NCBI GenBank assembly: GCA_963781885.1
Contig: CAWAHW010000007.1
Location: forward strand, 256,001 to 320,000
Reading direction: 5' to 3'
DNA length: 64,000 bases
Origin: an uncultured Spirochaetota bacterium
Lineage (GTDB): Bacteria > Spirochaetota > Spirochaetia > SZUA-6 > Fen-1364
Part shown: positions 1-64,000 of the stretch, in pieces
Layout of the letters: each line of letters starts with the position of its first letter
Position numbering within the stretch: position 1 is the stretch's first letter
Position numbers and translations under genes: made by a program
The notes under the pieces: generated by a model
What the model was told of the DNA's origin: nothing
What the model saw: only the letters and a program-made list of their open reading frames with translations
Databases searched by the model: none

Positions 1-2
1 CG

Positions 3-131
3 CTCATCCAGGAGCTCCAGGCGGACGGCACCGCGATGATCGGCGTCTTCCACGACACGGCGCTCCTCTCCCGGCTCTCCGACGCGGTGATCGAGATGGC
101 GCCCCTGCGCGACGTGGAGGCGGCGTCGTGA
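3..131 (+). CDS. phnL: C-P lyase system ATPase PhnL, C-terminal fragment (truncated by window start)
   Basis: Frame 3 reads LIQELQADGTAMIGVFHDTALLSRLSDAVIEM..., matching the PhnL 'IVGIFHD' C-terminus. Its TGA overlaps the phnM GTG start (GTGA). Confidence 0.8.
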   Translation, partial: LIQELQADGTAMIGVFHDTALLSRLSDAVIEMAPLRDVEAAS

Positions 132-1357
132 AGGACACCGTCATCACGAACGTGCGCATCGTCACCCCCGGCGTCGTGATCGACCATGGCACCCTGACGG
201 CGCGCGACGGGCGCATCGTGTCGATAACCCGCGGCGCGGCCTCGTTGGACCGCGACGCCGCGGACGGCCGCGGCAGGCTGCTCCTGCCGGGTTTCATCGA
301 CCTGCACAACGACGGCATCGAGCAGGAGCTGGAGCCGCGACCGCGCGCCCTGTTCCCTCTGTCGGTGGCCCTGCCCGCGTTGGAGTCCCGGCTCGTGAGC
401 CACGGCATCACGACCATCTTCCACTCCTTCTCCTTCATGGACGGCCGGGAGGGAAGCCTCGAGTCCGAGCGCCTCGAGCCGACGATACGCGAGCTCAACA
501 GGCTGCGCCGCACGGGCGTGATCCGTCACCTCGTGCACGCCCGTTACGAGATGGTCGAGTTTCAGCACTTCGAGCGGCTCCGCCGGCTGATCGACGACCG
601 GCAGGTGGGGCTGGTGTCCTTCATGGATCACACCCCGGGGCAGGGGCAGTATCGGAACGTGGAGCACCTCGTGAGCTACTACGCGCGGAAATACAACTCC
701 ACACGGGCGGAGGTGGACGCGCTGATCGAGGAAAGAAACAGGAAGGCCCTCAATCCCGCGGTCGGGGCGACACTGGAGAAGCTCGCGGCGCACGTCCGCG
801 CGGCGGGCCTTCCCCTTGCGTCGCACGATGACGATACCCCCGAAAAGGTCGCCCGCATGCGCGCGCTGGGTGTCGGCATCTGTGAGTTTCCGGTGGACCC
901 GGCAGCCGCGCTCGCCGCCGCGCGCGGGGGGCTGCACGTCGCGGTGGGCGCCCCGAATGTCCTGCGGGGAAAATCGACCACGGGCAACCTGAGCGCGCTG
1001 GAGGCCATTGCGAGCAACGCGGCGGACATCCTCTGCTCCGACTACTACACCCCCGCGCTCCTGCACGCGGTGTTCCGTCTCGTGCGGGACCGGGTGCTTC
1101 TCTTGCCCGATGCCGTGCGGATGGTGAGCGTGCATCCGGCGCGCGCCGCGGGCCTGGACGCGGAGCTCGGCGCCCTGGAGGTCGGCAAGCGCGCCGACAT
1201 GGTCCTCGTGAACGACAGCGAGGTCCCGGCCGTGGTCGGCGCCTGGGTGGGCGGGCAGCGCGTCTATGAGAAGCGCGACGGCACGCTGGATGTCACGGGC
1301 GAACGGTGGGCGGAGGAAGCGGCGCCGAAGACGAGGGAGACGGCCCGTGCTGTATGA
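128..1357 (+). CDS. phnM: alpha-D-ribose 1-methylphosphonate 5-triphosphate diphosphatase
   Basis: Amidohydrolase motifs PGFIDLHND, SFMDHTPGQGQY, ASHDDDT, CEFP, GAPNVLRGKS and LCSDY. Confidence 0.93.
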   Translation: MKDTVITNVRIVTPGVVIDHGTLTARDGRIVSITRGAASLDRDAADGRGRLLLPGFIDLHNDGIEQELEPRPRALFPLSVALPALESRLVSHGITTIFHSFSFMDGREGSLESERLEPTIRELNRLRRTGVIRHLVHARYEMVEFQHFERLRRLIDDRQVGLVSFMDHTPGQGQYRNVEHLVSYYARKYNSTRAEVDALIEERNRKALNPAVGATLEKLAAHVRAAGLPLASHDDDTPEKVARMRALGVGICEFPVDPAAALAAARGGLHVAVGAPNVLRGKSTTGNLSALEAIASNAADILCSDYYTPALLHAVFRLVRDRVLLLPDAVRMVSVHPARAAGLDAELGALEVGKRADMVLVNDSEVPAVVGAWVGGQRVYEKRDGTLDVTGERWAEEAAPKTRETARAV

Positions 1358-2033
1358 GATCGACATGAAGCCGCGCGGCCGCGGCGCCGCCCCGGGCGCC
1401 CGGCTTTCCGAAAAGCCTTTCATCCATGACGGCGCCATGGTGGAGGCAAGCCGTCTGGGCTCCTGGACGGAAATCGGGCGGAACAGTCACGTCGTGGAAT
1501 CGACCATCGGCGACTACACCTACGACGATGGCGATGCCTCCATTTTTTACGCGCAGATCGGGAAGTTCTGCTCCATCGCGAACAGGGTGCGCATCAATCC
1601 CGGCAACCATCCATCGGACCGGGTCGCCCAGCATCACATGACCTATCGACGGGTCAAGTTCGGACTGGATACCCATGATGATGAGGGGTTTTTCACCTGG
1701 CGCCGCGCGCACCCCTGCATCATCGGACACGACGTGTGGATCGGGCACGCGGCGGTCGTGATGCCGGGCGTGAAGATCGGCACGGGCGCCATCGTCGGCT
1801 CGGCGGCGGTGGTCACGCACGACGTGGAGCCGTACACGGTCGTGGTCGGCGTGCCGGCCCGGCCCCTGCGCGCGCGCTTCAGCGGCGAGGTGATCGCGAA
1901 GCTGCTGGAAAGCAGGTGGTGGGACTGGAGCCGCGAGGAGCTTGTCGCCAACTGGCGCGACCTGTGCGACCTGGACGCTTTCCTGGCGAGGTATGCGGCG
2001 CCCGCGGCCCGCGCGCGCGCGACGGCACCGTGA
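1347..2033 (+). CDS. phosphonate-metabolism hexapeptide-repeat acetyltransferase (CAT/Vat-like)
   Basis: IGKFCSIA, NPGNHP and IGHDVWIGH hexapeptide repeats. GTG start at 1347 follows a GAGGGA SD and overlaps the phnM stop. Confidence 0.85.
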   Translation: MLYEIDMKPRGRGAAPGARLSEKPFIHDGAMVEASRLGSWTEIGRNSHVVESTIGDYTYDDGDASIFYAQIGKFCSIANRVRINPGNHPSDRVAQHHMTYRRVKFGLDTHDDEGFFTWRRAHPCIIGHDVWIGHAAVVMPGVKIGTGAIVGSAAVVTHDVEPYTVVVGVPARPLRARFSGEVIAKLLESRWWDWSREELVANWRDLCDLDAFLARYAAPAARARATAP

Positions 2034-2839
2034 ATCCCCATCTCCTTGCAACGGCCACCGTGGCGGCGCGCGCCGCGGGCGACATCATCGCGCGCAGCAG
2101 CGGCCGCGCCCTTCACGTGGATGATGCACCGGCGCACGACCTGAAGCTCGCTCTGGACCGCCTCTGCGAAGCGGAGATACTGCGCGTGATCCGCGCCGCC
2201 TTCCCCGACCACGCGATCCTTTCAGAGGAGACGGGATACATACCGGGCCGCGCCTCATTCCTCTGGATCGTCGACCCCCTGGACGGCACGGTGAACTTCT
2301 ACCACGGCATACCGTTCTTCTGTACCAGCATTGCCTGCTACGCGCTGCGGGAAGAGGCGACGGGGCACCGGTTCCCGGACGGCCGGACCCTTGGAGACCC
2401 GTTGGTCGGCGTGGTCTACAATCCGCTGCGGGAGGAGATGTTCGTCGGCGCGGCAGGCGAGGGGGCATCGCTGAATCACGTGCCGCTTGCCGCGCCGACG
2501 GCGTCACGTCTGGACCAGGCGGTCGTCGCACTTTCCTTTGGCGCGCGCGAAGAGAGCATCGCCTGCATGAGCCGGCTTCTTCCCGACCTTGTGCGGTCGA
2601 CGCGGAAGATACGGAGCTTCGGGAGCACCGCGCTGGACATTGTGCAGGTCGCGGCGGGACGCGTCGGGGCTTTCGTCCAGATGGGCACGAATCTCTGGGA
2701 TTTCGCCGCGGCCGCCGTGGTGGCCCGGGAGGCGGGCGCGGTGGTCGACGCGCAGGAATACCGACGCGGCCGGTGGAAGATCGTCGCCAGCGCCGCGGGC
2801 ATCTACGATGCGATCAGGGCGAAGGTGGGGCATGAGTGA
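2030..2839 (+). CDS. inositol monophosphatase (FIG superfamily) protein
   Basis: Motifs ILSEE, WIVDPLDGTVNF, RSFGSTALD and WDFAAA. GTGA overlap with the upstream gene. Confidence 0.88.
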   Translation: MNPHLLATATVAARAAGDIIARSSGRALHVDDAPAHDLKLALDRLCEAEILRVIRAAFPDHAILSEETGYIPGRASFLWIVDPLDGTVNFYHGIPFFCTSIACYALREEATGHRFPDGRTLGDPLVGVVYNPLREEMFVGAAGEGASLNHVPLAAPTASRLDQAVVALSFGAREESIACMSRLLPDLVRSTRKIRSFGSTALDIVQVAAGRVGAFVQMGTNLWDFAAAAVVAREAGAVVDAQEYRRGRWKIVASAAGIYDAIRAKVGHE

Positions 2840-3392
2840 GGCCGTCCGTTTCATCATCATCACGACGCCGCCTGCCGAAACGTCGCGGGAGATTGACGTC
2901 GTACGCCGCCTGGTCTGCCAGATCGGCAGGTCGCAGGCCGCGCTTGCCTATCCTCCGCACGTGACGCTCCGAACCGGCGCGCGCGTGCCGCCCGAGCTCA
3001 TCCCGACATTCCTCGATGCATTCGGCGCGGCGGTCGGCGCGTGGGAGCCCTTTCCCATCCGCACCGCCGGCATCTGGCAGACAACCTATTTGGACGGGGA
3101 AAGGGAAAAATTCCTCGTTGGCTACAGGGTGGAGAAGAGCCCCGCGCTCGCGGCATTGAACGAAAGGCTCCTGCGGGTATCGACATGGCGCGCAAGCAAC
3201 AGGCTGCACTTCGAGCCGCACCTCACCCTTGCATATGACGACCTGGACCTCGACGGCTACCGATCCATCGAAAGCTGGCGGGAGCAGAGCCCCCGCGGCC
3301 TGCCGGAAGGTTTCACGTGGACCTGCGACAACGTGGGTCTGTTCTATCTCGATGAGGAAGACTGGACGCCGTACAAGGTGTGGCGCGTCTGA
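2832..3392 (+). CDS. 2H phosphoesterase (2'-5' RNA ligase/LigT-like fold)
   Basis: Two HxT motifs, PPHVTLR and EPHLTLAY. The start overlaps the IMPase stop. Confidence 0.82.
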   Translation: MSEAVRFIIITTPPAETSREIDVVRRLVCQIGRSQAALAYPPHVTLRTGARVPPELIPTFLDAFGAAVGAWEPFPIRTAGIWQTTYLDGEREKFLVGYRVEKSPALAALNERLLRVSTWRASNRLHFEPHLTLAYDDLDLDGYRSIESWREQSPRGLPEGFTWTCDNVGLFYLDEEDWTPYKVWRV

Positions 3393-3422
3393 GCTGGCCG
3401 CGGGAGGCGCCGCCCGCCGCGC

Positions 3423-4241
3423 CTAGATGGCGACGTGTCGCGTCTTCTTGAGCCGGGTCGCGCCGATTTCGAGCGCAATGGCCACGAGCAGGATGAGCCA
3501 CGTGATGTACCCCACCTCGCCGATGTTGAAGTAGAAGCCCGATGCCATGAAGAGATCGAAGCCGATGCCCCCGGCGCCCGCGGCGGCGCCCATGGCGACG
3601 GCGTTCGTGAAATTGATCTCGAAGCGCATGAATGTCCACGAAATCACCGACCCCATGGACGACGGGATGACGGCGCGCGTGACGATCACGAGCCACCCGG
3701 CACCGGTCGCTTTCAACGCCTCGATGACACCCGTGTCGATCTCCTCGAATGCTTCGGAATACGCTTTCACGAGGTACGCGAAGGAATGGAATGTCATGCC
3801 GACGACCGCGGCCACGCTTCCCAGGCCTGCGCCGATGGCGAAGATCAGCACCCAGAGCACCGTCGGCACGGCACGGATGAACGCGACGAAGCCCTTCAGG
3901 ACATTGACGACCGCGCGGGGGCTCAGGTTCTTGGCCGCAAATGGACCGACGATCAGGGCCAGGATGGCGCCGAGGAGCGTCGTGAGAAAGCCGAGACTGA
4001 GCGTCAGCAGGATCGCCTTCAACGCCTCCAGGAAACTGAAATGCTGCGCGGAAGGCCGGGTCATCATGCCCCCCAGGTCGTGAAAGAGCTTGAGGGAAGC
4101 CTTGCCGACGTCGAGATGCTTCGTGTCGAGGAGAAAGAATCCCGCGACCGTGACGCCCGCGAGGAGGAGCAGGGTCGCGTTCAGCGCAACGGTGGAGGCG
4201 GTCCTCCGGCGGACGGGCAGATGCCGCGTTGGCTCTTTCAC
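3423..4241 (-). CDS. phnE: phosphonate ABC transporter permease
   Basis: Motifs IRAVP, EAFEEID..IEALKATGA, RFEINF and GAGGIG. GTG start overlaps the stop of the upstream permease. Confidence 0.9.
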   Translation of the reverse strand: MKEPTRHLPVRRRTASTVALNATLLLLAGVTVAGFFLLDTKHLDVGKASLKLFHDLGGMMTRPSAQHFSFLEALKAILLTLSLGFLTTLLGAILALIVGPFAAKNLSPRAVVNVLKGFVAFIRAVPTVLWVLIFAIGAGLGSVAAVVGMTFHSFAYLVKAYSEAFEEIDTGVIEALKATGAGWLVIVTRAVIPSSMGSVISWTFMRFEINFTNAVAMGAAAGAGGIGFDLFMASGFYFNIGEVGYITWLILLVAIALEIGATRLKKTRHVAI

Positions 4242-5038
4242 AGGATGACTCGACGCAGGGCGTTGGACACCGTCTCGATGACGATGACGACAATCACCAC
4301 ACCGATGACGACCAGGGCGGCAGAGGGATAGTTCATGCTCTTGTAGTACACGTCGAAAAGGAAGCCGATGCCCGTTCCCGTGAGGATGCCGACCAGGGTC
4401 GCGTCCCGGATATTCGTCTCCACCATGTAGAGCATCCAGCTTGCGATCTGCGGCATGATGGAGGGAAAGACGGCCTGGGTCACGGTCTGCAGCCAGGAGG
4501 CGCCGGACGCGCGCAGGGCCTCCACCGAGCTGTCGGCGGTTTCCTCGATCACCTCGGTATAGGCGCGCGTGAGATAGCCCACCGTGCCGATGAAAAGCGC
4601 GAGGAGACCGGTGAGGACGTTCTGACCGAATGAGAGAAGGAAGATCATCGCCCACGCCACCACGGGTATGTTCCGGCAGACGGAGGCGATGAGCCGGACG
4701 AGCAGCGTCACCGTCGCGTGGGGGCGCGTCGTGCGGGAGGCGAGGATCGCCAGGGCCAGCGCGGCGGCCGCGCCCAGCACGCTCGCCATGACCGAGACGA
4801 GTATCGTCTCACCGAGCTTCATCACGATGTTCGGCAGCGCCCGCAGGGCGCGCGCGTTGGGGATGAAGTTGACGGCGAGCCATTCGATCGCCTTGGGGAA
4901 GGAACGCAGACAGTCGCGGAAGCTGAAATCCGTGAGAAGGGAGGAGCCCGCCGTCAGCGCGCCGATGACAAGAAGCCCTCCCAGGAACGCGAGGTTGCGG
5001 CGGAGGAGCACCTTGCGCACGGCAAGGGCGGATGTCAT
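4238..5038 (-). CDS. phnE: phosphonate ABC transporter permease
   Basis: Motifs RNIP, VEALRASGA and ETNIRDATLVG..GTGIG. ATGA overlap with phnC. Confidence 0.9.
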   Translation of the reverse strand: MTSALAVRKVLLRRNLAFLGGLLVIGALTAGSSLLTDFSFRDCLRSFPKAIEWLAVNFIPNARALRALPNIVMKLGETILVSVMASVLGAAAALALAILASRTTRPHATVTLLVRLIASVCRNIPVVAWAMIFLLSFGQNVLTGLLALFIGTVGYLTRAYTEVIEETADSSVEALRASGASWLQTVTQAVFPSIMPQIASWMLYMVETNIRDATLVGILTGTGIGFLFDVYYKSMNYPSAALVVIGVVIVVIVIETVSNALRRVIL

Positions 5039-5808
5039 CCCGCCTGCTCCTCGAACAGGATGTCGTCCGCCTCCGATCCGTAGATCTCCGCGACGACCTT
5101 CTTTTTCAGCTTGTGCGCCTCGTCGTCGTAGCAGATCCTGCCTTCGCGGATGCCGATGATGCGGTCGGAATACCGGATGGCGACGTCGACCTGGTGCAGG
5201 TTCATGAGGATCGTGATGTTCATCTCGCGGCAGATGTGGTGGAGCTTGTCCATGATCTTCTTCGCGGAGCTGGGGTCGAGCGACGCGATGGGCTCGTCGC
5301 AGAGGATCACCCGTGGCTCCTGCACGAGCGCCCGCGCGATGCCGACCCGCTGCTTCTGCCCGCCGGAGAGCTGGTCGCACCGCTTGTGCATCTGGTCGGC
5401 AAGCCCGAGCCGGTCCAGCACGTCGTAGGCGCTTTCCTTCTCCGCCGCCGTGTAGAGGCCGAAGACGCCCGCAAGCGTCGACTTGTACCCCAGCCGGCCG
5501 TGCAGCACGTTTTCAAAGACCGTCTGCCGCGGCACGAGGTTGAAGTGCTGGAAGATCATGCCGATGCGCGTCCGAAGGCGCCGCAGCTCCGTCCGCTTCA
5601 GCGCCAGGACGTCCATGCCGTCGAAATCGATGTGTCCCGCGCTCGCCTCCACCATCCGGTTCACGCAGCGCAGGAGGGTGGACTTTCCCGCTCCCGACCT
5701 GCCGATGATGGTGACGAACTCGCCGGCTCTCACTTTCAGGCTGACGTCGGAGAGCGCGGCGACGTCCTTGTAGTTCTTCGTCAGGTGCTTGATTTCCAGG
5801 ATGGCCAT
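5035..5808 (-). CDS. phnC: phosphonate ABC transporter ATP-binding protein
   Basis: Motifs GRSGAGKS, LSGGQKQRV, DEPIASLDP and NLHQV. Confidence 0.93.
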   Translation of the reverse strand: MAILEIKHLTKNYKDVAALSDVSLKVRAGEFVTIIGRSGAGKSTLLRCVNRMVEASAGHIDFDGMDVLALKRTELRRLRTRIGMIFQHFNLVPRQTVFENVLHGRLGYKSTLAGVFGLYTAAEKESAYDVLDRLGLADQMHKRCDQLSGGQKQRVGIARALVQEPRVILCDEPIASLDPSSAKKIMDKLHHICREMNITILMNLHQVDVAIRYSDRIIGIREGRICYDDEAHKLKKKVVAEIYGSEADDILFEEQAG

Positions 5809-5830
5809 GGGGATCGCTCCTTGAACAAAG

Positions 5831-5853
5831 GCCCCGGGGCGCGCCCGGGGCCG
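5831..5853 (-). terminator. GC-rich stem-loop between phnD and phnC (mRNA stabiliser or attenuator)
   Basis: ggccccggg-gcgcg-cccggggcc inverted repeat just downstream of the phnD stop. Confidence 0.5.
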
Positions 5854-5877
5854 GGTCGAACGGGGAATATTCGCTTC

Positions 5878-6909
5878 TTACTGCATCAGGGCGCGGATGT
5901 CGCTGTACCAGACGCCATCCACGGCGACGAAGTGTTCCTTGTCCGTCTTCGCCCAGAGTCCCTTGTAGGGGTTGCCGCTCTCGTCCTTGTAATCCTTGGG
6001 CGTGAATATCTTCGGGTTGTTCGAGGTGGAATCCGCCGTGAAAGCGGCGCGGAGGGCCTTGAACATTGCCGGGTCGACCAGATCGGTGTTGACGATGATC
6101 GGGGCCTGGCGGACCGTCGATGCGGAGATGACGGTGAAGGAGGCGCCGGGGACGGTGTCAAACGGTGCGTCGGCGCCCTGCTTCACCTTGTACACCGCGC
6201 CGGGGGTGTTCACCTTGCCGGAGACGAGGTTGAAGTAGCTGCTCACGTCGGTGTCATCCACGGCGCAAACGTCTGCCTTGTTCGAGAGGACGTTGAAGAT
6301 GGAGCCCTGGTGCGACTGGCCGAAGAGAACCTGGCCGAAGAACTGGTCGGGTCCGCCCTGGAGGAAGAGGTCTTCCACCTTCTGGTCGGTCCAGCCCATC
6401 TGCTTGGCGAAATAGGATTTGATCACGTTCGCCGGAATGACGAAGCCCGATGTCGAGCTGGAGGACACGAACGACATCGTCTTGCCCTTGATATTGTCCA
6501 GCGCGTAGGCGTTGCCCTTCATGTACTGGGGCGCGTCCGCGGTCCTGACCGCGATGCGGCTGTAATAGACCGAGTCGGCAAGGGTGCCCTTGGCGCTGGA
6601 GATGGTGACAAGCGGCACGACCTTGGGGTTCTTCTGGGCTGCCTGGATGTAGCCGACGGCGCCCGGGTAGCAGATGGCCGCATTGCCCGTCGCGATGGCC
6701 TCGATGGCGATCACATAGTCGGTCGTGAGCTTGTCGATGACCTGCCGACCCGTTGCCTTGGCGATCAGGTCGTCCAGCGAGCCGCGGGCTGCCTTCCAGT
6801 CCTCACCCGAATTGTTCGGGTACCAGACCACCACGAGGGGTTTGTCCGCGGCGGCGATCGCTCCGACCGCGATCAGCCCTGCCGCGAGGACGAGCAGAAG
6901 CTTCTTCAT
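5878..6909 (-). CDS. phnD: phosphate/phosphite/phosphonate ABC substrate-binding protein
   Basis: Signal peptide, YYSRIAV, the SSSSTSGF anion-binding motif and the SH motif. First gene of the phnDCEE operon. Confidence 0.88.
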   Translation of the reverse strand: MKKLLLVLAAGLIAVGAIAAADKPLVVVWYPNNSGEDWKAARGSLDDLIAKATGRQVIDKLTTDYVIAIEAIATGNAAICYPGAVGYIQAAQKNPKVVPLVTISSAKGTLADSVYYSRIAVRTADAPQYMKGNAYALDNIKGKTMSFVSSSSTSGFVIPANVIKSYFAKQMGWTDQKVEDLFLQGGPDQFFGQVLFGQSHQGSIFNVLSNKADVCAVDDTDVSSYFNLVSGKVNTPGAVYKVKQGADAPFDTVPGASFTVISASTVRQAPIIVNTDLVDPAMFKALRAAFTADSTSNNPKIFTPKDYKDESGNPYKGLWAKTDKEHFVAVDGVWYSDIRALMQ

Positions 6910-6960
6910 GATTTATCCTCCTTGACGCGAACGCCGTGTCGGCGTCCACGTTCGCGGAGG

Positions 6961-7014
6961 ACTGTAGGAGCGCGCCGTTAGGAAAGAATGAGCGTTCTGT
7001 TAGGAGAGAGTGAA
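6961..7014 (-). promoter_or_regulatory. Pho-box-like array plus -10 element upstream of phnD
   Basis: Minus strand has TTCAC/CTAAC/CTCAT/CTAAC at an exact 11-bp period (+ strand starts 7010, 6999, 6988, 6977), followed by TACAGT (-10). Confidence 0.7.
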
Positions 7015-7094
7015 TTTTCGCCCGAACAGCGGTTGGGCGTGACGGCGCCCGGTGCGGCGGCGGACAGGGCGAGCGGGGGCGAAGCCGGTGACTG

Positions 7095-9276
7095 CTACAG
7101 CGCGCACCCCACGGCATACCCTGCCTTGACCGCCTCGAAGATCCGTCCGACGTGGAAGGCATCCCCGATGCAGTGGATCCCCGGGGCCACGCCGCCACTC
7201 ACGCAGACGTCATACAGGGACATGTCGGGCGCAAGCCCTGTCGCCAGTACAACGGCATCCGCCTCCAGCCGCTCCTCCACCATCTCCTCGCGTAGCGCGC
7301 GGCCCAGCGGGTTGGGGACGCTCTCCGGCAGGAGCGGCGTCCACGTGCAGAAGGGGTCAGGCACGGTCTTTGATGCGTTGCGTGAGATGACGACCTCGGG
7401 GACAAGGATTTCGGTGACCCGCGTGCAATTCAGGAGCTGCACCTTCGCCTGCTCCAGCACGTGAATGAGGTGACCGCGATTCGCCGTGCACACCCCTTTC
7501 ATGAATGCGGGCAGCATCTCGATGACCGTGACCTCCTTGCCCAGCTCCACGGCGAGGAAGTGGGCGCATTCGCATCCGGTCGGTCCGCCGCCGATCACGA
7601 GCACGCGGCGCGCCGCGTCGAGCAGCGCGGGATTTTCCAGGAGATCGGTCGCGCGGATCACGCCTGATGAATCCACTCCCTTGACGGGAAGGGCCGTTTG
7701 CCGCGCCCCGGTGCAGATGACGACCTCATCGTAGCGTCCCTGCTTCAGCGTTTCAACGTTCGGCGCCGCGCCGAGCTGCACGTGAAGGGAGCCGGCCCCC
7801 TGCGCCTCCTGCACGCGGTGCTGGAGATGGGAAAGATAGTTCGCCACCTCGTACTTGATGCGCGGCCGCGAACCCGGCACGAGCATGCCGCCGATGCGCG
7901 CGCGCTTCTCGAAGAGAGTGACGGTGTGACCCCGGCGCGCGGCCGTGAGGGCGCACTGGAGGCCCGCCGGTCCGGCGCCGACGACGGCGATGTGCCGGGC
8001 CACGGCCGCGCGCCCCGGGTCCTCCGGCAGCGAGTCTTCGAAACCGGTGCGCGGGTTGACGGCGCACTGGATGTGGCCGCCTTCCACGATCTCGTTCAGG
8101 CATCCTTCCTGGTCGCCGATGCACGGCGTGATGTCCATGAGCCTTCCCGTCCGTGCCTTGTTCGGCCACTCAGGGTCGGCCAGCAAGGGACGGGAAAGCA
8201 TCACCATGTCGCACGCCCCGTCGCGAAGGGCCTGCTCGGCAAGGTCCGGGTATCCAAGCTTGCCGACCGCCACGATGGGAATGGGCACGCCCGCGTTCGA
8301 CACGATCCCGCGCTCCGCGAAATGTCTTTTGACGGCCTGCGCAACCGGCAGGAAGCACCCTGACGGTGCCGACAGGGGCGGATGAGGCAGCCACCAGTTG
8401 TCGTACCCGCCGAGGTCGACGTCGAAAATGTCCACGCCTGCTTTTACGAGATTCTCCATGTAGGCGAGCGTCATCACGACGGTCCGCTCGCGCCGGAACT
8501 TCCGGAGCGTTTTCACGCTATCCATCCGCTTGCCGTAGGTTTCCGCCAGCGCGAGCGACAGGTCGATGCGGTACATCAACGGGTACTGCGGCCCGACCCT
8601 TTTCCGAATCTCTTTCGTCATCTCCACGCCGAAGGCCTGCCAGTCCGCGAAGTGCCCCCACCGTCTCCTGTTGAACGCGGGGTTTGCCATTTGCTCGAGC
8701 AGGTAGCCCTCGTGCCCGTGGAGGTAGACGCCATCGATACCCAGGGACATCGCGTTTGCCGCGGCTTGACCGGTTGCGCGGATCAGGGCGCGGCACTGGC
8801 GGTCGGTGAGCCGCCGGGCAGGGGATCTGGGGAATGTAGTAGTTGCGATTCCACGATGCCGACACCGGCAGCGCGTGCTTCGACATGAGGCATTCGGGAG
8901 AGCCGACCCTGCCCATGCCCGCGGTGAGCTGGATGAAAAAGCACGCGCCGTGGGCGTGGACCGCGGTGGCAATGTCGCGCCAGCCGCTGAAGACGCTGCG
9001 CGAGCCTTCGACCCGGGGGAAATAGCTCTTGCCTCCGGGCTCCGTGACGGTGGGATCGATGCGATGATCGACCGGTATGAGGCCGGAGGTGATCAGGCCC
9101 GCGCCGCCGCGCGCCCTCTCGGCAAAATACTCGATCATCTTGGGCGAAGGCCGCCCCGTCTCCTCCGCCATGCCGAAGTTCCCCATGGGACCCATGCAGA
9201 TGCGGTTCTTTATCGACAGGTGATTCACCCGCACGGGGGAGAACAGCGATGCGTAGGGGTACAGACTTTTCGTCAT
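7095..9276 (-). CDS. NADH:flavin oxidoreductase, 2-enoate-reductase/OYE family with Fe-S and FAD domains (apparent frameshift near 8817)
   Basis: N-part has KNRICMGPM and ERARGGAGLI. C-part has YLHGHEGYLLEQ, CIGDQEGC..CAVN and two GxGxxG motifs. Removing one G from GGG 8816-8818 joins the frames (IPQIPCRRLTDRQ). Confidence 0.85.
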
Positions 9277-9463
9277 GCGGCCGCCGGCGGGCGCGTCCGG
9301 GCCGCGCGGCCAGGAATCGATGCGGGCGATGACATCGCGAATGGGGGCGTTATGGTTGTCGGGCATGCCAGGAATCCTATCGCCGGGAAAGCGCTCGTGC
9401 AAGCGAAAGCGGGCCTCCAATACTTGACGGCGGCCGCGGCGCGCGTGATGATGCGGTCACATC

Positions 9464-11428
9464 ATGAGCATGCAGACTCCTTTCGTTCGCCTGCCGGCCG
9501 GTGTCGGCGCGCGAGGCGCCGGTTTCGAGATAAAGGAAGAGGCGGGCATACCGTTTCTTGTGGAGAACGGCCTGCCGTTCCAGACCTTTTTCGACGCAGA
9601 CAATCGGGAAAGGGTGGGCCTCAATGGCACGTGGCGATTCCGGGAGGACCCGCGCGACAGAGGCCTGCGCGATGGCTGGCAGGACGGCCGCATGCGGGGA
9701 GAAGCGGAGCCTGTGGAGGTTCCCTCTGTCTTCAATGCCGCGGCAAGCGGAAGGACGACATATCTCGGCCCTGTCTGGTATGCGCGCGGATTCACCGTCG
9801 GAGGCCTGCCCCGCGACGGCCGTCTTCTTCTCCTGCGGTTCGACGGCGTTCTGATGCGCGCCGCCGTCTGGCTGAACGGGAAGCGCCTTGGCGGCCGCGA
9901 GGGTGGATACGGAAGCTTCGCGCTGGATACGGCGGGGACGCTGAACCTGTCGGGAGAGAACGTCCTGGTCGTGCGAGTGGACAACCGGCTCACCCCCTTC
10001 TCGCTTCCTCCCCTGACGTGGAAGCATCATCGCGCCGGCTGGCACACCTATGGCGGGATCTATCGTGACATTGCTCTTGAATCGCTGCGGCTGCCGTACG
10101 TGTTCAAGGTCGAATGCACCGCCGCCCCGCAGGTTTCTGGCGCTGCCTCGATGCGGGTACGGGTGCTCACGCATGCCGCTGGATCGACGGCCGGCTTCGA
10201 CGTGGCCTGCACGCTCTCCGGCCCCGATGGAGAGCCCGTCGGCCGCGCCACCGCGTCCACGTCAGCGGGGAAAGACATCGACGCCTTCACATTCGATTTT
10301 GCCGTGCCCCATCCCCGTCTCTACGCTCCATCCGATCCCGCGCTCTACAAAGTGGTCGTGTCCGCCGGCAAAGGCGGTGAGCGCGACGAGGTGCAGGTGC
10401 TCACGGGCATTCGCAGCATCCGCGTGCAGGGGGAGACGCTGCTCCTGAACGACGAATCCCTCTTCCTGAAGGGCATCTGCAAGCACGAAGACGACCCCAT
10501 TCTGGGTGCCACGCAGACGCCGGCGAGCATCTCGCGTGACCTCGACCTGATCGCCGCGCTCGGCGCGAACTACATCCGCATGACCCACTATGCCCACGCG
10601 GCGAAGGAGGTCGCCGCCGCACGGGACCGCGGTCTTCTCATGAGCGAGGAAATCGCAAACTACAAGACCGGCGCGGGCTTTGTGGAGTGGTTCTCGGAGA
10701 AGGGGAGGCTGCGGCAGATTCCTTTGCGCTGGCTGGGGAAGCGCCAGACCATGGCGCGCCGCTTCCTCTTGAACGCGCAGAAGGAGCTCGCGGAGCTGAT
10801 CGAACGGGACCGCAACAACCCCGCGGTGATCCTCTGGTACGTGGGCAATGAAACCTGGGACCTCTTTCACTCGGGAGCGCGGGCATGCGCCTGGCTTCGC
10901 GACGTGGCGCGTGCCTTGGACCCAAACCGACCCGTCAGCATGGCGGAGCTCACCTACAACAGGCCGGCATTCGATCGCCGCCGCCAGGGATCGGCGTTCA
11001 TGGACGTCGTTTCAGTCAACCTCTACTCCGGCTGGTACTACGGCAGCATGGAAGATGCGGCCGGACACCTGGATAGGCTGCACGCTGCCTTCCCCGGTCG
11101 GCCCCTGATCGTTTCGGAGTTCGGCGCGGATGCCGCCCCCGGCCGCCACGACGAGGACGGGGAATGGCGGGGCGACAAGGTGCCGGCAGGAAGGACGTAC
11201 TCGGAGGACTACCAGGCCCGGTTGCTGGAAAGCTACGCGGAAATCATTCGTCGGCGTCCGTATATCGTCGGCATGGCGCCATGGGTCTTTTCCGATTTCT
11301 ACTGCCCGGAGTTTCCCGCGAATCCGGTGCCTTTCTTCAACCTGAAAGGGATCGTGAGCGGCGACCGCACGCCCAAGCAAGGCTACGAAAGCCTGCGCCG
11401 CATCTACCGGAGCGCGGAGGGGAAATGA
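9464..11428 (+). CDS. glycoside hydrolase family 2, likely beta-glucuronidase
   Basis: YGGIYR, GICKHED, acid/base WYVGNE, NLYSGWYYG, nucleophile VSEFG, and the GUS-type NxKG motif (NLKG). Confidence 0.85.
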   Translation: MSMQTPFVRLPAGVGARGAGFEIKEEAGIPFLVENGLPFQTFFDADNRERVGLNGTWRFREDPRDRGLRDGWQDGRMRGEAEPVEVPSVFNAAASGRTTYLGPVWYARGFTVGGLPRDGRLLLLRFDGVLMRAAVWLNGKRLGGREGGYGSFALDTAGTLNLSGENVLVVRVDNRLTPFSLPPLTWKHHRAGWHTYGGIYRDIALESLRLPYVFKVECTAAPQVSGAASMRVRVLTHAAGSTAGFDVACTLSGPDGEPVGRATASTSAGKDIDAFTFDFAVPHPRLYAPSDPALYKVVVSAGKGGERDEVQVLTGIRSIRVQGETLLLNDESLFLKGICKHEDDPILGATQTPASISRDLDLIAALGANYIRMTHYAHAAKEVAAARDRGLLMSEEIANYKTGAGFVEWFSEKGRLRQIPLRWLGKRQTMARRFLLNAQKELAELIERDRNNPAVILWYVGNETWDLFHSGARACAWLRDVARALDPNRPVSMAELTYNRPAFDRRRQGSAFMDVVSVNLYSGWYYGSMEDAAGHLDRLHAAFPGRPLIVSEFGADAAPGRHDEDGEWRGDKVPAGRTYSEDYQARLLESYAEIIRRRPYIVGMAPWVFSDFYCPEFPANPVPFFNLKGIVSGDRTPKQGYESLRRIYRSAEGK

Positions 11429-12420
11429 AGCAATTCGATTTTTCCCGGTTTCACGAAGAGCTGTACCCTGCCTGGGAGCGTCAGTTCCAGAGGGACGGCG
11501 GCATCGGGGAGTTCGGGTTCCTTCCCGGCGCGCCGACCTGCTCGTATGGCACGACCGACACTCTCATCAGTCGCTATACCATGAATACTCTGGACCTTGC
11601 GGAGGCGGACCGGGATGCGTGGGCGAGCGTGATCAACAGGTTCCAGGACGAGCAGGGCTGGTATACAAAGACGCACACGCGCCATCACCGGGAGCACACC
11701 ACGGCCTACGCGGTGGCAGCCCTCACGCTGCTGGGACGGCGTCCCGCGCGGCCGCTCGCATGGGCGGCGCCGCTGATCAAGGATCAACAGTCAATGGAAC
11801 GCTGGCTGGCCGGCGTTCACTGGTCCATCATCTGGCCCGGCTCCCACATCGTTTCGGGCGTGCCCGCCGCACTCGCCATGACGGGCGAGGGGACCGATGA
11901 GTTCTTTTCCTGGTACTTTGACTGGCTGGATCGGGAGGCCGATCCGCGCTCGGGATTCTGGTGCCGCGGTCTTGTGCATCGCCTGGCCATGATCCCCCGC
12001 CCCACGAAGCACGAGATGGGCGGCGCCTTCCACATGTACTACGTCTATGAATACATGAAGCGGAAATGGCGGTATCCCGAGCGGATCGTGGACGAGGCGC
12101 TTCGCCTCCAGCACGCAAATGGCCTGTGGGACGGGGAGGTCACATACTGCATCGACTTGGACGGGCTGTACTGCTGCACGCGCTCCAGCAGGAATGCCGG
12201 CGGCTACCGCAAGGACGACATTGCCGCCTCCTGCGCGCGGTATCTGGAAACGGCGGAGCGCACGCTGAATGACCGCGATTTCCTGTTCGCGCATTATCGC
12301 AATACGCATCGACTCACCGGCGCGCTCTCCGCCATCGCCGAGTGCGCGCTTTTTTTCCCCGAGATGGTGCGGACGCCCCGACCCTGGCGGCAGTCTCTCG
12401 ACGTCGCCTGCTACATCTGA
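11425..12420 (+). CDS. uncharacterised protein, probable alpha/alpha toroid (prenyltransferase/squalene-cyclase-like repeats)
   Basis: ATGA overlap with GH2. QW-like repeats FQDEQGWY, EADPRSGFW and LQHANGLW; rich in His and Trp. Confidence 0.7.
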   Translation: MKQFDFSRFHEELYPAWERQFQRDGGIGEFGFLPGAPTCSYGTTDTLISRYTMNTLDLAEADRDAWASVINRFQDEQGWYTKTHTRHHREHTTAYAVAALTLLGRRPARPLAWAAPLIKDQQSMERWLAGVHWSIIWPGSHIVSGVPAALAMTGEGTDEFFSWYFDWLDREADPRSGFWCRGLVHRLAMIPRPTKHEMGGAFHMYYVYEYMKRKWRYPERIVDEALRLQHANGLWDGEVTYCIDLDGLYCCTRSSRNAGGYRKDDIAASCARYLETAERTLNDRDFLFAHYRNTHRLTGALSAIAECALFFPEMVRTPRPWRQSLDVACYI

Positions 12421-12434
12421 ACGGAGGACAGACG

Positions 12435-13787
12435 ATGGACGGCAAGAAAGCTTTGAGTGTTTCGGCCAAGCTCGGGTACGGGGTCGGCGATTTCGGCACA
12501 AACATCGTGCTGAACGCGACGACCCTCTACCTGCTGTATTTCTACACCGACGTGTTCGGCATATCGGCGGCCTTTGCCGGGATCATCTTCCTGGTGTCGA
12601 AGCTATGGAACGCGTGCATCGATCCATTCGTGGGCCAGCTTGTCGACCGCACCCGTTCCCGCTGGGGCCGCAAGCGGCCCTATCTCCTGTTCGGCGCGGT
12701 GCCTTTTGCCGCGGCGTTCTTCCTGCTCTTTGCCGGTCCCCATCTCGACCCGACCGGCCGCGCCATCTATGCCATGGCGAGCTTCCTCCTTTTCGGCACC
12801 GCGCTGGCCTTCGTGAACATTCCCTATTCGTCGCTCACGTACGTCATGACCGATGACGCCCACGAGCGCTCGTCCCTGTCGGGGTACCGCATGACCTTCG
12901 CAATAATCGGCACGCTGATCGCCGGGGTCGCCGTCCGCCCCGTGGCCGGTCTTTTCAAGACCGAAGCGGCCGGCTTTCGCGTGGTCGGGGTCGTCTTCGG
13001 GCTCGTGCTCGCGGCGGCGACTTTCATCGCGTTCCGATCGTCCTTCGAGGGGAAGCAGGAGTCACGGGAAAAGCGTGTCAGTTTCCTCCAGAACCTGAAG
13101 TCCCTCGGGTCAAACGGGCCCTTCCTCCTCCTGGGTCTCGCCTTTGTCGCGTGCACCGTCTCCAACTACGTCATCGCATCGACCATCAATTACTACTTCA
13201 AGTACGTCCTGGCCGCGGAAGGAATGACCTCCATCGGGTTCCTCAGCCTTTTCGCCGCCGCGATTGCCGCGGTGCCGCTGTGGCTGGCTGTCTCGCGCCG
13301 GTTCGGAAAGAAGACGGCATTCCTGGCCGGGATGATCCTGCTCGCCGCGGCGCTGGGCGTCTTCTCCTTCCTTCCGGCACCTACGACCGTGCTCGTCCTT
13401 CTGCTGCTGGTGCTCGCCGGCGTCGGCGTTTCCACGATTTATCTTTTTCCCTGGGCCATGATCCCCGACACGGTGGAGTATTCTCTCTGGCGCAGCGGCG
13501 TACGGCAGGAGGGTTTCCTCTACGGATTTTTCACATTCGGCTTGAAGCTTTCGCAGGCATTCGCCGGATTCCTTGCGGGCTTTCTCCTCGATGCGTTCGG
13601 CTACAGCCCGAATGCCGCGCAGACACCCCGTTCCCTCCATGGCATCTCGCTCCTCATGACGCGCGTCCCGCTGGCTTTCCTGGTCGTCGGGATCGTCCTT
13701 CTCTTCTTCTACCCGCTGGGTGCAAGGACGTATGCGCGGATGGAGACCGAGATGAAGGCTCGCCGCGAAAGCGAGCCCGCGCGCTGA
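12435..13787 (+). CDS. glycoside-pentoside-hexuronide (GPH) cation symporter
   Basis: KLGYGVGDFG, DRTRSRWGRKRPY, NIPYSSL and many TM helices; GGAGG SD. Confidence 0.9.
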   Translation: MDGKKALSVSAKLGYGVGDFGTNIVLNATTLYLLYFYTDVFGISAAFAGIIFLVSKLWNACIDPFVGQLVDRTRSRWGRKRPYLLFGAVPFAAAFFLLFAGPHLDPTGRAIYAMASFLLFGTALAFVNIPYSSLTYVMTDDAHERSSLSGYRMTFAIIGTLIAGVAVRPVAGLFKTEAAGFRVVGVVFGLVLAAATFIAFRSSFEGKQESREKRVSFLQNLKSLGSNGPFLLLGLAFVACTVSNYVIASTINYYFKYVLAAEGMTSIGFLSLFAAAIAAVPLWLAVSRRFGKKTAFLAGMILLAAALGVFSFLPAPTTVLVLLLLVLAGVGVSTIYLFPWAMIPDTVEYSLWRSGVRQEGFLYGFFTFGLKLSQAFAGFLAGFLLDAFGYSPNAAQTPRSLHGISLLMTRVPLAFLVVGIVLLFFYPLGARTYARMETEMKARRESEPAR

Positions 13788-13809
13788 GGGCGTCACCAGG
13801 AGCGCGGTA

Positions 13810-13836
13810 TTAACGAAGAATTCATCCCCTCTTAAC
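13810..13836 (+). promoter_or_regulatory. Pho-box-like 11-bp-period repeats upstream of the STAS gene
   Basis: TTAAC (13810), TTCAT (13821) and TTAAC (13832). Confidence 0.5.
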
Positions 13837-13901
13837 AGAACCGCCGTTTCGCGGTGGTATCTCTTTTCCCGTCCGCCGGCGTTACAGAAGAGGAGGGAAG
13901 C

Positions 13902-14312
13902 ATGGAAATCAAATGCCGCGACGTCGAAAGCGCCTGCATCTTCGAGGTGACAGGCGATGTGGATGCGTACAATGCGCACGAGATCAAGGACAGCGTCTCC
14001 GCGGCGGTCGACAGGGGAATGACCGCGCACGTGATCAACATGAAAAAGACGACACGACTCGATTCCTCCGGCATCGGGACCCTGATTTCCCTCAGCGCGG
14101 CGCTCGCCCGCAAAGGGCTCGCTTTTTTCATCGTGAACGTCCCCGCGCACATCATGCAGGTGCTCGAGCTTACCCGGACGCGCGGCATCATCCCCACGAC
14201 GAGCACCGTGCTGGCGGCTTTTCATGCCATCGGGATGATTCCGGGAGCGGCACCGGCGCAAACACGCCAGGATACGAAGGATGGGGCGCGGGACTTGTCT
14301 CTCGCCTCATGA
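13902..14312 (+). CDS. STAS domain anti-sigma-factor antagonist
   Basis: GDVDAYNA and the LDSSGIG phospho-Ser motif; strong GAGGAGG SD. Confidence 0.85.
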   Translation: MEIKCRDVESACIFEVTGDVDAYNAHEIKDSVSAAVDRGMTAHVINMKKTTRLDSSGIGTLISLSAALARKGLAFFIVNVPAHIMQVLELTRTRGIIPTTSTVLAAFHAIGMIPGAAPAQTRQDTKDGARDLSLAS

Positions 14313-14400
14313 CCGGTGCCCCGCCCGCCGCGGGAGGATGCCTGCATTCATTTGCATTCCGGCACCCTTCGGATAGAATCGATATGCGGAGGCAAAAAGT

Positions 14401-14595
14401 ATGGCACGGATGAAGGGCGTCCCGGGGCAGGCTTTCGATATCAGCAGCATTTGGATTTCGGACGAAGGACGATTCGAGTTCATCCTGAGCGACGATCAAA
14501 GCATCGTGCGGACCGGGCCGACGATCGCTGACGCAGAGGCGTTTGCCGCCCTGATCCACCAGGTCATCGAGGACCACAGAAAAAGCAAGACATAG
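14401..14595 (+). CDS. small hypothetical protein (64 aa)
   Basis: Preceded by a TTGCAT-N16-TAGAAT promoter-like sequence and a GGAGG SD; protein-like composition. Confidence 0.55.
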   Translation: MARMKGVPGQAFDISSIWISDEGRFEFILSDDQSIVRTGPTIADAEAFAALIHQVIEDHRKSKT

Positions 14596-14651
14596 AACGA
14601 CAGGCCTGCGGTGCGAAGGGCATGGCGATATGACGACCAAGGGGGGCACGG

Positions 14652-15158
14652 ATGCCAGTTTTTGTCGGCTATGCGACGCGAAACGGCTCGACGCGGGAAG
14701 TCGCCGAAGCGATAGCGGCGACGTTGCGTGAGAACGGGCTTGAAGTCGATCTTGGACCGGTCCGGGAGGCGCGTTCCCTCGGAAGCTACCGGCTGGTCGT
14801 CCTGGGCGCGGCGCTGTACATGTTCCATTTGCACCGGGACGCGCTGGCATTTCTTGCGCGGCACCGTGAAGTCCTGGCGCAGAAATCCGTGGCGGTATTC
14901 GCGCTGGGCCCCTTCAACGACGAGGAAAAGGAGTGGCAGACCGTGCGCGGTCAGCTGGAGACGGAGCTCGCGAAGTTTCCCTGGCTTACGCCGGTCGCCC
15001 ACGAGGTGTTTGGCGGCAAATTCGACCCGGCGAAGCTCCGCTTCCCGATGAATCTCATCCCTGCCATGAAGAAATTGCCGGCGAGCGATATCCGCGACTG
15101 GACTGCCATCCGCAAATGGGCATCTGACCTGGCCGGGAAGCTGCGCGCGGACAATTGA
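14652..15158 (+). CDS. flavodoxin domain protein (HemG/Flavodoxin_5-like)
   Basis: YATRNGSTREVAEAIA FMN loop, VVLGAALY, FGGK and D-x-RDWxAIxxW. Confidence 0.85.
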   Translation: MPVFVGYATRNGSTREVAEAIAATLRENGLEVDLGPVREARSLGSYRLVVLGAALYMFHLHRDALAFLARHREVLAQKSVAVFALGPFNDEEKEWQTVRGQLETELAKFPWLTPVAHEVFGGKFDPAKLRFPMNLIPAMKKLPASDIRDWTAIRKWASDLAGKLRADN

Positions 15159-15187
15159 CCGAGGCTGCGGAATGGGCCGAGGGTGCG

Positions 15188-16156
15188 CTATCCCGGTGGG
15201 TAGGCCCCTTCGCGCTTCCAGACGTCCATCATCAGCTCGTAGCGGGAAAGCGACATGCCCGTGTAGACGCAGTTGCTGGTGGAAAAGACGTAGCCGCCGC
15301 CCGGCATGCCGTTCCGCAGGGCGTCGCGGCAGGATTCCACGACCTGCTCGTCAGTCCCCGTCTGCAGCAGCCCGCAGTTGACGTTGCCGATCAGGCACAC
15401 ACGCTTCCCGTACTTTCGCTTCACCTCCGCAATATTCACGCCGGCCTGCGGATCCAGCGAGTGCAGGGCATCGGGCCGGCAGTCCACGATCTGGTCGACG
15501 ATCGGCATGATGTTGCCGTCCGTGTGCTTGATGGTGTAGTAGCCCATGGATCGATAGCCCGCGATGAGCCGGGCAAGGTGGGGGGTGACGAACTCCGCGA
15601 ACTGGGAAGGGCTCAGGAAGGGTCCCGTGTTCAGGCAGTAGTCCGTGCAGAGGGCAAGACCGTCAAAGATGCCCTTGCCGGCAAGACGCGCGAAGCGTTC
15701 CAGGCCGCGGGAGACCATCAGGGTGCACTCCCGCTGCACCCCCTGAGGGTCGTCGGCAAGCCGGAAGGAGAATTCCTCCATGTCGCTGCCATCCGGCATG
15801 CCCAGCGTGGCATCCGCGTGGCACATGAGGAAGTACCGCGTCCCGGTCTGCTCCCGGATGTACTCCGCCGTGCGCAGCTCTGAGTCGGGCATCCCGGGGA
15901 CCTCGTGCACGAAGATGGCGCAGTGATCGAAGCGCCGCGCCGTCTCGATGTACGAATCGCCCGCGTCGGCGACCTGCCGGCGCTTCTCTTTCCCGCTCAT
16001 CTGGTCCCACTGGGAGAGCGAGCGGTGCGATGGATGCACTTTGCCAAGCAGCTCCATCGTGAGGAAAAAGACGAGCTCGAAAGTGGGAACGTGCCCCGGG
16101 GCCTGCTTCCCTTCCAGGGCGGTGATGAACTTCTGGCGGGGCGTGAGGGTGTCCAT
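15188..16156 (-). CDS. uroporphyrinogen decarboxylase/MtaA-CmuA fold protein
   Basis: Motifs FLSPSQFAEFVTP, IKHTDGNI, HSLDPQAG, LIGNVNC and GGGYVFSTSNC. Confidence 0.85.
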   Translation of the reverse strand: MDTLTPRQKFITALEGKQAPGHVPTFELVFFLTMELLGKVHPSHRSLSQWDQMSGKEKRRQVADAGDSYIETARRFDHCAIFVHEVPGMPDSELRTAEYIREQTGTRYFLMCHADATLGMPDGSDMEEFSFRLADDPQGVQRECTLMVSRGLERFARLAGKGIFDGLALCTDYCLNTGPFLSPSQFAEFVTPHLARLIAGYRSMGYYTIKHTDGNIMPIVDQIVDCRPDALHSLDPQAGVNIAEVKRKYGKRVCLIGNVNCGLLQTGTDEQVVESCRDALRNGMPGGGYVFSTSNCVYTGMSLSRYELMMDVWKREGAYPPG

Positions 16157-16162
16157 GAGGCC

Positions 16163-17061
16163 CTATCCCTTGATTGCGCCCGATACCAGACCGCGCACGA
16201 AATAGCGCTGGAGGCAGAAGAAGACGATGAGCGGAACGCTCATGGTGATGAAAGCCGCGGCGCTCAGGACGTCCCACTGCAGCATGGTGTTCAGCGCCAG
16301 CATCTTGCTGATGCCGACCGTCAGGGGCTGGCGGCTCGCGTTCTGCATGAAGACAAGGGACACCAGCAGATCGTTCCACACCCAGAGGAACTGGAATATC
16401 GTATAGGAGGCAATGATCGGCAGGGAAAGCGGCGTCACGATGTTGAAGGAGATCGAGACCTCCGACGCGCCGTCCATGCGCGCGGCCTCTATCAGCTCAC
16501 GCGGAAGAGAGGCGAAGGAGTTGCGGAACATGAAGACCGCCAGGGGAAGGGCGAATGCCGAATGGATGAGCCATATGCCCGGAAACGAACCCACGAGCTT
16601 CACGGCGTTGAGCATCCGGAGCACGGGAACGAACGCCATCTGCTGGGGCACGATGAGCAGGGCCACGATCACCAGGAAGAGCCAGCCGCTGCCCCGGAAC
16701 CTGATCCAGGCGAACCCATAGGCGGCAAGCACGGCAAACAGGACGGGGATGATTGTTGAAGGAATGGTGATGATGAAGCTGTTGATGAGATTCACCGCCA
16801 GACTGCCCACCGTGCCGTGGGAGGTGAGGACGCGCGCGTAATTCGCCAGGGAGAACCGCAGCTGGACGAACGCGAGCCACCAGCCCCCGGAGTAGATGTC
16901 ATTGCTCGGCCGGAAAACGTCACCAGGAGCCCCACGGCGGGAACCAGCCAGACCACCGACAGCAGGAAAAGCACGATGTGCAGCGGCGCTTTCCGCAGCC
17001 AGCGAAGACCGGCCCTTCGATGTGTCTTGCGCAAGACGGCTTCGGGCATTGTCGTGCTCAT
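16163..17061 (-). CDS. carbohydrate ABC transporter permease (apparent frameshift near 16915)
   Basis: EAARMDGA and FQFLWVWNDLL. Adding one base near 16915 joins MSTTMPE.. to RPSNDIYSGGWW.. Confidence 0.85.
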
Positions 17062-17973
17062 CTCAGGGTGTCCTCTTGCCGGAAACGTCGTATGTTGAAG
17101 ACGATCAACGGGAGGATGAGCAGCAGCATGATGACGGCGATTGCGCTGCCGTATCCGATGCGGGCGCTCTGGAAGACCTCGATGTACTGCGTGAAGGCGA
17201 TGACGCGCGCCGAGCCTGCCGGCCCGCCCGTTCGCCCTCCCATGATGAAGATCAGGTCGTAGACCTTGATGACGGCAATGATGTCGTTGATGATCAGGAA
17301 GGACAGGAGCGGGGCCAGGAGCGGCACCTGGATATTGCGGAAGATCCTCCAGCCGCCGGCGCCCTCTACGTGGGCCGCCTCGATGAGCTCATGCGGAATG
17401 GCTTTGAGGCCGGCGGAGAGCACGACGAGCGCAAAACCCGTGGACATCCAGACCGCGGCGCCGATGATGGCGATGTTCACCAGACGCACGTCGCCCGTCC
17501 ATGAGATCGGATGGAAGCCGGGAATGAGCGCGGCGAGCACGGCGTTGATCAGGCCGATCTTCGGATCGGGTGCGTACATGAAAGTCCAGATGACGCCCGC
17601 CGCCGTGTAGGAAATCGCCATGGGCATGAAGACGATCGACTTCACGATGGATTCGTAGCGCACCTTGTCGGCAAAGACGGAGATGAGGAGCCCAAAGCCG
17701 ATGGTGAGGGTGGGGAAAAGAATCAGCCAGACGCCATTGTTGACGAGAGAGCCCGACGGGGGAAACCTCGACAACTTCAGGAAGAAGGGATCCTGGGTCA
17801 GGAGACGGAGGTAGTTTCGAAATCCGACGAAGGTCCGGGGATTGTAGCCCATGCCTTCGAAGAAGCTGAGGCGGATCGTCACGAGCATGGGGTAGACCAC
17901 GAAGACTGCCATCAGGACGACAGACCGGCAGCACGAACAGCCAGCCGATGACATTGCGATTCGTTGTATGCAT
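17058..17973 (-). CDS. carbohydrate ABC transporter permease (apparent frameshift near 17925)
   Basis: EAAHVEGA, FMPMAIS and IKVYDLIF. The MHTTNRNVIGWLFVLP N-terminus lies in the adjacent frame. Confidence 0.85.
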
Positions 17974-18028
17974 TCGTTACCTCATGTGCGCGGCGATCAC
18001 AAGCGGCAATGGCCGGGGAGCCCCTCAT

Positions 18029-18060
18029 TGCAGCCCGGCCTGAAGAGGCGCCGGGCTGCA
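18029..18060 (-). terminator. intra-operon stem-loop downstream of the SBP gene
   Basis: tgcagcccggc / gccgggctgca 11-bp inverted repeat. Confidence 0.55.
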
Positions 18061-18082
18061 GAATAACGGGGATGCACCTTCC

Positions 18083-19363
18083 TTAGTAGACGGTCTTTGC
18101 AAAAGCTTCCAATTCGCCGGCGATGCGGTCCACATCGGCAGGGTGCGCAAGGAGGTCCTGAAGCTTCGTCATCTCGAAGTCCCCGCCGAAGGCCGAGGGG
18201 GCCATGTCGGAGCCGTCAAAGACGAAGGTTTTTGCCGCGGTGATCTGCTGCATCTGCTTGAGCGCCATGGGGCTGGAGTACGCGCCCGCGCTCACCAGCT
18301 TGTTGGGGATGACGCAGGCGGCCCCTGCCAGAATCTCCCCCGGTTCCTTTGTGGAGAGATAATGGATGAACGTCCGCGCTTCGGGGGAGTCGCGGAAGAG
18401 GCAGGCAAAGTCGGCGCCGCCGGTGACGGGGTCGCCGTACTTCGGATCGATCGAGGGGAAGGGGAAGAAGTCGATGGTGACCCCTTCCTTGAGGTTTGTG
18501 TTGACGTCCTGCATGGCGGTGGCTCCCGCGAAGCCGCCCTCGGAGACCATGAGGGACGATGGCGTGGTGCTGAACACCTTCCGGACGCTTTCTCCGTACT
18601 GGGTTGCCAGGGCCGCCGTGATGCCGCCATCCACGTAGCCGGGAGTGGCGAAGATGTGCGCCATGAGTGACAGCGCCTTCTTCACGACCGGGTCCGTCCA
18701 TGCCAGCTTGTGGCTGATGTGAAGGTTGTTGTAGTTGTCCGCTGTCGTCACGCGGATCAGGATGTTCTCGAACCAGTCGCTCAAGCACCAGCCTTCCCCT
18801 GAAATGGCGAAGGGCGCGACGCCGGCCGCGACCGCCTTGTCGGCGACAGCCATGAGCTGATCCCACGTCTTGGGGATGGAGAGCCCGAACTGCTTGAAGC
18901 GCACGGGATTGTAGAAGACGAGGCTCTTCGTGTCGGCCTTGAAGGGGAAGCCGTACTGGACGCCCCCCACCTTCGCGAGCGCCATCAGCGCCGCCGGGTA
19001 AATTGCTTCGAGCTCGCCTGCCTTGAACACGCCGGCGGAGCCGTCGAGCCGGGTCAGGTTTCCGCCCTGCACGAACTCACCGATGACGGCCGGTCGCGTC
19101 TGGAGTGCAACGTCCGGCGAGTTCCCGCCCGCGATGCGCGTGCGGATGAGCGCTTCCACGTCGTCCGATTTTTCATACGTGGTCTTGATTCCCGTCTCCG
19201 TGGTGAACTTCGCGCAAATCTCGGCAAGCTTGTCTCCACCTTCGCCGCCCCAGCCGGCGACGAATACGAGCTCCTTGCTCGCAGCCCCCGCCCCCCCGGC
19301 CGCCATGAAAAAAACGGCGGCCACAAGCAGGGCAAGAAAGATCCGATTCCTTTTCGTGGACAT
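18083..19363 (-). CDS. carbohydrate ABC substrate-binding protein (AglE/alpha-glucoside-like)
   Basis: Signal peptide, KSLVFYN, GWCLSDWFENI, FFPFP and FDGSDMAP. Confidence 0.88.
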   Translation of the reverse strand: MSTKRNRIFLALLVAAVFFMAAGGAGAASKELVFVAGWGGEGGDKLAEICAKFTTETGIKTTYEKSDDVEALIRTRIAGGNSPDVALQTRPAVIGEFVQGGNLTRLDGSAGVFKAGELEAIYPAALMALAKVGGVQYGFPFKADTKSLVFYNPVRFKQFGLSIPKTWDQLMAVADKAVAAGVAPFAISGEGWCLSDWFENILIRVTTADNYNNLHISHKLAWTDPVVKKALSLMAHIFATPGYVDGGITAALATQYGESVRKVFSTTPSSLMVSEGGFAGATAMQDVNTNLKEGVTIDFFPFPSIDPKYGDPVTGGADFACLFRDSPEARTFIHYLSTKEPGEILAGAACVIPNKLVSAGAYSSPMALKQMQQITAAKTFVFDGSDMAPSAFGGDFEMTKLQDLLAHPADVDRIAGELEAFAKTVY

Positions 19364-19523
19364 GATCCTTTCTCCTTTATTGGATTCCTTTGTTGGACTC
19401 TCGATTCCATGCATCGAGCCATATTCTGACTGACACGTGATGCTTGCTCTCACTCCTTTCCCGCCGTGCACCCCCTTTCGTTTCTGTTATTCCCTTGCAG
19501 CGGACATTCTGCTTTTCCTGTGC

Positions 19524-20549
19524 TCAGGCCTCCCGTTTGTTTTTTATCGATTCACGCACCATGAACGGGCAGTGGATCAACAATGTCCGGGGCTCCAGGT
19601 CCTCCGGGCGGTCGGCGGAGATGTTTTCAAAAAGGAGATTCGCCGCCTTTGCCCCGATCTCGATCAGCGGCTGGCGGAAGGAGGAAAGGCTCGGTCTCAC
19701 GTACGCCGCCAGAGGGAAGTCGTCAAAGGACACGACCGACACGGCATCCGGCACCGCGACGCCCCGCGCCTCCAGGGCCTTGTACGCGCCCAGCACGAGG
19801 AAATCGCTGCACAGGATGATGGCGTCCACCTTCTTCATCCGGCCGAGCAACCGATAGATGCCTTCGGTGGCCCCGTTTTCGTCCCACGAGGAGACGTCGT
19901 CGATGATGAGGCTCTCATCCGGCTCGATGCCCTCCGCTCTCAGGCCGTCCAGGTAGCCCTGGTAGCGATCCTTGTGGTTGGTGAGGGTGAGAAAGCCACC
20001 GACGAAGGCGATGTGCCGGTGGCCCGTCGCGGCGAGGAAATTCACCGCCTTCTTCGCCGAGGAGTAGTTGTCGCTTTTTACGAGGAAGGCCGGGATGTCT
20101 TCTTCGCAGTTGTTGATCACGACGCACGGCATGTGATGGCGGCTCACGATGTCCGCGTAGCGGGCGTTGAACATCGGCTCCAGCCAGAGCAGGCCGGCGA
20201 TGTGATCGAACACCTTCACCCGGCCGTACTTCATCATCTCCAGCTCGATCTGGTCCGAATGGATGAGCATGGTCGTGTGCTGGAACGCGTGGATCCTTTC
20301 GTCCGCGCCCTCCAGGATGTCCGACAGGTAGTAGCTGTTGATCTTGTGCCGGGAATAGGTATCCACGATCCCGATCGTTTTCAGCTCGTAGTCATCTGCC
20401 CGCGGGGACTCCCGTGAGTTGATGTACTGGAGGACCTTCTCCCTCGTGGCGGGGTGGACCGCGCCTTTATTGCTGAGCACCCGCGAGACCGTCGCGGTGG
20501 AGATATTGAGCGCATCAGCAACTTCCTTGATCTTCAACGTGGGGGCCAT
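19524..20549 (-). CDS. LacI family transcriptional regulator
   Basis: HTH IKEVADALNISTATVSRVL; GHRHIAF, VSVVSFDD and PSLSS. Confidence 0.92.
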   Translation of the reverse strand: MAPTLKIKEVADALNISTATVSRVLSNKGAVHPATREKVLQYINSRESPRADDYELKTIGIVDTYSRHKINSYYLSDILEGADERIHAFQHTTMLIHSDQIELEMMKYGRVKVFDHIAGLLWLEPMFNARYADIVSRHHMPCVVINNCEEDIPAFLVKSDNYSSAKKAVNFLAATGHRHIAFVGGFLTLTNHKDRYQGYLDGLRAEGIEPDESLIIDDVSSWDENGATEGIYRLLGRMKKVDAIILCSDFLVLGAYKALEARGVAVPDAVSVVSFDDFPLAAYVRPSLSSFRQPLIEIGAKAANLLFENISADRPEDLEPRTLLIHCPFMVRESIKNKREA

Positions 20550-21252
20550 GCTTGCATTGTTGTATCATCGAGTTGCAGAGTTGTCAAAATAAATCCAATG
20601 TCAGTCGTTCCATAATTTAATTACTTATAATATAAATAAATATTTTAGTTGATCGCGCTTCCTAATTGTACATTCTTGCAACTAATTGTAAAAAGTCTGA
20701 AACGAATGCCCAGCTCATGCGGCTGAGTTCTTCGCCCTGAGGATGCCACGATCTGGAGGCAACAGGGGCTGATGACGGGGATCCACGGATGCATCTTCCT
20801 TCCCAAGGCCGAATGTGCAATTTCCGGGTGGGGCCGGCGGCTCGTGGCGAGTGAAATATCACAGTACATGGTTGACAGCGCTATTTTTGTAGCCAGCAAA
20901 GCGGGCCGATTGGAGGTAATTATGGAACGACGACGGCTATTCGGATTCGGCCTGGTAGCAGTCGTTTTTTCTGCAGACGGGGATCAACCAAGCGATCCAA
21001 AGCGGAGATTGAAATAGCGGGTGCGTCATTTTCTGGATAAAGCAACCAATGGCTCGCGGGTGTGGCAGAATGCACTGCAGCGTCTTTGTCAACGTCACCA
21101 AAGGGCGAGAATGGAAGTTGGACTCTATGACGGCCAAGAAGGGCCTCCCCTGCGAAAAAGGGGGATCAACCTGTTGCGAAAAGCCGAGGTATTCCTCAGC
21201 TATGAAAGCGGACCGGCTTTGGCCGGTCCGTCAAAAGAGGACAGCGGCAATG

Positions 21253-22095
21253 CTATTTGCTGGCGAGGTGCCTGGCCACCGTGACGTCAATATAGGCGAT
21301 GTAGGAACCATCGCTTGCGACGCTGAGCGTATTGCCTCCCGAGGTATTGTTGGTGGTGGGAGTGCCCGCGGTGAAATTGGTCCCCGAGGTCCACGTGTAC
21401 ACAGTGTTGACGTCCTTGTTGGTATTGAAAGTAACAGTCTTCCCTTTCGCTTTGTCAATGCTCGTTACGCTGGTAGGGAAGATCGTGCTCACAGTGTAGG
21501 CGTCGCTGTTCTTGCTGCCACGGGTCGCCGTACCGCCGGCATCGTAGTTTTCAGATTCGTATGTCCATGTCACCATAGAGAGATCAGAAGGAACGGCACA
21601 TGACCAATTGTAGGTGCTTGACGTGCCGTTCCAGTACGTCGTATTGCCGGTCTCGACGTAATTCCCGCTGCTTCCAATGAGTATTTCATATTCGTTGGTT
21701 GAGCCGAAAGCTTCGGGATATACAGATGTCTTTGGGGCGCTGGACGAGGTGGTAAGCGTGGCGTAACTCCCCGTTGTTCCACCTTGCCATTGCTGGGAGT
21801 AGGTGATCGTCATCATTCGTGAATTTGTATCATACAGGTACGTGCCTTTGGAGCCACTCGATTGTTTCCATGAAGAACTCGCGGCATCCCAGCTCTTTAT
21901 GATATATTCGTATGTACCGTCCGCCGAGAAAGTTTCGGTGCTGTTGCTCCAGGTGTACATAACGTCCTGCGTCATGTGCCCGCTGCTGTCAAAGGCAACC
22001 TCTGTATCGCTGCGGGACCAGATCTGATTTTGACAGGCGGTCAGCAGCACAGCAAATGCTGCCGTCGCGATCAAGAGAAGCGAAAGCTTTTTCAT
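21253..22095 (-). CDS. hypothetical Ser/Thr-rich lipoprotein
   Basis: MKKLSLLLIATAAFAVLLTA-C lipobox and AAGGAG SD; visibly lower GC than the flanks. Confidence 0.75.
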   Translation of the reverse strand: MKKLSLLLIATAAFAVLLTACQNQIWSRSDTEVAFDSSGHMTQDVMYTWSNSTETFSADGTYEYIIKSWDAASSSWKQSSGSKGTYLYDTNSRMMTITYSQQWQGGTTGSYATLTTSSSAPKTSVYPEAFGSTNEYEILIGSSGNYVETGNTTYWNGTSSTYNWSCAVPSDLSMVTWTYESENYDAGGTATRGSKNSDAYTVSTIFPTSVTSIDKAKGKTVTFNTNKDVNTVYTWTSGTNFTAGTPTTNNTSGGNTLSVASDGSYIAYIDVTVARHLASK

Positions 22096-22326
22096 GCCAA
22101 CTCCTTGCAATGGACATTTGTTGAAGACCCACAACGGGGCTTTTCATTCTCGAATTGCGTCACATAGCATATCAGGCATACGCCAAGACATCGAGAGGCC
22201 AAGGTATTACATGGCACGCGATCGGTCGCTATTGGGCCTGCCTCTGATGTCGTCAAACGCGCGTTTGCGCGCCCGTGGTTGCCTTCCCCCCGATGCACGG
22301 TTACATTGACTGGCAAGTAGCCTCCA

Positions 22327-24642
22327 ATGCCCCAGACACGCAAGCTCGCCGCTATCATGTTCACCGACATCAAGGACTTCACGAAGAGGATGAATGCCAG
22401 CGAAAGCCTGGGCATGCGCCTCATGCAGAAGCACAACGAGATCATGGACGGGGCCATCCAGAGGCACCAGGGCGTCCTGGTGAAGAACATCGGGGATGCC
22501 TACCTGGTGGATTTCGCAAGCGCCGTGAATGCCGTGGAGGCCGCCGTGGACGCGCAGGGGCTTTTCGCCGGCATCAACAAGGACGCGGGCGCCGACGAGG
22601 AGATCCTCGTCCGCATCAGCATCCATCTCGGCGACGTGGTGGTCCAGGGGTCGGATGTCTTCGGCGACGGGGTCAATGTCGCCTCACGGCTTCAGTCAAT
22701 CACGCCGGCCGGTGGAATCTGCATTTCGCGCGATGTTTATACGCACGTGAAATCCCGAATGGAAGCCGCGTGCGTCTCCATCGGCTCGTTTGCGCTGAAG
22801 GGCGTCACCGAGCCCGTGGACGTCTACCAGGTGCTGACCGCGCTCGTGCCTCATCCGATGGTCCCGGCTACGCCCGCGCCCGGCGGAGAAAAGCAGGCCG
22901 CCCCGGACGCGTCCATCGCGGTTCTCCCATTTTCCAACTGGAGCGACGACAAGGAAACCGAATACTTCTCCGACGGCATCACGGAAGACATCATCACGGA
23001 CCTTGCGAAGATCAGCTCGCTCCGCGTGACCTCGCGCAACAGCGTCTTTTCCTACAAGGGCAAGACCGTGGAGATGAAGAAAGTGGGCGCGGAGATGAAC
23101 GTGCGCTACGTCCTGGAGGGGAGCGTGCGCAAGGCGGGATCGCGCCTGCGGATCACTGCCCAGCTCATCGAGGCTGAGAGCAATGCGCACGTGTGGGCGG
23201 AACGCTGGGACCGGGACATGGCGGACGTCTTTGCGATCCAGGACGAGATTGCCCGGCACATCGCCGGAGAGCTGCGCGTCCGCTTGACGGCAGACCAGGA
23301 GAACGCGATCGAGAAAAAGGGAACTCGGAGCGTTCCCGCGTATGACGAATACCTCAAGGGTTTGTTCTATAGCAGGAAAAGGACAAAGGCGGACCTCGAC
23401 AAGGCCGTGGAGCACCTCCAGGCCGCTCTCTCCGTGGATCCCGATTTCGCGCAGGCCCACTCAACCCTTGCCTGGACGCTGCGCCTTCAATACGCGGATG
23501 GATTTCGTCGCGAGCCGGGTGTCATCGAGGAGACGAGGATTCACGCGGAGCGCGCGCTCTCACTGGATCCGCAGCTCCCGGATGCCCTGCTCATGAAGGC
23601 GCTCGTACTCCGCGAGGAAAGCCGGGTGCCGGAGGCCATCCAGACCCTGCAGGAGCTCGTCCAGCGGTATCCTTCGCACGCAGATGGGCATGGCTATCTT
23701 GGGACTGCGCTCAGGGAAGTGGGGCATTTCGCGGGTGCCTTTCAGCACCACGGCCGCGCCCGCGAGCTCGACCCAAAGGATTTCATGCACCCGTTCAACC
23801 TCAGCCTGGACATTATCGCCAACGGAAATGTGCGTGACCTCGATGCGATGATCGCCAACTGCGCCGCGCTTGCCCCCGGCTTCCGCGCTGTCCTGTACCT
23901 GCAGGCGCAGCGGGCCGCCGTGAGGGGAGACATTGCCGGCGCCGACCTCCTCATGGAAGCAATGGAAAAGACCAGCCCCGGTCATGCCCACTCCCACGGG
24001 TTTCGAGGCGTGCACTTCATGTCCACCGGACGGCACGAAAAAGCGTTCCAGGAGTTTCTTTCTTTCATTGAGCATGCAGGAGATGTGCCGATCGTGCCAT
24101 CCTGGTCCATCCCGTCATTTGTCGCCATGGGGAAGTGGGACGAGGCTTTGGCACTCATCGAGCGGACCCTGAAGGGCTCCGGCACACGGTTCCACGCCGG
24201 CCTCGATACGTGGTCGCTCGCCTTCTATTACCAGGGCGCAATTCGGCGTTCACGAGGGGATCCCGAAGGAGCCCGGGAATCGTTTCGGAGGGCGCGCGAG
24301 TCGCTGGAAAAGGCCCTGGACGCCTTCCCGGAGAGTGTTTCGCTTCGTTCCTGGTTTGCACTCCTCCTGGCCCTGTGCGGAGAAGATTCGCGGGCCGCCG
24401 CTGAAGCGGACAGGGTTCAGCGCGAGAATCCCGGCTACGTGCAGTTCGCATACCCGCGGGCCTTGATCAGCGCGGCTCTTCACGACAAGGAAGGCCTTCT
24501 TTCCTGGCTCCGGAAACTGAAGGAGCAGGGCTCGATCATCACGTGGGGCCTCAAGAACGATATTGGATTTGAGGAATACGTCAACGATCCCGACTTCCTT
24601 GAAGTCGTCGAGGGACCCGCGGCGTCTGTTTTCATCCCATAG
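22327..24642 (+). CDS. class III adenylate/guanylate cyclase with TolB-N-like and TPR domains
   Basis: FTDIKDFT, KNIGDAY and DVFGDGVNVASRLQ; SIAVLPF..YFSDGITEDII; TPR repeats. Confidence 0.9.
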   Translation: MPQTRKLAAIMFTDIKDFTKRMNASESLGMRLMQKHNEIMDGAIQRHQGVLVKNIGDAYLVDFASAVNAVEAAVDAQGLFAGINKDAGADEEILVRISIHLGDVVVQGSDVFGDGVNVASRLQSITPAGGICISRDVYTHVKSRMEAACVSIGSFALKGVTEPVDVYQVLTALVPHPMVPATPAPGGEKQAAPDASIAVLPFSNWSDDKETEYFSDGITEDIITDLAKISSLRVTSRNSVFSYKGKTVEMKKVGAEMNVRYVLEGSVRKAGSRLRITAQLIEAESNAHVWAERWDRDMADVFAIQDEIARHIAGELRVRLTADQENAIEKKGTRSVPAYDEYLKGLFYSRKRTKADLDKAVEHLQAALSVDPDFAQAHSTLAWTLRLQYADGFRREPGVIEETRIHAERALSLDPQLPDALLMKALVLREESRVPEAIQTLQELVQRYPSHADGHGYLGTALREVGHFAGAFQHHGRARELDPKDFMHPFNLSLDIIANGNVRDLDAMIANCAALAPGFRAVLYLQAQRAAVRGDIAGADLLMEAMEKTSPGHAHSHGFRGVHFMSTGRHEKAFQEFLSFIEHAGDVPIVPSWSIPSFVAMGKWDEALALIERTLKGSGTRFHAGLDTWSLAFYYQGAIRRSRGDPEGARESFRRARESLEKALDAFPESVSLRSWFALLLALCGEDSRAAAEADRVQRENPGYVQFAYPRALISAALHDKEGLLSWLRKLKEQGSIITWGLKNDIGFEEYVNDPDFLEVVEGPAASVFIP

Positions 24643-24675
24643 CGCCCCGTGAGTTGTTGGCGTCGCTTCAGTGAC

Positions 24676-24718
24676 TTGCAGTGATGGTCCGCACTGTTAT
24701 AATATAGACCGACCGGTC
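24676..24718 (+). promoter_or_regulatory. sigma70-like promoter with TetR-type operator
   Basis: TTGCAG-N16-TATAAT followed by the palindrome GACCG-AC-CGGTC (24707-24718), upstream of an operon that contains a TetR gene. Confidence 0.6.
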
Positions 24719-24815
24719 GATAAAAAACATCAAAGCCCCTCGACGGCAAGGTGAGCGGCAGGAAGGCCGATTGGGCCGACCCGGGGGCCATTCGGCGGCT
24801 CGATGGAGAAAGCGC

Positions 24816-25487
24816 ATGAAGAAGATCGCCATCATGGTCGTCGCCGCGGCGGTCATCGTCGCCGCCCTGCTCGGTCTTCGTCCACTCCTCATGCAGGTGG
24901 TCATTCGGAAGGGCGCCGCGGAACTGGGGAACCGATTCCAGGAGAGTCTCCTGACCGACGGCCGCCTGCACGTCGTCATGGTCGGCACCGGGTCGCCGGC
25001 GCCCGATCCCTATCGCGCGCAGGCCTGCACGGCAGTCATCGTCGAAGGCGCCTTCATCCTCTTCGACTGCGGCTCCGGCGCGGCCTCGCGCGTCGAATCG
25101 CTCGGCCTCCCCGTGGCGGCCCTCGACGTCGTCTTCCTGACGCACCTCCACGCGGACCACATAGCCGACCTCCCCCTGATCGCCGACACGAGCTGGCGCT
25201 ACGGGCGGAAGCGGAAGCTCGAGGTGCACGGGCCTGCGGGGCCGGAGAAGCCGATGGCGTTGGACATGATCGCGGGCGTCGAGCACTATCACTCGAGCCC
25301 CAAGGACGCGGCGGAGATCGCCGCAGAGGCCGGCGTGAAGACACTTGTCCTGACTCATATCATGCCGCCCATCGGGCCACCCGCGTTCGGCCGCCTCCTC
25401 ACAAACGGCATGTTCCTCGATGGCGCATCCGGCCTCTTCAAGGGCAAGGTCGTGATCGCGGAAGACGGGATGCAATTCGCCTTGTAA
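24816..25487 (+). CDS. MBL-fold (RNase Z/AtsA-like) hydrolase, apparently internally deleted
   Basis: GTGSP, FDCG, THLHADH, HGPAG, then directly YHSSP and LVLTH. The central SGDT/HE segment is missing. Confidence 0.7.
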   Translation: MKKIAIMVVAAAVIVAALLGLRPLLMQVVIRKGAAELGNRFQESLLTDGRLHVVMVGTGSPAPDPYRAQACTAVIVEGAFILFDCGSGAASRVESLGLPVAALDVVFLTHLHADHIADLPLIADTSWRYGRKRKLEVHGPAGPEKPMALDMIAGVEHYHSSPKDAAEIAAEAGVKTLVLTHIMPPIGPPAFGRLLTNGMFLDGASGLFKGKVVIAEDGMQFAL

Positions 25488-25500
25488 AGGAGGCGCGGAA

Positions 25501-26190
25501 GTGGAGCGGACGGATCAGGCAAAGCCCGACCTCAGAATCGAGAAGGGCGAGCGGACGAAGGCCGTACTCCTCAAGGAGGCGCGCAGGCTTATCGCCGAAC
25601 GGGGCTTCACCGGGACATCTGTCAAAGACATCACCGATGCGGCGGGCGTGCCGAAGTCCCTCTTCTATCATTACTTCGAGGGAGTCGACAGCCTCCTCAA
25701 GGAGATCATCGACTCAGGCTCGATCCTGAAAAGGGCCAGCGCGGACGCCGGCGCACGAAAGAAGGTCCGCATCGACTCGGCTTCCGATGCGGCACGCAAC
25801 GATTATCGGGCCAAGGAAACCTATGTCGCCCGTGTCTTCTCGGCGATGAGCGCCGGAGCCGACGACCTTCGCATCCTCCTTGGGGAGGCTCTGCGCGGGA
25901 AGGAGCCCATGGACTCGCTCTTCGAAACGCTGATTGCGATCAGCGCCGATCTCGACGCGGCGATGCCCGAGGAGCTCGAGAAGGGATACAGCGCCAGGGA
26001 GCTCGCCGCCCTGCGCATCTACACCCGCATCTTTCCCATCATTCTCCTCGCCCTCACCGAGGACAAGGCAGCGAGCAGGCTCAAGCTGGGAAAGGCTGCG
26101 CTGCGCAAGCTCGTCTTCTCGGGACTCCGCTCATCCCTTGCGCCAAAGGAGGCACGCCATGAAGATACTTGCGCTCAATGGAAGCCATAG
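25501..26190 (+). CDS. TetR/AcrR family regulator
   Basis: GFTGTSVKDITDAAGVPKSLFYHYF. Confidence 0.88.
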   Translation: MERTDQAKPDLRIEKGERTKAVLLKEARRLIAERGFTGTSVKDITDAAGVPKSLFYHYFEGVDSLLKEIIDSGSILKRASADAGARKKVRIDSASDAARNDYRAKETYVARVFSAMSAGADDLRILLGEALRGKEPMDSLFETLIAISADLDAAMPEELEKGYSARELAALRIYTRIFPIILLALTEDKAASRLKLGKAALRKLVFSGLRSSLAPKEARHEDTCAQWKP

Positions 26191-26947
26191 GGGAAGGCGG
26201 GGCCTCACCCAGGCCCTCCTCGACCTCATGGCAGAGGGAGCCCGGGAGGGCGGGGCCGAGCTCGAGACGATCGTCCTCTCGGAGAGGGATCTCAGGCGAT
26301 GCCTGGGCTGCGAGGCGTGTCAGGCGGAGGGCGGGCCAAGGCGCTGCGTCTTCGACGGGAAGGACGAGGCCCAGGTCATCCTGAACGCGATGCGCGGGGC
26401 CGATATCCTCGTCTTCGCGACTCCCATCTACATCTTCGGAATGTCTTCTCTCCTCAAGACCCTCATCGAGCGTGTCAATTCCGCGTGCGACACGAGAGAC
26501 ATCCGCGTCTCGAGGAGCGGCCTCATATTCCACCAGATCGATGCCGAGCTCTGCTCCAAGCCTTTTGTTCTTGTCGCCCCCTTCGGCAATATCGAAGCCG
26601 AGACGCCGCGGAGCCTCGTCGAGTACTTCAGGAGCTACTCGCGCTTTATGGACGCCCCGATGCTGGCCGCCCTGCCCCGGTCGGGCGCCTTCCTCCTGGA
26701 GGAGGCTGTCAAGTCCGCAGGCGCCGCTATCCCGCCCGTGATGGCCGCTGCCCTGGGAGCCTTCCGAGAAGCAGGTTTCGACCTCGCGAGACGAGGGAGG
26801 ATCTCGACAGCGATCGTCCGCCGCGCGACGCGGAGCGTCGTCCCAATGCCGCGTCCCGTCCGCGCGCTGATGACGATCAGGCCCTTACGCGGCCGTCTTT
26901 TAGCCGTGGCAAAGGCCTCGGGCGTGCTGCGCATCAGGCCAAGGTAA
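26159..26947 (+). CDS. flavodoxin family / iron-sulfur flavoprotein (NADPH-dependent FMN reductase)
   Basis: MKILALNGS, CLGCEAC..C and ATPIY; AAGGAGG SD. Confidence 0.85.
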   Translation: MKILALNGSHRGRRGLTQALLDLMAEGAREGGAELETIVLSERDLRRCLGCEACQAEGGPRRCVFDGKDEAQVILNAMRGADILVFATPIYIFGMSSLLKTLIERVNSACDTRDIRVSRSGLIFHQIDAELCSKPFVLVAPFGNIEAETPRSLVEYFRSYSRFMDAPMLAALPRSGAFLLEEAVKSAGAAIPPVMAAALGAFREAGFDLARRGRISTAIVRRATRSVVPMPRPVRALMTIRPLRGRLLAVAKASGVLRIRPR

Positions 26948-27054
26948 CGATTGAAGGTGATGAAAGGGATCTGAAAACGCGCCGCGGAAGCCTACTCCCT
27001 TTTCCCGCCCACCCGCGCCGTGTAGGATGGCGATATCGGGGAAGGGAGAGAGAC

Positions 27055-30000
27055 ATGAGAATCGACGCCAGGCGTTTCGCGGCCGCGCTCATCCTCGCGG
27101 CGGTCGTGGCGTTTCCGCCCATTGCGCGAGCGAGCGCGCGCGCCCTCGTGCTTCCGTTCATGTACGAACCGGAGTTGAAGTCCGCCGCGGAGCAGATCGA
27201 GGACACGTTCCGTGGGATCGCTTCCGCGTCGGGCAGGTTCGACGTTCCCTCCAAGGAGTCCATGGCCGCGATCGTTGCGGAAACGACCGCGGATCTGGTC
27301 CCCGTCTTCGACGTCCGCGCGGGGAGCCGGCTGGCGATGTTCCTGATGGGCGACTACTTCTTCATGGGCGCCGTCAGGTCGCGGTCGGGCTCGCTGGAAG
27401 TGGAGATCGCGTACGTGGACGTGCTCACGCAGGAGGAGCTCAAACGGCTCACGGTAAAGATCGACGACCCCGCGAACGCCCGGCCCGTCCTGGAGACGCT
27501 GTTCGCCGATCTCATCAGGAAGGAAGCGCGGCAGGAGGAGGCGCGCGCCCCGGCCACGCTTGCGATCACGACCGAGCCCCCCGAGGCGGATGTCTATCTT
27601 GACGGCGAGCTGAAGGGCCGCACCCCCTTCGTGGCGAACGCGGCTCCCGGCTGGCACCAGGTCCACATCCGCAAGCCGCAGTACGTGGACAAGTACGGAG
27701 ACATGCAGCTGGAAAGCGGAAAGGTCCAGACGTTCACGCTCACCCTGGAGCAGGTCCGCCCGATCACCACGTCAATGCGCCCCTCCTCTCCGCCTCCGCG
27801 CGTCGACTACGAGCGTTACGAGGCCGCGGACCAGTGGCACGCGGTCATCCAGAGCGCGGTTTCCATAGCCAACTGCCTGGATTTCTCCCCCGATGGGAGA
27901 TTCATCCTCACGGGTGGTGACACGGGGGAGCTCATCGTCTGGACCCTTGATGCGCAGATCGTCAGGAAGTGGTCCATCGGCGACGCGCCTGTCACCTCCG
28001 TGCGCTTCAGCCCCGACGGCGGGAGCTTCGTCTTCGCCTCCGGGTACGGGGATACGGAGTCCTCCGTGAGCGTCTGGCGGGTAGACGGCTCCGTGCTCCT
28101 GACCCTCGGTCACTTCTCCAGCACCGTGAACGCCGTGGCGTTCTCCCCGGACGGGGCGTGCATCGCGGCCGCCTCGGGGAAGACGATCCGCGTGTGGCGA
28201 CTGGATGGCGCCCCGGTCTGCGAGATGACAGGGCATGGCGACGACGTGGATTCGATCGCTTTCAGCCCTCGGGGGAACCGCATCGTCTCTGGTTCGTCCG
28301 ACAAGACGGTACGCACGTGGGATCTCGAGGGCCGCCTCCTCCAGACGATGGAGGGGCACAGCGGCTTCGTGGACGGCGGCGTCGCGTACAGCCCGGACGG
28401 GAAGCTCATCGCTTCCGGGTCAATGGACGACACCGTCAAGGTCTGGACGGAGGAGGGGAGGCTCCTGCGAACGCTCCAGGGCCACCGCGACGCCATCCAG
28501 TCCGTCGCGTTCTCCCCGAACGGGCAGTGCCTGGTGACGGCGGACCGGCTGGGGGACATCCGCGTGTGGAGCCTCGAGGGGGCTCTCCTCGGCGCCATCA
28601 CGGCGGCCGACGGTCTTCGGGCCGTCGCTTTGTCCCCCGACGGAGAGTTCCTGGCAGTCTCCACGTACCTCGGCCTGAGCGTCTGGAAGACGGATGGCAC
28701 CCTGGCAGCAGAGGCGGACTGGCGAAAGAGGACGGTCAACGTGGTGGCGGCGTCGCCGCACGGAGGGTTCTTCGCGGCCGGATCCCTGGACGGGAAGGTT
28801 GCGCTCTGGGGCCCCGACCTGTCGCTGAAGAAGGCTTTCTTGTGCAACCCCGACGGGAAGGAGTTCTCCTCCGTGCAGGGAATGGCATTCTCACCCGACG
28901 GGCAATCCATCGCGACCGCGTCCACGGACCGGCTGGCTGCGCTGTGGGACCTGAAAGGCTCGCTCGTGCGCGCCTTCAGGGCGCACGACCGGCAGGTGAA
29001 CGACGTGGCGTTCTCGCCCGACGGCTCCCAGCTCGCGTCGGCGTCGGACGACGGCTCGGTGATCGCCTGGAACGCCGACGGATCCGGCCTCAAGGTGCTC
29101 GAAGGTCACACGGACAAGGTGAACGACGTGCGCGTGAGCCCGAAGGGCGACCTCATCGCCTCCTGCTCACATGATGGCACCATCAGGCTGTGGAAGCCGG
29201 ATGGCACGCCGGTGAAAAGCCTTTCCCTGGAGAAGGAGTGGCCCGTGAGCCTCGCCTTCTCCCCGGATGGCAGGAACCTCCTTTGCGGGACAGGGGGCTG
29301 GAGCGCCGTGCCGTCCCACCTGCTGCTCTGGGACCTGGAAAGCGGGAAAACGACCCGTTTCCCGGAGACCGGCACCTGGGTCAGCGTGGCCTTCTCCCCC
29401 GACGGCAAGACGTTCGCCTCCGCCGCCTCGGTGAGCGCGGAAGGCGCCGTCCTGAAGATATGGGACGTGCAGGGGAGCCTCCTCAAGACGTTCGAGGGTC
29501 CCGGCAGCTCCATCCACTCACTCGCGTACAGCGCCGACGGAAAGTACGTTGTCGCGGGCATGGACAATGCCGCCGTCATCCGCCGCCTGGACAACGGGGA
29601 GTGCGTCACCCTGCTCGCCCAGGGCGACGAATGGATCGTCTACACGCCGGACGGCTACTTCGACGCGTCCATCAACGGAGGGGACCTGATCCGCATGAGC
29701 CGGGGGTTCAGAACCGTGGGGATCGAGCAGTTCGCGGTCAGGAACAACAGACCCGACATCATCCTGCAGCGGATGGGCCTGGGCGCGCAGGACCAGATCG
29801 TCTACTACCACAGCCTCTTCCTGAAGCGCCTGCGGAAGCTCGGACTCGCCGAGGGGGACCTCTCCACGGAGGAGCAGGCGCCCCTGGCGCAGATCACGGA
29901 CATGCGCGTGGACGGGAAGCGCGCGGAGATCCGCTTCACCCTGCGGGACCCGGGGCACAGGATCCTCAGTTACAACATCTGGGTCAATGGCGTGCCCATC

Positions 30001-31008
30001 CTCGGGGCGTATGGCAGCTCCGTCCCGCAGGGGAGGTTCGACTTCGCGGAGAAGGTGGAGCTCACCGCGGGGCAGAACAAGATCGAGGTCTCCTGTATGA
30101 ACGAGAAAGGCGTGGAGTCCTTCCGCGCCCTCCGCTACGCCGAGTACAATGCCGTGGAGCGCGGGGACTTGTACTACCTGGGTATGGGCGTGTCTGACTA
30201 CCGCAGTCCCCAGATCAACGACCTCTCCTACGCGGCAAAGGACGCCACGGACCTGGAGGCGGCCTTCAAGAAGATGAATGGCGTCTTCCGCGCCATCCAT
30301 ACGCTGACGCTCACCGACTCAAAGGTGACGGTGGGCAACATCAAACGCGCGAAGGACTTCCTCTCCTCCGCGAAGCCCGAGGACGTGCTCGTCCTCTTCA
30401 TCGCGGGGCACGGGGTGCACGGCACGGATCCCGCGGCCACGTACTACTACGTCACCTGGGACGCCGAGCTCTCCAACCTCGCGGGGACGGCGGCTGACTT
30501 CGACCTTATCGAGGGGCTGCTCCAGGGGATCGGCCCCCGCAGGAAGCTCTTCCTGATGGACACCTGCGAGTCGGGGGAGCTCGACGACGAGGAGGCGTCC
30601 CCGGCGGGCGGGGAGCCCGGCGCGGGCGCGCGGGTCATCGGGAAGGACGCGCTCAGCAGGGGCTTGGGCATCGTGAAGATAGCCCCGAGCGTCCTGCGCG
30701 CCAAGGACCGCTACATCTGCAATGACCTCGTGCGGCGCTCCGGGGCCATCGTCTTCTCCAGCTGCCTCGGCAGCGAGTCCTCCTTCGAAAGCGATGAGTA
30801 TCAGAACGGGTACTTCACCACGAAGATCAAGGAGGCGCTCAGTTCGAAGGCGGCGGATGTCGACGGCGACGGCGCCGTCTCCACCGACGAGCTACGCGCT
30901 TATGTCTCCGCCGCGGTGCCGAAGATCAGCGACAACCTGCAGCACCCGACGGTGGACCGTGACAACCTCTACGTGAAGTTCGAGCTCCCGCAGGTTCCCA
31001 TGAAGTGA
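27055..31008 (+). CDS. secreted PEGA + WD40-repeat + caspase (peptidase C14) protein
   Basis: Signal peptide; PEGA (TEPPEADVYLDG..GRTP); about 14 [FY]SPDG-type WD repeats; His-Cys dyad AGHG / MDTCESG; DVDGDGAVSTDEL Ca-binding loop. Confidence 0.88.
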   Translation: MRIDARRFAAALILAAVVAFPPIARASARALVLPFMYEPELKSAAEQIEDTFRGIASASGRFDVPSKESMAAIVAETTADLVPVFDVRAGSRLAMFLMGDYFFMGAVRSRSGSLEVEIAYVDVLTQEELKRLTVKIDDPANARPVLETLFADLIRKEARQEEARAPATLAITTEPPEADVYLDGELKGRTPFVANAAPGWHQVHIRKPQYVDKYGDMQLESGKVQTFTLTLEQVRPITTSMRPSSPPPRVDYERYEAADQWHAVIQSAVSIANCLDFSPDGRFILTGGDTGELIVWTLDAQIVRKWSIGDAPVTSVRFSPDGGSFVFASGYGDTESSVSVWRVDGSVLLTLGHFSSTVNAVAFSPDGACIAAASGKTIRVWRLDGAPVCEMTGHGDDVDSIAFSPRGNRIVSGSSDKTVRTWDLEGRLLQTMEGHSGFVDGGVAYSPDGKLIASGSMDDTVKVWTEEGRLLRTLQGHRDAIQSVAFSPNGQCLVTADRLGDIRVWSLEGALLGAITAADGLRAVALSPDGEFLAVSTYLGLSVWKTDGTLAAEADWRKRTVNVVAASPHGGFFAAGSLDGKVALWGPDLSLKKAFLCNPDGKEFSSVQGMAFSPDGQSIATASTDRLAALWDLKGSLVRAFRAHDRQVNDVAFSPDGSQLASASDDGSVIAWNADGSGLKVLEGHTDKVNDVRVSPKGDLIASCSHDGTIRLWKPDGTPVKSLSLEKEWPVSLAFSPDGRNLLCGTGGWSAVPSHLLLWDLESGKTTRFPETGTWVSVAFSPDGKTFASAASVSAEGAVLKIWDVQGSLLKTFEGPGSSIHSLAYSADGKYVVAGMDNAAVIRRLDNGECVTLLAQGDEWIVYTPDGYFDASINGGDLIRMSRGFRTVGIEQFAVRNNRPDIILQRMGLGAQDQIVYYHSLFLKRLRKLGLAEGDLSTEEQAPLAQITDMRVDGKRAEIRFTLRDPGHRILSYNIWVNGVPILGAYGSSVPQGRFDFAEKVELTAGQNKIEVSCMNEKGVESFRALRYAEYNAVERGDLYYLGMGVSDYRSPQINDLSYAAKDATDLEAAFKKMNGVFRAIHTLTLTDSKVTVGNIKRAKDFLSSAKPEDVLVLFIAGHGVHGTDPAATYYYVTWDAELSNLAGTAADFDLIEGLLQGIGPRRKLFLMDTCESGELDDEEASPAGGEPGAGARVIGKDALSRGLGIVKIAPSVLRAKDRYICNDLVRRSGAIVFSSCLGSESSFESDEYQNGYFTTKIKEALSSKAADVDGDGAVSTDELRAYVSAAVPKISDNLQHPTVDRDNLYVKFELPQVPMK

Positions 31009-31144
31009 GGCCCTTTTGGGGGGCACCCTTATGCCTTCAGGTCACACTCTCGGGCAAGGCCTCCATCGTCCTCATATCCAACCGCTTGCCGGAAGACTTG
31101 CACGTCATATTCCCCGATCTCGTCGTGCGCTCGGCCGATGCCGC

Positions 31145-31720
31145 CTACGCCGCGCCGTTCTTGATCAGAGTCCGCACGAATGCGGCCCGACATTCGGGAT
31201 CGGCGAGGTCGAGGGCGGGCAGCTTTTCAAACAGGCCAGGGAACATGCCCGGAAAAATCGCTGCGGATACAAGCTGGGCCGCGCGCGTGGCCGCGGTTTG
31301 AGGATCGTTGTCCTCCACCACCTTGCACAGCTTGCCGACGACCTCAGCGAGGCTGTCACGGAGGGCCAGACCGACCTCCTGATCGGTGAGGTTTGTATAT
31401 AAAATGGCCTGCATCATGCGCGGCCAATCCAGGGCTCCGTTCAGGAGATAGAGGAGAACATCGAAAAGGCGCGCTGCCTCGGGCTCGGAGGTCTTGTCCA
31501 GGATGCTGATGATATCCCGGACGAAGTGATCGAAGCGATCGCGCAGCACCTGGGCGATCAGGACATCCTTGGAGCGAAAATAGTAATTGAGGGCCGCGAC
31601 GTTCACCCCGGCTTCCTGGGCTATGTCGCGGACGGTCAGGTTGGGCAGACCGTCGCGTTCGATGCAGGCGACGGCGGCCAGGACTATTCGGGCCGCCGGG
31701 CCGTCGCTGGGCTTTTGCAT
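31145..31720 (-). CDS. TetR/AcrR family regulator
   Basis: LTVRDIAQEAGVNVAALNYYFRSKD. Confidence 0.88.
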   Translation of the reverse strand: MQKPSDGPAARIVLAAVACIERDGLPNLTVRDIAQEAGVNVAALNYYFRSKDVLIAQVLRDRFDHFVRDIISILDKTSEPEAARLFDVLLYLLNGALDWPRMMQAILYTNLTDQEVGLALRDSLAEVVGKLCKVVEDNDPQTAATRAAQLVSAAIFPGMFPGLFEKLPALDLADPECRAAFVRTLIKNGAA

Positions 31721-31774
31721 GCCGGTAAAGTACGCCCGGACCCCGGGGTCGCGCAAGGCCGTGCCGCGAAATGC

Positions 31775-33002
31775 TCAGAGATACCGCTCCACCCAATCCA
31801 ATATTCGGGTGGTTGCGAAGGCGAAGGCGCCCGTCTGCACGTGTAAATGGGCCGTATCCTCGGCGCTGAACTTCAGGTACTCCTTGGGACAGCGCAGGGC
31901 CTCATAGAGGTCTTTGGCTTGGCCGTATTCCTCACCGTCGCCATCAATGACCAAGACCCGTGTCTTAATCAGGGAGACGTCGTCGGTCGCGTTGAAACTT
32001 CGCATGATCCCGATTAACCCGGAAGGCGACGAACCACCGTGGCGCCACTCCATGTCCTTGATGGCCCAGTCGAGGAATGTGCTGCCCTCCATGATCGCCC
32101 TCATTCTGGCGTCGAAAACCCCTGGATCGCTGTCGAGGAGGGGCATGAGGTCAGGCATGTTCTCGGTGAAGTAGCCGGTGATGATGCGCGACCAGTCGAG
32201 GACGCCAGGATTGGCAACCGCCAGCTTGAGGCGCCGCTCGTATGCCACGGCCCTCGGCACCAAGGCGCCGCCCATACTCATGCCAATGACGCCGATGCGC
32301 TCGGGATCGACCCCGGGTTGCTTCTGGGCCCAATCGACCACCGGGCCCAGGACCTTTTCCCAATCGGGGCGGAAGACCAGGCGCTGCAGGCGTACCACCT
32401 CGCCCTGTCCAGGACCGTCGAAGAGTAGGCAGCCGATGCCGCGGGCCATGGCTTCGCGGGCGACATAGACGCAGTCCTGGGCCCAGCCGTCGCGGCCCTC
32501 CTGAACGACGAGCAGGGGAGCCTCGGCCTTCGCACCGGGCGCCTTGAAGAAATACCCGGGTAGGCTGGTATCCTCATAGGGAATAAGGACAGGCACGCCT
32601 CCGATCTCAGGCAGGAGGGCGAGTGCCTTACCGAAGCAGCGGACCGCCTCTGTGGCCAGACGGGTCATGTGCTGACTTGCGGGGTCGGGGTGCCGATGCG
32701 CAGCGGCGCGATAGTAACTGGCGGCGCGCAAGTAGCTTTGGCCTGCGGTACGGACCAGCTTGTCCGTTTCGGCGCGGTCCGCTCCCTTCGCCAGTCGGTC
32801 GGCGGTCCTTTCCCAGGCAAGTGTCCAACTCCATGGCTCGTTCTTTTGCACTCGACTGGCACTTTCCAGGCATTCGCCTATGTCGGTCATGCCGGTCCAG
32901 CTCTCGCTGAGGTAAAAGAGGAGGACTTGGTCCAAGAACGGCGTCGGACATCATGCCAAGCTCGTACCAGGGCTTCGGAGCAATTGAATGATTGTCACGC
33001 AT
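31775..33002 (-). CDS. alpha/beta hydrolase (FrsA / 2,6-dihydroxypseudooxynicotine hydrolase-like; apparent frameshift near 32935)
   Basis: YLRAASYY, FDGPGQG, the GMSMGG nucleophile elbow and a C-terminal H. The MRDNHSIAPKPWYELG N-terminus lies in the adjacent frame, after a GGAGG SD. Confidence 0.82.
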
Positions 33003-33023
33003 ACTCCCTCCTAAATGATTGTT

Positions 33024-33067
33024 TAAAACAGTTGTTTTATTATTGACATAGTTATCACCTTTGTCAA
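33024..33067 (-). promoter_or_regulatory. promoter with palindromic TetR-type operator
   Basis: Minus strand TTGACA-N17-AATAAT; palindrome TAAAACA-GT-TGTTTTA at 33024-33039. Confidence 0.65.
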
Positions 33068-33187
33068 GAGCATGCTGAGCCAGGATATCGAAGACAATTC
33101 CTTAAGCCTGGTGCCTGAGTTCAAGGTCGAAGTGCAATAAACCGGAGGTGCCCATAACCTGCCCTCGGTCTACTGCCAGCCTACGTG

Positions 33188-33772
33188 CTATATGCCGGCC
33201 TTTTTCTCTTTTGATCGACGGAGATCTGCTGCAACCTGTTCATAGTCGCCGTCGTTTCCAAGCAAGTTCAAGGAACGGGCAATCGCCAATCCAAACTCTA
33301 CGTTTGCATATGGTTTGGCCGTAATGACATTCCCATCCATTACAAGGTCCTGCTCCAGCATGTTCTCGCGTGGGAGATATTCGTGCGTTTCCGCATCAAG
33401 GGATGTGGTGAACTTGTGACGACTGAGTACCCCCGCTTTGGCAAGTACACCTGGCCCGGCACAAATGGCGGCAAGGACTCGACCTCGCTCGTCCATGTCA
33501 CGCACCAGGGTAAGAACCTGTTCTATTTTCTCGATGTTTGCAATTGTGCCACCGGGGATAATCAAGGCATCGGCGTCGGATGAATGAATGTTGGAGATTG
33601 GCGTGTCAGGTTGAACACGAAGCCCTTCCGCCGAAAGGATGGGGTTTTGGTTTTGGCCAAGTACAACTACTTTGGCCTTGCCCATTGTCAGGATGAATGC
33701 CGCGGGAGCGATTTCGAACAGAGCGAAGGAATTGTAGACGAACAGGTACACGGCCACTTGGTTGGTTTTCAT
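33188..33772 (-). CDS. DJ-1/PfpI family protein
   Basis: FEIA, LIIPGG, AAICAGP nucleophile and DGNVITA. Confidence 0.88.
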   Translation of the reverse strand: MKTNQVAVYLFVYNSFALFEIAPAAFILTMGKAKVVVLGQNQNPILSAEGLRVQPDTPISNIHSSDADALIIPGGTIANIEKIEQVLTLVRDMDERGRVLAAICAGPGVLAKAGVLSRHKFTTSLDAETHEYLPRENMLEQDLVMDGNVITAKPYANVEFGLAIARSLNLLGNDGDYEQVAADLRRSKEKKAGI

Positions 33773-33835
33773 CGGTTCTCCACTAGTATCCGTCTTTGAT
33801 CGAACCTACCCACCGTTAGGTACGACAGCGATCTA

Positions 33836-34495
33836 CTACAAGATCCTCTTCCCGATGGCGTCGAATGCGCGCAGTTCTGTCTTGGCACATACGCTGTCTG
33901 GGTATTCGTCATCAATCAGCGTCCACAGCATCATCGAATCAAGCTGCCCGCGCGGATTCGGAACCCACTTCCTGAGTACCCCTTCCTTCTGGAATCCAAG
34001 CTTCTCTGGTATTCGCGCACTCTTGTGGTTGGCCACCGCGCAACAAATGTGTACTCGTTTCACCTTGTTGATTTCGAAGGCAACCTTTGTCAGGGCAGAC
34101 GACACCTCCGTCGCGTAGCCCTGTCCTTCGTATTTCTGCTGAATCCAGTACCCGATCTCCAAGCCATGCTTTCCCTGCCGTGTATGAAGCCCGGTGCCCC
34201 CCATGACCTCGGTTTCAGTCGGATTGAAGATGCCGTAGACGAACTCCTGATCCAAGTCGAACTGAGCGCGTGCTTTGCGAATCCAAGCGACCCTCACTTC
34301 CAGCGGCTCAACTTTGTCAGTAACCCAAGGAATCCAAGGTCGCAGATAGTCCATGTTCGAGTCGATGGCATCCTTTAAAGGGAGCGCATCGGCCGGGTTC
34401 CAGCACCTGATGCACAGCCGTTTCGTTTCGACTCTATACGCAGGCCCGGCGGGGGAAGGGAACACTTTGTCCTGGTTGGGTGCGGCGGTCGACAT
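33836..34495 (-). CDS. GNAT N-acetyltransferase (RimJ/RimL-like)
   Basis: EIGYWI..YEGQGYATE and N..S..IPEKLGF..EG. Confidence 0.88.
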   Translation of the reverse strand: MSTAAPNQDKVFPSPAGPAYRVETKRLCIRCWNPADALPLKDAIDSNMDYLRPWIPWVTDKVEPLEVRVAWIRKARAQFDLDQEFVYGIFNPTETEVMGGTGLHTRQGKHGLEIGYWIQQKYEGQGYATEVSSALTKVAFEINKVKRVHICCAVANHKSARIPEKLGFQKEGVLRKWVPNPRGQLDSMMLWTLIDDEYPDSVCAKTELRAFDAIGKRIL

Positions 34496-34764
34496 ATGCT
34501 GCGATCTTTGCCCCTTTGGGGACCATTGTTGAATGGACTCAACATGGAGTTGAGCACCCGGCCCGCATCAAAAACCGCGCCACACCGATTGGCGCCGGAA
34601 GCGGGTCTATCAAGCGCGTCATCCTTGGCACTGTACCACTCACATTGCGACTCCAGGGCAATCTCGCTGCTCCCACGGATACGTCCCGAATCTTTGCAGC
34701 GCAAAATCCCCGCAAAGTGTTATAATGTATGCCATCAAGTTTCAAATATAACGTGGAGGAATCG

Positions 34765-35391
34765 ATGAGAAAGTCGCCCTTCTTCGCAGTAATCCTGGCG
34801 GCGTTTGTGCTGACGCCTTCGCTTGTTGAAGCGCGGGGAGGCGGCGGCCTTGAGTATCTCACCAACATCGGGTCTGATGCTATCCCACAACTTCAGAGCA
34901 CCGGCGGCCGCCTCTTGGATCTGCCGACAGGCACTATTTCGGCGATCAGCGGGTTCGGTTACGGGGTGTTGCCCGGTGGGTGGAAGATTGGCGGGTTCGG
35001 CATTTTCTTTTACTCTGGAGAGCTCTCCTTGACCATCCCCAACCTTGGAGGGCCACTCACGCGCGCCGTCGGCGGCGCGGGGGGGCTTATTTCCGGCGGG
35101 TACGCGCGATGGGGGCCCTTCGGATTCTCCTTGGACATCCGTATAGGAGCCGGCGGTATGGGGGTGAGCTACCTTGGGGCTTACAGCAGCGAATTCGGCC
35201 CGATGGAAGCAACCGACGGCGTATTCGTGCTCTACGGTGCCCTTAAGGGGGAAATTGGCATCATAGTCGTCCCGGCAATGATGGTGTCGCTTTTCGCCGG
35301 TGTTGATGTCCTTGCGGCAATCAGCATGATGGAACCGATTCCAGTGTTCGTCCCTACTATTGGTGTCCGAATAACTTGGGGGAGCTTCTGA
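34765..35391 (+). CDS. hypothetical exported protein, probable small outer-membrane beta-barrel
   Basis: Signal peptide, Gly-rich amphipathic strands and C-terminal GVRITWGSF; GGAGG SD. Confidence 0.6.
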   Translation: MRKSPFFAVILAAFVLTPSLVEARGGGGLEYLTNIGSDAIPQLQSTGGRLLDLPTGTISAISGFGYGVLPGGWKIGGFGIFFYSGELSLTIPNLGGPLTRAVGGAGGLISGGYARWGPFGFSLDIRIGAGGMGVSYLGAYSSEFGPMEATDGVFVLYGALKGEIGIIVVPAMMVSLFAGVDVLAAISMMEPIPVFVPTIGVRITWGSF

Positions 35392-35439
35392 ACGACGGCT
35401 TCCTTGCAAAAAGTGCAAAGCGCGCCACCCTCCCTCTTC

Positions 35440-35466
35440 TCCGTGACAACACTTTGTTGTCACGGA
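35440..35466. repeat. perfect 12-bp inverted repeat
   Basis: TCCGTGACAACA-CTT-TGTTGTCACGGA. Confidence 0.75.
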
Positions 35467-35683
35467 TGTAGAATCGCCCTCCCCCCTTTGAGCCCGCGTG
35501 CCCTGAAATCCCACTTTTCGAAACCGAATATAAAGTTCAAGTGTTCGGTCAACTTTTTCACCGCGACATTCGGATCGCAGTTTTCTATTAGATTTCCGCA
35601 CTTTTGCGGGCTTTCAGGCAAGTCCTGCCAACGTTTTCCAACCCTTGTGTTGACATTCCCAGGCTGGGATGCGCTCATGGGCC

Positions 35684-36475
35684 ATGATAGAAACCCTTTC
35701 CATCTCCGGTGGCTTTGACAAAAATGGGCAGCTCGAATCCGTGGGGGAGGTCCAGATTCGCAGGGGCGAGATCGTCGGCGTTGTCGGCCCCACGGGCAGC
35801 GGCAAGAGTTCGCTCATCGCGGACATTGAGCAGCTCGCGCAGGGTGACACCTCGACACGACGGACGGTCCTCGTAAACGGGCGTACGCCAAGCCGCGAGG
35901 AGAGAACGAACCCCAAAAAGAAGATCGTGGCCCAACTTTCCCAGAACATGAACTTTCTTGCCAATATGACAGTGGGCAATTTCCTTCGCCTGCACGCGAA
36001 GTGTCGGCACGTCGACAAGGAGAGCACCTGTGAGGTCATAGAGCTCGCCAACGGACTCACCGGAGAGCCAATCTGCGAGGATGACGAGCTCACGATCCTG
36101 AGCGGTGGGCAGTCGAGGGCCCTGATGGTGGCGGATGTCGCCATCATCAGCGATTCCCCGATCGTGCTCGTCGACGAAATCGAGAACGCGGGGATCAAGA
36201 AACACGACGCCCTGAAGCTCCTGGCCGGTTTCGGAAAGATCGTGCTGGTTGTGACCCACGACCCGGTGCTCGCGCTCATGGCGGAGCGGCGGATCATCAT
36301 GAGGTCCGGCGGGATGGTGAAAATCGTGCAGACCACCAAGGGAGAGAAGCTCGTCTCCCGGAATCTGAAGCGAATCGACGAGTGGATGCTCACACTGAGG
36401 GAGCAGGTGCGGCAGGGCGAGCTCATTGAGGAGGTGCCGGACCTCGTCTCTGCCCTGGCGGAGAAAACTGCATGA
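35684..36475 (+). CDS. ABC-type ATPase with no adjacent permease
   Basis: [28 protein letters not shown] and VTHDP. Confidence 0.85.
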
Positions 36476-37173
36476 AGCTTGTGATTGTCGCGGGAACTCC
36501 CGGGTCGGGTAAGACCTCCATCCTCGTTCACGCGGTGAGGCTGCTCAAGGAACGGGGCGCCTCCGTGTCCATCGTCAAGATTGACTGCCTCGCCACCGAC
36601 GACGACGAGAGGTATTCCCGATTCGGCATCCCCACCCTCGTGGGCCTCGCGAAGGACGTGTGCCCGGACCACTTCACCATATACAACATGGAAGAGATCA
36701 TCCAATGGGCGCGGGATAAAGGCACCGAGCTTCTGGCTGTTGAAACCGCGGGCTTGTGTCACCGCTGCGCACCTTACACGACAGGCTCCCTCGGTGTGTG
36801 CGTGATCGACGCCACGTGCGGCCCGAACACCCCCTTAAAGGTTGGTCCCCTGCTGAGCACGGCGAACATCATCGTCATCACCAAGGGAGACGTCATCTCC
36901 CAAGCGGAAAGGGAAATCTTTCGGGAGCGCCTGCTGGAGATGAACCCCCAGGCGGAGCTCGTAAACGCCAATGGCCTGAGCGGACAGGGGGCCGCGGAGC
37001 TTGTCGATCGGTTCCACGACTTACCGGACGTGCAGGTCGACAGTGAGCGCCTCCGGCACACGGCGCCGCTTTCCATTTGCACCCTCTGCGCAGGTGAGAC
37101 CCGGGTGGCCAGGGAGTACCACCGCGGAATCCTTCGACGTATCGACGGCTTCCAAACCTATGCGGGTGAGTAG
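36472..37173 (+). CDS. HypB/UreG/CobW (G3E) family GTPase, Cys-rich
   Basis: [31 protein letters not shown] and C-terminal CTLC; ATGA overlap. Confidence 0.85.
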
Positions 37174-37176
37174 GAA

Positions 37177-37857
37177 ATGGCTGACATAGGCAATCAGCTT
37201 CCTGGTCACAACTGCGGCGCCTGCGGTATGGCGCGATGCGACTTGTTTGCCGACGCGCTTTCCGAGGGGAGGGCCCCTCTCTCGGACTGTCCGGTTCTGG
37301 TTCAAGAGCGGTACGGAGAAAACAGGACGCGAATCCAGACAATGCTGGCAGAGTCGCGCAGCAAGGGGACATGTCCCTCCGAGGCCGTCTCCCTCCGCGC
37401 GGGCAACCTCGTTGGGCTCATCGACGGCTATGAGGCCGATTTTGTGCTTGTCCCGCATCGGGGGGAATGCTCGTGCAGGGAGATTCTCTTCCCGATCACC
37501 CCGGGCTGCGCAGGGGCCGGGGACGTGATCCGTTACAGGCCTCTTGGGTGTCCAATCACCCACTTCGCGCATATCATCGAAAAGAGGGACGGCCTGCTGG
37601 TTGTGCACATCGTCGGGCCCCGGCACAGACTGGAGGAACCGGGCTTCACCTTCAAGGATATCGGGGTGTGCATGGTGATCGGATTCGAGGGCGACGTGGA
37701 GGGCAAGCTGCCATTCGTCGGACAAACAGTCAGATTCAAGCCTGCCGAGTGCATGATGCAGAAGGTGCACTCCGGTGTCGTGGTGAAATGCGAGGGGAGA
37801 ACCGTGCTCATCGAGGGACTGGACCTGAAGGTCTGGGCTCCCCCGGTTCGATCCTGA
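37177..37857 (+). CDS. (Fe-S)-binding protein with an RnfB/AcsC-type FeS N-terminal domain
   Basis: LPGHNCGACGMARC..A....CPVL, plus further Cys/His motifs CSCRE, GCPITH and CMMQKVH. Confidence 0.85.
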   Translation: MADIGNQLPGHNCGACGMARCDLFADALSEGRAPLSDCPVLVQERYGENRTRIQTMLAESRSKGTCPSEAVSLRAGNLVGLIDGYEADFVLVPHRGECSCREILFPITPGCAGAGDVIRYRPLGCPITHFAHIIEKRDGLLVVHIVGPRHRLEEPGFTFKDIGVCMVIGFEGDVEGKLPFVGQTVRFKPAECMMQKVHSGVVVKCEGRTVLIEGLDLKVWAPPVRS

Positions 37858-38057
37858 AGAGTTTGGTTGCTTGTGAATCAGTTTTCACCGTTGACAACCA
37901 CCTCCGCCCTTCTTGCGCAAGGGCGAGCTCGCTCTTCGGTCGTTCGCCTTGGTCTGCCGCGCGTCGCCCATGGCTTCAGTCGCTTCTTCCATTCCACTGA
38001 TGATTGTGCTCGCGAGCTAGGGTATCTTGTACTCTTCCGCTGAGGGGGGAAAGAGTC

Positions 38058-38267
38058 ATGGAAGAGCAGATCAAGACGGGTGATGTTGTTCAGTTTAGGG
38101 GCGGTGGCTCGCCGATGAGTGTTGAGCAGGTAGAGGGTGACGAAGCCGTTTGTGTCTTTTCTCTTGGTGGCAAGCAACGCGTAAAGCTTGCGCTTCTTGA
38201 GAAAATCTCTAGTGAGCCCCCTCCGCGCCATCATCGGTGGACCTATACACGAGGACATGTCACATAA
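38058..38267 (+). CDS. YodC/DUF2158-like small protein
   Basis: GDVVQFRGGGSPMSV..AVC pattern; purine-rich SD. Confidence 0.7.
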   Translation: MEEQIKTGDVVQFRGGGSPMSVEQVEGDEAVCVFSLGGKQRVKLALLEKISSEPPPRHHRWTYTRGHVT

Positions 38268-38306
38268 CCAGTGTTCCTCCGCCGCATATGCCAAGGGGGA
38301 ACAGAC

Positions 38307-38414
38307 ATGGCACACGCTCGTAGGATGCGTCGACGGGACATGGCGCGTGGATTCGTTCGTTTGACCGAGGATGAGCTGATGGCTCTGATGGATCGTGCCC
38401 AGAAACATATGTAA
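38307..38414 (+). CDS. candidate 35-aa small protein
   Basis: AAGGGGGA SD followed by MAHARRMRRRDMARGFVRLTEDELMALMDRAQKHM*. Below the length cutoff of the ORF track. Confidence 0.35.
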   Translation: MAHARRMRRRDMARGFVRLTEDELMALMDRAQKHM

Positions 38415-38635
38415 TCATCAAAGCGCCGGGCTCAGGCCGTTTTTTCCTCGAGCCCCGTTATTGATCCTTTATGCCGCAAAGATACGGCATGTACTCATAT
38501 TGCACTTGATAGGCCCAGGAATCAGCCTTTTAGGACGAGATTTTAATCACGCCTAATTTCGCAGGCCCAACTGTTCCCCGGTCCACTCCGCAAACACTGC
38601 TCGATGATAGGATCCTCGCTTCGATGCAAAGCACC

Positions 38636-39433
38636 TCATGTGGTCAGACTGTCGACATAGGCAAAGACCCGATCCTGGTCGGCTTCAACACGAGCCGCAC
38701 GAGAGGGCATTGCTGATTTTCGACCCACCGTCTGATAGAGCGCCGTGCCGGGATCCAGGATTATGGCTGCAAGTGAAGCTCCCACTGCTTGGGTGCTTTG
38801 GAATACCGTAGCCCTGAGTAATTTCAGGATCCAGGAGGGAACTTGGTTGGCGGGAACGACCATCTTCGGATGAAAAGCTCGTACCTGAATGCCGTCGGCA
38901 GCCCATCGGCGCGCCATGGCCAGGGTGAACATAAGAAAGGCCCGCTTGGCCTGAGGGTAGTCAGCCTGGTCAAGAGAGCCAGCCTCCAGGGCAGCCACGG
39001 CAAATTCCCCTTTGGACTCTCCCATTGAGCTCGTATTCACAACGACTGCTCCTGGCGGGAGGACAGGACGGAGCCTGAGGCAAATCTGTGCTGGTGCCAA
39101 GAAGTTGACTCTCCGGTTCAGAGACCGGCCTTCTGCATCGACCTGCTTCGAGGGGAATACCGCTCCTGCGTTATTGACGAGGGCGTCCACCCTATGATAT
39201 CGCGTCTTCACCGTTTCAACAAAGGATCGAGCTGACTCCGGATTGGACAGATCCCCGGGGATCAGATCGACTTTGAGGTCGGGATGCTCCCCAGCGAGCC
39301 TTTTCGCCAGACTCGTGCCCCGTTCCAGGGTCCTGACCATCAGGACGAGAGCATCGGCGGAAGCCGCCAGATACCGGGCTGCCTCCAATCCGAAACCATG
39401 AGTGGCGCCAGTCATTACGATCGTAGGTTTCAT
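38636..39433 (-). CDS. SDR family oxidoreductase
   Basis: TGATHGFG, LVNNAG, NTSS and YPQAK (YxxxK). Confidence 0.88.
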   Translation of the reverse strand: MKPTIVMTGATHGFGLEAARYLAASADALVLMVRTLERGTSLAKRLAGEHPDLKVDLIPGDLSNPESARSFVETVKTRYHRVDALVNNAGAVFPSKQVDAEGRSLNRRVNFLAPAQICLRLRPVLPPGAVVVNTSSMGESKGEFAVAALEAGSLDQADYPQAKRAFLMFTLAMARRWAADGIQVRAFHPKMVVPANQVPSWILKLLRATVFQSTQAVGASLAAIILDPGTALYQTVGRKSAMPSRAARVEADQDRVFAYVDSLTT

Positions 39434-39555
39434 ACCGCACCCCCGTTCCTCAGATCTTATCAGGCCTTAGGTGATGTTGATCATTTACCAAAAACAACTC
39501 GCTTTTTGTTAACTTGAGTCCTGACACGTTTTGTCTAGAAGGGGGGGAGAGAACG

Positions 39556-39876
39556 ATGGCTGCATACATGATCTTTACGCGCGAGAGGATGAGAGATGAA
39601 GCGGAGTACGAGATCTACAAAGAGAAGGCCCGGGCTGCCGGGCAAGGTCACCATCTTATCCCGCATGTCCAATACGGGAAATTTGAGGTTTTCGAAGGAC
39701 CTGATGTACAGGGAGTGGTTGTTCTCGAATTTGCTTCTGTGGTGGAAGCGAAAGCCTACTACAACAGCCCTGCCTACATCGAGGCCCGTAAGCACAGGCA
39801 TCTAGGCGCTGACTATCGAGTTATTCTTGTGGAAGGCCTTTCGAGGCAAGATAAAGAACCAGTGCCAAACTCTTGA
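39556..39876 (+). CDS. DUF1330 domain protein
   Basis: MAAYMI, EG..VVVLEF.S...AKAYYNSPAY and R..GADYR.ILVEG. Confidence 0.85.
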   Translation: MAAYMIFTRERMRDEAEYEIYKEKARAAGQGHHLIPHVQYGKFEVFEGPDVQGVVVLEFASVVEAKAYYNSPAYIEARKHRHLGADYRVILVEGLSRQDKEPVPNS

Positions 39877-39969
39877 AGGAGGCGCCTGTAAAACGTCGCC
39901 ACAAATCGGAGGGGAAAACTAGGCGATCATTTTTCATCCTCGTAAGGGTGCCCTACGCCTTTTCTAGGC

Positions 39970-40839
39970 TCAGGTCGGTTCGATGCCTGTCCCGGCTACA
40001 GGTCCGTCCTGGCCGTCCTTGGCATAAGTCCGTCCCATCCCATGGACTTTCGTAGCGATAGGAATGTCTCTCGCACTTTCTGCTTTCGGCTCGCGCGGGC
40101 CATAGCCTTCTTCCCAAGAGCGGCGGATTTCTACGTGGTCAAGCTTCACATTGTCCACGAGCAGTGCTCGGACCTCGCCCATTCGCAAGCCGGTTGTTGC
40201 GGCCAGAACGTTTATGGCGTACTGGCGGAAGTCATCCCACGGGTCGGGGGCTGCAAGGAGAGTGAACACTTCGGAAGAGGTGAGCACGCTGCGGCTTGGA
40301 CGCCGCACGCGAATCGTCCTGATGCGCTCTGCAGTGTTCTCCGTGACCCAGTTGTCCTCAACTGCCTGTTCCAGAATGGTGCGCAGGGTTTGGATGAGCT
40401 TGTTGATCGTTGCCGGTGCGAGCTCACAGCGCCGATGGAGATCAATTACCCAAGCGTCCAGTCGCTTCGTTGTAAGATCTCGCAGCTTCCAGTTTCCCCA
40501 GGTCGGGAGAAGATGAACGCGAGTGTAGCCCTCAGAAACGTCGAGGTATCCGTTTGAAACGGCACGACCGTGAGCCGCGCGATCTAGTGCAAATGAGGCG
40601 TCTGGCTTCCAAAACCCGGCAGCGTATGTGGATAGCGTGATGTCCTCACGCGTCTTGTGGTCACTCTTCAGCCTGGCTTCACACCAGCGCACCGCGTCAT
40701 CATGCCGAGTGCATCCCGTGGAGACGGCACTGCTACGGTAGGTTCCGTTTCCGTCTCGAAAGAGAGCGTAGAAAATTTTTCGGTTTTTTTTCTTCGTGGG
40801 CCTGGAATGCAGGGAGTACGGACGTTTCGGGCGTTCCAT
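39970..40839 (-). pseudogene. tyrosine recombinase/integrase, C-terminally truncated
   Basis: SAM-like domain (APATINK), TTGLRMGE (catalytic Arg I) and PK..S.RDIP. HxxR, H/W and the catalytic Tyr do not appear before the stop. Confidence 0.8.
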
Positions 40840-40863
40840 GCTGCCTTCCTCCACTCACTCTCG

Positions 40864-40885
40864 ATGTCAGAGTGAATGTCAGAGT
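40864..40885. repeat. tandem direct repeat, probable integrase arm-type sites
   Basis: ATGTCAGAGT twice at a 12-bp period, between the tRNA 3' end and the integrase start. Confidence 0.6.
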
Positions 40886-40950
40886 AGAGCTACATGGAAG
40901 CGTCCGTTTTCGGTCTGCTTCCTAATTCCCTACAACGTAGGGGTTTGAAA

Positions 40951-41024
40951 TGGGCGATACTGGATTTGAACCAGTGACTTCTACCGTGTGAAGGTAGCAC
41001 TCTGGGCCGCTGAGTTAATCGCCC
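40951..41024 (-). tRNA. tRNA-Val(CAC)
   Basis: GGGCGATTAACTCAGCGGCCCAGAGTGCTACCTTCACACGGTAGAAGTCACTGGTTCAAATCCAGTATCGCCCA folds as a cloverleaf with anticodon CAC; CCA is not encoded. Confidence 0.95.
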
Positions 41025-41262
41025 GGCGAAACCTGAAAAGAGTATATACCTCAGAGCATCTTGACCTGTCAACCGCAGAGTTTGGCGCGGCGCTTACTCC
41101 ACAAATGCCGGGCAAATACCGGCGAGCAATCGCGGAGGACTGTATGAAAATCAGATTTTTGGGCTGACGAAAGTAGACAATCCGGCCGCAAAGCGATTCG
41201 AGATTGCGACTGACAAATCAAGTGTATATTTCATATGAAATTAGGCATCTGCCCCTGGTTCC

Positions 41263-41949
41263 GTGGTTGGTCCCATTCTTGCATTGATCGGTATGACGAA
41301 CATGACTGTCATGCAACCTGGGCAAGGCCTTGCCACACAACTGGAAAGAGAGAGAATGCAGCCCGCTGCATTCATTGTACGCTTTCAAGGGGAGTTCGTC
41401 AGGAAATCCCTGCACCTCCTCATCGCCCTCGTTCCTGTTCTTGCAAGCGTCAATCTGCCGGCAACCATCGCCATCCTCGTGGCGGGAACGCTCTTTTACG
41501 CCTTCGCCGAGTCGTCGCGGCTTCAGGGAACACCCATTCCCGTGGTGTCCACCCTCACGCTGATTGCATCACGCGAAAAGGACCGCAGCGGTTTCGTGCT
41601 TGGACCCGTAACGTTGGGGATCGGCGCGTTGCTGTCCCTTCTCCTGTATCCGCTTCCGGCGGCATCGCTCGCCATCTACGCTTTGGCTTTCGGCGACAGC
41701 TTTGCCAGCCTGGTGGGCACCATGATGCGCGGTCCCCGCATCCCGCTCACGCGCGGGAAGACCGTTGCGGGAAGTCTCGCCTGCTTCCTGGCGGTGTTCA
41801 TCGTCACCCTGTCGGTGACCGCGCGGCTTGCAGACTCCGTGGTGCTGGCCTCCGCCGCCGCCCTGCTGGAAGTCATCCCCGCCGGGAACTTCGACAACAT
41901 CCTGCTGCCCTTCGGCGTCGGGCTTATCGCCTCCCAGCTCCTGCGCTAG
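41263..41949 (+). CDS. dolichol/phytol kinase - phosphatidate cytidylyltransferase family membrane protein (start uncertain)
   Basis: RKSLH, FGDSFASLVG, KTVAGS and DNILLP. Confidence 0.82.
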   Translation: MVGPILALIGMTNMTVMQPGQGLATQLERERMQPAAFIVRFQGEFVRKSLHLLIALVPVLASVNLPATIAILVAGTLFYAFAESSRLQGTPIPVVSTLTLIASREKDRSGFVLGPVTLGIGALLSLLLYPLPAASLAIYALAFGDSFASLVGTMMRGPRIPLTRGKTVAGSLACFLAVFIVTLSVTARLADSVVLASAAALLEVIPAGNFDNILLPFGVGLIASQLLR

Positions 41950-41979
41950 CCGGACAGTCCTTCTCGCTGCATTGCCCGC

Positions 41980-42837
41980 CTATCTCCCGGCGAAATCCTC
42001 CACCTGTCGATAGATCGTTGACACGGTGCGTAGGCAGAGGATTATCCCGCCCGCAAGGGTGGCCAGCCCGGCGCCGAGCAGCAGGGGATTCACGGCGAAG
42101 AAGAGGAGCTCCCGCGACGCGATGAGAAGCGCGAGCCCGAGGGCGAGCCAGAGATAGCGCCGATCCCTGCGTGAGAAGGCGGCGGCCCCGACGGTCGCCA
42201 CCGTGATGATGCCGATCACCGCGTTCACGAACCAGACGCTCTGCTCGTCACCGAGCTTCCGGGTGAGCTGCGCGAGAAAGACCGTCCGATCCATCGGGAT
42301 GTAGGCCGCCATCGCGAACGAGACGAGGAAGACGAGCCCCGCGAGCACGAGGAACCGGCGATACTTCAGCTCGATGCAGTACAGCGCGGCGCAGAGAAGC
42401 GACAGAAGGCCCACGAATCTGCCCCAGTAGATGATTCTTGTCAGCACGAGCGACGCCGCGATGGACCGGTCGGCCACGTAGAGGGCGGCCGTTCCCGCCC
42501 GCATGCATTCGAGGCTGATGGAGAACAGGAACATCATGAGAAACGGGATGAACGGCGGGGATCCCGCGCGGTAGAGCGCACGGCTTCGCAGCAAGGCGCC
42601 GACGCAGATGAACGCCGCGGCGAGGACGGCGCCGAGGCACCACAGCGATTCGGGAACTCCCCGCCCCGCGGGGTCGTCGTAGCGGAACCACCACGTGTTG
42701 ACCGGAAGGCTGCGCAGCGGCTCGGCCGCGCCGGGCAGAACGATGAGGAGCACCAATGCGGCCGCCGCGGACGCGAAGAGGAGGACCGACGCGGCGAGGG
42801 CGGCCGACCAGGCGACGGTGCCGGCGGGTACGCGCAT
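41980..42837 (-). CDS. hypothetical multi-pass membrane protein
   Basis: Many hydrophobic helices and high GC3. Confidence 0.7.
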   Translation of the reverse strand: MRVPAGTVAWSAALAASVLLFASAAAALVLLIVLPGAAEPLRSLPVNTWWFRYDDPAGRGVPESLWCLGAVLAAAFICVGALLRSRALYRAGSPPFIPFLMMFLFSISLECMRAGTAALYVADRSIAASLVLTRIIYWGRFVGLLSLLCAALYCIELKYRRFLVLAGLVFLVSFAMAAYIPMDRTVFLAQLTRKLGDEQSVWFVNAVIGIITVATVGAAAFSRRDRRYLWLALGLALLIASRELLFFAVNPLLLGAGLATLAGGIILCLRTVSTIYRQVEDFAGR

Positions 42838-42890
42838 GGCACCATACTAGATGATCTTTGCGGAAAGGTCAAAACATTGTAGCTTTCCCC

Positions 42891-43907
42891 ATGATTCTCA
42901 TCTTTCGAAAAGACGCGACAGAGGAGCAGATCCAGAGCGCCCTGCGCAAGATCGAGGCCCTGGGCTACACGCCGCACCTGAGCCGGGGGGCGTTGAAGAC
43001 CATTTGCGGCGTGACCGGCGATGACCGCGCCCTTGCCGAATCGGAGTTCGACCAGCTCCCGGGCATCGAAAGCGTCCTGCGGGTCCTCAAGCCGTACAAG
43101 CTCGCATCGCGCGAGTTCCACCCCGACCCCACGAAAGTGCAGGTGGGTGGCGTATCCATCGGTCCCGGGGGCTTCGCGGTCATCGCGGGGCCGTGCTCGG
43201 TGGAGACCGAGGAGCAGGTGGAATCCAGCGCGGCGCTCGTGGCCCGCTTGGGCCTGAAACTCCTGCGCGGCGGAGCCTTCAAGCCGCGCTCGTCGCCGTA
43301 CTCCTTCCAGGGCCTGGGGGAGCAGGGTCTCCAGATCCTGAGCGCCGCGGCGAAACGCCACGGTCTCAGCGTCGTCACGGAGATCATGTCCGAGCACGAC
43401 GTTGACCTTGTGGGCCGCTACACGGGCATCTTCCAGGTCGGGGCGCGCAACATGCAGAACTTCGCCCTCCTGAAGGCGCTTGGCGAGACGAAAAGGCCCA
43501 TCCTCCTGAAGCGGAGCATGATGGGCACGATCGAGGAGCTCCTCCTTTCGGCGGAATACCTCATGAAGGGCGGCACGAGCCAGGTCATCTTGTGCGAGCG
43601 TGGCATCCGCACTTTTGAGACGCAGACGCGCAACACGCTCGATATCGCCGCGGTCCCCGTGATCAAGCGCCTCAGCCATTTGCCCATCCTCGTCGACCCC
43701 AGCCACGCAATGGGCGACTGGCACTATGTTGCCCCTGCCTCCCTGGCGGCCCTGGCGGCCGGCGCGGACGGGATCATTGTCGAGATTCACCCCGATCCCG
43801 CCATGGCGAAGTCCGACGGCAAGCAGAGTCTCAACTACGAGCATTTCGAGGCGTTGATGGCCCGTTTGCAGGCGCTCGCGCCGCATCTGGGGGTGCAGAT
43901 AAGCTGA
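42891..43907 (+). CDS. aroF: 3-deoxy-7-phosphoheptulonate (DAHP) synthase, class I-beta with N-terminal regulatory domain
   Basis: IAGPCSVE, RGGAFKPRSSPYSFQG, GARNMQNF, LCERGIRTFE and DPSH. Confidence 0.93.
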   Translation: MILIFRKDATEEQIQSALRKIEALGYTPHLSRGALKTICGVTGDDRALAESEFDQLPGIESVLRVLKPYKLASREFHPDPTKVQVGGVSIGPGGFAVIAGPCSVETEEQVESSAALVARLGLKLLRGGAFKPRSSPYSFQGLGEQGLQILSAAAKRHGLSVVTEIMSEHDVDLVGRYTGIFQVGARNMQNFALLKALGETKRPILLKRSMMGTIEELLLSAEYLMKGGTSQVILCERGIRTFETQTRNTLDIAAVPVIKRLSHLPILVDPSHAMGDWHYVAPASLAALAAGADGIIVEIHPDPAMAKSDGKQSLNYEHFEALMARLQALAPHLGVQIS

Positions 43908-44004
43908 GTGCGCGTGAGAGGAAGGGCGTGCGGCGGCGCGGAGGGCCGCCAAATTCCCCTATAACAATGGGGCGGCCGGTACGATACTAATACAAGGAGC
44001 ACCT

Positions 44005-44697
44005 ATGTCAAAACGGCTCGCCCTGATCTGGGTCCTCTTTTTCCTGGCAGCGCTTGCCGCTTTCGCGGGCGACGTCGCCCAATTCGTGAATCTCGGTTTC
44101 TCCCCGGACGCGAAGTACTTCATGTTCGGGCAGTACGGGATCTCGCAGAAGGATACGACGCCCTGGGCGGAGACATACATTGTCGACGTGCGCGCCAACA
44201 CCTTCGTGCCCCAGGGCACGCGCAAGACCTTTGGCAGCAGGCCCGTGGATCCGGGGGCAACGGGTCTGGGCGCGCTGCTGAACGTGCTCGCCGACTCCCA
44301 GCCGCAGAAAAAGAAGTTCAAGCTCGATCACCTCAGCACGGGAAGGCTGCTCTACGTCCTCGTGGATGGCGCGCAGGCCGCCGACACGCTGGAGTTCCGG
44401 GATTTCCAGACCAGCAAATCCTATAAGATCGCCCTCGCCCAGAGCGTGTCCACGAAGGGCACCGACACGAGCTCCTCATTCAGCATCGCGGTGACCATCA
44501 CGGACAAGGACGGCAGGATCCACACCTTCAATGCCGGCAGCCCTACGATCACGCGCAAGGGCGTGAAAGTGTATCATCTCAAGCAGCTGATCCTCGCCCC
44601 TGACGACGTCTCCCTCGTGTTCATCGTGCAGCGCGAGGAGCAGGACACCACCGGCAACAACATCCGCTACATGGTGGAGACGGTCCGACCCAAGTAG
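44005..44697 (+). CDS. DUF2259-like predicted secreted protein
   Basis: Signal peptide, then AGDVAQFVNLGFSPDAKYFMFGQYG; AAGGAG SD. Confidence 0.75.
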   Translation: MSKRLALIWVLFFLAALAAFAGDVAQFVNLGFSPDAKYFMFGQYGISQKDTTPWAETYIVDVRANTFVPQGTRKTFGSRPVDPGATGLGALLNVLADSQPQKKKFKLDHLSTGRLLYVLVDGAQAADTLEFRDFQTSKSYKIALAQSVSTKGTDTSSSFSIAVTITDKDGRIHTFNAGSPTITRKGVKVYHLKQLILAPDDVSLVFIVQREEQDTTGNNIRYMVETVRPK

Positions 44698-44742
44698 CCG
44701 CGAACCGCAACCCGCCTCTTTTTCCTCCTCAATTTATTGGAC

Positions 44743-44796
44743 TTGACATCTAGTGACCATACGCTCACTATTTCGATAGTGACCACTTACTCACTG
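44743..44796 (+). promoter_or_regulatory. promoter with two tandem TetR operators
   Basis: TTGACA at 44743; palindromes TAGTGA-N8-TCACTA (44751-44770) and TAGTGA-N8-TCACTG (44777-44796). Confidence 0.7.
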
Positions 44797-44830
44797 GCGT
44801 TTCGATGACAGACCTGCGAAGGAGATTGAC

Positions 44831-45505
44831 TTGAGCAATAGCCCCACCGAAGGGTCGCCCGGGAACGTTCAAGACGCCAGCGCTGAGGAGCTCACCTCGC
44901 GGCAGCTCGAGCTGCTCGAGGCAGCACTTCGCGTGTTCAACCGCAAGGGATACGACGCAAGCCGCACCCGCGAGATCGCAAAGGAGGCGGGCGTCTCCGA
45001 GGCGACGCTTTTCAAGCACTTTCGCACCAAGCGCCACATCCTGACTGCCCTGATGCAGCCCTTTCTCATCACGGTCGTGAAGCCGATCATGCTTGCCTCC
45101 GTGAAGGCACTGGTGCACACGCACAAGGCCGGCTCCCTGGAGGCCGTGCTGCGCGAAATCATGCAGGACCGCATCAAGCTGTTCCGCGACCGGGCCCCTC
45201 TCATCACGACCTTGATGCTTGAGGCTGCCCATCACCCGGACCTGCTCGACGTCGTGCGCACGCAGGTCATTCCAGAAATTGTCGAGGTGCTCGACACCGT
45301 GCTCTCCACGGCGCGTGAGCGCGGGGAAGCGCGGGATATCGACAAGCGCCTTTTCGCCCGCGCCTTCATGAGCCTCCTGGTCGGGCACGTGGCACTCCGC
45401 GGGCTTTTTCCCGAGCAGCTCGGCGGTGACGACGACGATGCCGCCCTCGACGGCTTGGTGAAGCTTTTTCTCAACGGAGTGGCGAGGAGGAAGGAACAGG
45501 AATGA
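44831..45505 (+). CDS. TetR/AcrR family regulator
   Basis: TREIAKEAGVSEATLFKHFRTK. Confidence 0.88.
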   Translation: MSNSPTEGSPGNVQDASAEELTSRQLELLEAALRVFNRKGYDASRTREIAKEAGVSEATLFKHFRTKRHILTALMQPFLITVVKPIMLASVKALVHTHKAGSLEAVLREIMQDRIKLFRDRAPLITTLMLEAAHHPDLLDVVRTQVIPEIVEVLDTVLSTARERGEARDIDKRLFARAFMSLLVGHVALRGLFPEQLGGDDDDAALDGLVKLFLNGVARRKEQE

Positions 45506-46254
45506 GCGCAACGATGAATGTGTCCGTGCGTGGCGTCACGGTCCGATTCGAGAAGAGGGCGGCGTTGAGCGGGGCAACGCTCGAGATCCCGCCGGGAAGC
45601 ATCGTCGGGCTCCTGGGACCCTCCGGCGCCGGAAAGACCACGCTCATCCGCTGCATCGCGGGCCTGCTCCGTCCGCAGGAGGGCAGCGTCACGGTCGCCG
45701 GGCTTCCCGTCCCCGACCGTGGCCTCGCCGCGCGCATCGGCTACATGGCGCAGGAGGACGCGCTCTATCCCGACCTCACGGGCCTGCAGAACCTGCGTTT
45801 CTTCACCTCGCTCTACGGCATGCGCGGACTCCGGGCCCGCGAGGCGATGAGCGCCGTTTTCCGGCTCACGCGCCTTGAAGGCGAGGAGAACAAGAGGGTA
45901 AGAAACTACTCCGGCGGCATGAGAAAGCGGCTGTCCCTCGCGGTTGCACTGGTGCACGGACCGGCGCTTCTCATCCTGGACGAGCCCACCGTCGGCATCG
46001 ACCCGGTGCTGCGCGCCGAGTTCTGGGACGAGTTCCGCAAGCTGCGGGACGCGGGCACGACGCTCCTCCTCACCACGCACGTCATGGACGAGGCGGACAG
46101 GTGCGACCGTCTGGCGCTGATCTTCGACGGAAAAGTGCTTGCCTACGATACACCCGCGGAGGTGTGCCGCGCGGTGGGCGCTTCCACCACGGAAGAGGCG
46201 TTCCTCGCGCTGCGGGCGCGGACGCAGGAGGACAGGGAGGCCGCCCATGCGTAA
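45502..46254 (+). CDS. ABC-2 exporter ATP-binding protein
   Basis: GPSGAGKT, YSGGMRKRL and DEPTVGIDP. Confidence 0.9.
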   Translation: MSATMNVSVRGVTVRFEKRAALSGATLEIPPGSIVGLLGPSGAGKTTLIRCIAGLLRPQEGSVTVAGLPVPDRGLAARIGYMAQEDALYPDLTGLQNLRFFTSLYGMRGLRAREAMSAVFRLTRLEGEENKRVRNYSGGMRKRLSLAVALVHGPALLILDEPTVGIDPVLRAEFWDEFRKLRDAGTTLLLTTHVMDEADRCDRLALIFDGKVLAYDTPAEVCRAVGASTTEEAFLALRARTQEDREAAHA

Positions 46255-47296
46255 TGCATTCAGCATCGCGCGCAGGATCATCACCCAGATCGGCATGGAC
46301 ACGCGCACGCTTGCCCTCCTGGTGATTGCGCCACTTGCCATCATCACGCTGCTCTGGGTCGTGATGAACGGCGGCCTCACCAGCCCGACCATTGCCGTTG
46401 CCGGTGATGCGCCGGCGGCATTCCGCACGGAGCTGGAAAAGAACGCCAAGGTGCTCGATGCCGCCACGACGGAGGAGGGCATCGCGCTCGTGCGCGACCA
46501 GAAGGCTGACGCGCTGCTCGACTACTCCTCCACGCCGCCGAAGCTCACGATGGACGGGGCAGACCCCTCGGTCTCGGCCGTGGTCGGCCACGTGGTCCAG
46601 AAGACGTCGCTCGCTTTCATCGCCACGAACCCGATCCTCCAGGCGATGGTGGGCAGCAATCAGCCCACGGTCGAGCTTCTTCACGGCAGCTCCACGGGCA
46701 CCGCCTTCGAGTTCATCGCCCCCGTTATGATGGGCTTCGTGATCTTCTTCTTCATTTTCATTCTCTCCGCCATCTCCTTCCTCCGCGAGCGCACGACGGG
46801 CACCCTTTCGCGCATCCTCGTGACGCCTGCCACCCCGATGCAGCTGGTCGTCGGCTACATGCTCGGGTTCGGGTTTTTCGCGGCGTTCCAGACGGTGGCG
46901 ATCCAGCTCTTCACGATCTGGGTGCTGGGCATCCCTGCCGTGGGCTCATTCGCGGAGATCCTCGTCGTGAACCTTGCCCTCTGCCTGGTCGCCCTGAGCA
47001 TGGGCAGCTTCGTCTCCGCCTTCGCACAGAACGAGTTCCAGGTCCTCCAGTTCATCCCGATCGTCGTCGTGCCGCAGGTGCTCTTTGCCGGGATCCTCGA
47101 CCTGCGCCAGGCGCCCCTGTGGGTGCGGGTGCTCTCCGACATCTTCCCGCTCACCTACGCCGGGCACGCGCTGCGGGAGATGATGCTGCGGGGAAAATCG
47201 CTGGGGGAGCTCTGGCTGGACCTCGTCATCGTGCTGGGATTCGCCGCGCTCTTCATCGTGCTGAACGCGCTGAGCATCCGGCGGGTGAAGGCGTAA
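46247..47296 (+). CDS. ABC-2 exporter permease
   Basis: RERTTGTL, NEFQVLQFIP and PLTY. Confidence 0.9.
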   Translation: MRNAFSIARRIITQIGMDTRTLALLVIAPLAIITLLWVVMNGGLTSPTIAVAGDAPAAFRTELEKNAKVLDAATTEEGIALVRDQKADALLDYSSTPPKLTMDGADPSVSAVVGHVVQKTSLAFIATNPILQAMVGSNQPTVELLHGSSTGTAFEFIAPVMMGFVIFFFIFILSAISFLRERTTGTLSRILVTPATPMQLVVGYMLGFGFFAAFQTVAIQLFTIWVLGIPAVGSFAEILVVNLALCLVALSMGSFVSAFAQNEFQVLQFIPIVVVPQVLFAGILDLRQAPLWVRVLSDIFPLTYAGHALREMMLRGKSLGELWLDLVIVLGFAALFIVLNALSIRRVKA

Positions 47297-47356
47297 CGGC
47301 CCGGCGCGCACGGCCGCTGCCAGTAGCGACCGCGACGGTCTGCGGCAGCGCGCCGA

Positions 47357-48874
47357 TCAGAACCTCCCCAGAACGCTCTCCACGTCCGCGTCGAAGGCGC
47401 GCGAGATGCGGCGAAGGAGCAGGCCGTAGAATGCGGCGGTGGCTGCCAGGCAGATGCCGATCGCCAAGGCGAAGCCGGGGGAACCGAAGGTCGCAATCGT
47501 CGAATGAACGGCAAATACGATGCTCGCGAGCAGGAACGGGGCCGCCTGGTTCACGAATGCCGTGCCGCGCCCCGATTCGTGAAGCGAGGGCAGAAGCGAC
47601 GAGCTGATATTGCCCCACACGACGCTTAGGGCCAGGACGAGACCCGCGCTGAGAAGGAGCGCTGCCGCGGAGGACAGCGAGACGCGCGCCGCAACTGCCG
47701 CGATCGGCAGCACCACGGACAGGCACATTAGCGTGAGCCACGCGAGGTTTTTCGCTGCAAAAAGCGCGCCCCAGTCCGGGCCCAGGAGCGCATATCGGCG
47801 CAGCGCGTGCCCATCGTGGCCGAATGTGTTCGACGGGTAGGAGAATCCGGCGGCGAGGGCGAGGAAGCATCCCAGCAGGCTGATGTTCACCGTCGGCTCC
47901 CGCGAGGCGAGGAGCCACGCGCCGGCGCCGAGCCCGATGGCGATCGCCGCGATCCCCGAAAGCGAGCCCGCGAGGTAGCGAAGCTCCTGCCGATAGATCA
48001 CCCCTGCCACGCCCGATCCGCGCGGTCTGTCTGCCGGCCCGATCCGATGCCGCGACGCAGTCCGCTCGCCCCCTGCGTTGTACATACCGCGCAGGGACAG
48101 CAGGTAGAGGCCGAGGGCCGCGAGGACGAGCGCGACGCTTGGAGCGATCCAGCCCCGGAATATCCAGACCGACGGGGACCACGGACGGAAGAGGGGAAGG
48201 AGGCCGTTGCCGGCGTCGTCGATGAGGAGCATCTGGTGCTGGAAGAGGAAGACGCGGACGGCGCCCGCCTGCCACTGGAAGTCCGCGTTGGAAACCAGGA
48301 TTGCCAGGAGGCAGCCGGTGAAGACGAATCGGAAGGCGCCCGAGATACGATGAGCCCGCCTGCTGGCGGAGAGAACGTTTCCCAGCGCGTGCGCCGCGAA
48401 AAGCGCGGCAAGGAATGTCGCGACCAGGGCGGCAACCGGTGCGGCGGCGGCGCCCGCCGAAAAAAGCGGAACCGCAGCGGGCACGACGAAGAGGAACGAG
48501 ATCCACGTCACGGGATGGGTGAGGATGCCGGCAAGCTCGGCGCGGGCGACGGATCCCAGCGACAGGCCCCCGAGGGTCAGGCGCCTGCGGTCGAGCCCCG
48601 AAGCGCCGAGGCTGAGCGCCGATGACAGGAGAGGCAGCAGGAAGACGATCACGAGGTAGTGCAGCAGGGAGAACTCGGTGATTGCCATGCCGACCGCGCG
48701 CTGTCCGCGGCCGAGCTGGTGCGCCGCCTGGAGACAGTTCACGAGAAAGCGCACGAGGATGGCGATTAAAAGCCAGCTGTAGAGCATCATGTCGACGGCG
48801 CGCGGGGCATGATGCCGCATATAGCGCCGTCGGGAAAGAAGCGACGCGCGGGTAAGCGCGCCTACTGCAGCCAT
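47357..48874 (-). CDS. membrane protein, probable ABC-2-type permease
   Basis: Multi-TM protein with NTFGHDG and AKN motifs; overlaps the ABC ATPase stop. Confidence 0.7.
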   Translation of the reverse strand: MAAVGALTRASLLSRRRYMRHHAPRAVDMMLYSWLLIAILVRFLVNCLQAAHQLGRGQRAVGMAITEFSLLHYLVIVFLLPLLSSALSLGASGLDRRRLTLGGLSLGSVARAELAGILTHPVTWISFLFVVPAAVPLFSAGAAAAPVAALVATFLAALFAAHALGNVLSASRRAHRISGAFRFVFTGCLLAILVSNADFQWQAGAVRVFLFQHQMLLIDDAGNGLLPLFRPWSPSVWIFRGWIAPSVALVLAALGLYLLSLRGMYNAGGERTASRHRIGPADRPRGSGVAGVIYRQELRYLAGSLSGIAAIAIGLGAGAWLLASREPTVNISLLGCFLALAAGFSYPSNTFGHDGHALRRYALLGPDWGALFAAKNLAWLTLMCLSVVLPIAAVAARVSLSSAAALLLSAGLVLALSVVWGNISSSLLPSLHESGRGTAFVNQAAPFLLASIVFAVHSTIATFGSPGFALAIGICLAATAAFYGLLLRRISRAFDADVESVLGRF

Positions 48875-49620
48875 GACAGGACCGGTGCTTTCACCTGCGC
48901 GCCCAGCAGGGTCTCCGTGTATGCCTGCTCCAGCGAACGGCCCGTCGCGCGGATTGCCTCCATCGTGGTGTCCAGCGCGATGCGCCCGGCATCCACGATC
49001 ACGCACCGGTCGATGACCGTCTCCACGGAGTCCAGCACGTGCGAGCTGATGATGATCGTGATGCCCTGCTGCGCGAGCTTTCGCAGGAGACCCTTGATGC
49101 GGCTCACCGTTACCGCGTCGATGCCGTTGAGTGCCTCGTCCAGCAGGAGCACACGTGGGGAGTGCACGAGACCAAGCGCGAAGGCAAGCTTCTTCCGCGT
49201 GCCCTGGGACGCCTCCGAGGCCAACGTCTCCTCGAAGCCGCCGAGCTGGAAGAAGTCGATCAGCTCGCCGGCGCGTCGGCGTGTTTCTTTTTCTTCCACG
49301 CCGGCAAGCCGTGCCGTGAGAAGAAGATGCTCGCGCACGGAAAGGTACTCGAAGAGGGAAAGGTCCTCCAGCACGACCCCGAGGGCGCGGCGCCACTCCC
49401 GCATGCGGGAGAAGATCGAAGCACCTTCCCACAGGATCCCACCGCCGCTCGGGGTGAGCAAACCGGTGAGCATGGAGATGGTCGTCGACTTGCCGGCGCC
49501 ATTCGGACCCAGGAGCCCGACGATCTCACCCCGCGGTATTGCAAGCGATATGCCCCGAACGGCCTCGTGCCGTCCGTAACTCTTTGAGAGAGACTCCAGC
49601 GCGATGAACGGCTTTTGCAC
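48862..49620 (-). CDS. ABC transporter ATP-binding protein
   Basis: GPNGAGKS, SQGTRKKL, LLDEALNGID and SSH. Confidence 0.88.
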   Translation of the reverse strand: MQKPFIALESLSKSYGRHEAVRGISLAIPRGEIVGLLGPNGAGKSTTISMLTGLLTPSGGGILWEGASIFSRMREWRRALGVVLEDLSLFEYLSVREHLLLTARLAGVEEKETRRRAGELIDFFQLGGFEETLASEASQGTRKKLAFALGLVHSPRVLLLDEALNGIDAVTVSRIKGLLRKLAQQGITIIISSHVLDSVETVIDRCVIVDAGRIALDTTMEAIRATGRSLEQAYTETLLGAQVKAPVLSWLQ

Positions 49621-49756
49621 GGCCCCATGGTGGCGTTTTGCACGCCGCCGGTCAATCGAGGCACGGCCAGGGAAAGAAAGGGCGGCCCTGTCCGATTTCG
49701 TGCTGGCGCGCGAAAGGTGGACAGCGGCCGCCCTGCGGGAGTCGCCGTGAGGCGCT

Positions 49757-50959
49757 TCAGCCGACGATGGGCTTCACCTTCTGCACGAACTCTTCCGCCT
49801 TGCGCGCGATCTCCTCATCGGTGGACAGCACCGTGATGCCGAAGTTCGCCCCGATGCCCGGGTCCACCACCCCCACGCTCAGGTTCACCGCCCGGGCCAG
49901 GATGGCATCCGTCTTGGGCAGCATGCCCTTCTTGTTCGGCCGCCGTCCCTTCTCGTCCTCCCAGGACAGGATCTGCTCCATGTGGTTGTACACGTGCCAC
50001 CCGCTGTCGGCAACCGTCTTCACGTTCAGCACCGTGGCCACCTTGCGCGTGGCCGCCTCATCGGGGAACAGCACCGTCAGCATCGTGGCGATCTCCCCGG
50101 CATCATTGATCTTGCGATAGCCCATGTTGCGGATGCCCCCCGCCTCGATGGCGGCCTTGAACTTGCGCTTCTTGTCGCGCAGCATCCCCACGATCCTGTC
50201 CAGCTTGCGAAGCTGCGCCAGCCCCACCGCCCCGGTCAGCTCGTTGATGCGCAGGTTGATGCCCACCATGGATCGCGCCCCGATCTCAAGGCCCATGCGC
50301 AGCGGCTTGTGCCCCTGGTCGTGGTAGCCGAAGGCCCGCTCGTACAGCTCGTCGGAGTCGCTGGTGACCATGCCCGCGTCGCCGGTGGTGATCGTCTTGT
50401 TGATGTTCAGCGAGAAGGCGTTGATCGCACCAAAAGAGCCGGTCATCTTGCCCTTGTAGCTGGCCCCCAGCGACTGGCAGGCGTCCTCCAGCACGGGAAT
50501 CTTGTGCTTCTTCGCGATGGCCATGATGGCGTCGATGTCGCTGGGGTTCCCCAGCATGTGCACCGGCACGATCGCTTTCGTGCGCTTGGTGATGCGCCGC
50601 TCGACGTCGGCGGGGTCCAGCGTCAGCGACTCGTCGACCTCGGCGAGCACCGGCGTGCCGCCCACCGCGATGACCGCCGAGATGGAGGCCACGAAGGTGT
50701 AGCCGGGCACGATCACCTCATCGCCGCGTCCCACCCCCAGGGCGATCAGTGCCGCCATCAGGGAGCTGGTGCCGCCGTTGGTGGCAAGGGCATGCTTGAC
50801 GCCCATCTTTTTGGCGAACTCCTGCTCCAGGGTCACGACCTTGTGCTTGAAGCGCGGATCGCTCTCCTGGCCGTAGCGGGAGAGGTAGCCGCTCTCCAGT
50901 ACATCCATGACCTCCTTGCGCTCTTCATCACCGAACAGATAGGCTCCCGGACCTGCCAT
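49757..50959 (-). CDS. DegT/DnrJ/EryC1/StrS PLP aminotransferase
   Basis: PVHMLG, EDACQS and FSLNINKTITTGDAG (PLP lysine). Confidence 0.92.
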   Translation of the reverse strand: MAGPGAYLFGDEERKEVMDVLESGYLSRYGQESDPRFKHKVVTLEQEFAKKMGVKHALATNGGTSSLMAALIALGVGRGDEVIVPGYTFVASISAVIAVGGTPVLAEVDESLTLDPADVERRITKRTKAIVPVHMLGNPSDIDAIMAIAKKHKIPVLEDACQSLGASYKGKMTGSFGAINAFSLNINKTITTGDAGMVTSDSDELYERAFGYHDQGHKPLRMGLEIGARSMVGINLRINELTGAVGLAQLRKLDRIVGMLRDKKRKFKAAIEAGGIRNMGYRKINDAGEIATMLTVLFPDEAATRKVATVLNVKTVADSGWHVYNHMEQILSWEDEKGRRPNKKGMLPKTDAILARAVNLSVGVVDPGIGANFGITVLSTDEEIARKAEEFVQKVKPIVG

Positions 50960-51021
50960 GACATGACCTCCTTTGTTGGAATATTGATGAGGCCGGGGCG
51001 ATATGCCCGCAGCCGGGGAGC

Positions 51022-51125
51022 ATCATATATGGATTGTAAATTACTGTCAAGAAATAATGTAAAAATTGATTTTGAAAAAGTTTATTTTCATTTCATTTGA
51101 CAGCAAGAAAAATCCGTGATAATCT
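51022..51125. promoter_or_regulatory. divergent promoters with palindromic operator
   Basis: Minus strand TTGACA-N17-TATGAT; plus strand TTGACA(51097)-N17-TAATCT with an extended TG; TGAAAA-N6-TTTTCA at 51073-51090. Confidence 0.6.
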
Positions 51126-51249
51126 GGCACCGAAATTCGATTAGCGGTAGTATTACAGACCCATCACGCCAAAGAGAGGAGGTGAGCTTCATTTCATTCT
51201 CTGACGGTCAGAAAGACGTCATTCTTTCCAAAAATCAAAGGGAGGAGAC

Positions 51250-52353
51250 ATGAAAAAGCTATTCCTTGTCCTCTGCATTCTCGCCCTCGCGGGAGCGAGC
51301 TCTTTCGCCGCGCCGAAGGAGATCGTCTTCCAGGACAATCAATCCGGCGCAAACTTCCAGCAGTGGTTCCAGACGATCGCGCTGCCGGCGGCGGAGGAGT
51401 TCCTGGGCGTCAAGATCAAGTACGTCGTGGGAAGCGACGCGGAAACCATCGAGCGCATGAAAGCCTGGAAGACGGGACAGGGCGACATCACCGTGATATT
51501 CCCCAAGTCGCTCGCTCTCTACGTCAAGACCCCCCAGATTTCGCTGGATAACCTCACGACGACACTGGTCCCGAACATGGCCAAGATTGACCCGACGCTC
51601 CAGGTGTCGACGGAAGGCGTGCCGGTGGCGAACAAGGGCGCCGCGTACTGGTTCAGCACCTACGCCCTCATCTACAACTCCGACCAGGTCAAGAACCCGC
51701 CGAAATCCTGGCAGGAGTTCTATGATCGCCGCGCGGAGTGGAAGGGGCACATCGGATTCATACGGCCCGATGCGAAGTCAAGCGGCGGCTGGCGCCAGCC
51801 GTTTGCATTCCTGAATGCATTCTGCGATTTCTCCAAGAAGTTCGACCCGAATGCGGCGGATTTCCAGGCAGCCTGGGCCAAGCTGAAGGATTTCTACACC
51901 TATTGCCAGCTGCCGCTCGCGGCTGAGCCGACGAACGCATTTGAGAACTTCAACGCGGGCGACACGTGGATCACCGTATATGCCATGGACTACTCGCTCT
52001 GGTCGGCGCGGCAGGGAACCATGCCACCCTCCACCAAGGCCATGTTCCTTGACCCGGGCATCGACGCCGGCGGCGCAGCGTACCTGGCCGTTCCGTCGAA
52101 CATCCCCGCGGAGAACAAGGCGATCGCCTACAAGCTCATCAACTATTTGCTGTCCGACGACCAGCAGAGCCGCATGGTGAGCACCATGTGGCAGTACAAC
52201 AGCACGATGATCACCGACAAGGTGCCGGGCATCGTCTGGGAGCAGATCCCCAAGATAGAAGTTGCCAAGAAGGCCTCGATCCCGCCCGAGCGGGTCAATG
52301 CGGACGCCATCACCTACATCAAGAAGAACGCTGTGGGAATCATCCCGCAATAG
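51250..52353 (+). CDS. ABC substrate-binding protein (PotD/FbpA/thiamine-like cluster)
   Basis: Signal peptide, LIYNSD..PPKSW, PDAKSSGG and INYLLS. Confidence 0.85.
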   Translation: MKKLFLVLCILALAGASSFAAPKEIVFQDNQSGANFQQWFQTIALPAAEEFLGVKIKYVVGSDAETIERMKAWKTGQGDITVIFPKSLALYVKTPQISLDNLTTTLVPNMAKIDPTLQVSTEGVPVANKGAAYWFSTYALIYNSDQVKNPPKSWQEFYDRRAEWKGHIGFIRPDAKSSGGWRQPFAFLNAFCDFSKKFDPNAADFQAAWAKLKDFYTYCQLPLAAEPTNAFENFNAGDTWITVYAMDYSLWSARQGTMPPSTKAMFLDPGIDAGGAAYLAVPSNIPAENKAIAYKLINYLLSDDQQSRMVSTMWQYNSTMITDKVPGIVWEQIPKIEVAKKASIPPERVNADAITYIKKNAVGIIPQ

Positions 52354-52368
52354 CAGGCGGTCGTGAGA

Positions 52369-52390
52369 AGGGAGGACTGCGGTCCTCCCT
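52369..52390 (+). terminator. stem-loop after the SBP gene
   Basis: agggaggac-tgcg-gtcctccct. Confidence 0.5.
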
Positions 52391-52426
52391 CTCCTTGATA
52401 ATCGAAATCACTGACGGGGGTACCGA

Positions 52427-53281
52427 ATGAGGCTCTTACCTTCACGACACCGTGAAGGGCTCACGACAGTCTTGCTTCTCCTGCCGGGCTTTGCGGTTTT
52501 TCTGGGGCTGTTCGTGTACCCGTTCATCATCACGATCGTCCAGAGCCTGCGCCCCGAAGGGGAGACAACGGGCTGGACCTTCGAGTACTACGCGAGCTTC
52601 CTCAGCAGCGCGCACGGACGACAGGTCATCGGCCTGACCTTTTTCCTCGCCGTCGCCACGACGCTGCTCTCCATCCTGCTGAGCGTGCCCCTGGCGCTCA
52701 TCCTGCGGCGGAAGCTGAGGGGACACCGCTTCTTCCGGGTCGTGCCGCTCATTCCTCTGGTGGTCCCGGGTCTCATCGGCGCCCTGGGATTGCTCCTGGT
52801 TTTCGGAAGCCGGGGCTGGTTCAATCTGTTCCTTCGAGACGTGCTGCCGTTCATCCCCAATCCTGTCGCCGTGGACTACACCATTTCCGGGCTGACCTTG
52901 TTCTACGTGTGGCTGTATTTCCCCTACACGCTTCTGACAACCCTCTCCACCCTGGAATCTCTCGATCCCGGCATCGAGGAGGCCGCCCAGGTATCGGGGG
53001 CAAACCCCTGGCGGGTGCTGCGTCACGTCGTTCTGCCGCTGATCATGCCCGGGATACTTTCCGGGTCCGTCCTGACATTCATGAACGCCTTCGGCGCGTT
53101 CAGCATCCCGCTCGTGGCAGGAGGGAACTACCGTCCGTTGTCCGTCGACGTGTACAAGCAGATCCAGCTCTTCGTCCCCGCTCACTGGTCGCAGGCTTGT
53201 TCCATCGCCGTCATCATGGGGGTCATGCAGGTCATCTTCCTGACCTTCTATATGCGCGTGCTGCGCGGAAAAAAAAGGTGA
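52427..53281 (+). CDS. ABC permease (PotB-like)
   Basis: EEAAQVSGA EAA motif and TM helices. Confidence 0.88.
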   Translation: MRLLPSRHREGLTTVLLLLPGFAVFLGLFVYPFIITIVQSLRPEGETTGWTFEYYASFLSSAHGRQVIGLTFFLAVATTLLSILLSVPLALILRRKLRGHRFFRVVPLIPLVVPGLIGALGLLLVFGSRGWFNLFLRDVLPFIPNPVAVDYTISGLTLFYVWLYFPYTLLTTLSTLESLDPGIEEAAQVSGANPWRVLRHVVLPLIMPGILSGSVLTFMNAFGAFSIPLVAGGNYRPLSVDVYKQIQLFVPAHWSQACSIAVIMGVMQVIFLTFYMRVLRGKKR

Positions 53282-53289
53282 GGTAAGAC

Positions 53290-54120
53290 GTGGTAAAATC
53301 CTACACGCGCGGATTGTGGAACGGTCGGCTCATTCTTTCCTATACGCTGCTGGTATGCCTGTCGATCGTCATATTTTCCCCTTTTGCGGTCATCCTGGTG
53401 AAATCCGTCGGCAAGGGCTGGTTTGGCAAGCTGTGGCTGCCGCCCACGCTGACCCTGGACTGGTACAAATGGGCCATCAACGTCGCACACCTGCCGGAAG
53501 TCATGAAGAACACGATCATCGTCGTCGCGATGGCCGTGGCCATGAGCACGATTATCGGCATCTTTTCCGGCTGGGCCTTCGGCCGCCGGCACATTCCCGG
53601 CAAAGAAGTGTTCATGTCCATGATCCTGCTGCCCCGCATGATCCCCCCCATCACCTATGCGCTGGGCATCGCGCGCATCTTCTACGGGCTGAACCTCATC
53701 AACACCCATTTCGGGATCGCCCTGGCGCACGTGACGCTCTGCGCCCCGTATGCGATCCTGGTCATGTCGGCCACCTTCGAAGGTCTCGATGAACGAATGC
53801 TGGAGGCCGCCAGCGTCTGCGGCGCCAACCCACTGCGGACCTTCTTCCACGTCACACTCCCCCAGATCATGCCGGGGATACTCTCTTCGATGATCTTCAC
53901 GTTTACGACGTCGTACAATGAGTTCACACTGACGCTGATGACATACGGTCCGGACACGCTCACCCTGCCCATCCGAACGTATCTGGCCGTTGGAGAAGGG
54001 TACTGGGAGGTCACCAGCGCCATGTCCGTTATCATGGTTCTCCCCTCCCTTCTGATCCTGTTCCTCATTCAGAGACAGGTGAAACCGGAACAATTGGTGG
54101 GAGGTTTCAAAGGACTATGA
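53290..54120 (+). CDS. ABC permease (PotC-like)
   Basis: TLDWY, EAASVCGA, SYNEF and TLPI. Confidence 0.88.
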   Translation: MVKSYTRGLWNGRLILSYTLLVCLSIVIFSPFAVILVKSVGKGWFGKLWLPPTLTLDWYKWAINVAHLPEVMKNTIIVVAMAVAMSTIIGIFSGWAFGRRHIPGKEVFMSMILLPRMIPPITYALGIARIFYGLNLINTHFGIALAHVTLCAPYAILVMSATFEGLDERMLEAASVCGANPLRTFFHVTLPQIMPGILSSMIFTFTTSYNEFTLTLMTYGPDTLTLPIRTYLAVGEGYWEVTSAMSVIMVLPSLLILFLIQRQVKPEQLVGGFKGL

Positions 54121-55205
54121 GCGAATGGATGATCGAGCTGAAAGGCACGACGAAACGGTATGGCACGCTCGTCGCAAACGACAAGGTCGACCTGCAGATC
54201 CCCCGGGGGGAGTTGCTGACCCTTCTGGGTCCCAGCGGCTGCGGGAAGACCACGGCCATGCGCTGCATCACCGGCCACCAACGTCCCGATGCGGGGCGGG
54301 TGTTCATCGACGGACAGGACGTCACCGATCTTCCGACGCACAAGCGGGACCTGGGCATGGTGTTCCAGAACTTCGCGCTTTTTCCGCACCTCACCGTCCA
54401 TGAAAACGTGGACTTTCCCCTGATGATCCGCAACCTTCCCGCCGCCGAGCGCACGCAGCGCGTCAACGAGGCCCTGCGGCTGGTGCGCATGGACCAGCTG
54501 GGGGAGCGCTATCCGCGGCACCTTTCCGGCGGGCAACAGCAGCGCGTCGGGCTGGCCCGGGCGCTGGTGTACCGCCCGCGCGTCCTCCTGCTGGACGAGC
54601 CGCTGTCGAACCTGGACGCGAAGCTGCGCGAAGAGATGCGATTCGAGATCAAGGAGCTCGTCACGCAGCTCCACATGACCGCGGTCTACGTCACCCACGA
54701 CCAGGGGGAAGCCCTGGCGTTGTCAGACAGGGTGGCCGTCATGAACGCCGGGCGCATCCAGCAGATCGGGACTCCCCGGGATATCTTCGAGCAGCCGAAT
54801 TCGCTCTTCGTCGCCGACTTCATCGGTCTTTCGGATTTCATCAAGGCCCGCGTGGAGAGCGCGACGGCAGGCGCCACCTGGGTGGCCGTCAAAGGGCTGC
54901 GCGTGCGCGTCGAGACGCCGCAGCGGCTCGATGCCGGCCAGAACGTGACCCTTTTCATCCGCCCCAACAGGGTGGAGCTCCTCGAAGCGGGCGCGCCGGA
55001 TGGAGAAAACATCTTTGCCGCCCGGGTGGTGAAGCTCACCTACCTGGGGGACAACATCGACTATCGCGTCATGCTGCCCGGTGACTGGGAGATACGCGTG
55101 CAGACAAACAGCCTGCATTACCTGCCGGCCGGCTCGGCCATCAAGGTGAAGCTGCCGCCGGCGCACTGCCACGTGATCGCCGAACAGAAAGGGGAGACTC
55201 CTTAG
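54117..55205 (+). CDS. ABC ATP-binding protein (PotA/FbpC-like, TOBE domain)
   Basis: GPSGCGKT, LSGGQQQRV, DEPLSNLD and VTHDQGEA. Confidence 0.92.
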   Translation: MSEWMIELKGTTKRYGTLVANDKVDLQIPRGELLTLLGPSGCGKTTAMRCITGHQRPDAGRVFIDGQDVTDLPTHKRDLGMVFQNFALFPHLTVHENVDFPLMIRNLPAAERTQRVNEALRLVRMDQLGERYPRHLSGGQQQRVGLARALVYRPRVLLLDEPLSNLDAKLREEMRFEIKELVTQLHMTAVYVTHDQGEALALSDRVAVMNAGRIQQIGTPRDIFEQPNSLFVADFIGLSDFIKARVESATAGATWVAVKGLRVRVETPQRLDAGQNVTLFIRPNRVELLEAGAPDGENIFAARVVKLTYLGDNIDYRVMLPGDWEIRVQTNSLHYLPAGSAIKVKLPPAHCHVIAEQKGETP

Positions 55206-56172
55206 GGGGCCATTCCCAGGTAAGACCGGATGTTTTCCCGTGCCTCGGCGAGGCTGTGGTCGAAATCGACCAGGATCTCCAGGATCATGTCGTCACGATA
55301 ATCGGGAAGACGCGCAAAGACGTCGCGGTAGGGAACGATGCCCCAGCCGGGGGGCATGTGCATGTCCGCTTCACCGAACGCCCAGCGGTCCCGCTCGATC
55401 GAATAGCCCGCGTCGAGCCTGCCGAAGTTGTCGGACACGTGGAGATGCCGAACCCACGGGGCGGCCTCGGCAACGGCGTCCAGATAGGAGAAGCCCCGGT
55501 CATATGACGACAGATGGAGGTGCCCGACGTCGAGAGTCATGGCGACGTGGGGATGATTGACGGCCTCGAGCTGGCGCACGATGGGGCCGATGCGCAGCCG
55601 CGCGAGGTGCGTGTCGATGTCGGCGTCGGGACGCCCGAAGCTGCGGATGATGGTGTGCTCCCAGAGGTGCGGGTCGAGGTTCTCCATGCAGATGATGACG
55701 CCGGCATCCGCGGCGATGGGCGCGAGCTCCTTGAGGGCTTTCACCTCCCGTTGCGCGCCTTCCTCCAGCTCTTCCGCCGTGCGAAGGGTCGCCCGGACCC
55801 GGTTCTCACGTCGTCGAGCGCCTGCAGGCCGCTGTGATACACCAGACGAGTCGCCCCCGTCGCGGCGCAGAGCTCGATCAGGGCGCGCATGATCTTCTTG
55901 CACAGATCGTGCCGCGGGTCATGGGCGAGGTTGAGACGATCATAGCCGTGGATGCTGAAGCGGAGACCCGACTTCTTCGTCACGGCGAGGAAATCGGCGA
56001 GCCGCTTCTGGCGCAGCTCGCCGTCGAAGATCATGGGGAAAAGGGCCGGGTTGATTTCCACAAGGGGAAAGCCGATCTTCTTCAGCCGTTCCAGGGCGAG
56101 CTCCAATTGGCCGGGCGTGAACACCGTCCCCGAAGTCTTCAGACTGACACCGATATTGCCGATTTTTGTCAC
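55202..56172 (-). CDS. sugar phosphate isomerase/epimerase (xylose-isomerase-like TIM barrel; apparent frameshift near 55799)
   Basis: FSIHG, VYHSG, CMEN, LDVGH, HLHVSDN and HMPPG.G. Adding one G to the GGG run joins the frames. Confidence 0.82.
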
Positions 56173-56220
56173 GACAACTCCTTGGCGTAGTAGTGGCACG
56201 AATTTTCGGATTTGACAAGG

Positions 56221-56248
56221 TAATTTGCATATGATTTAATGCAAATTA
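56221..56248. promoter_or_regulatory. palindromic operator in a divergent promoter region
   Basis: TAATTTGCAT-N8-ATGCAAATTA, a few bases downstream of a TTGACA. Confidence 0.65.
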
Positions 56249-56294
56249 AGCCGACACCAAAGGTTAAATTCAATTGATCAGGAGGCAGATTGTT

Positions 56295-57107
56295 GTGAGC
56301 GTGCCGTTTGGACTTCATGCATCCACGATTACCCAGGCAAGCTTTGTCCAGGGGCTTCAAGAGGCCGCATCGGCCGGGTTCTCCGCGTTCGAGCCGGAGC
56401 TTCGTCACGTCGAGGCGTGCACGTCCTCCCAGATCGACGAAGCGCGGGCCGTTCAGAAGGAGCGCGGTCTTGCGCTGCTGCCGCTGAACGACATCGATGC
56501 CTTCGGCGACCTTACGATCGCGCGCGCCCGGGAGATATTCGCCCTCGCGCAGCGGCTCTCGGCCCGGGCGGTCACGGTATGTCCGGTGGCGCCGAATGGG
56601 CCCCTCTCCCTGGATGACGGGGTTGCGTGGATGAAGCGCTTCGTCGCCGAGGCCGCCTCCTTCCAGGTGTCCCTTTACCTGGAGATGATGTGCTTCCCGG
56701 GACGGGCCTTCGGCACCTTCGACGGCGCGCTCCGCCTCGCCGAGAAATCGGGCATGAAGCTCGTTCTCGATACCTTCCACTACTGTTCCGTGGGGGCGAC
56801 GCCGAAACAGATCAGCTCGCTGCCCAAGGAGATGATCGGGATCGTCCATATCTCCGATGCCCTGACCGATGGAAAGAAGCTCAACGAGCTGCTCGATGCG
56901 GACCGCGTGCTTCCCGGCGAAGGCGGCCTGCCCCTTGTGGAGACAATGGACGCCATACGCCAGACCGGCTATCGCGGCGGCATGTCCGTGGAGGTTTTTC
57001 ATCCCAAGTACGCCAAGCTGCGCGCCGCGGACGTTGCACGCGACGCCTTCCGCCGGGCGACCGCGCTCCTGAAAGAGGCCGGATGGACGAGAGAGGTGAT
57101 GGCATGA
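56295..57107 (+). CDS. sugar phosphate isomerase/epimerase, IolI (inosose isomerase)-like
   Basis: LYLE, LVLDTFHY, VHISD, DADRVLPGEG and SVEVF; GGAGG SD. Confidence 0.82.
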   Translation: MSVPFGLHASTITQASFVQGLQEAASAGFSAFEPELRHVEACTSSQIDEARAVQKERGLALLPLNDIDAFGDLTIARAREIFALAQRLSARAVTVCPVAPNGPLSLDDGVAWMKRFVAEAASFQVSLYLEMMCFPGRAFGTFDGALRLAEKSGMKLVLDTFHYCSVGATPKQISSLPKEMIGIVHISDALTDGKKLNELLDADRVLPGEGGLPLVETMDAIRQTGYRGGMSVEVFHPKYAKLRAADVARDAFRRATALLKEAGWTREVMA

Positions 57108-58111
57108 AGCGGGTTGCGCTGGGCATCATTGGGGTGGGCGAGATCGGGACGGTGCATGCGACGAATATCGCACGGGAAGTTCCCGGCGGCCAGCTGGTCG
57201 CCTTTGCCGACACGCGCGTGGAGAAGGCGCGTGAATTGGCGGCGGCGCTTGGCGTGCCGAAGGTGTACGCGCGGGCGGAGGAGCTCCTGGCCGACCGCAA
57301 CGTCGAGGCGGTGCTCATCTGCACGACGCCGGACAGCCATGCGCAGCTGCTCGCTGCCGCGGCGGCCGCGGGGAAAAGCATATTCTGCGAGAAGCCCCTG
57401 GGTCTGGATGTCGCGGAGGCGGAGAAGGCCCTTGCAAAGGTGGAAGCGGCCGGCGTCACGCTCCAGGTCGGCTTCAATCGCCGGTTCGACGCGAGCTTCC
57501 ATCATCTCAAAGAGTACATCGCCGCCGGAAAGCTCGGCACGCCGCACAGCGTCCATATCACGAGCCGCGACCCCGAGCCCCCCGGCAAGGAATATTACGT
57601 CCTGTCCGGCGGGATACTCCTGGACATGACCATTCACGACTTCGACCTCGCGCGTCACCTTATCGGTGACGACATTGTAGAAGTGTACGTCGCCGGATCC
57701 ACTTTCATCGCTCCCTGGCTTGCCGCGCACGGTGACGCGGACACCTTCGCGATCGTCCTCAAGTTCGCGCACGGGGCCGTCGGCATGATCTCCAACTCGT
57801 GCAAGGCGGTCTTCGGGTACGACCAGCGCGTGGAGGTGTTCGGCGACAAGGGCATGGTCGCGGCGACAAATCCGCTTCCCGACACGACCACGGTCGTGAC
57901 CGAGGAGGGGCACCGCACGCCGCCGCTTCTCCACTTCTTCACCGACCGCTACCGTGCCTCCTACGCGGAGGAGCTGCGCCGGTTCGTCGCGTCGGTCGCC
58001 GACAGATCGGCCCCCCCGGTTACCGGGCGTGACGGCCTCATTGGCGTGCGGATCGTGGCGGCGGCGCGGGAGTCGCTGCGCACGGGAGCGCCCGTGAAGG
58101 TGCGCACCTGA
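57104..58111 (+). CDS. iolG: inositol 2-dehydrogenase (Gfo/Idh/MocA)
   Basis: IIGVGEIG, FCEKP, VGFNRRFD, TSRDP, DMTIHDFD and YDQRVEV. Confidence 0.88.
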   Translation: MKRVALGIIGVGEIGTVHATNIAREVPGGQLVAFADTRVEKARELAAALGVPKVYARAEELLADRNVEAVLICTTPDSHAQLLAAAAAAGKSIFCEKPLGLDVAEAEKALAKVEAAGVTLQVGFNRRFDASFHHLKEYIAAGKLGTPHSVHITSRDPEPPGKEYYVLSGGILLDMTIHDFDLARHLIGDDIVEVYVAGSTFIAPWLAAHGDADTFAIVLKFAHGAVGMISNSCKAVFGYDQRVEVFGDKGMVAATNPLPDTTTVVTEEGHRTPPLLHFFTDRYRASYAEELRRFVASVADRSAPPVTGRDGLIGVRIVAAARESLRTGAPVKVRT

Positions 58112-58127
58112 GGTCCCTGGCGGAAAG

Positions 58128-58841
58128 ATGCATCTCTACCTGATCCGCCATGCGGATCCCGACTACGAACGTGACACGCTGACGCGGCAGGGGTTCAGGG
58201 AGACGCGCGCCCTGGCCGGACGCATGAAGAACGTCGGGCTGACCCATGTGTACTCCTCACCCCTCCCGCGGGCCATGCTCACGGCGCAGGCCATCGTGCG
58301 CCGCGGCGCCCTTCCCATCGTCCAGCAGAAGTGGCTGGTCGAGCCCACCCACCTCACCGTCGTGCAGGGCGGGACCATCTACAAGATGTGGGACACCTTC
58401 GGCGAGGATGTGCGGTCCGGGCAGGCGCCGCCCACGCAGGAGGCGTGGAACCGGGTGCCGCCCTTCGACGCCGCGGAGGTGAGTGAGATGTGGCGGGGCT
58501 TTCGCCGGGACGCGGATGAGCTCCTGGCGCGTCACGGATTCGTGCGGGAGGGATGCCGGTACCGCATCCGGCAGAGAAGCACGGACAGGGTTGCCATCGT
58601 CTGCCACAATGGGACGATCCTCCTGTTCCTCGCGCATCTGCTCGAGCTCCCTCTCCCGCTCGCGTGGTGCGGCTTCTACGCGTGGCCCGCGTCCGTGACG
58701 GTATTCCTGATGGAGGAACATTCCCCGACGTGGGCGGTGCCCCGCGCGCTCCAGGTGGCGGATGTCTCCCACCTCTTCGCGGCGCGTCTTTCCCCCCAGC
58801 CGCGCGCGTTCGGCGACGGCGCCTACACGGCCTTTCTGTAA
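58128..58841 (+). CDS. histidine phosphatase family protein
   Basis: LIRHADP, SSPLPRA..TA and VCHNG. Confidence 0.85.
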   Translation: MHLYLIRHADPDYERDTLTRQGFRETRALAGRMKNVGLTHVYSSPLPRAMLTAQAIVRRGALPIVQQKWLVEPTHLTVVQGGTIYKMWDTFGEDVRSGQAPPTQEAWNRVPPFDAAEVSEMWRGFRRDADELLARHGFVREGCRYRIRQRSTDRVAIVCHNGTILLFLAHLLELPLPLAWCGFYAWPASVTVFLMEEHSPTWAVPRALQVADVSHLFAARLSPQPRAFGDGAYTAFL

Positions 58842-58845
58842 GCCC

Positions 58846-63123
<4,278 letters not shown>

Positions 63124-63127
<4 letters not shown>

Positions 63128-64000
63128 ACAGCCGCCGGGGCGCGGCCGTTGCGGCGGCGCTCGCCGGCGCAGCCCTCATTCTTGGCGCATGCTCGGGCCG
63201 CGCCGCGCCCCCCGCGGGTGCACCGTCCGCGGCCTGGTACGCGCTCCAGGCCGACGGCTTTCGTTCCGTGGAGAGCCCGTCCCGCGCGGATACGGTTGCC
63301 CTTCGACCCTGGACGGTGCAGGCGCGGGTGGCGGATCTCACCTGGCTGAATGACGAGCTTTTCTGCGCCTTGAACGGCTCCGGCGTCGCACGCCTCACCA
63401 TCGACGCCTCCGGCCAACCCGCTTTCGCCTATCACCGCGACCCGCTCATCTTTCTGCACCGCACGATCACGACGCTCCTTGCGCGGCAGGGAACTCTCGC
63501 CATTCACCTCTATTACAATGCCCTCCTGAACGATGCCGCGCCGTCGGAGCTCGGGCTGAACGGCATCTGCCTGGTGGAGCTGCACCCGGGGCAGAACGGC
63601 TTCTCCATTCTCGTGCCGCCGTTCCAGAAGAAGAACCCCGACTGGGAAGCGGCGGGCTTTGCCCCGGAATCGGAGAACAGCTTCGATTTCGAGTGGAAAT
63701 ACACCGACGCCGCAGAGACGCGTTTTACCTACACGCGCTACCACGCGGACACGAAAAACGAGGAGACGGTGAGCAGGGATACGTACCTCTCCGCGCTCGG
63801 CGTGCCCTTCATCACCGGCCGGAATGTGCCCTCGGATCTTTCCACGTTTTTTGCCGCGTGCGCGTCGCTCCTGCCGGCCCCGGGCGGGACACCGCCCTCC
63901 AGTTCTCTCTGCGCTCCCGCGAGACCCCCGTGCGCCGCAACTATCGTTCTCTGAAACAGAGTGAGGACGCCGTGCCCATCGCGGTCTTCGAGGAAAAGGG
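63124..64000 (+). CDS. hypothetical lipoprotein (apparent frameshift near 63885; runs off the window; start uncertain)
   Basis: AALILGA-C lipobox. The alternative frame [20 protein letters not shown].. stays open to the window end. Confidence 0.6.

Follow-up and report, generated by a model that had tools for sequence, protein, structure and literature searches.

The window, i.e. the whole stretch of 64,000 nucleotides analyzed here, comes from a soil or peat spirochaete whose genome (G000) is 92.6% complete. Genes in the window were called with Pfam and NCBIfam profile scans. It begins inside a C-P lyase operon on the forward strand with the gene order phnGHIJKLM-transferase-IMPase-2H. Reading of the contig places phnG to phnL directly upstream of the window on the same contig, with the start of the operon just outside it. 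Only the final 131 nt of phnL (1..131) lie within the window; the gene (15430-16131 of locus L006) matches the PhnL model TIGR02324 with 259.7 bits (cutoff 256.3). It is followed by phnM (128..1357), which encodes ribose 1-methylphosphonate 5-triphosphate diphosphatase (NF011990, 404 bits, cutoff 233), and by the gene of a phn-associated hexapeptide-repeat transferase (1347..2033; TIGR03308 phn_thr-fam, 254.7 bits, cutoff 201.65). The next gene (2030..2839; PF00459, 159.4 bits, cutoff 27) encodes an IMPase-family phosphomonoesterase, a phn-linked paralogue and a candidate ribose bisphosphate phosphatase. The last one (2832..3392; PF13563, 48.5 bits, cutoff 27) encodes a 2H phosphoesterase of a rare phn-linked family, which is a putative phosphodiesterase of 5-phosphoribosyl 1,2-cyclic phosphate (PRcP).

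The preliminary description of this DNA had stated that these genes overlap at their start and stop codons, and both the gene positions and the overlaps are borne out. The phnL stop and the phnM start share a GTGA (128-131), as do the transferase stop and the IMPase start (2030-2033), and the IMPase stop and the 2H start are joined in ATGAGTGA (2832-2839). In 7 relatives the stop of the IMPase ORF is 4 nt beyond the 2H start. The junction between phnM and the transferase gene depends on the start codon of the latter; a GTG at 1347 gives an 11-nt overlap, an ATG at 1365 a 7-nt gap. Since tblastn alignments of the transferase start at query residue 1 in 10 relatives, the GTG, and with it the overlap, is favored.

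A convergent phosphonate ABC transporter operon (3423..6909, reverse strand; PF12974 Phosphonate-bd, PF00005 and PF00528 twice) begins 30 nt beyond the 2H stop, and the 2H gene is therefore the last gene of its operon. The transporter operon consists of phnD (5878-6909), phnC (5035-5808) and two permease ORFs (within 3423-5380), all on the reverse strand; these are longest-ORF coordinates, in which the true starts are not fixed. A scan downstream of the 2H stop found no terminator. When sequencing runs were searched for 1300-3400, three DNA runs with small word shares came up and no RNA run.

The 2H phosphoesterase and the IMPase paralogue

The 2H protein contains the two H-x-T/S motifs of the 2H superfamily, H43-V-T45 and H130-L-T132. 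H43, T45 and H130 are invariant across 25 sequences of the family, and 24 of these have T or S at position 132; the remaining sequence looks frameshifted. All 25 members match both PF13563 and PF02834 in a Pfam scan. A search of 1.84 billion proteins yields 73 representatives of the family at E≤1e-30, which makes it rare. None of the 25 members matches PF06299 at E≤1, so the family is distinct from DUF1045/RcsF. The genome encodes a second PF13563 protein elsewhere (C5:291429-291884).

The AF2 model of the 2H protein has a pLDDT of 95 and a pTM of 0.88. Its best Foldseek match is the Appr>p cyclic phosphodiesterase (CPDase) of A. thaliana (E 4.3e-9, TM 0.70), and YjcG and LigT come next. The fold matches listed at E≤0.001 are nearly all 2H proteins, so that the model can be assigned a 2H fold. 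The A. thaliana CPDase is also the top PDB sequence match (E 4.9e-4). The plant and yeast CPDases (PDB 1fsi, 1jh6; PF07823) share the two HxT/S motifs with the protein from the window, and the substrate that they open, ribose 1'',2''-cyclic phosphate, resembles PRcP. However, the CPDases are eukaryotic and serve to remove a tRNA-splicing by-product, the sequence identity is only 15%, and the 2H protein remains below the PF07823 cutoff of 21 with 11.8 bits (E 0.19). Among the 25 members of the family 9 match PF07823 at E≤1, the best with 1.7e-6.

The IMPase-family protein contains SEE, DPLDGT and WDFAA; they correspond to the metal-binding Glu, the DPxDGT motif and the WDxAA motif, which we take to be the signature of the family. 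It has the fold family and the metal-binding motifs in common with SuhB/bacterial inositol monophosphatase and with archaeal IMPase/FBPase, and its best PDB relatives are SuhB/IMPase (E 8.7e-39). The scores against NCBIfam equivalog models are all below the respective cutoffs: 142 vs 332 bits for SuhB, 118.3 vs 275 bits for HisN, 70.4 vs 229 bits for CysQ and 118.5 vs 264 bits for IMPase/FBPase.

When the 16 IMPases encoded next to a 2H gene (the copy in the window and 15 others) were compared, DPLDGT and the WD dipeptide of the third motif were kept in all of them and the acidic EE pair in 14. In a phylogenetic tree they separate from 12 housekeeping IMPases of Spirochaetota with a support of 82/80; this support is moderate and the tree is midpoint-rooted only. 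They have a common insertion of 15-30 residues, which is specific to this clade; the insertion, the shortened C-terminal region of the phn-linked IMPases and their location in phn operons distinguish them from SuhB. In relatives the housekeeping enzyme has a gene of its own: a second IMPase, which scores higher on the family model, is kept in 3 of 5 close relatives. Judged by these sequence features, the IMPase in the window is a dedicated phn-linked paralogue, distinct from the housekeeping copies. As G000 has no other PF00459 match, and hence no further IMPase-family gene, the protein may have housekeeping duties there as well.

Linkage to phnJ, partner genes and the missing canonical enzymes

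The 2H family is conserved in, and exclusive to, phn clusters. In 22 of the 24 loci with a 2H homologue phn core genes are located within 10 kb. A phylum sample of 401 Spirochaetota genomes yielded strong 2H matches in six, each 4-6 kb from phnJ, and none in the 389 PhnJ-negative genomes of this sample. In a set of 61 relatives the 2H gene is found in 16 of the 17 PhnJ-positive genomes; of the 44 PhnJ-negative ones 43 are without it and one has a fragment only. One genome, G445, contains PhnJ without a 2H gene, and no recognizable finishing enzyme is seen next to its phnM. At 17 of the 24 loci the gene immediately preceding the 2H gene is that of the IMPase; these 17 come from two phyla and show more than one gene order. 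The linkage persists even when the order varies; the 2H gene precedes phnG in L019, the IMPase-2H pair is placed before phnH in L022, and in L025 the 2H gene is divergent. The co-occurrence of the gene pair with phnJ, which the preliminary description had put forward as a check of its proposal, is evident at the loci, and the two genome samples, which are unbiased, agree with it.

The partner of the 2H gene is not always an IMPase. The gene directly upstream encodes a PhnPP-like PHP protein in 2 of the 24 loci and PhnN in one (200 bits, cutoff 156); two further loci carry a PHP::IMPase fusion elsewhere in the cluster, and two have no such partner. Another 5 loci with a 2H gene, all from one family of the phylum sample, have a xylose-isomerase-like TIM-barrel protein upstream, which is also found in phn clusters without a 2H gene. 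Two phn clusters without a 2H gene (L039, L040) contain a PhnPP-like PHP protein after the transferase, which is the position of the IMPase-2H pair in the window. The 2H gene occurs together with a PhnPP-like protein in L021 and L028, and together with the PhnPP-like::IMPase fusion in L019 and L025. Because of this co-occurrence, the 2H, PhnPP-like and IMPase enzymes are not simply interchangeable.

The preliminary description had supposed that the canonical finishing enzymes are replaced, and a search for phnP, phnN, phnPP and DUF1045 in the operon and in the 92.6% complete genome, less 16 kb, found none of them. The best match to PhnP in G000 has 29.7 bits (TIGR03307, cutoff 272); PhnN has no TIGR02322 match at E≤0.001 (cutoff 156 bits), and DUF1045 (PF06299) has no match. 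As a positive control the PF06299 model detected DUF1045 on pSymB of S. meliloti with 145.7 bits, with both copies matched in two pieces. There is no PhnPP in the phn cluster of G000. The best NF041661 score in the genome, about 109.9 bits, comes from an unlinked PHP protein; it fits the NF041577 pAp phosphatase better (211.6 bits) and adjoins Mla genes. In a set of 31 genomes that contain PhnJ, the 2H gene or both, PhnP is above the cutoff in none and PhnN in one (G415), where phnN is located directly upstream of the 2H gene. Eight of the 31 genomes, which do not include the closest relatives of G000, encode full-length but weak PhnP-like MBL proteins (72-95 bits) without linkage to phnJ.

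A proposed route from PRcP to phosphate

The identities of the genes, the intact catalytic motifs, the 2H fold, the absence of the canonical enzymes and the conserved and exclusive linkage to phnJ are established. On balance we favor the view that the 2H protein opens PRcP and that the IMPase removes the exposed phosphate, so that ribose-5-P and Pi are formed and the pair replaces PhnP/PhnN; what we infer here is the substrates, the regiochemistry and the sequence of steps. In such a pathway PhnJ leaves the phosphonate phosphorus as PRcP. The 2H protein would hydrolyze one P-O bond of the cyclic diester to give either ribose 1,5-bisphosphate or ribose 2,5-bisphosphate, of which the former is the likelier product by analogy with CPDase, the closest fold match. 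The Mg-dependent IMPase would then remove the newly exposed monoester, releasing Pi and ribose 5-phosphate, and the latter could be converted into PRPP by an ordinary PRPP synthetase. Together, two proteins with translationally coupled genes would carry out the net chemistry that PhnPP accomplishes alone.

The pair resembles PhnP (an MBL-fold PRcP phosphodiesterase) and PhnN (a ribose 1,5-bisphosphokinase) of E. coli in its place at the end of the phn operon and in its proposed task, the processing of PRcP made by PhnJ. The folds, however, are unrelated, with a 2H protein instead of an MBL protein and an IMPase-type phosphatase instead of a P-loop kinase, and the predicted end products are ribose-5-P and Pi rather than PRPP. 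With PhnPP/cyclic phosphate dihydrolase (PHP family, NF041661) the pair would have the net reaction in common, from PRcP to ribose-5-P and Pi, and in the related L039 and L040 PhnPP-like genes occupy the operon position of 2H/IMPase. PhnPP performs both hydrolyses as one enzyme, via ribose 2,5-bisphosphate, whereas two unrelated enzymes would be at work here; PhnPP-like proteins moreover coexist with 2H proteins or are fused to an IMPase.

The idea of a 2H protein as a substitute for PhnP is already in print. This role was proposed for the RcsF/DUF1045 2H proteins of alpha- and beta-proteobacterial phn operons without phnP (PMC3840354, PMC10574752, PMC3266647), and DUF1045 usually adjoins phnN (PMC3266647). 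The family described here belongs to the same superfamily, is also found in phn operons without phnP and has the same proposed role; in L023 its gene likewise adjoins phnN. It differs from RcsF/DUF1045 as a separate family with no PF06299 match, and its usual partner is an IMPase and not PhnN. Compared with these papers, what is new is no more than a second 2H family and its pairing with an IMPase. A literature search covering main texts found no paper that links C-P lyase with an IMPase partner, a combination that reviews of variant operons may cover, and none that gives the IMPase family a dedicated role as ribose bisphosphate phosphatase.

The earlier proposal that 2H and IMPase stand in for PhnP and PhnN is partly supported. 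It agrees with the absence of the canonical enzymes, with the strong linkage to phnJ and with the partner swaps. A one-for-one replacement does not, on the other hand, predict a 2H protein together with a PhnPP-like protein or with the fusion in one cluster, and the 2H stand-in for PhnP had already been suggested for RcsF/DUF1045. PhnN or a PhnPP-like PHP protein in the IMPase slot, as natural replacements, fit the proposed roles. Ghodge et al. (2013) reportedly found that PhnPP turns PRcP into ribose-5-P by itself and that ribose 1,5-bisphosphate is not a substrate for it. More tentatively, a modular combination of 2H plus partner may conclude the pathway in Spirochaetota and in a small number of other lineages with C-P lyase clusters. 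The rare 2H protein would always open PRcP, and an interchangeable partner (the IMPase paralogue, a PhnPP-like PHP protein, a fusion of both, PhnN or the TIM-barrel protein) would set the fate of the product; the IMPase would be a dedicated ribose bisphosphate phosphatase. If this is true, PRcP would be turned into Pi by yet another route, one that has not been described so far.

Bacteria obtain phosphorus from methylphosphonate, glyphosate and similar compounds mainly through C-P lyase, which in addition gives rise to methane in oxic waters. In gene surveys, phnP/phnN or phnPP serve as the markers for what follows methane release, and clusters like that of G000 would therefore be read as incomplete. 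Should the favored view be correct, phosphonate phosphorus would be released directly as Pi, a rare 2H family without a curated model would gain a function, and the IMPase family would extend to a kind of substrate new to it. The partner swaps seen in nature provide enzymologists with a ready comparison set.

Alternative explanations

It could be that the 2H protein acts alone in the pathway as an analogue of PhnP and that the IMPase, a general inositol/sugar phosphatase or a scavenging phosphatase for phosphate starvation, is in the operon by chance. We consider this unlikely. Its position as the only PF00459 gene in G000 and the closeness of SuhB/IMPase among PDB relatives (E 8.7e-39) are what one would expect of such an enzyme, and twelve 2H loci are without an adjoining IMPase; two of these twelve nevertheless hold a PHP-fused IMPase in the cluster, and this fusion of IMPase to a PhnPP-like domain in two phn clusters speaks against chance. 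So do the 17 of 24 loci with the IMPase directly upstream of the 2H gene, which cover two phyla and more than one gene order, the separate grouping of these IMPases with their own insertion, and the second, typical IMPase elsewhere in 3 of 5 close relatives. The slot of the IMPase is, furthermore, the one taken by PhnN or a PHP protein in other clusters.

The same two enzymes might also work in the reverse order, which seems improbable to us. The IMPase would strip the 5-phosphate of PRcP, the 2H protein would open the ribose 1,2-cyclic phosphate to ribose 1-phosphate, and purine nucleoside phosphorylase would join the latter to the adenine released by PhnI; the phosphonate-derived phosphate would be freed and adenosine regenerated. 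The linkage to phnJ fits this order as well as the favored one, and the closest fold match, the Appr>p CPDase, retains the phosphate at C1 in its product. phnP mutants of E. coli build up ribose 1,2-cyclic phosphate, so the 5-dephosphorylated species exists in cells. However, the PhnN-2H pairing in L023 implies that the product of the 2H protein there is ribose 1,5-bisphosphate, with the 5-phosphate retained. In addition, the known substrates of the IMPase family have their scissile phosphate next to a ring hydroxyl or, in a bisphosphate, at C1, and none is known to have it on a primary 5'-carbon. It is far less credible still that the 2H protein is an RNA 2',3'-cyclic phosphodiesterase/ligase of the ThpR/LigT kind, whose position in a phn operon is irrelevant to phosphonate breakdown. 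The Pfam matches are to 2'-5' RNA ligase families (PF13563, PF02834) and LigT is among the fold matches, but every strong match is beside phnJ, with none in the 389 PhnJ-negative genomes of the phylum sample, and the other PF13563 protein of the genome (C5:291429-291884) could cover RNA metabolism.

The transferase encoded between phnM and the IMPase gene had been called an acetyltransferase. A phn-type hexapeptide transferase is indeed present (TIGR03308), and the name can be refined to a left-handed beta-helix acyltransferase. A scan of 35 related loci (L007-L040 and L057), 3 of which end short of that position, found a homologue in 27. On pSymB of S. meliloti a DapH/DapD/GlmU-related protein is annotated after phnL.

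The 2H gene in the phn operon

Pfam and NCBIfam profile matches show that four plus-strand genes fill positions 128-3392 of the window: phnM (128-1357; NF011990, 404 bits, cutoff 233), a hexapeptide-repeat transferase of a phn-associated family (1347-2033; TIGR03308, 254.7 bits), an inositol-monophosphatase-family protein, here called IMPase (2030-2839; PF00459, 159.4 bits), and a 2H phosphoesterase (2832-3392; PF13563, 48.5 bits). The genes phnG, H, I, J, K and L are located upstream in the same contig and are co-directional with phnM. Sequence inspection revealed the overlap GTGA at the phnL/phnM and transferase/IMPase junctions and ATGAGTGA between IMPase and the 2H gene. The overlap of phnM and the transferase is 11 nt, given the GTG at 1347 as start codon; this start is favoured because the N-terminus is conserved in relatives. 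The preliminary description, which had these genes overlapping one another, was correct in this and in its coordinates.

Genes of a phosphonate ABC transporter, namely phnD, phnC and two permease genes, form an operon that converges toward the 2H stop codon. Just past this operon, on the minus strand (7095-8972), is a long ORF with Oxidored_FMN and pyridine nucleotide-disulphide oxidoreductase domains, resembling 2,4-dienoyl-CoA reductase. Genes for a phosphonatase and a class-V aminotransferase are divergent upstream of phnG. Upstream of the phn island (2831-7907 of L006, a contig stretch reaching upstream of the window) are an exopolyphosphatase-like ORF, two dTMP-kinase-like ORFs and a CHAD-domain protein, which may be part of a broader phosphorus-scavenging neighbourhood. 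The TIGR03308 transferase is retained in nearly all related clusters, and S. meliloti pSymB has an annotated relative of it following phnL.

Finishing enzymes and linkage to C-P lyase

PhnJ leaves 5-phosphoribosyl 1,2-cyclic phosphate (PRcP), for which the canonical finishing enzymes are PhnP and PhnN. The preliminary description had the 2H protein and the IMPase take their place, and searches of the genome (92.6% complete) for PhnP, PhnN, PhnPP and DUF1045 agree with it in finding no canonical enzyme. The top PhnP match reached only 29.7 bits, where the cutoff is 272, and PhnN gave no match at E≤0.001. DUF1045 was also without a match; this search was likewise silent in control genomes and gave 145.7 bits with its positive control, S. 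meliloti pSymB. The top match to PhnPP (NF041661) was a PHP protein on another contig, unlinked to the phn operon. We rejected this candidate; it is closer to 3',5'-nucleoside bisphosphate phosphatase (211.6 bits) than to PhnPP (109.9 bits), and it adjoins Mla genes. In a set of 31 genomes with phnJ or the 2H gene, PhnP exceeds its cutoff in none and PhnN in one; weak, unlinked, full-length MBL matches to PhnP (72-95 bits) occur in eight.

A pattern scan with one genome per species yielded 24 loci with a 2H homologue, mostly from Spirochaetota MAGs; the named relatives are Spirochaetota MAGs too. In 22 of the 24, phn core genes lie within 10 kb. Of the remaining pair, one locus is truncated ~1 kb short of the 2H gene on its upstream side, and the second is an archaeal match with 23% identity. 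Two genome samples were selected independently of the 2H feature. An even draw of 401 genomes across the phylum contains 12 with PhnJ (one a fragment), and all six strong matches to the 2H profile (E 3e-85 to 4e-46) are in PhnJ-positive genomes, 4-6 kb from phnJ; three further matches near E 1e-7, located elsewhere, look like other 2H proteins. The 61 nearest relatives, several of which already figure among the 24 loci and which, as kin, are not independent, include 17 with PhnJ, 17 with the 2H gene and 16 with both; one has PhnJ only and one a C-terminal 2H fragment only. Linkage of the 2H gene to phnJ is evident in each data set, as counts that show exclusivity and do not amount to a statistical test. 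Other members of the genus carry PhnJ in 13/20 cases and the 2H gene in 14/20 (one a C-terminal fragment only), which suggests that the phn cluster comes and goes as one unit.

Family and fold of the two proteins

The 2H protein has both H-x-T/S motifs, and H43, T45 and H130 are invariant across 25 aligned relatives. PF13563 and PF02834 are hit by every one of these sequences, the CPDase family PF07823 by nine, and DUF1045 by none at E≤1. An AlphaFold model was computed from this alignment (pLDDT 95, pTM 0.88). In Foldseek it came closest to 1jh6, the Appr>p cyclic phosphodiesterase of Arabidopsis (E 4.3e-9, TM 0.70), which is also the top PDB sequence match (E 4.9e-4); YjcG of B. subtilis and LigT of E. 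coli were further best matches. The Arabidopsis enzyme acts on ADP-ribose 1'',2''-cyclic phosphate, which it opens so that the 1''-phosphate is left, and its substrate is the nearest known chemical analogue of PRcP. The 2H family is rare (73 matches at E≤1e-30, rising to 129 at E≤1e-10, among 1.84 billion representatives; 114 clusters at 90% identity), and no NCBIfam model covers it.

The IMPase keeps SEE, DPLDGT and WDFAA, the metal- and substrate-binding motifs of its family. It scores below all NCBIfam equivalog cutoffs (SuhB, HisN, CysQ, FBPase/IMPase), and its closest solved structures are SuhB/IMPase. In a maximum likelihood tree of 31 sequences, rooted at the midpoint only, the 16 IMPases adjoining a 2H gene, one from a Planctomycetaceae MAG, form one group (support 82/80) apart from 12 housekeeping Spirochaetota IMPases. 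The group shares a 15-30 residue insertion, which the housekeeping copies lack.

Partners of the 2H gene and the proposed route

An IMPase lies directly upstream of the 2H gene in 17 of the 24 loci. In L021 and L028 this place is taken by a PHP protein whose best NCBIfam match is PhnPP (161-201 bits, cutoff 500), and in L023, a Desulfobacteraceae MAG, by PhnN (200 bits), with phnM, phnN and the 2H gene consecutive at 6029-7228. The L023 arrangement matches the DUF1045-phnN pairing reported from proteobacteria. Two loci encode a PhnPP-like::IMPase fusion elsewhere in the cluster, as a single ORF matching NF041661 and PF00459 (L019, 18241-19986, plus strand, 581 aa; L025, 1671-3305, minus strand, 544 aa); its PHP domain scores 245-250 bits against the cutoff of 500. 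L020 has phnM directly upstream and no obvious partner, and L030 has no partner.

In five extra loci from one family of the phylum sample (L031-L035) the order is phnM, a xylose-isomerase-like TIM barrel (PF01261; 12079-13032 in L031), 2H gene, transferase. The barrel has no NCBIfam match. It also follows phnM in L036 and L037 of this family, which have a GNAT protein and no 2H gene. Among the phylum's other phn clusters without the 2H gene, L039 and L040 have the transferase followed by a PhnPP-like PHP protein, and that of genome G445 has no recognisable finishing enzyme. These swaps indicate that the slot of IMPase and 2H gene is filled elsewhere by enzymes known or annotated for processing PRcP or ribose 1,5-bisphosphate.

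We lean toward a reading in which the 2H protein is a putative PRcP phosphodiesterase and the IMPase paralogue a putative ribose bisphosphate phosphatase, jointly yielding ribose-5-P and Pi. The 2H enzyme would open PRcP to a ribose bisphosphate, which the IMPase would dephosphorylate; together they would replace PhnP/PhnN and be a two-enzyme counterpart to PhnPP. Ribose 1,5-bisphosphate is the favoured intermediate, given that PhnN can partner the 2H gene and that the fold resembles CPDase. Since ribose 2'-phosphates such as 2'-AMP are among the substrates of IMPases, the intermediate may alternatively be the 2,5 isomer. The reverse order of steps, giving ribose 1-phosphate, ranks below the order 2H then IMPase and is improbable.

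It is also rather unlikely, and less so than the reverse order, that the IMPase has an unrelated or general role. PF00459 is present in 313/401 phylum genomes, and the phn-operon copy is the only one in the window's genome. The phn-linked copy occurs in all five close relatives, three of which have a second, typical and higher-scoring copy elsewhere, and the PHP::IMPase fusions tie the IMPase to PRcP processing. A role of the 2H protein in RNA repair ranks lowest and is very hard to credit. A second PF13563 protein elsewhere in the genome (contig C5, 291429-291884; 43.3 bits) may be a general RNA cyclic phosphodiesterase.

The two-enzyme scheme leaves one pattern unexplained. In some clusters a PhnPP-like protein occurs along with the 2H gene, and two of these, L019 and L025, have the PHP domain and an IMPase in one fused protein besides the 2H gene; this co-occurrence may reflect a different division of work among the enzymes. 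PhnPP biochemistry was reportedly described by Ghodge et al. in 2013.

Three papers (PMC3840354, 2013; PMC3266647, 2012; PMC10574752, 2023) have the 2H phosphodiesterase 'RcsF' (DUF1045) replace PhnP in operons without phnP, a role that the 2023 review still words as 'could potentially'; PMC8774927 gives a summary of the branches with PhnP and with PhnPP. A search for IMPases in C-P lyase operons found nothing relevant, a provisional result from literature that did not include the field's main review. New here are a 2H family that differs from DUF1045/'RcsF', the IMPase that accompanies it, and the way in which its partners are swapped between clusters.
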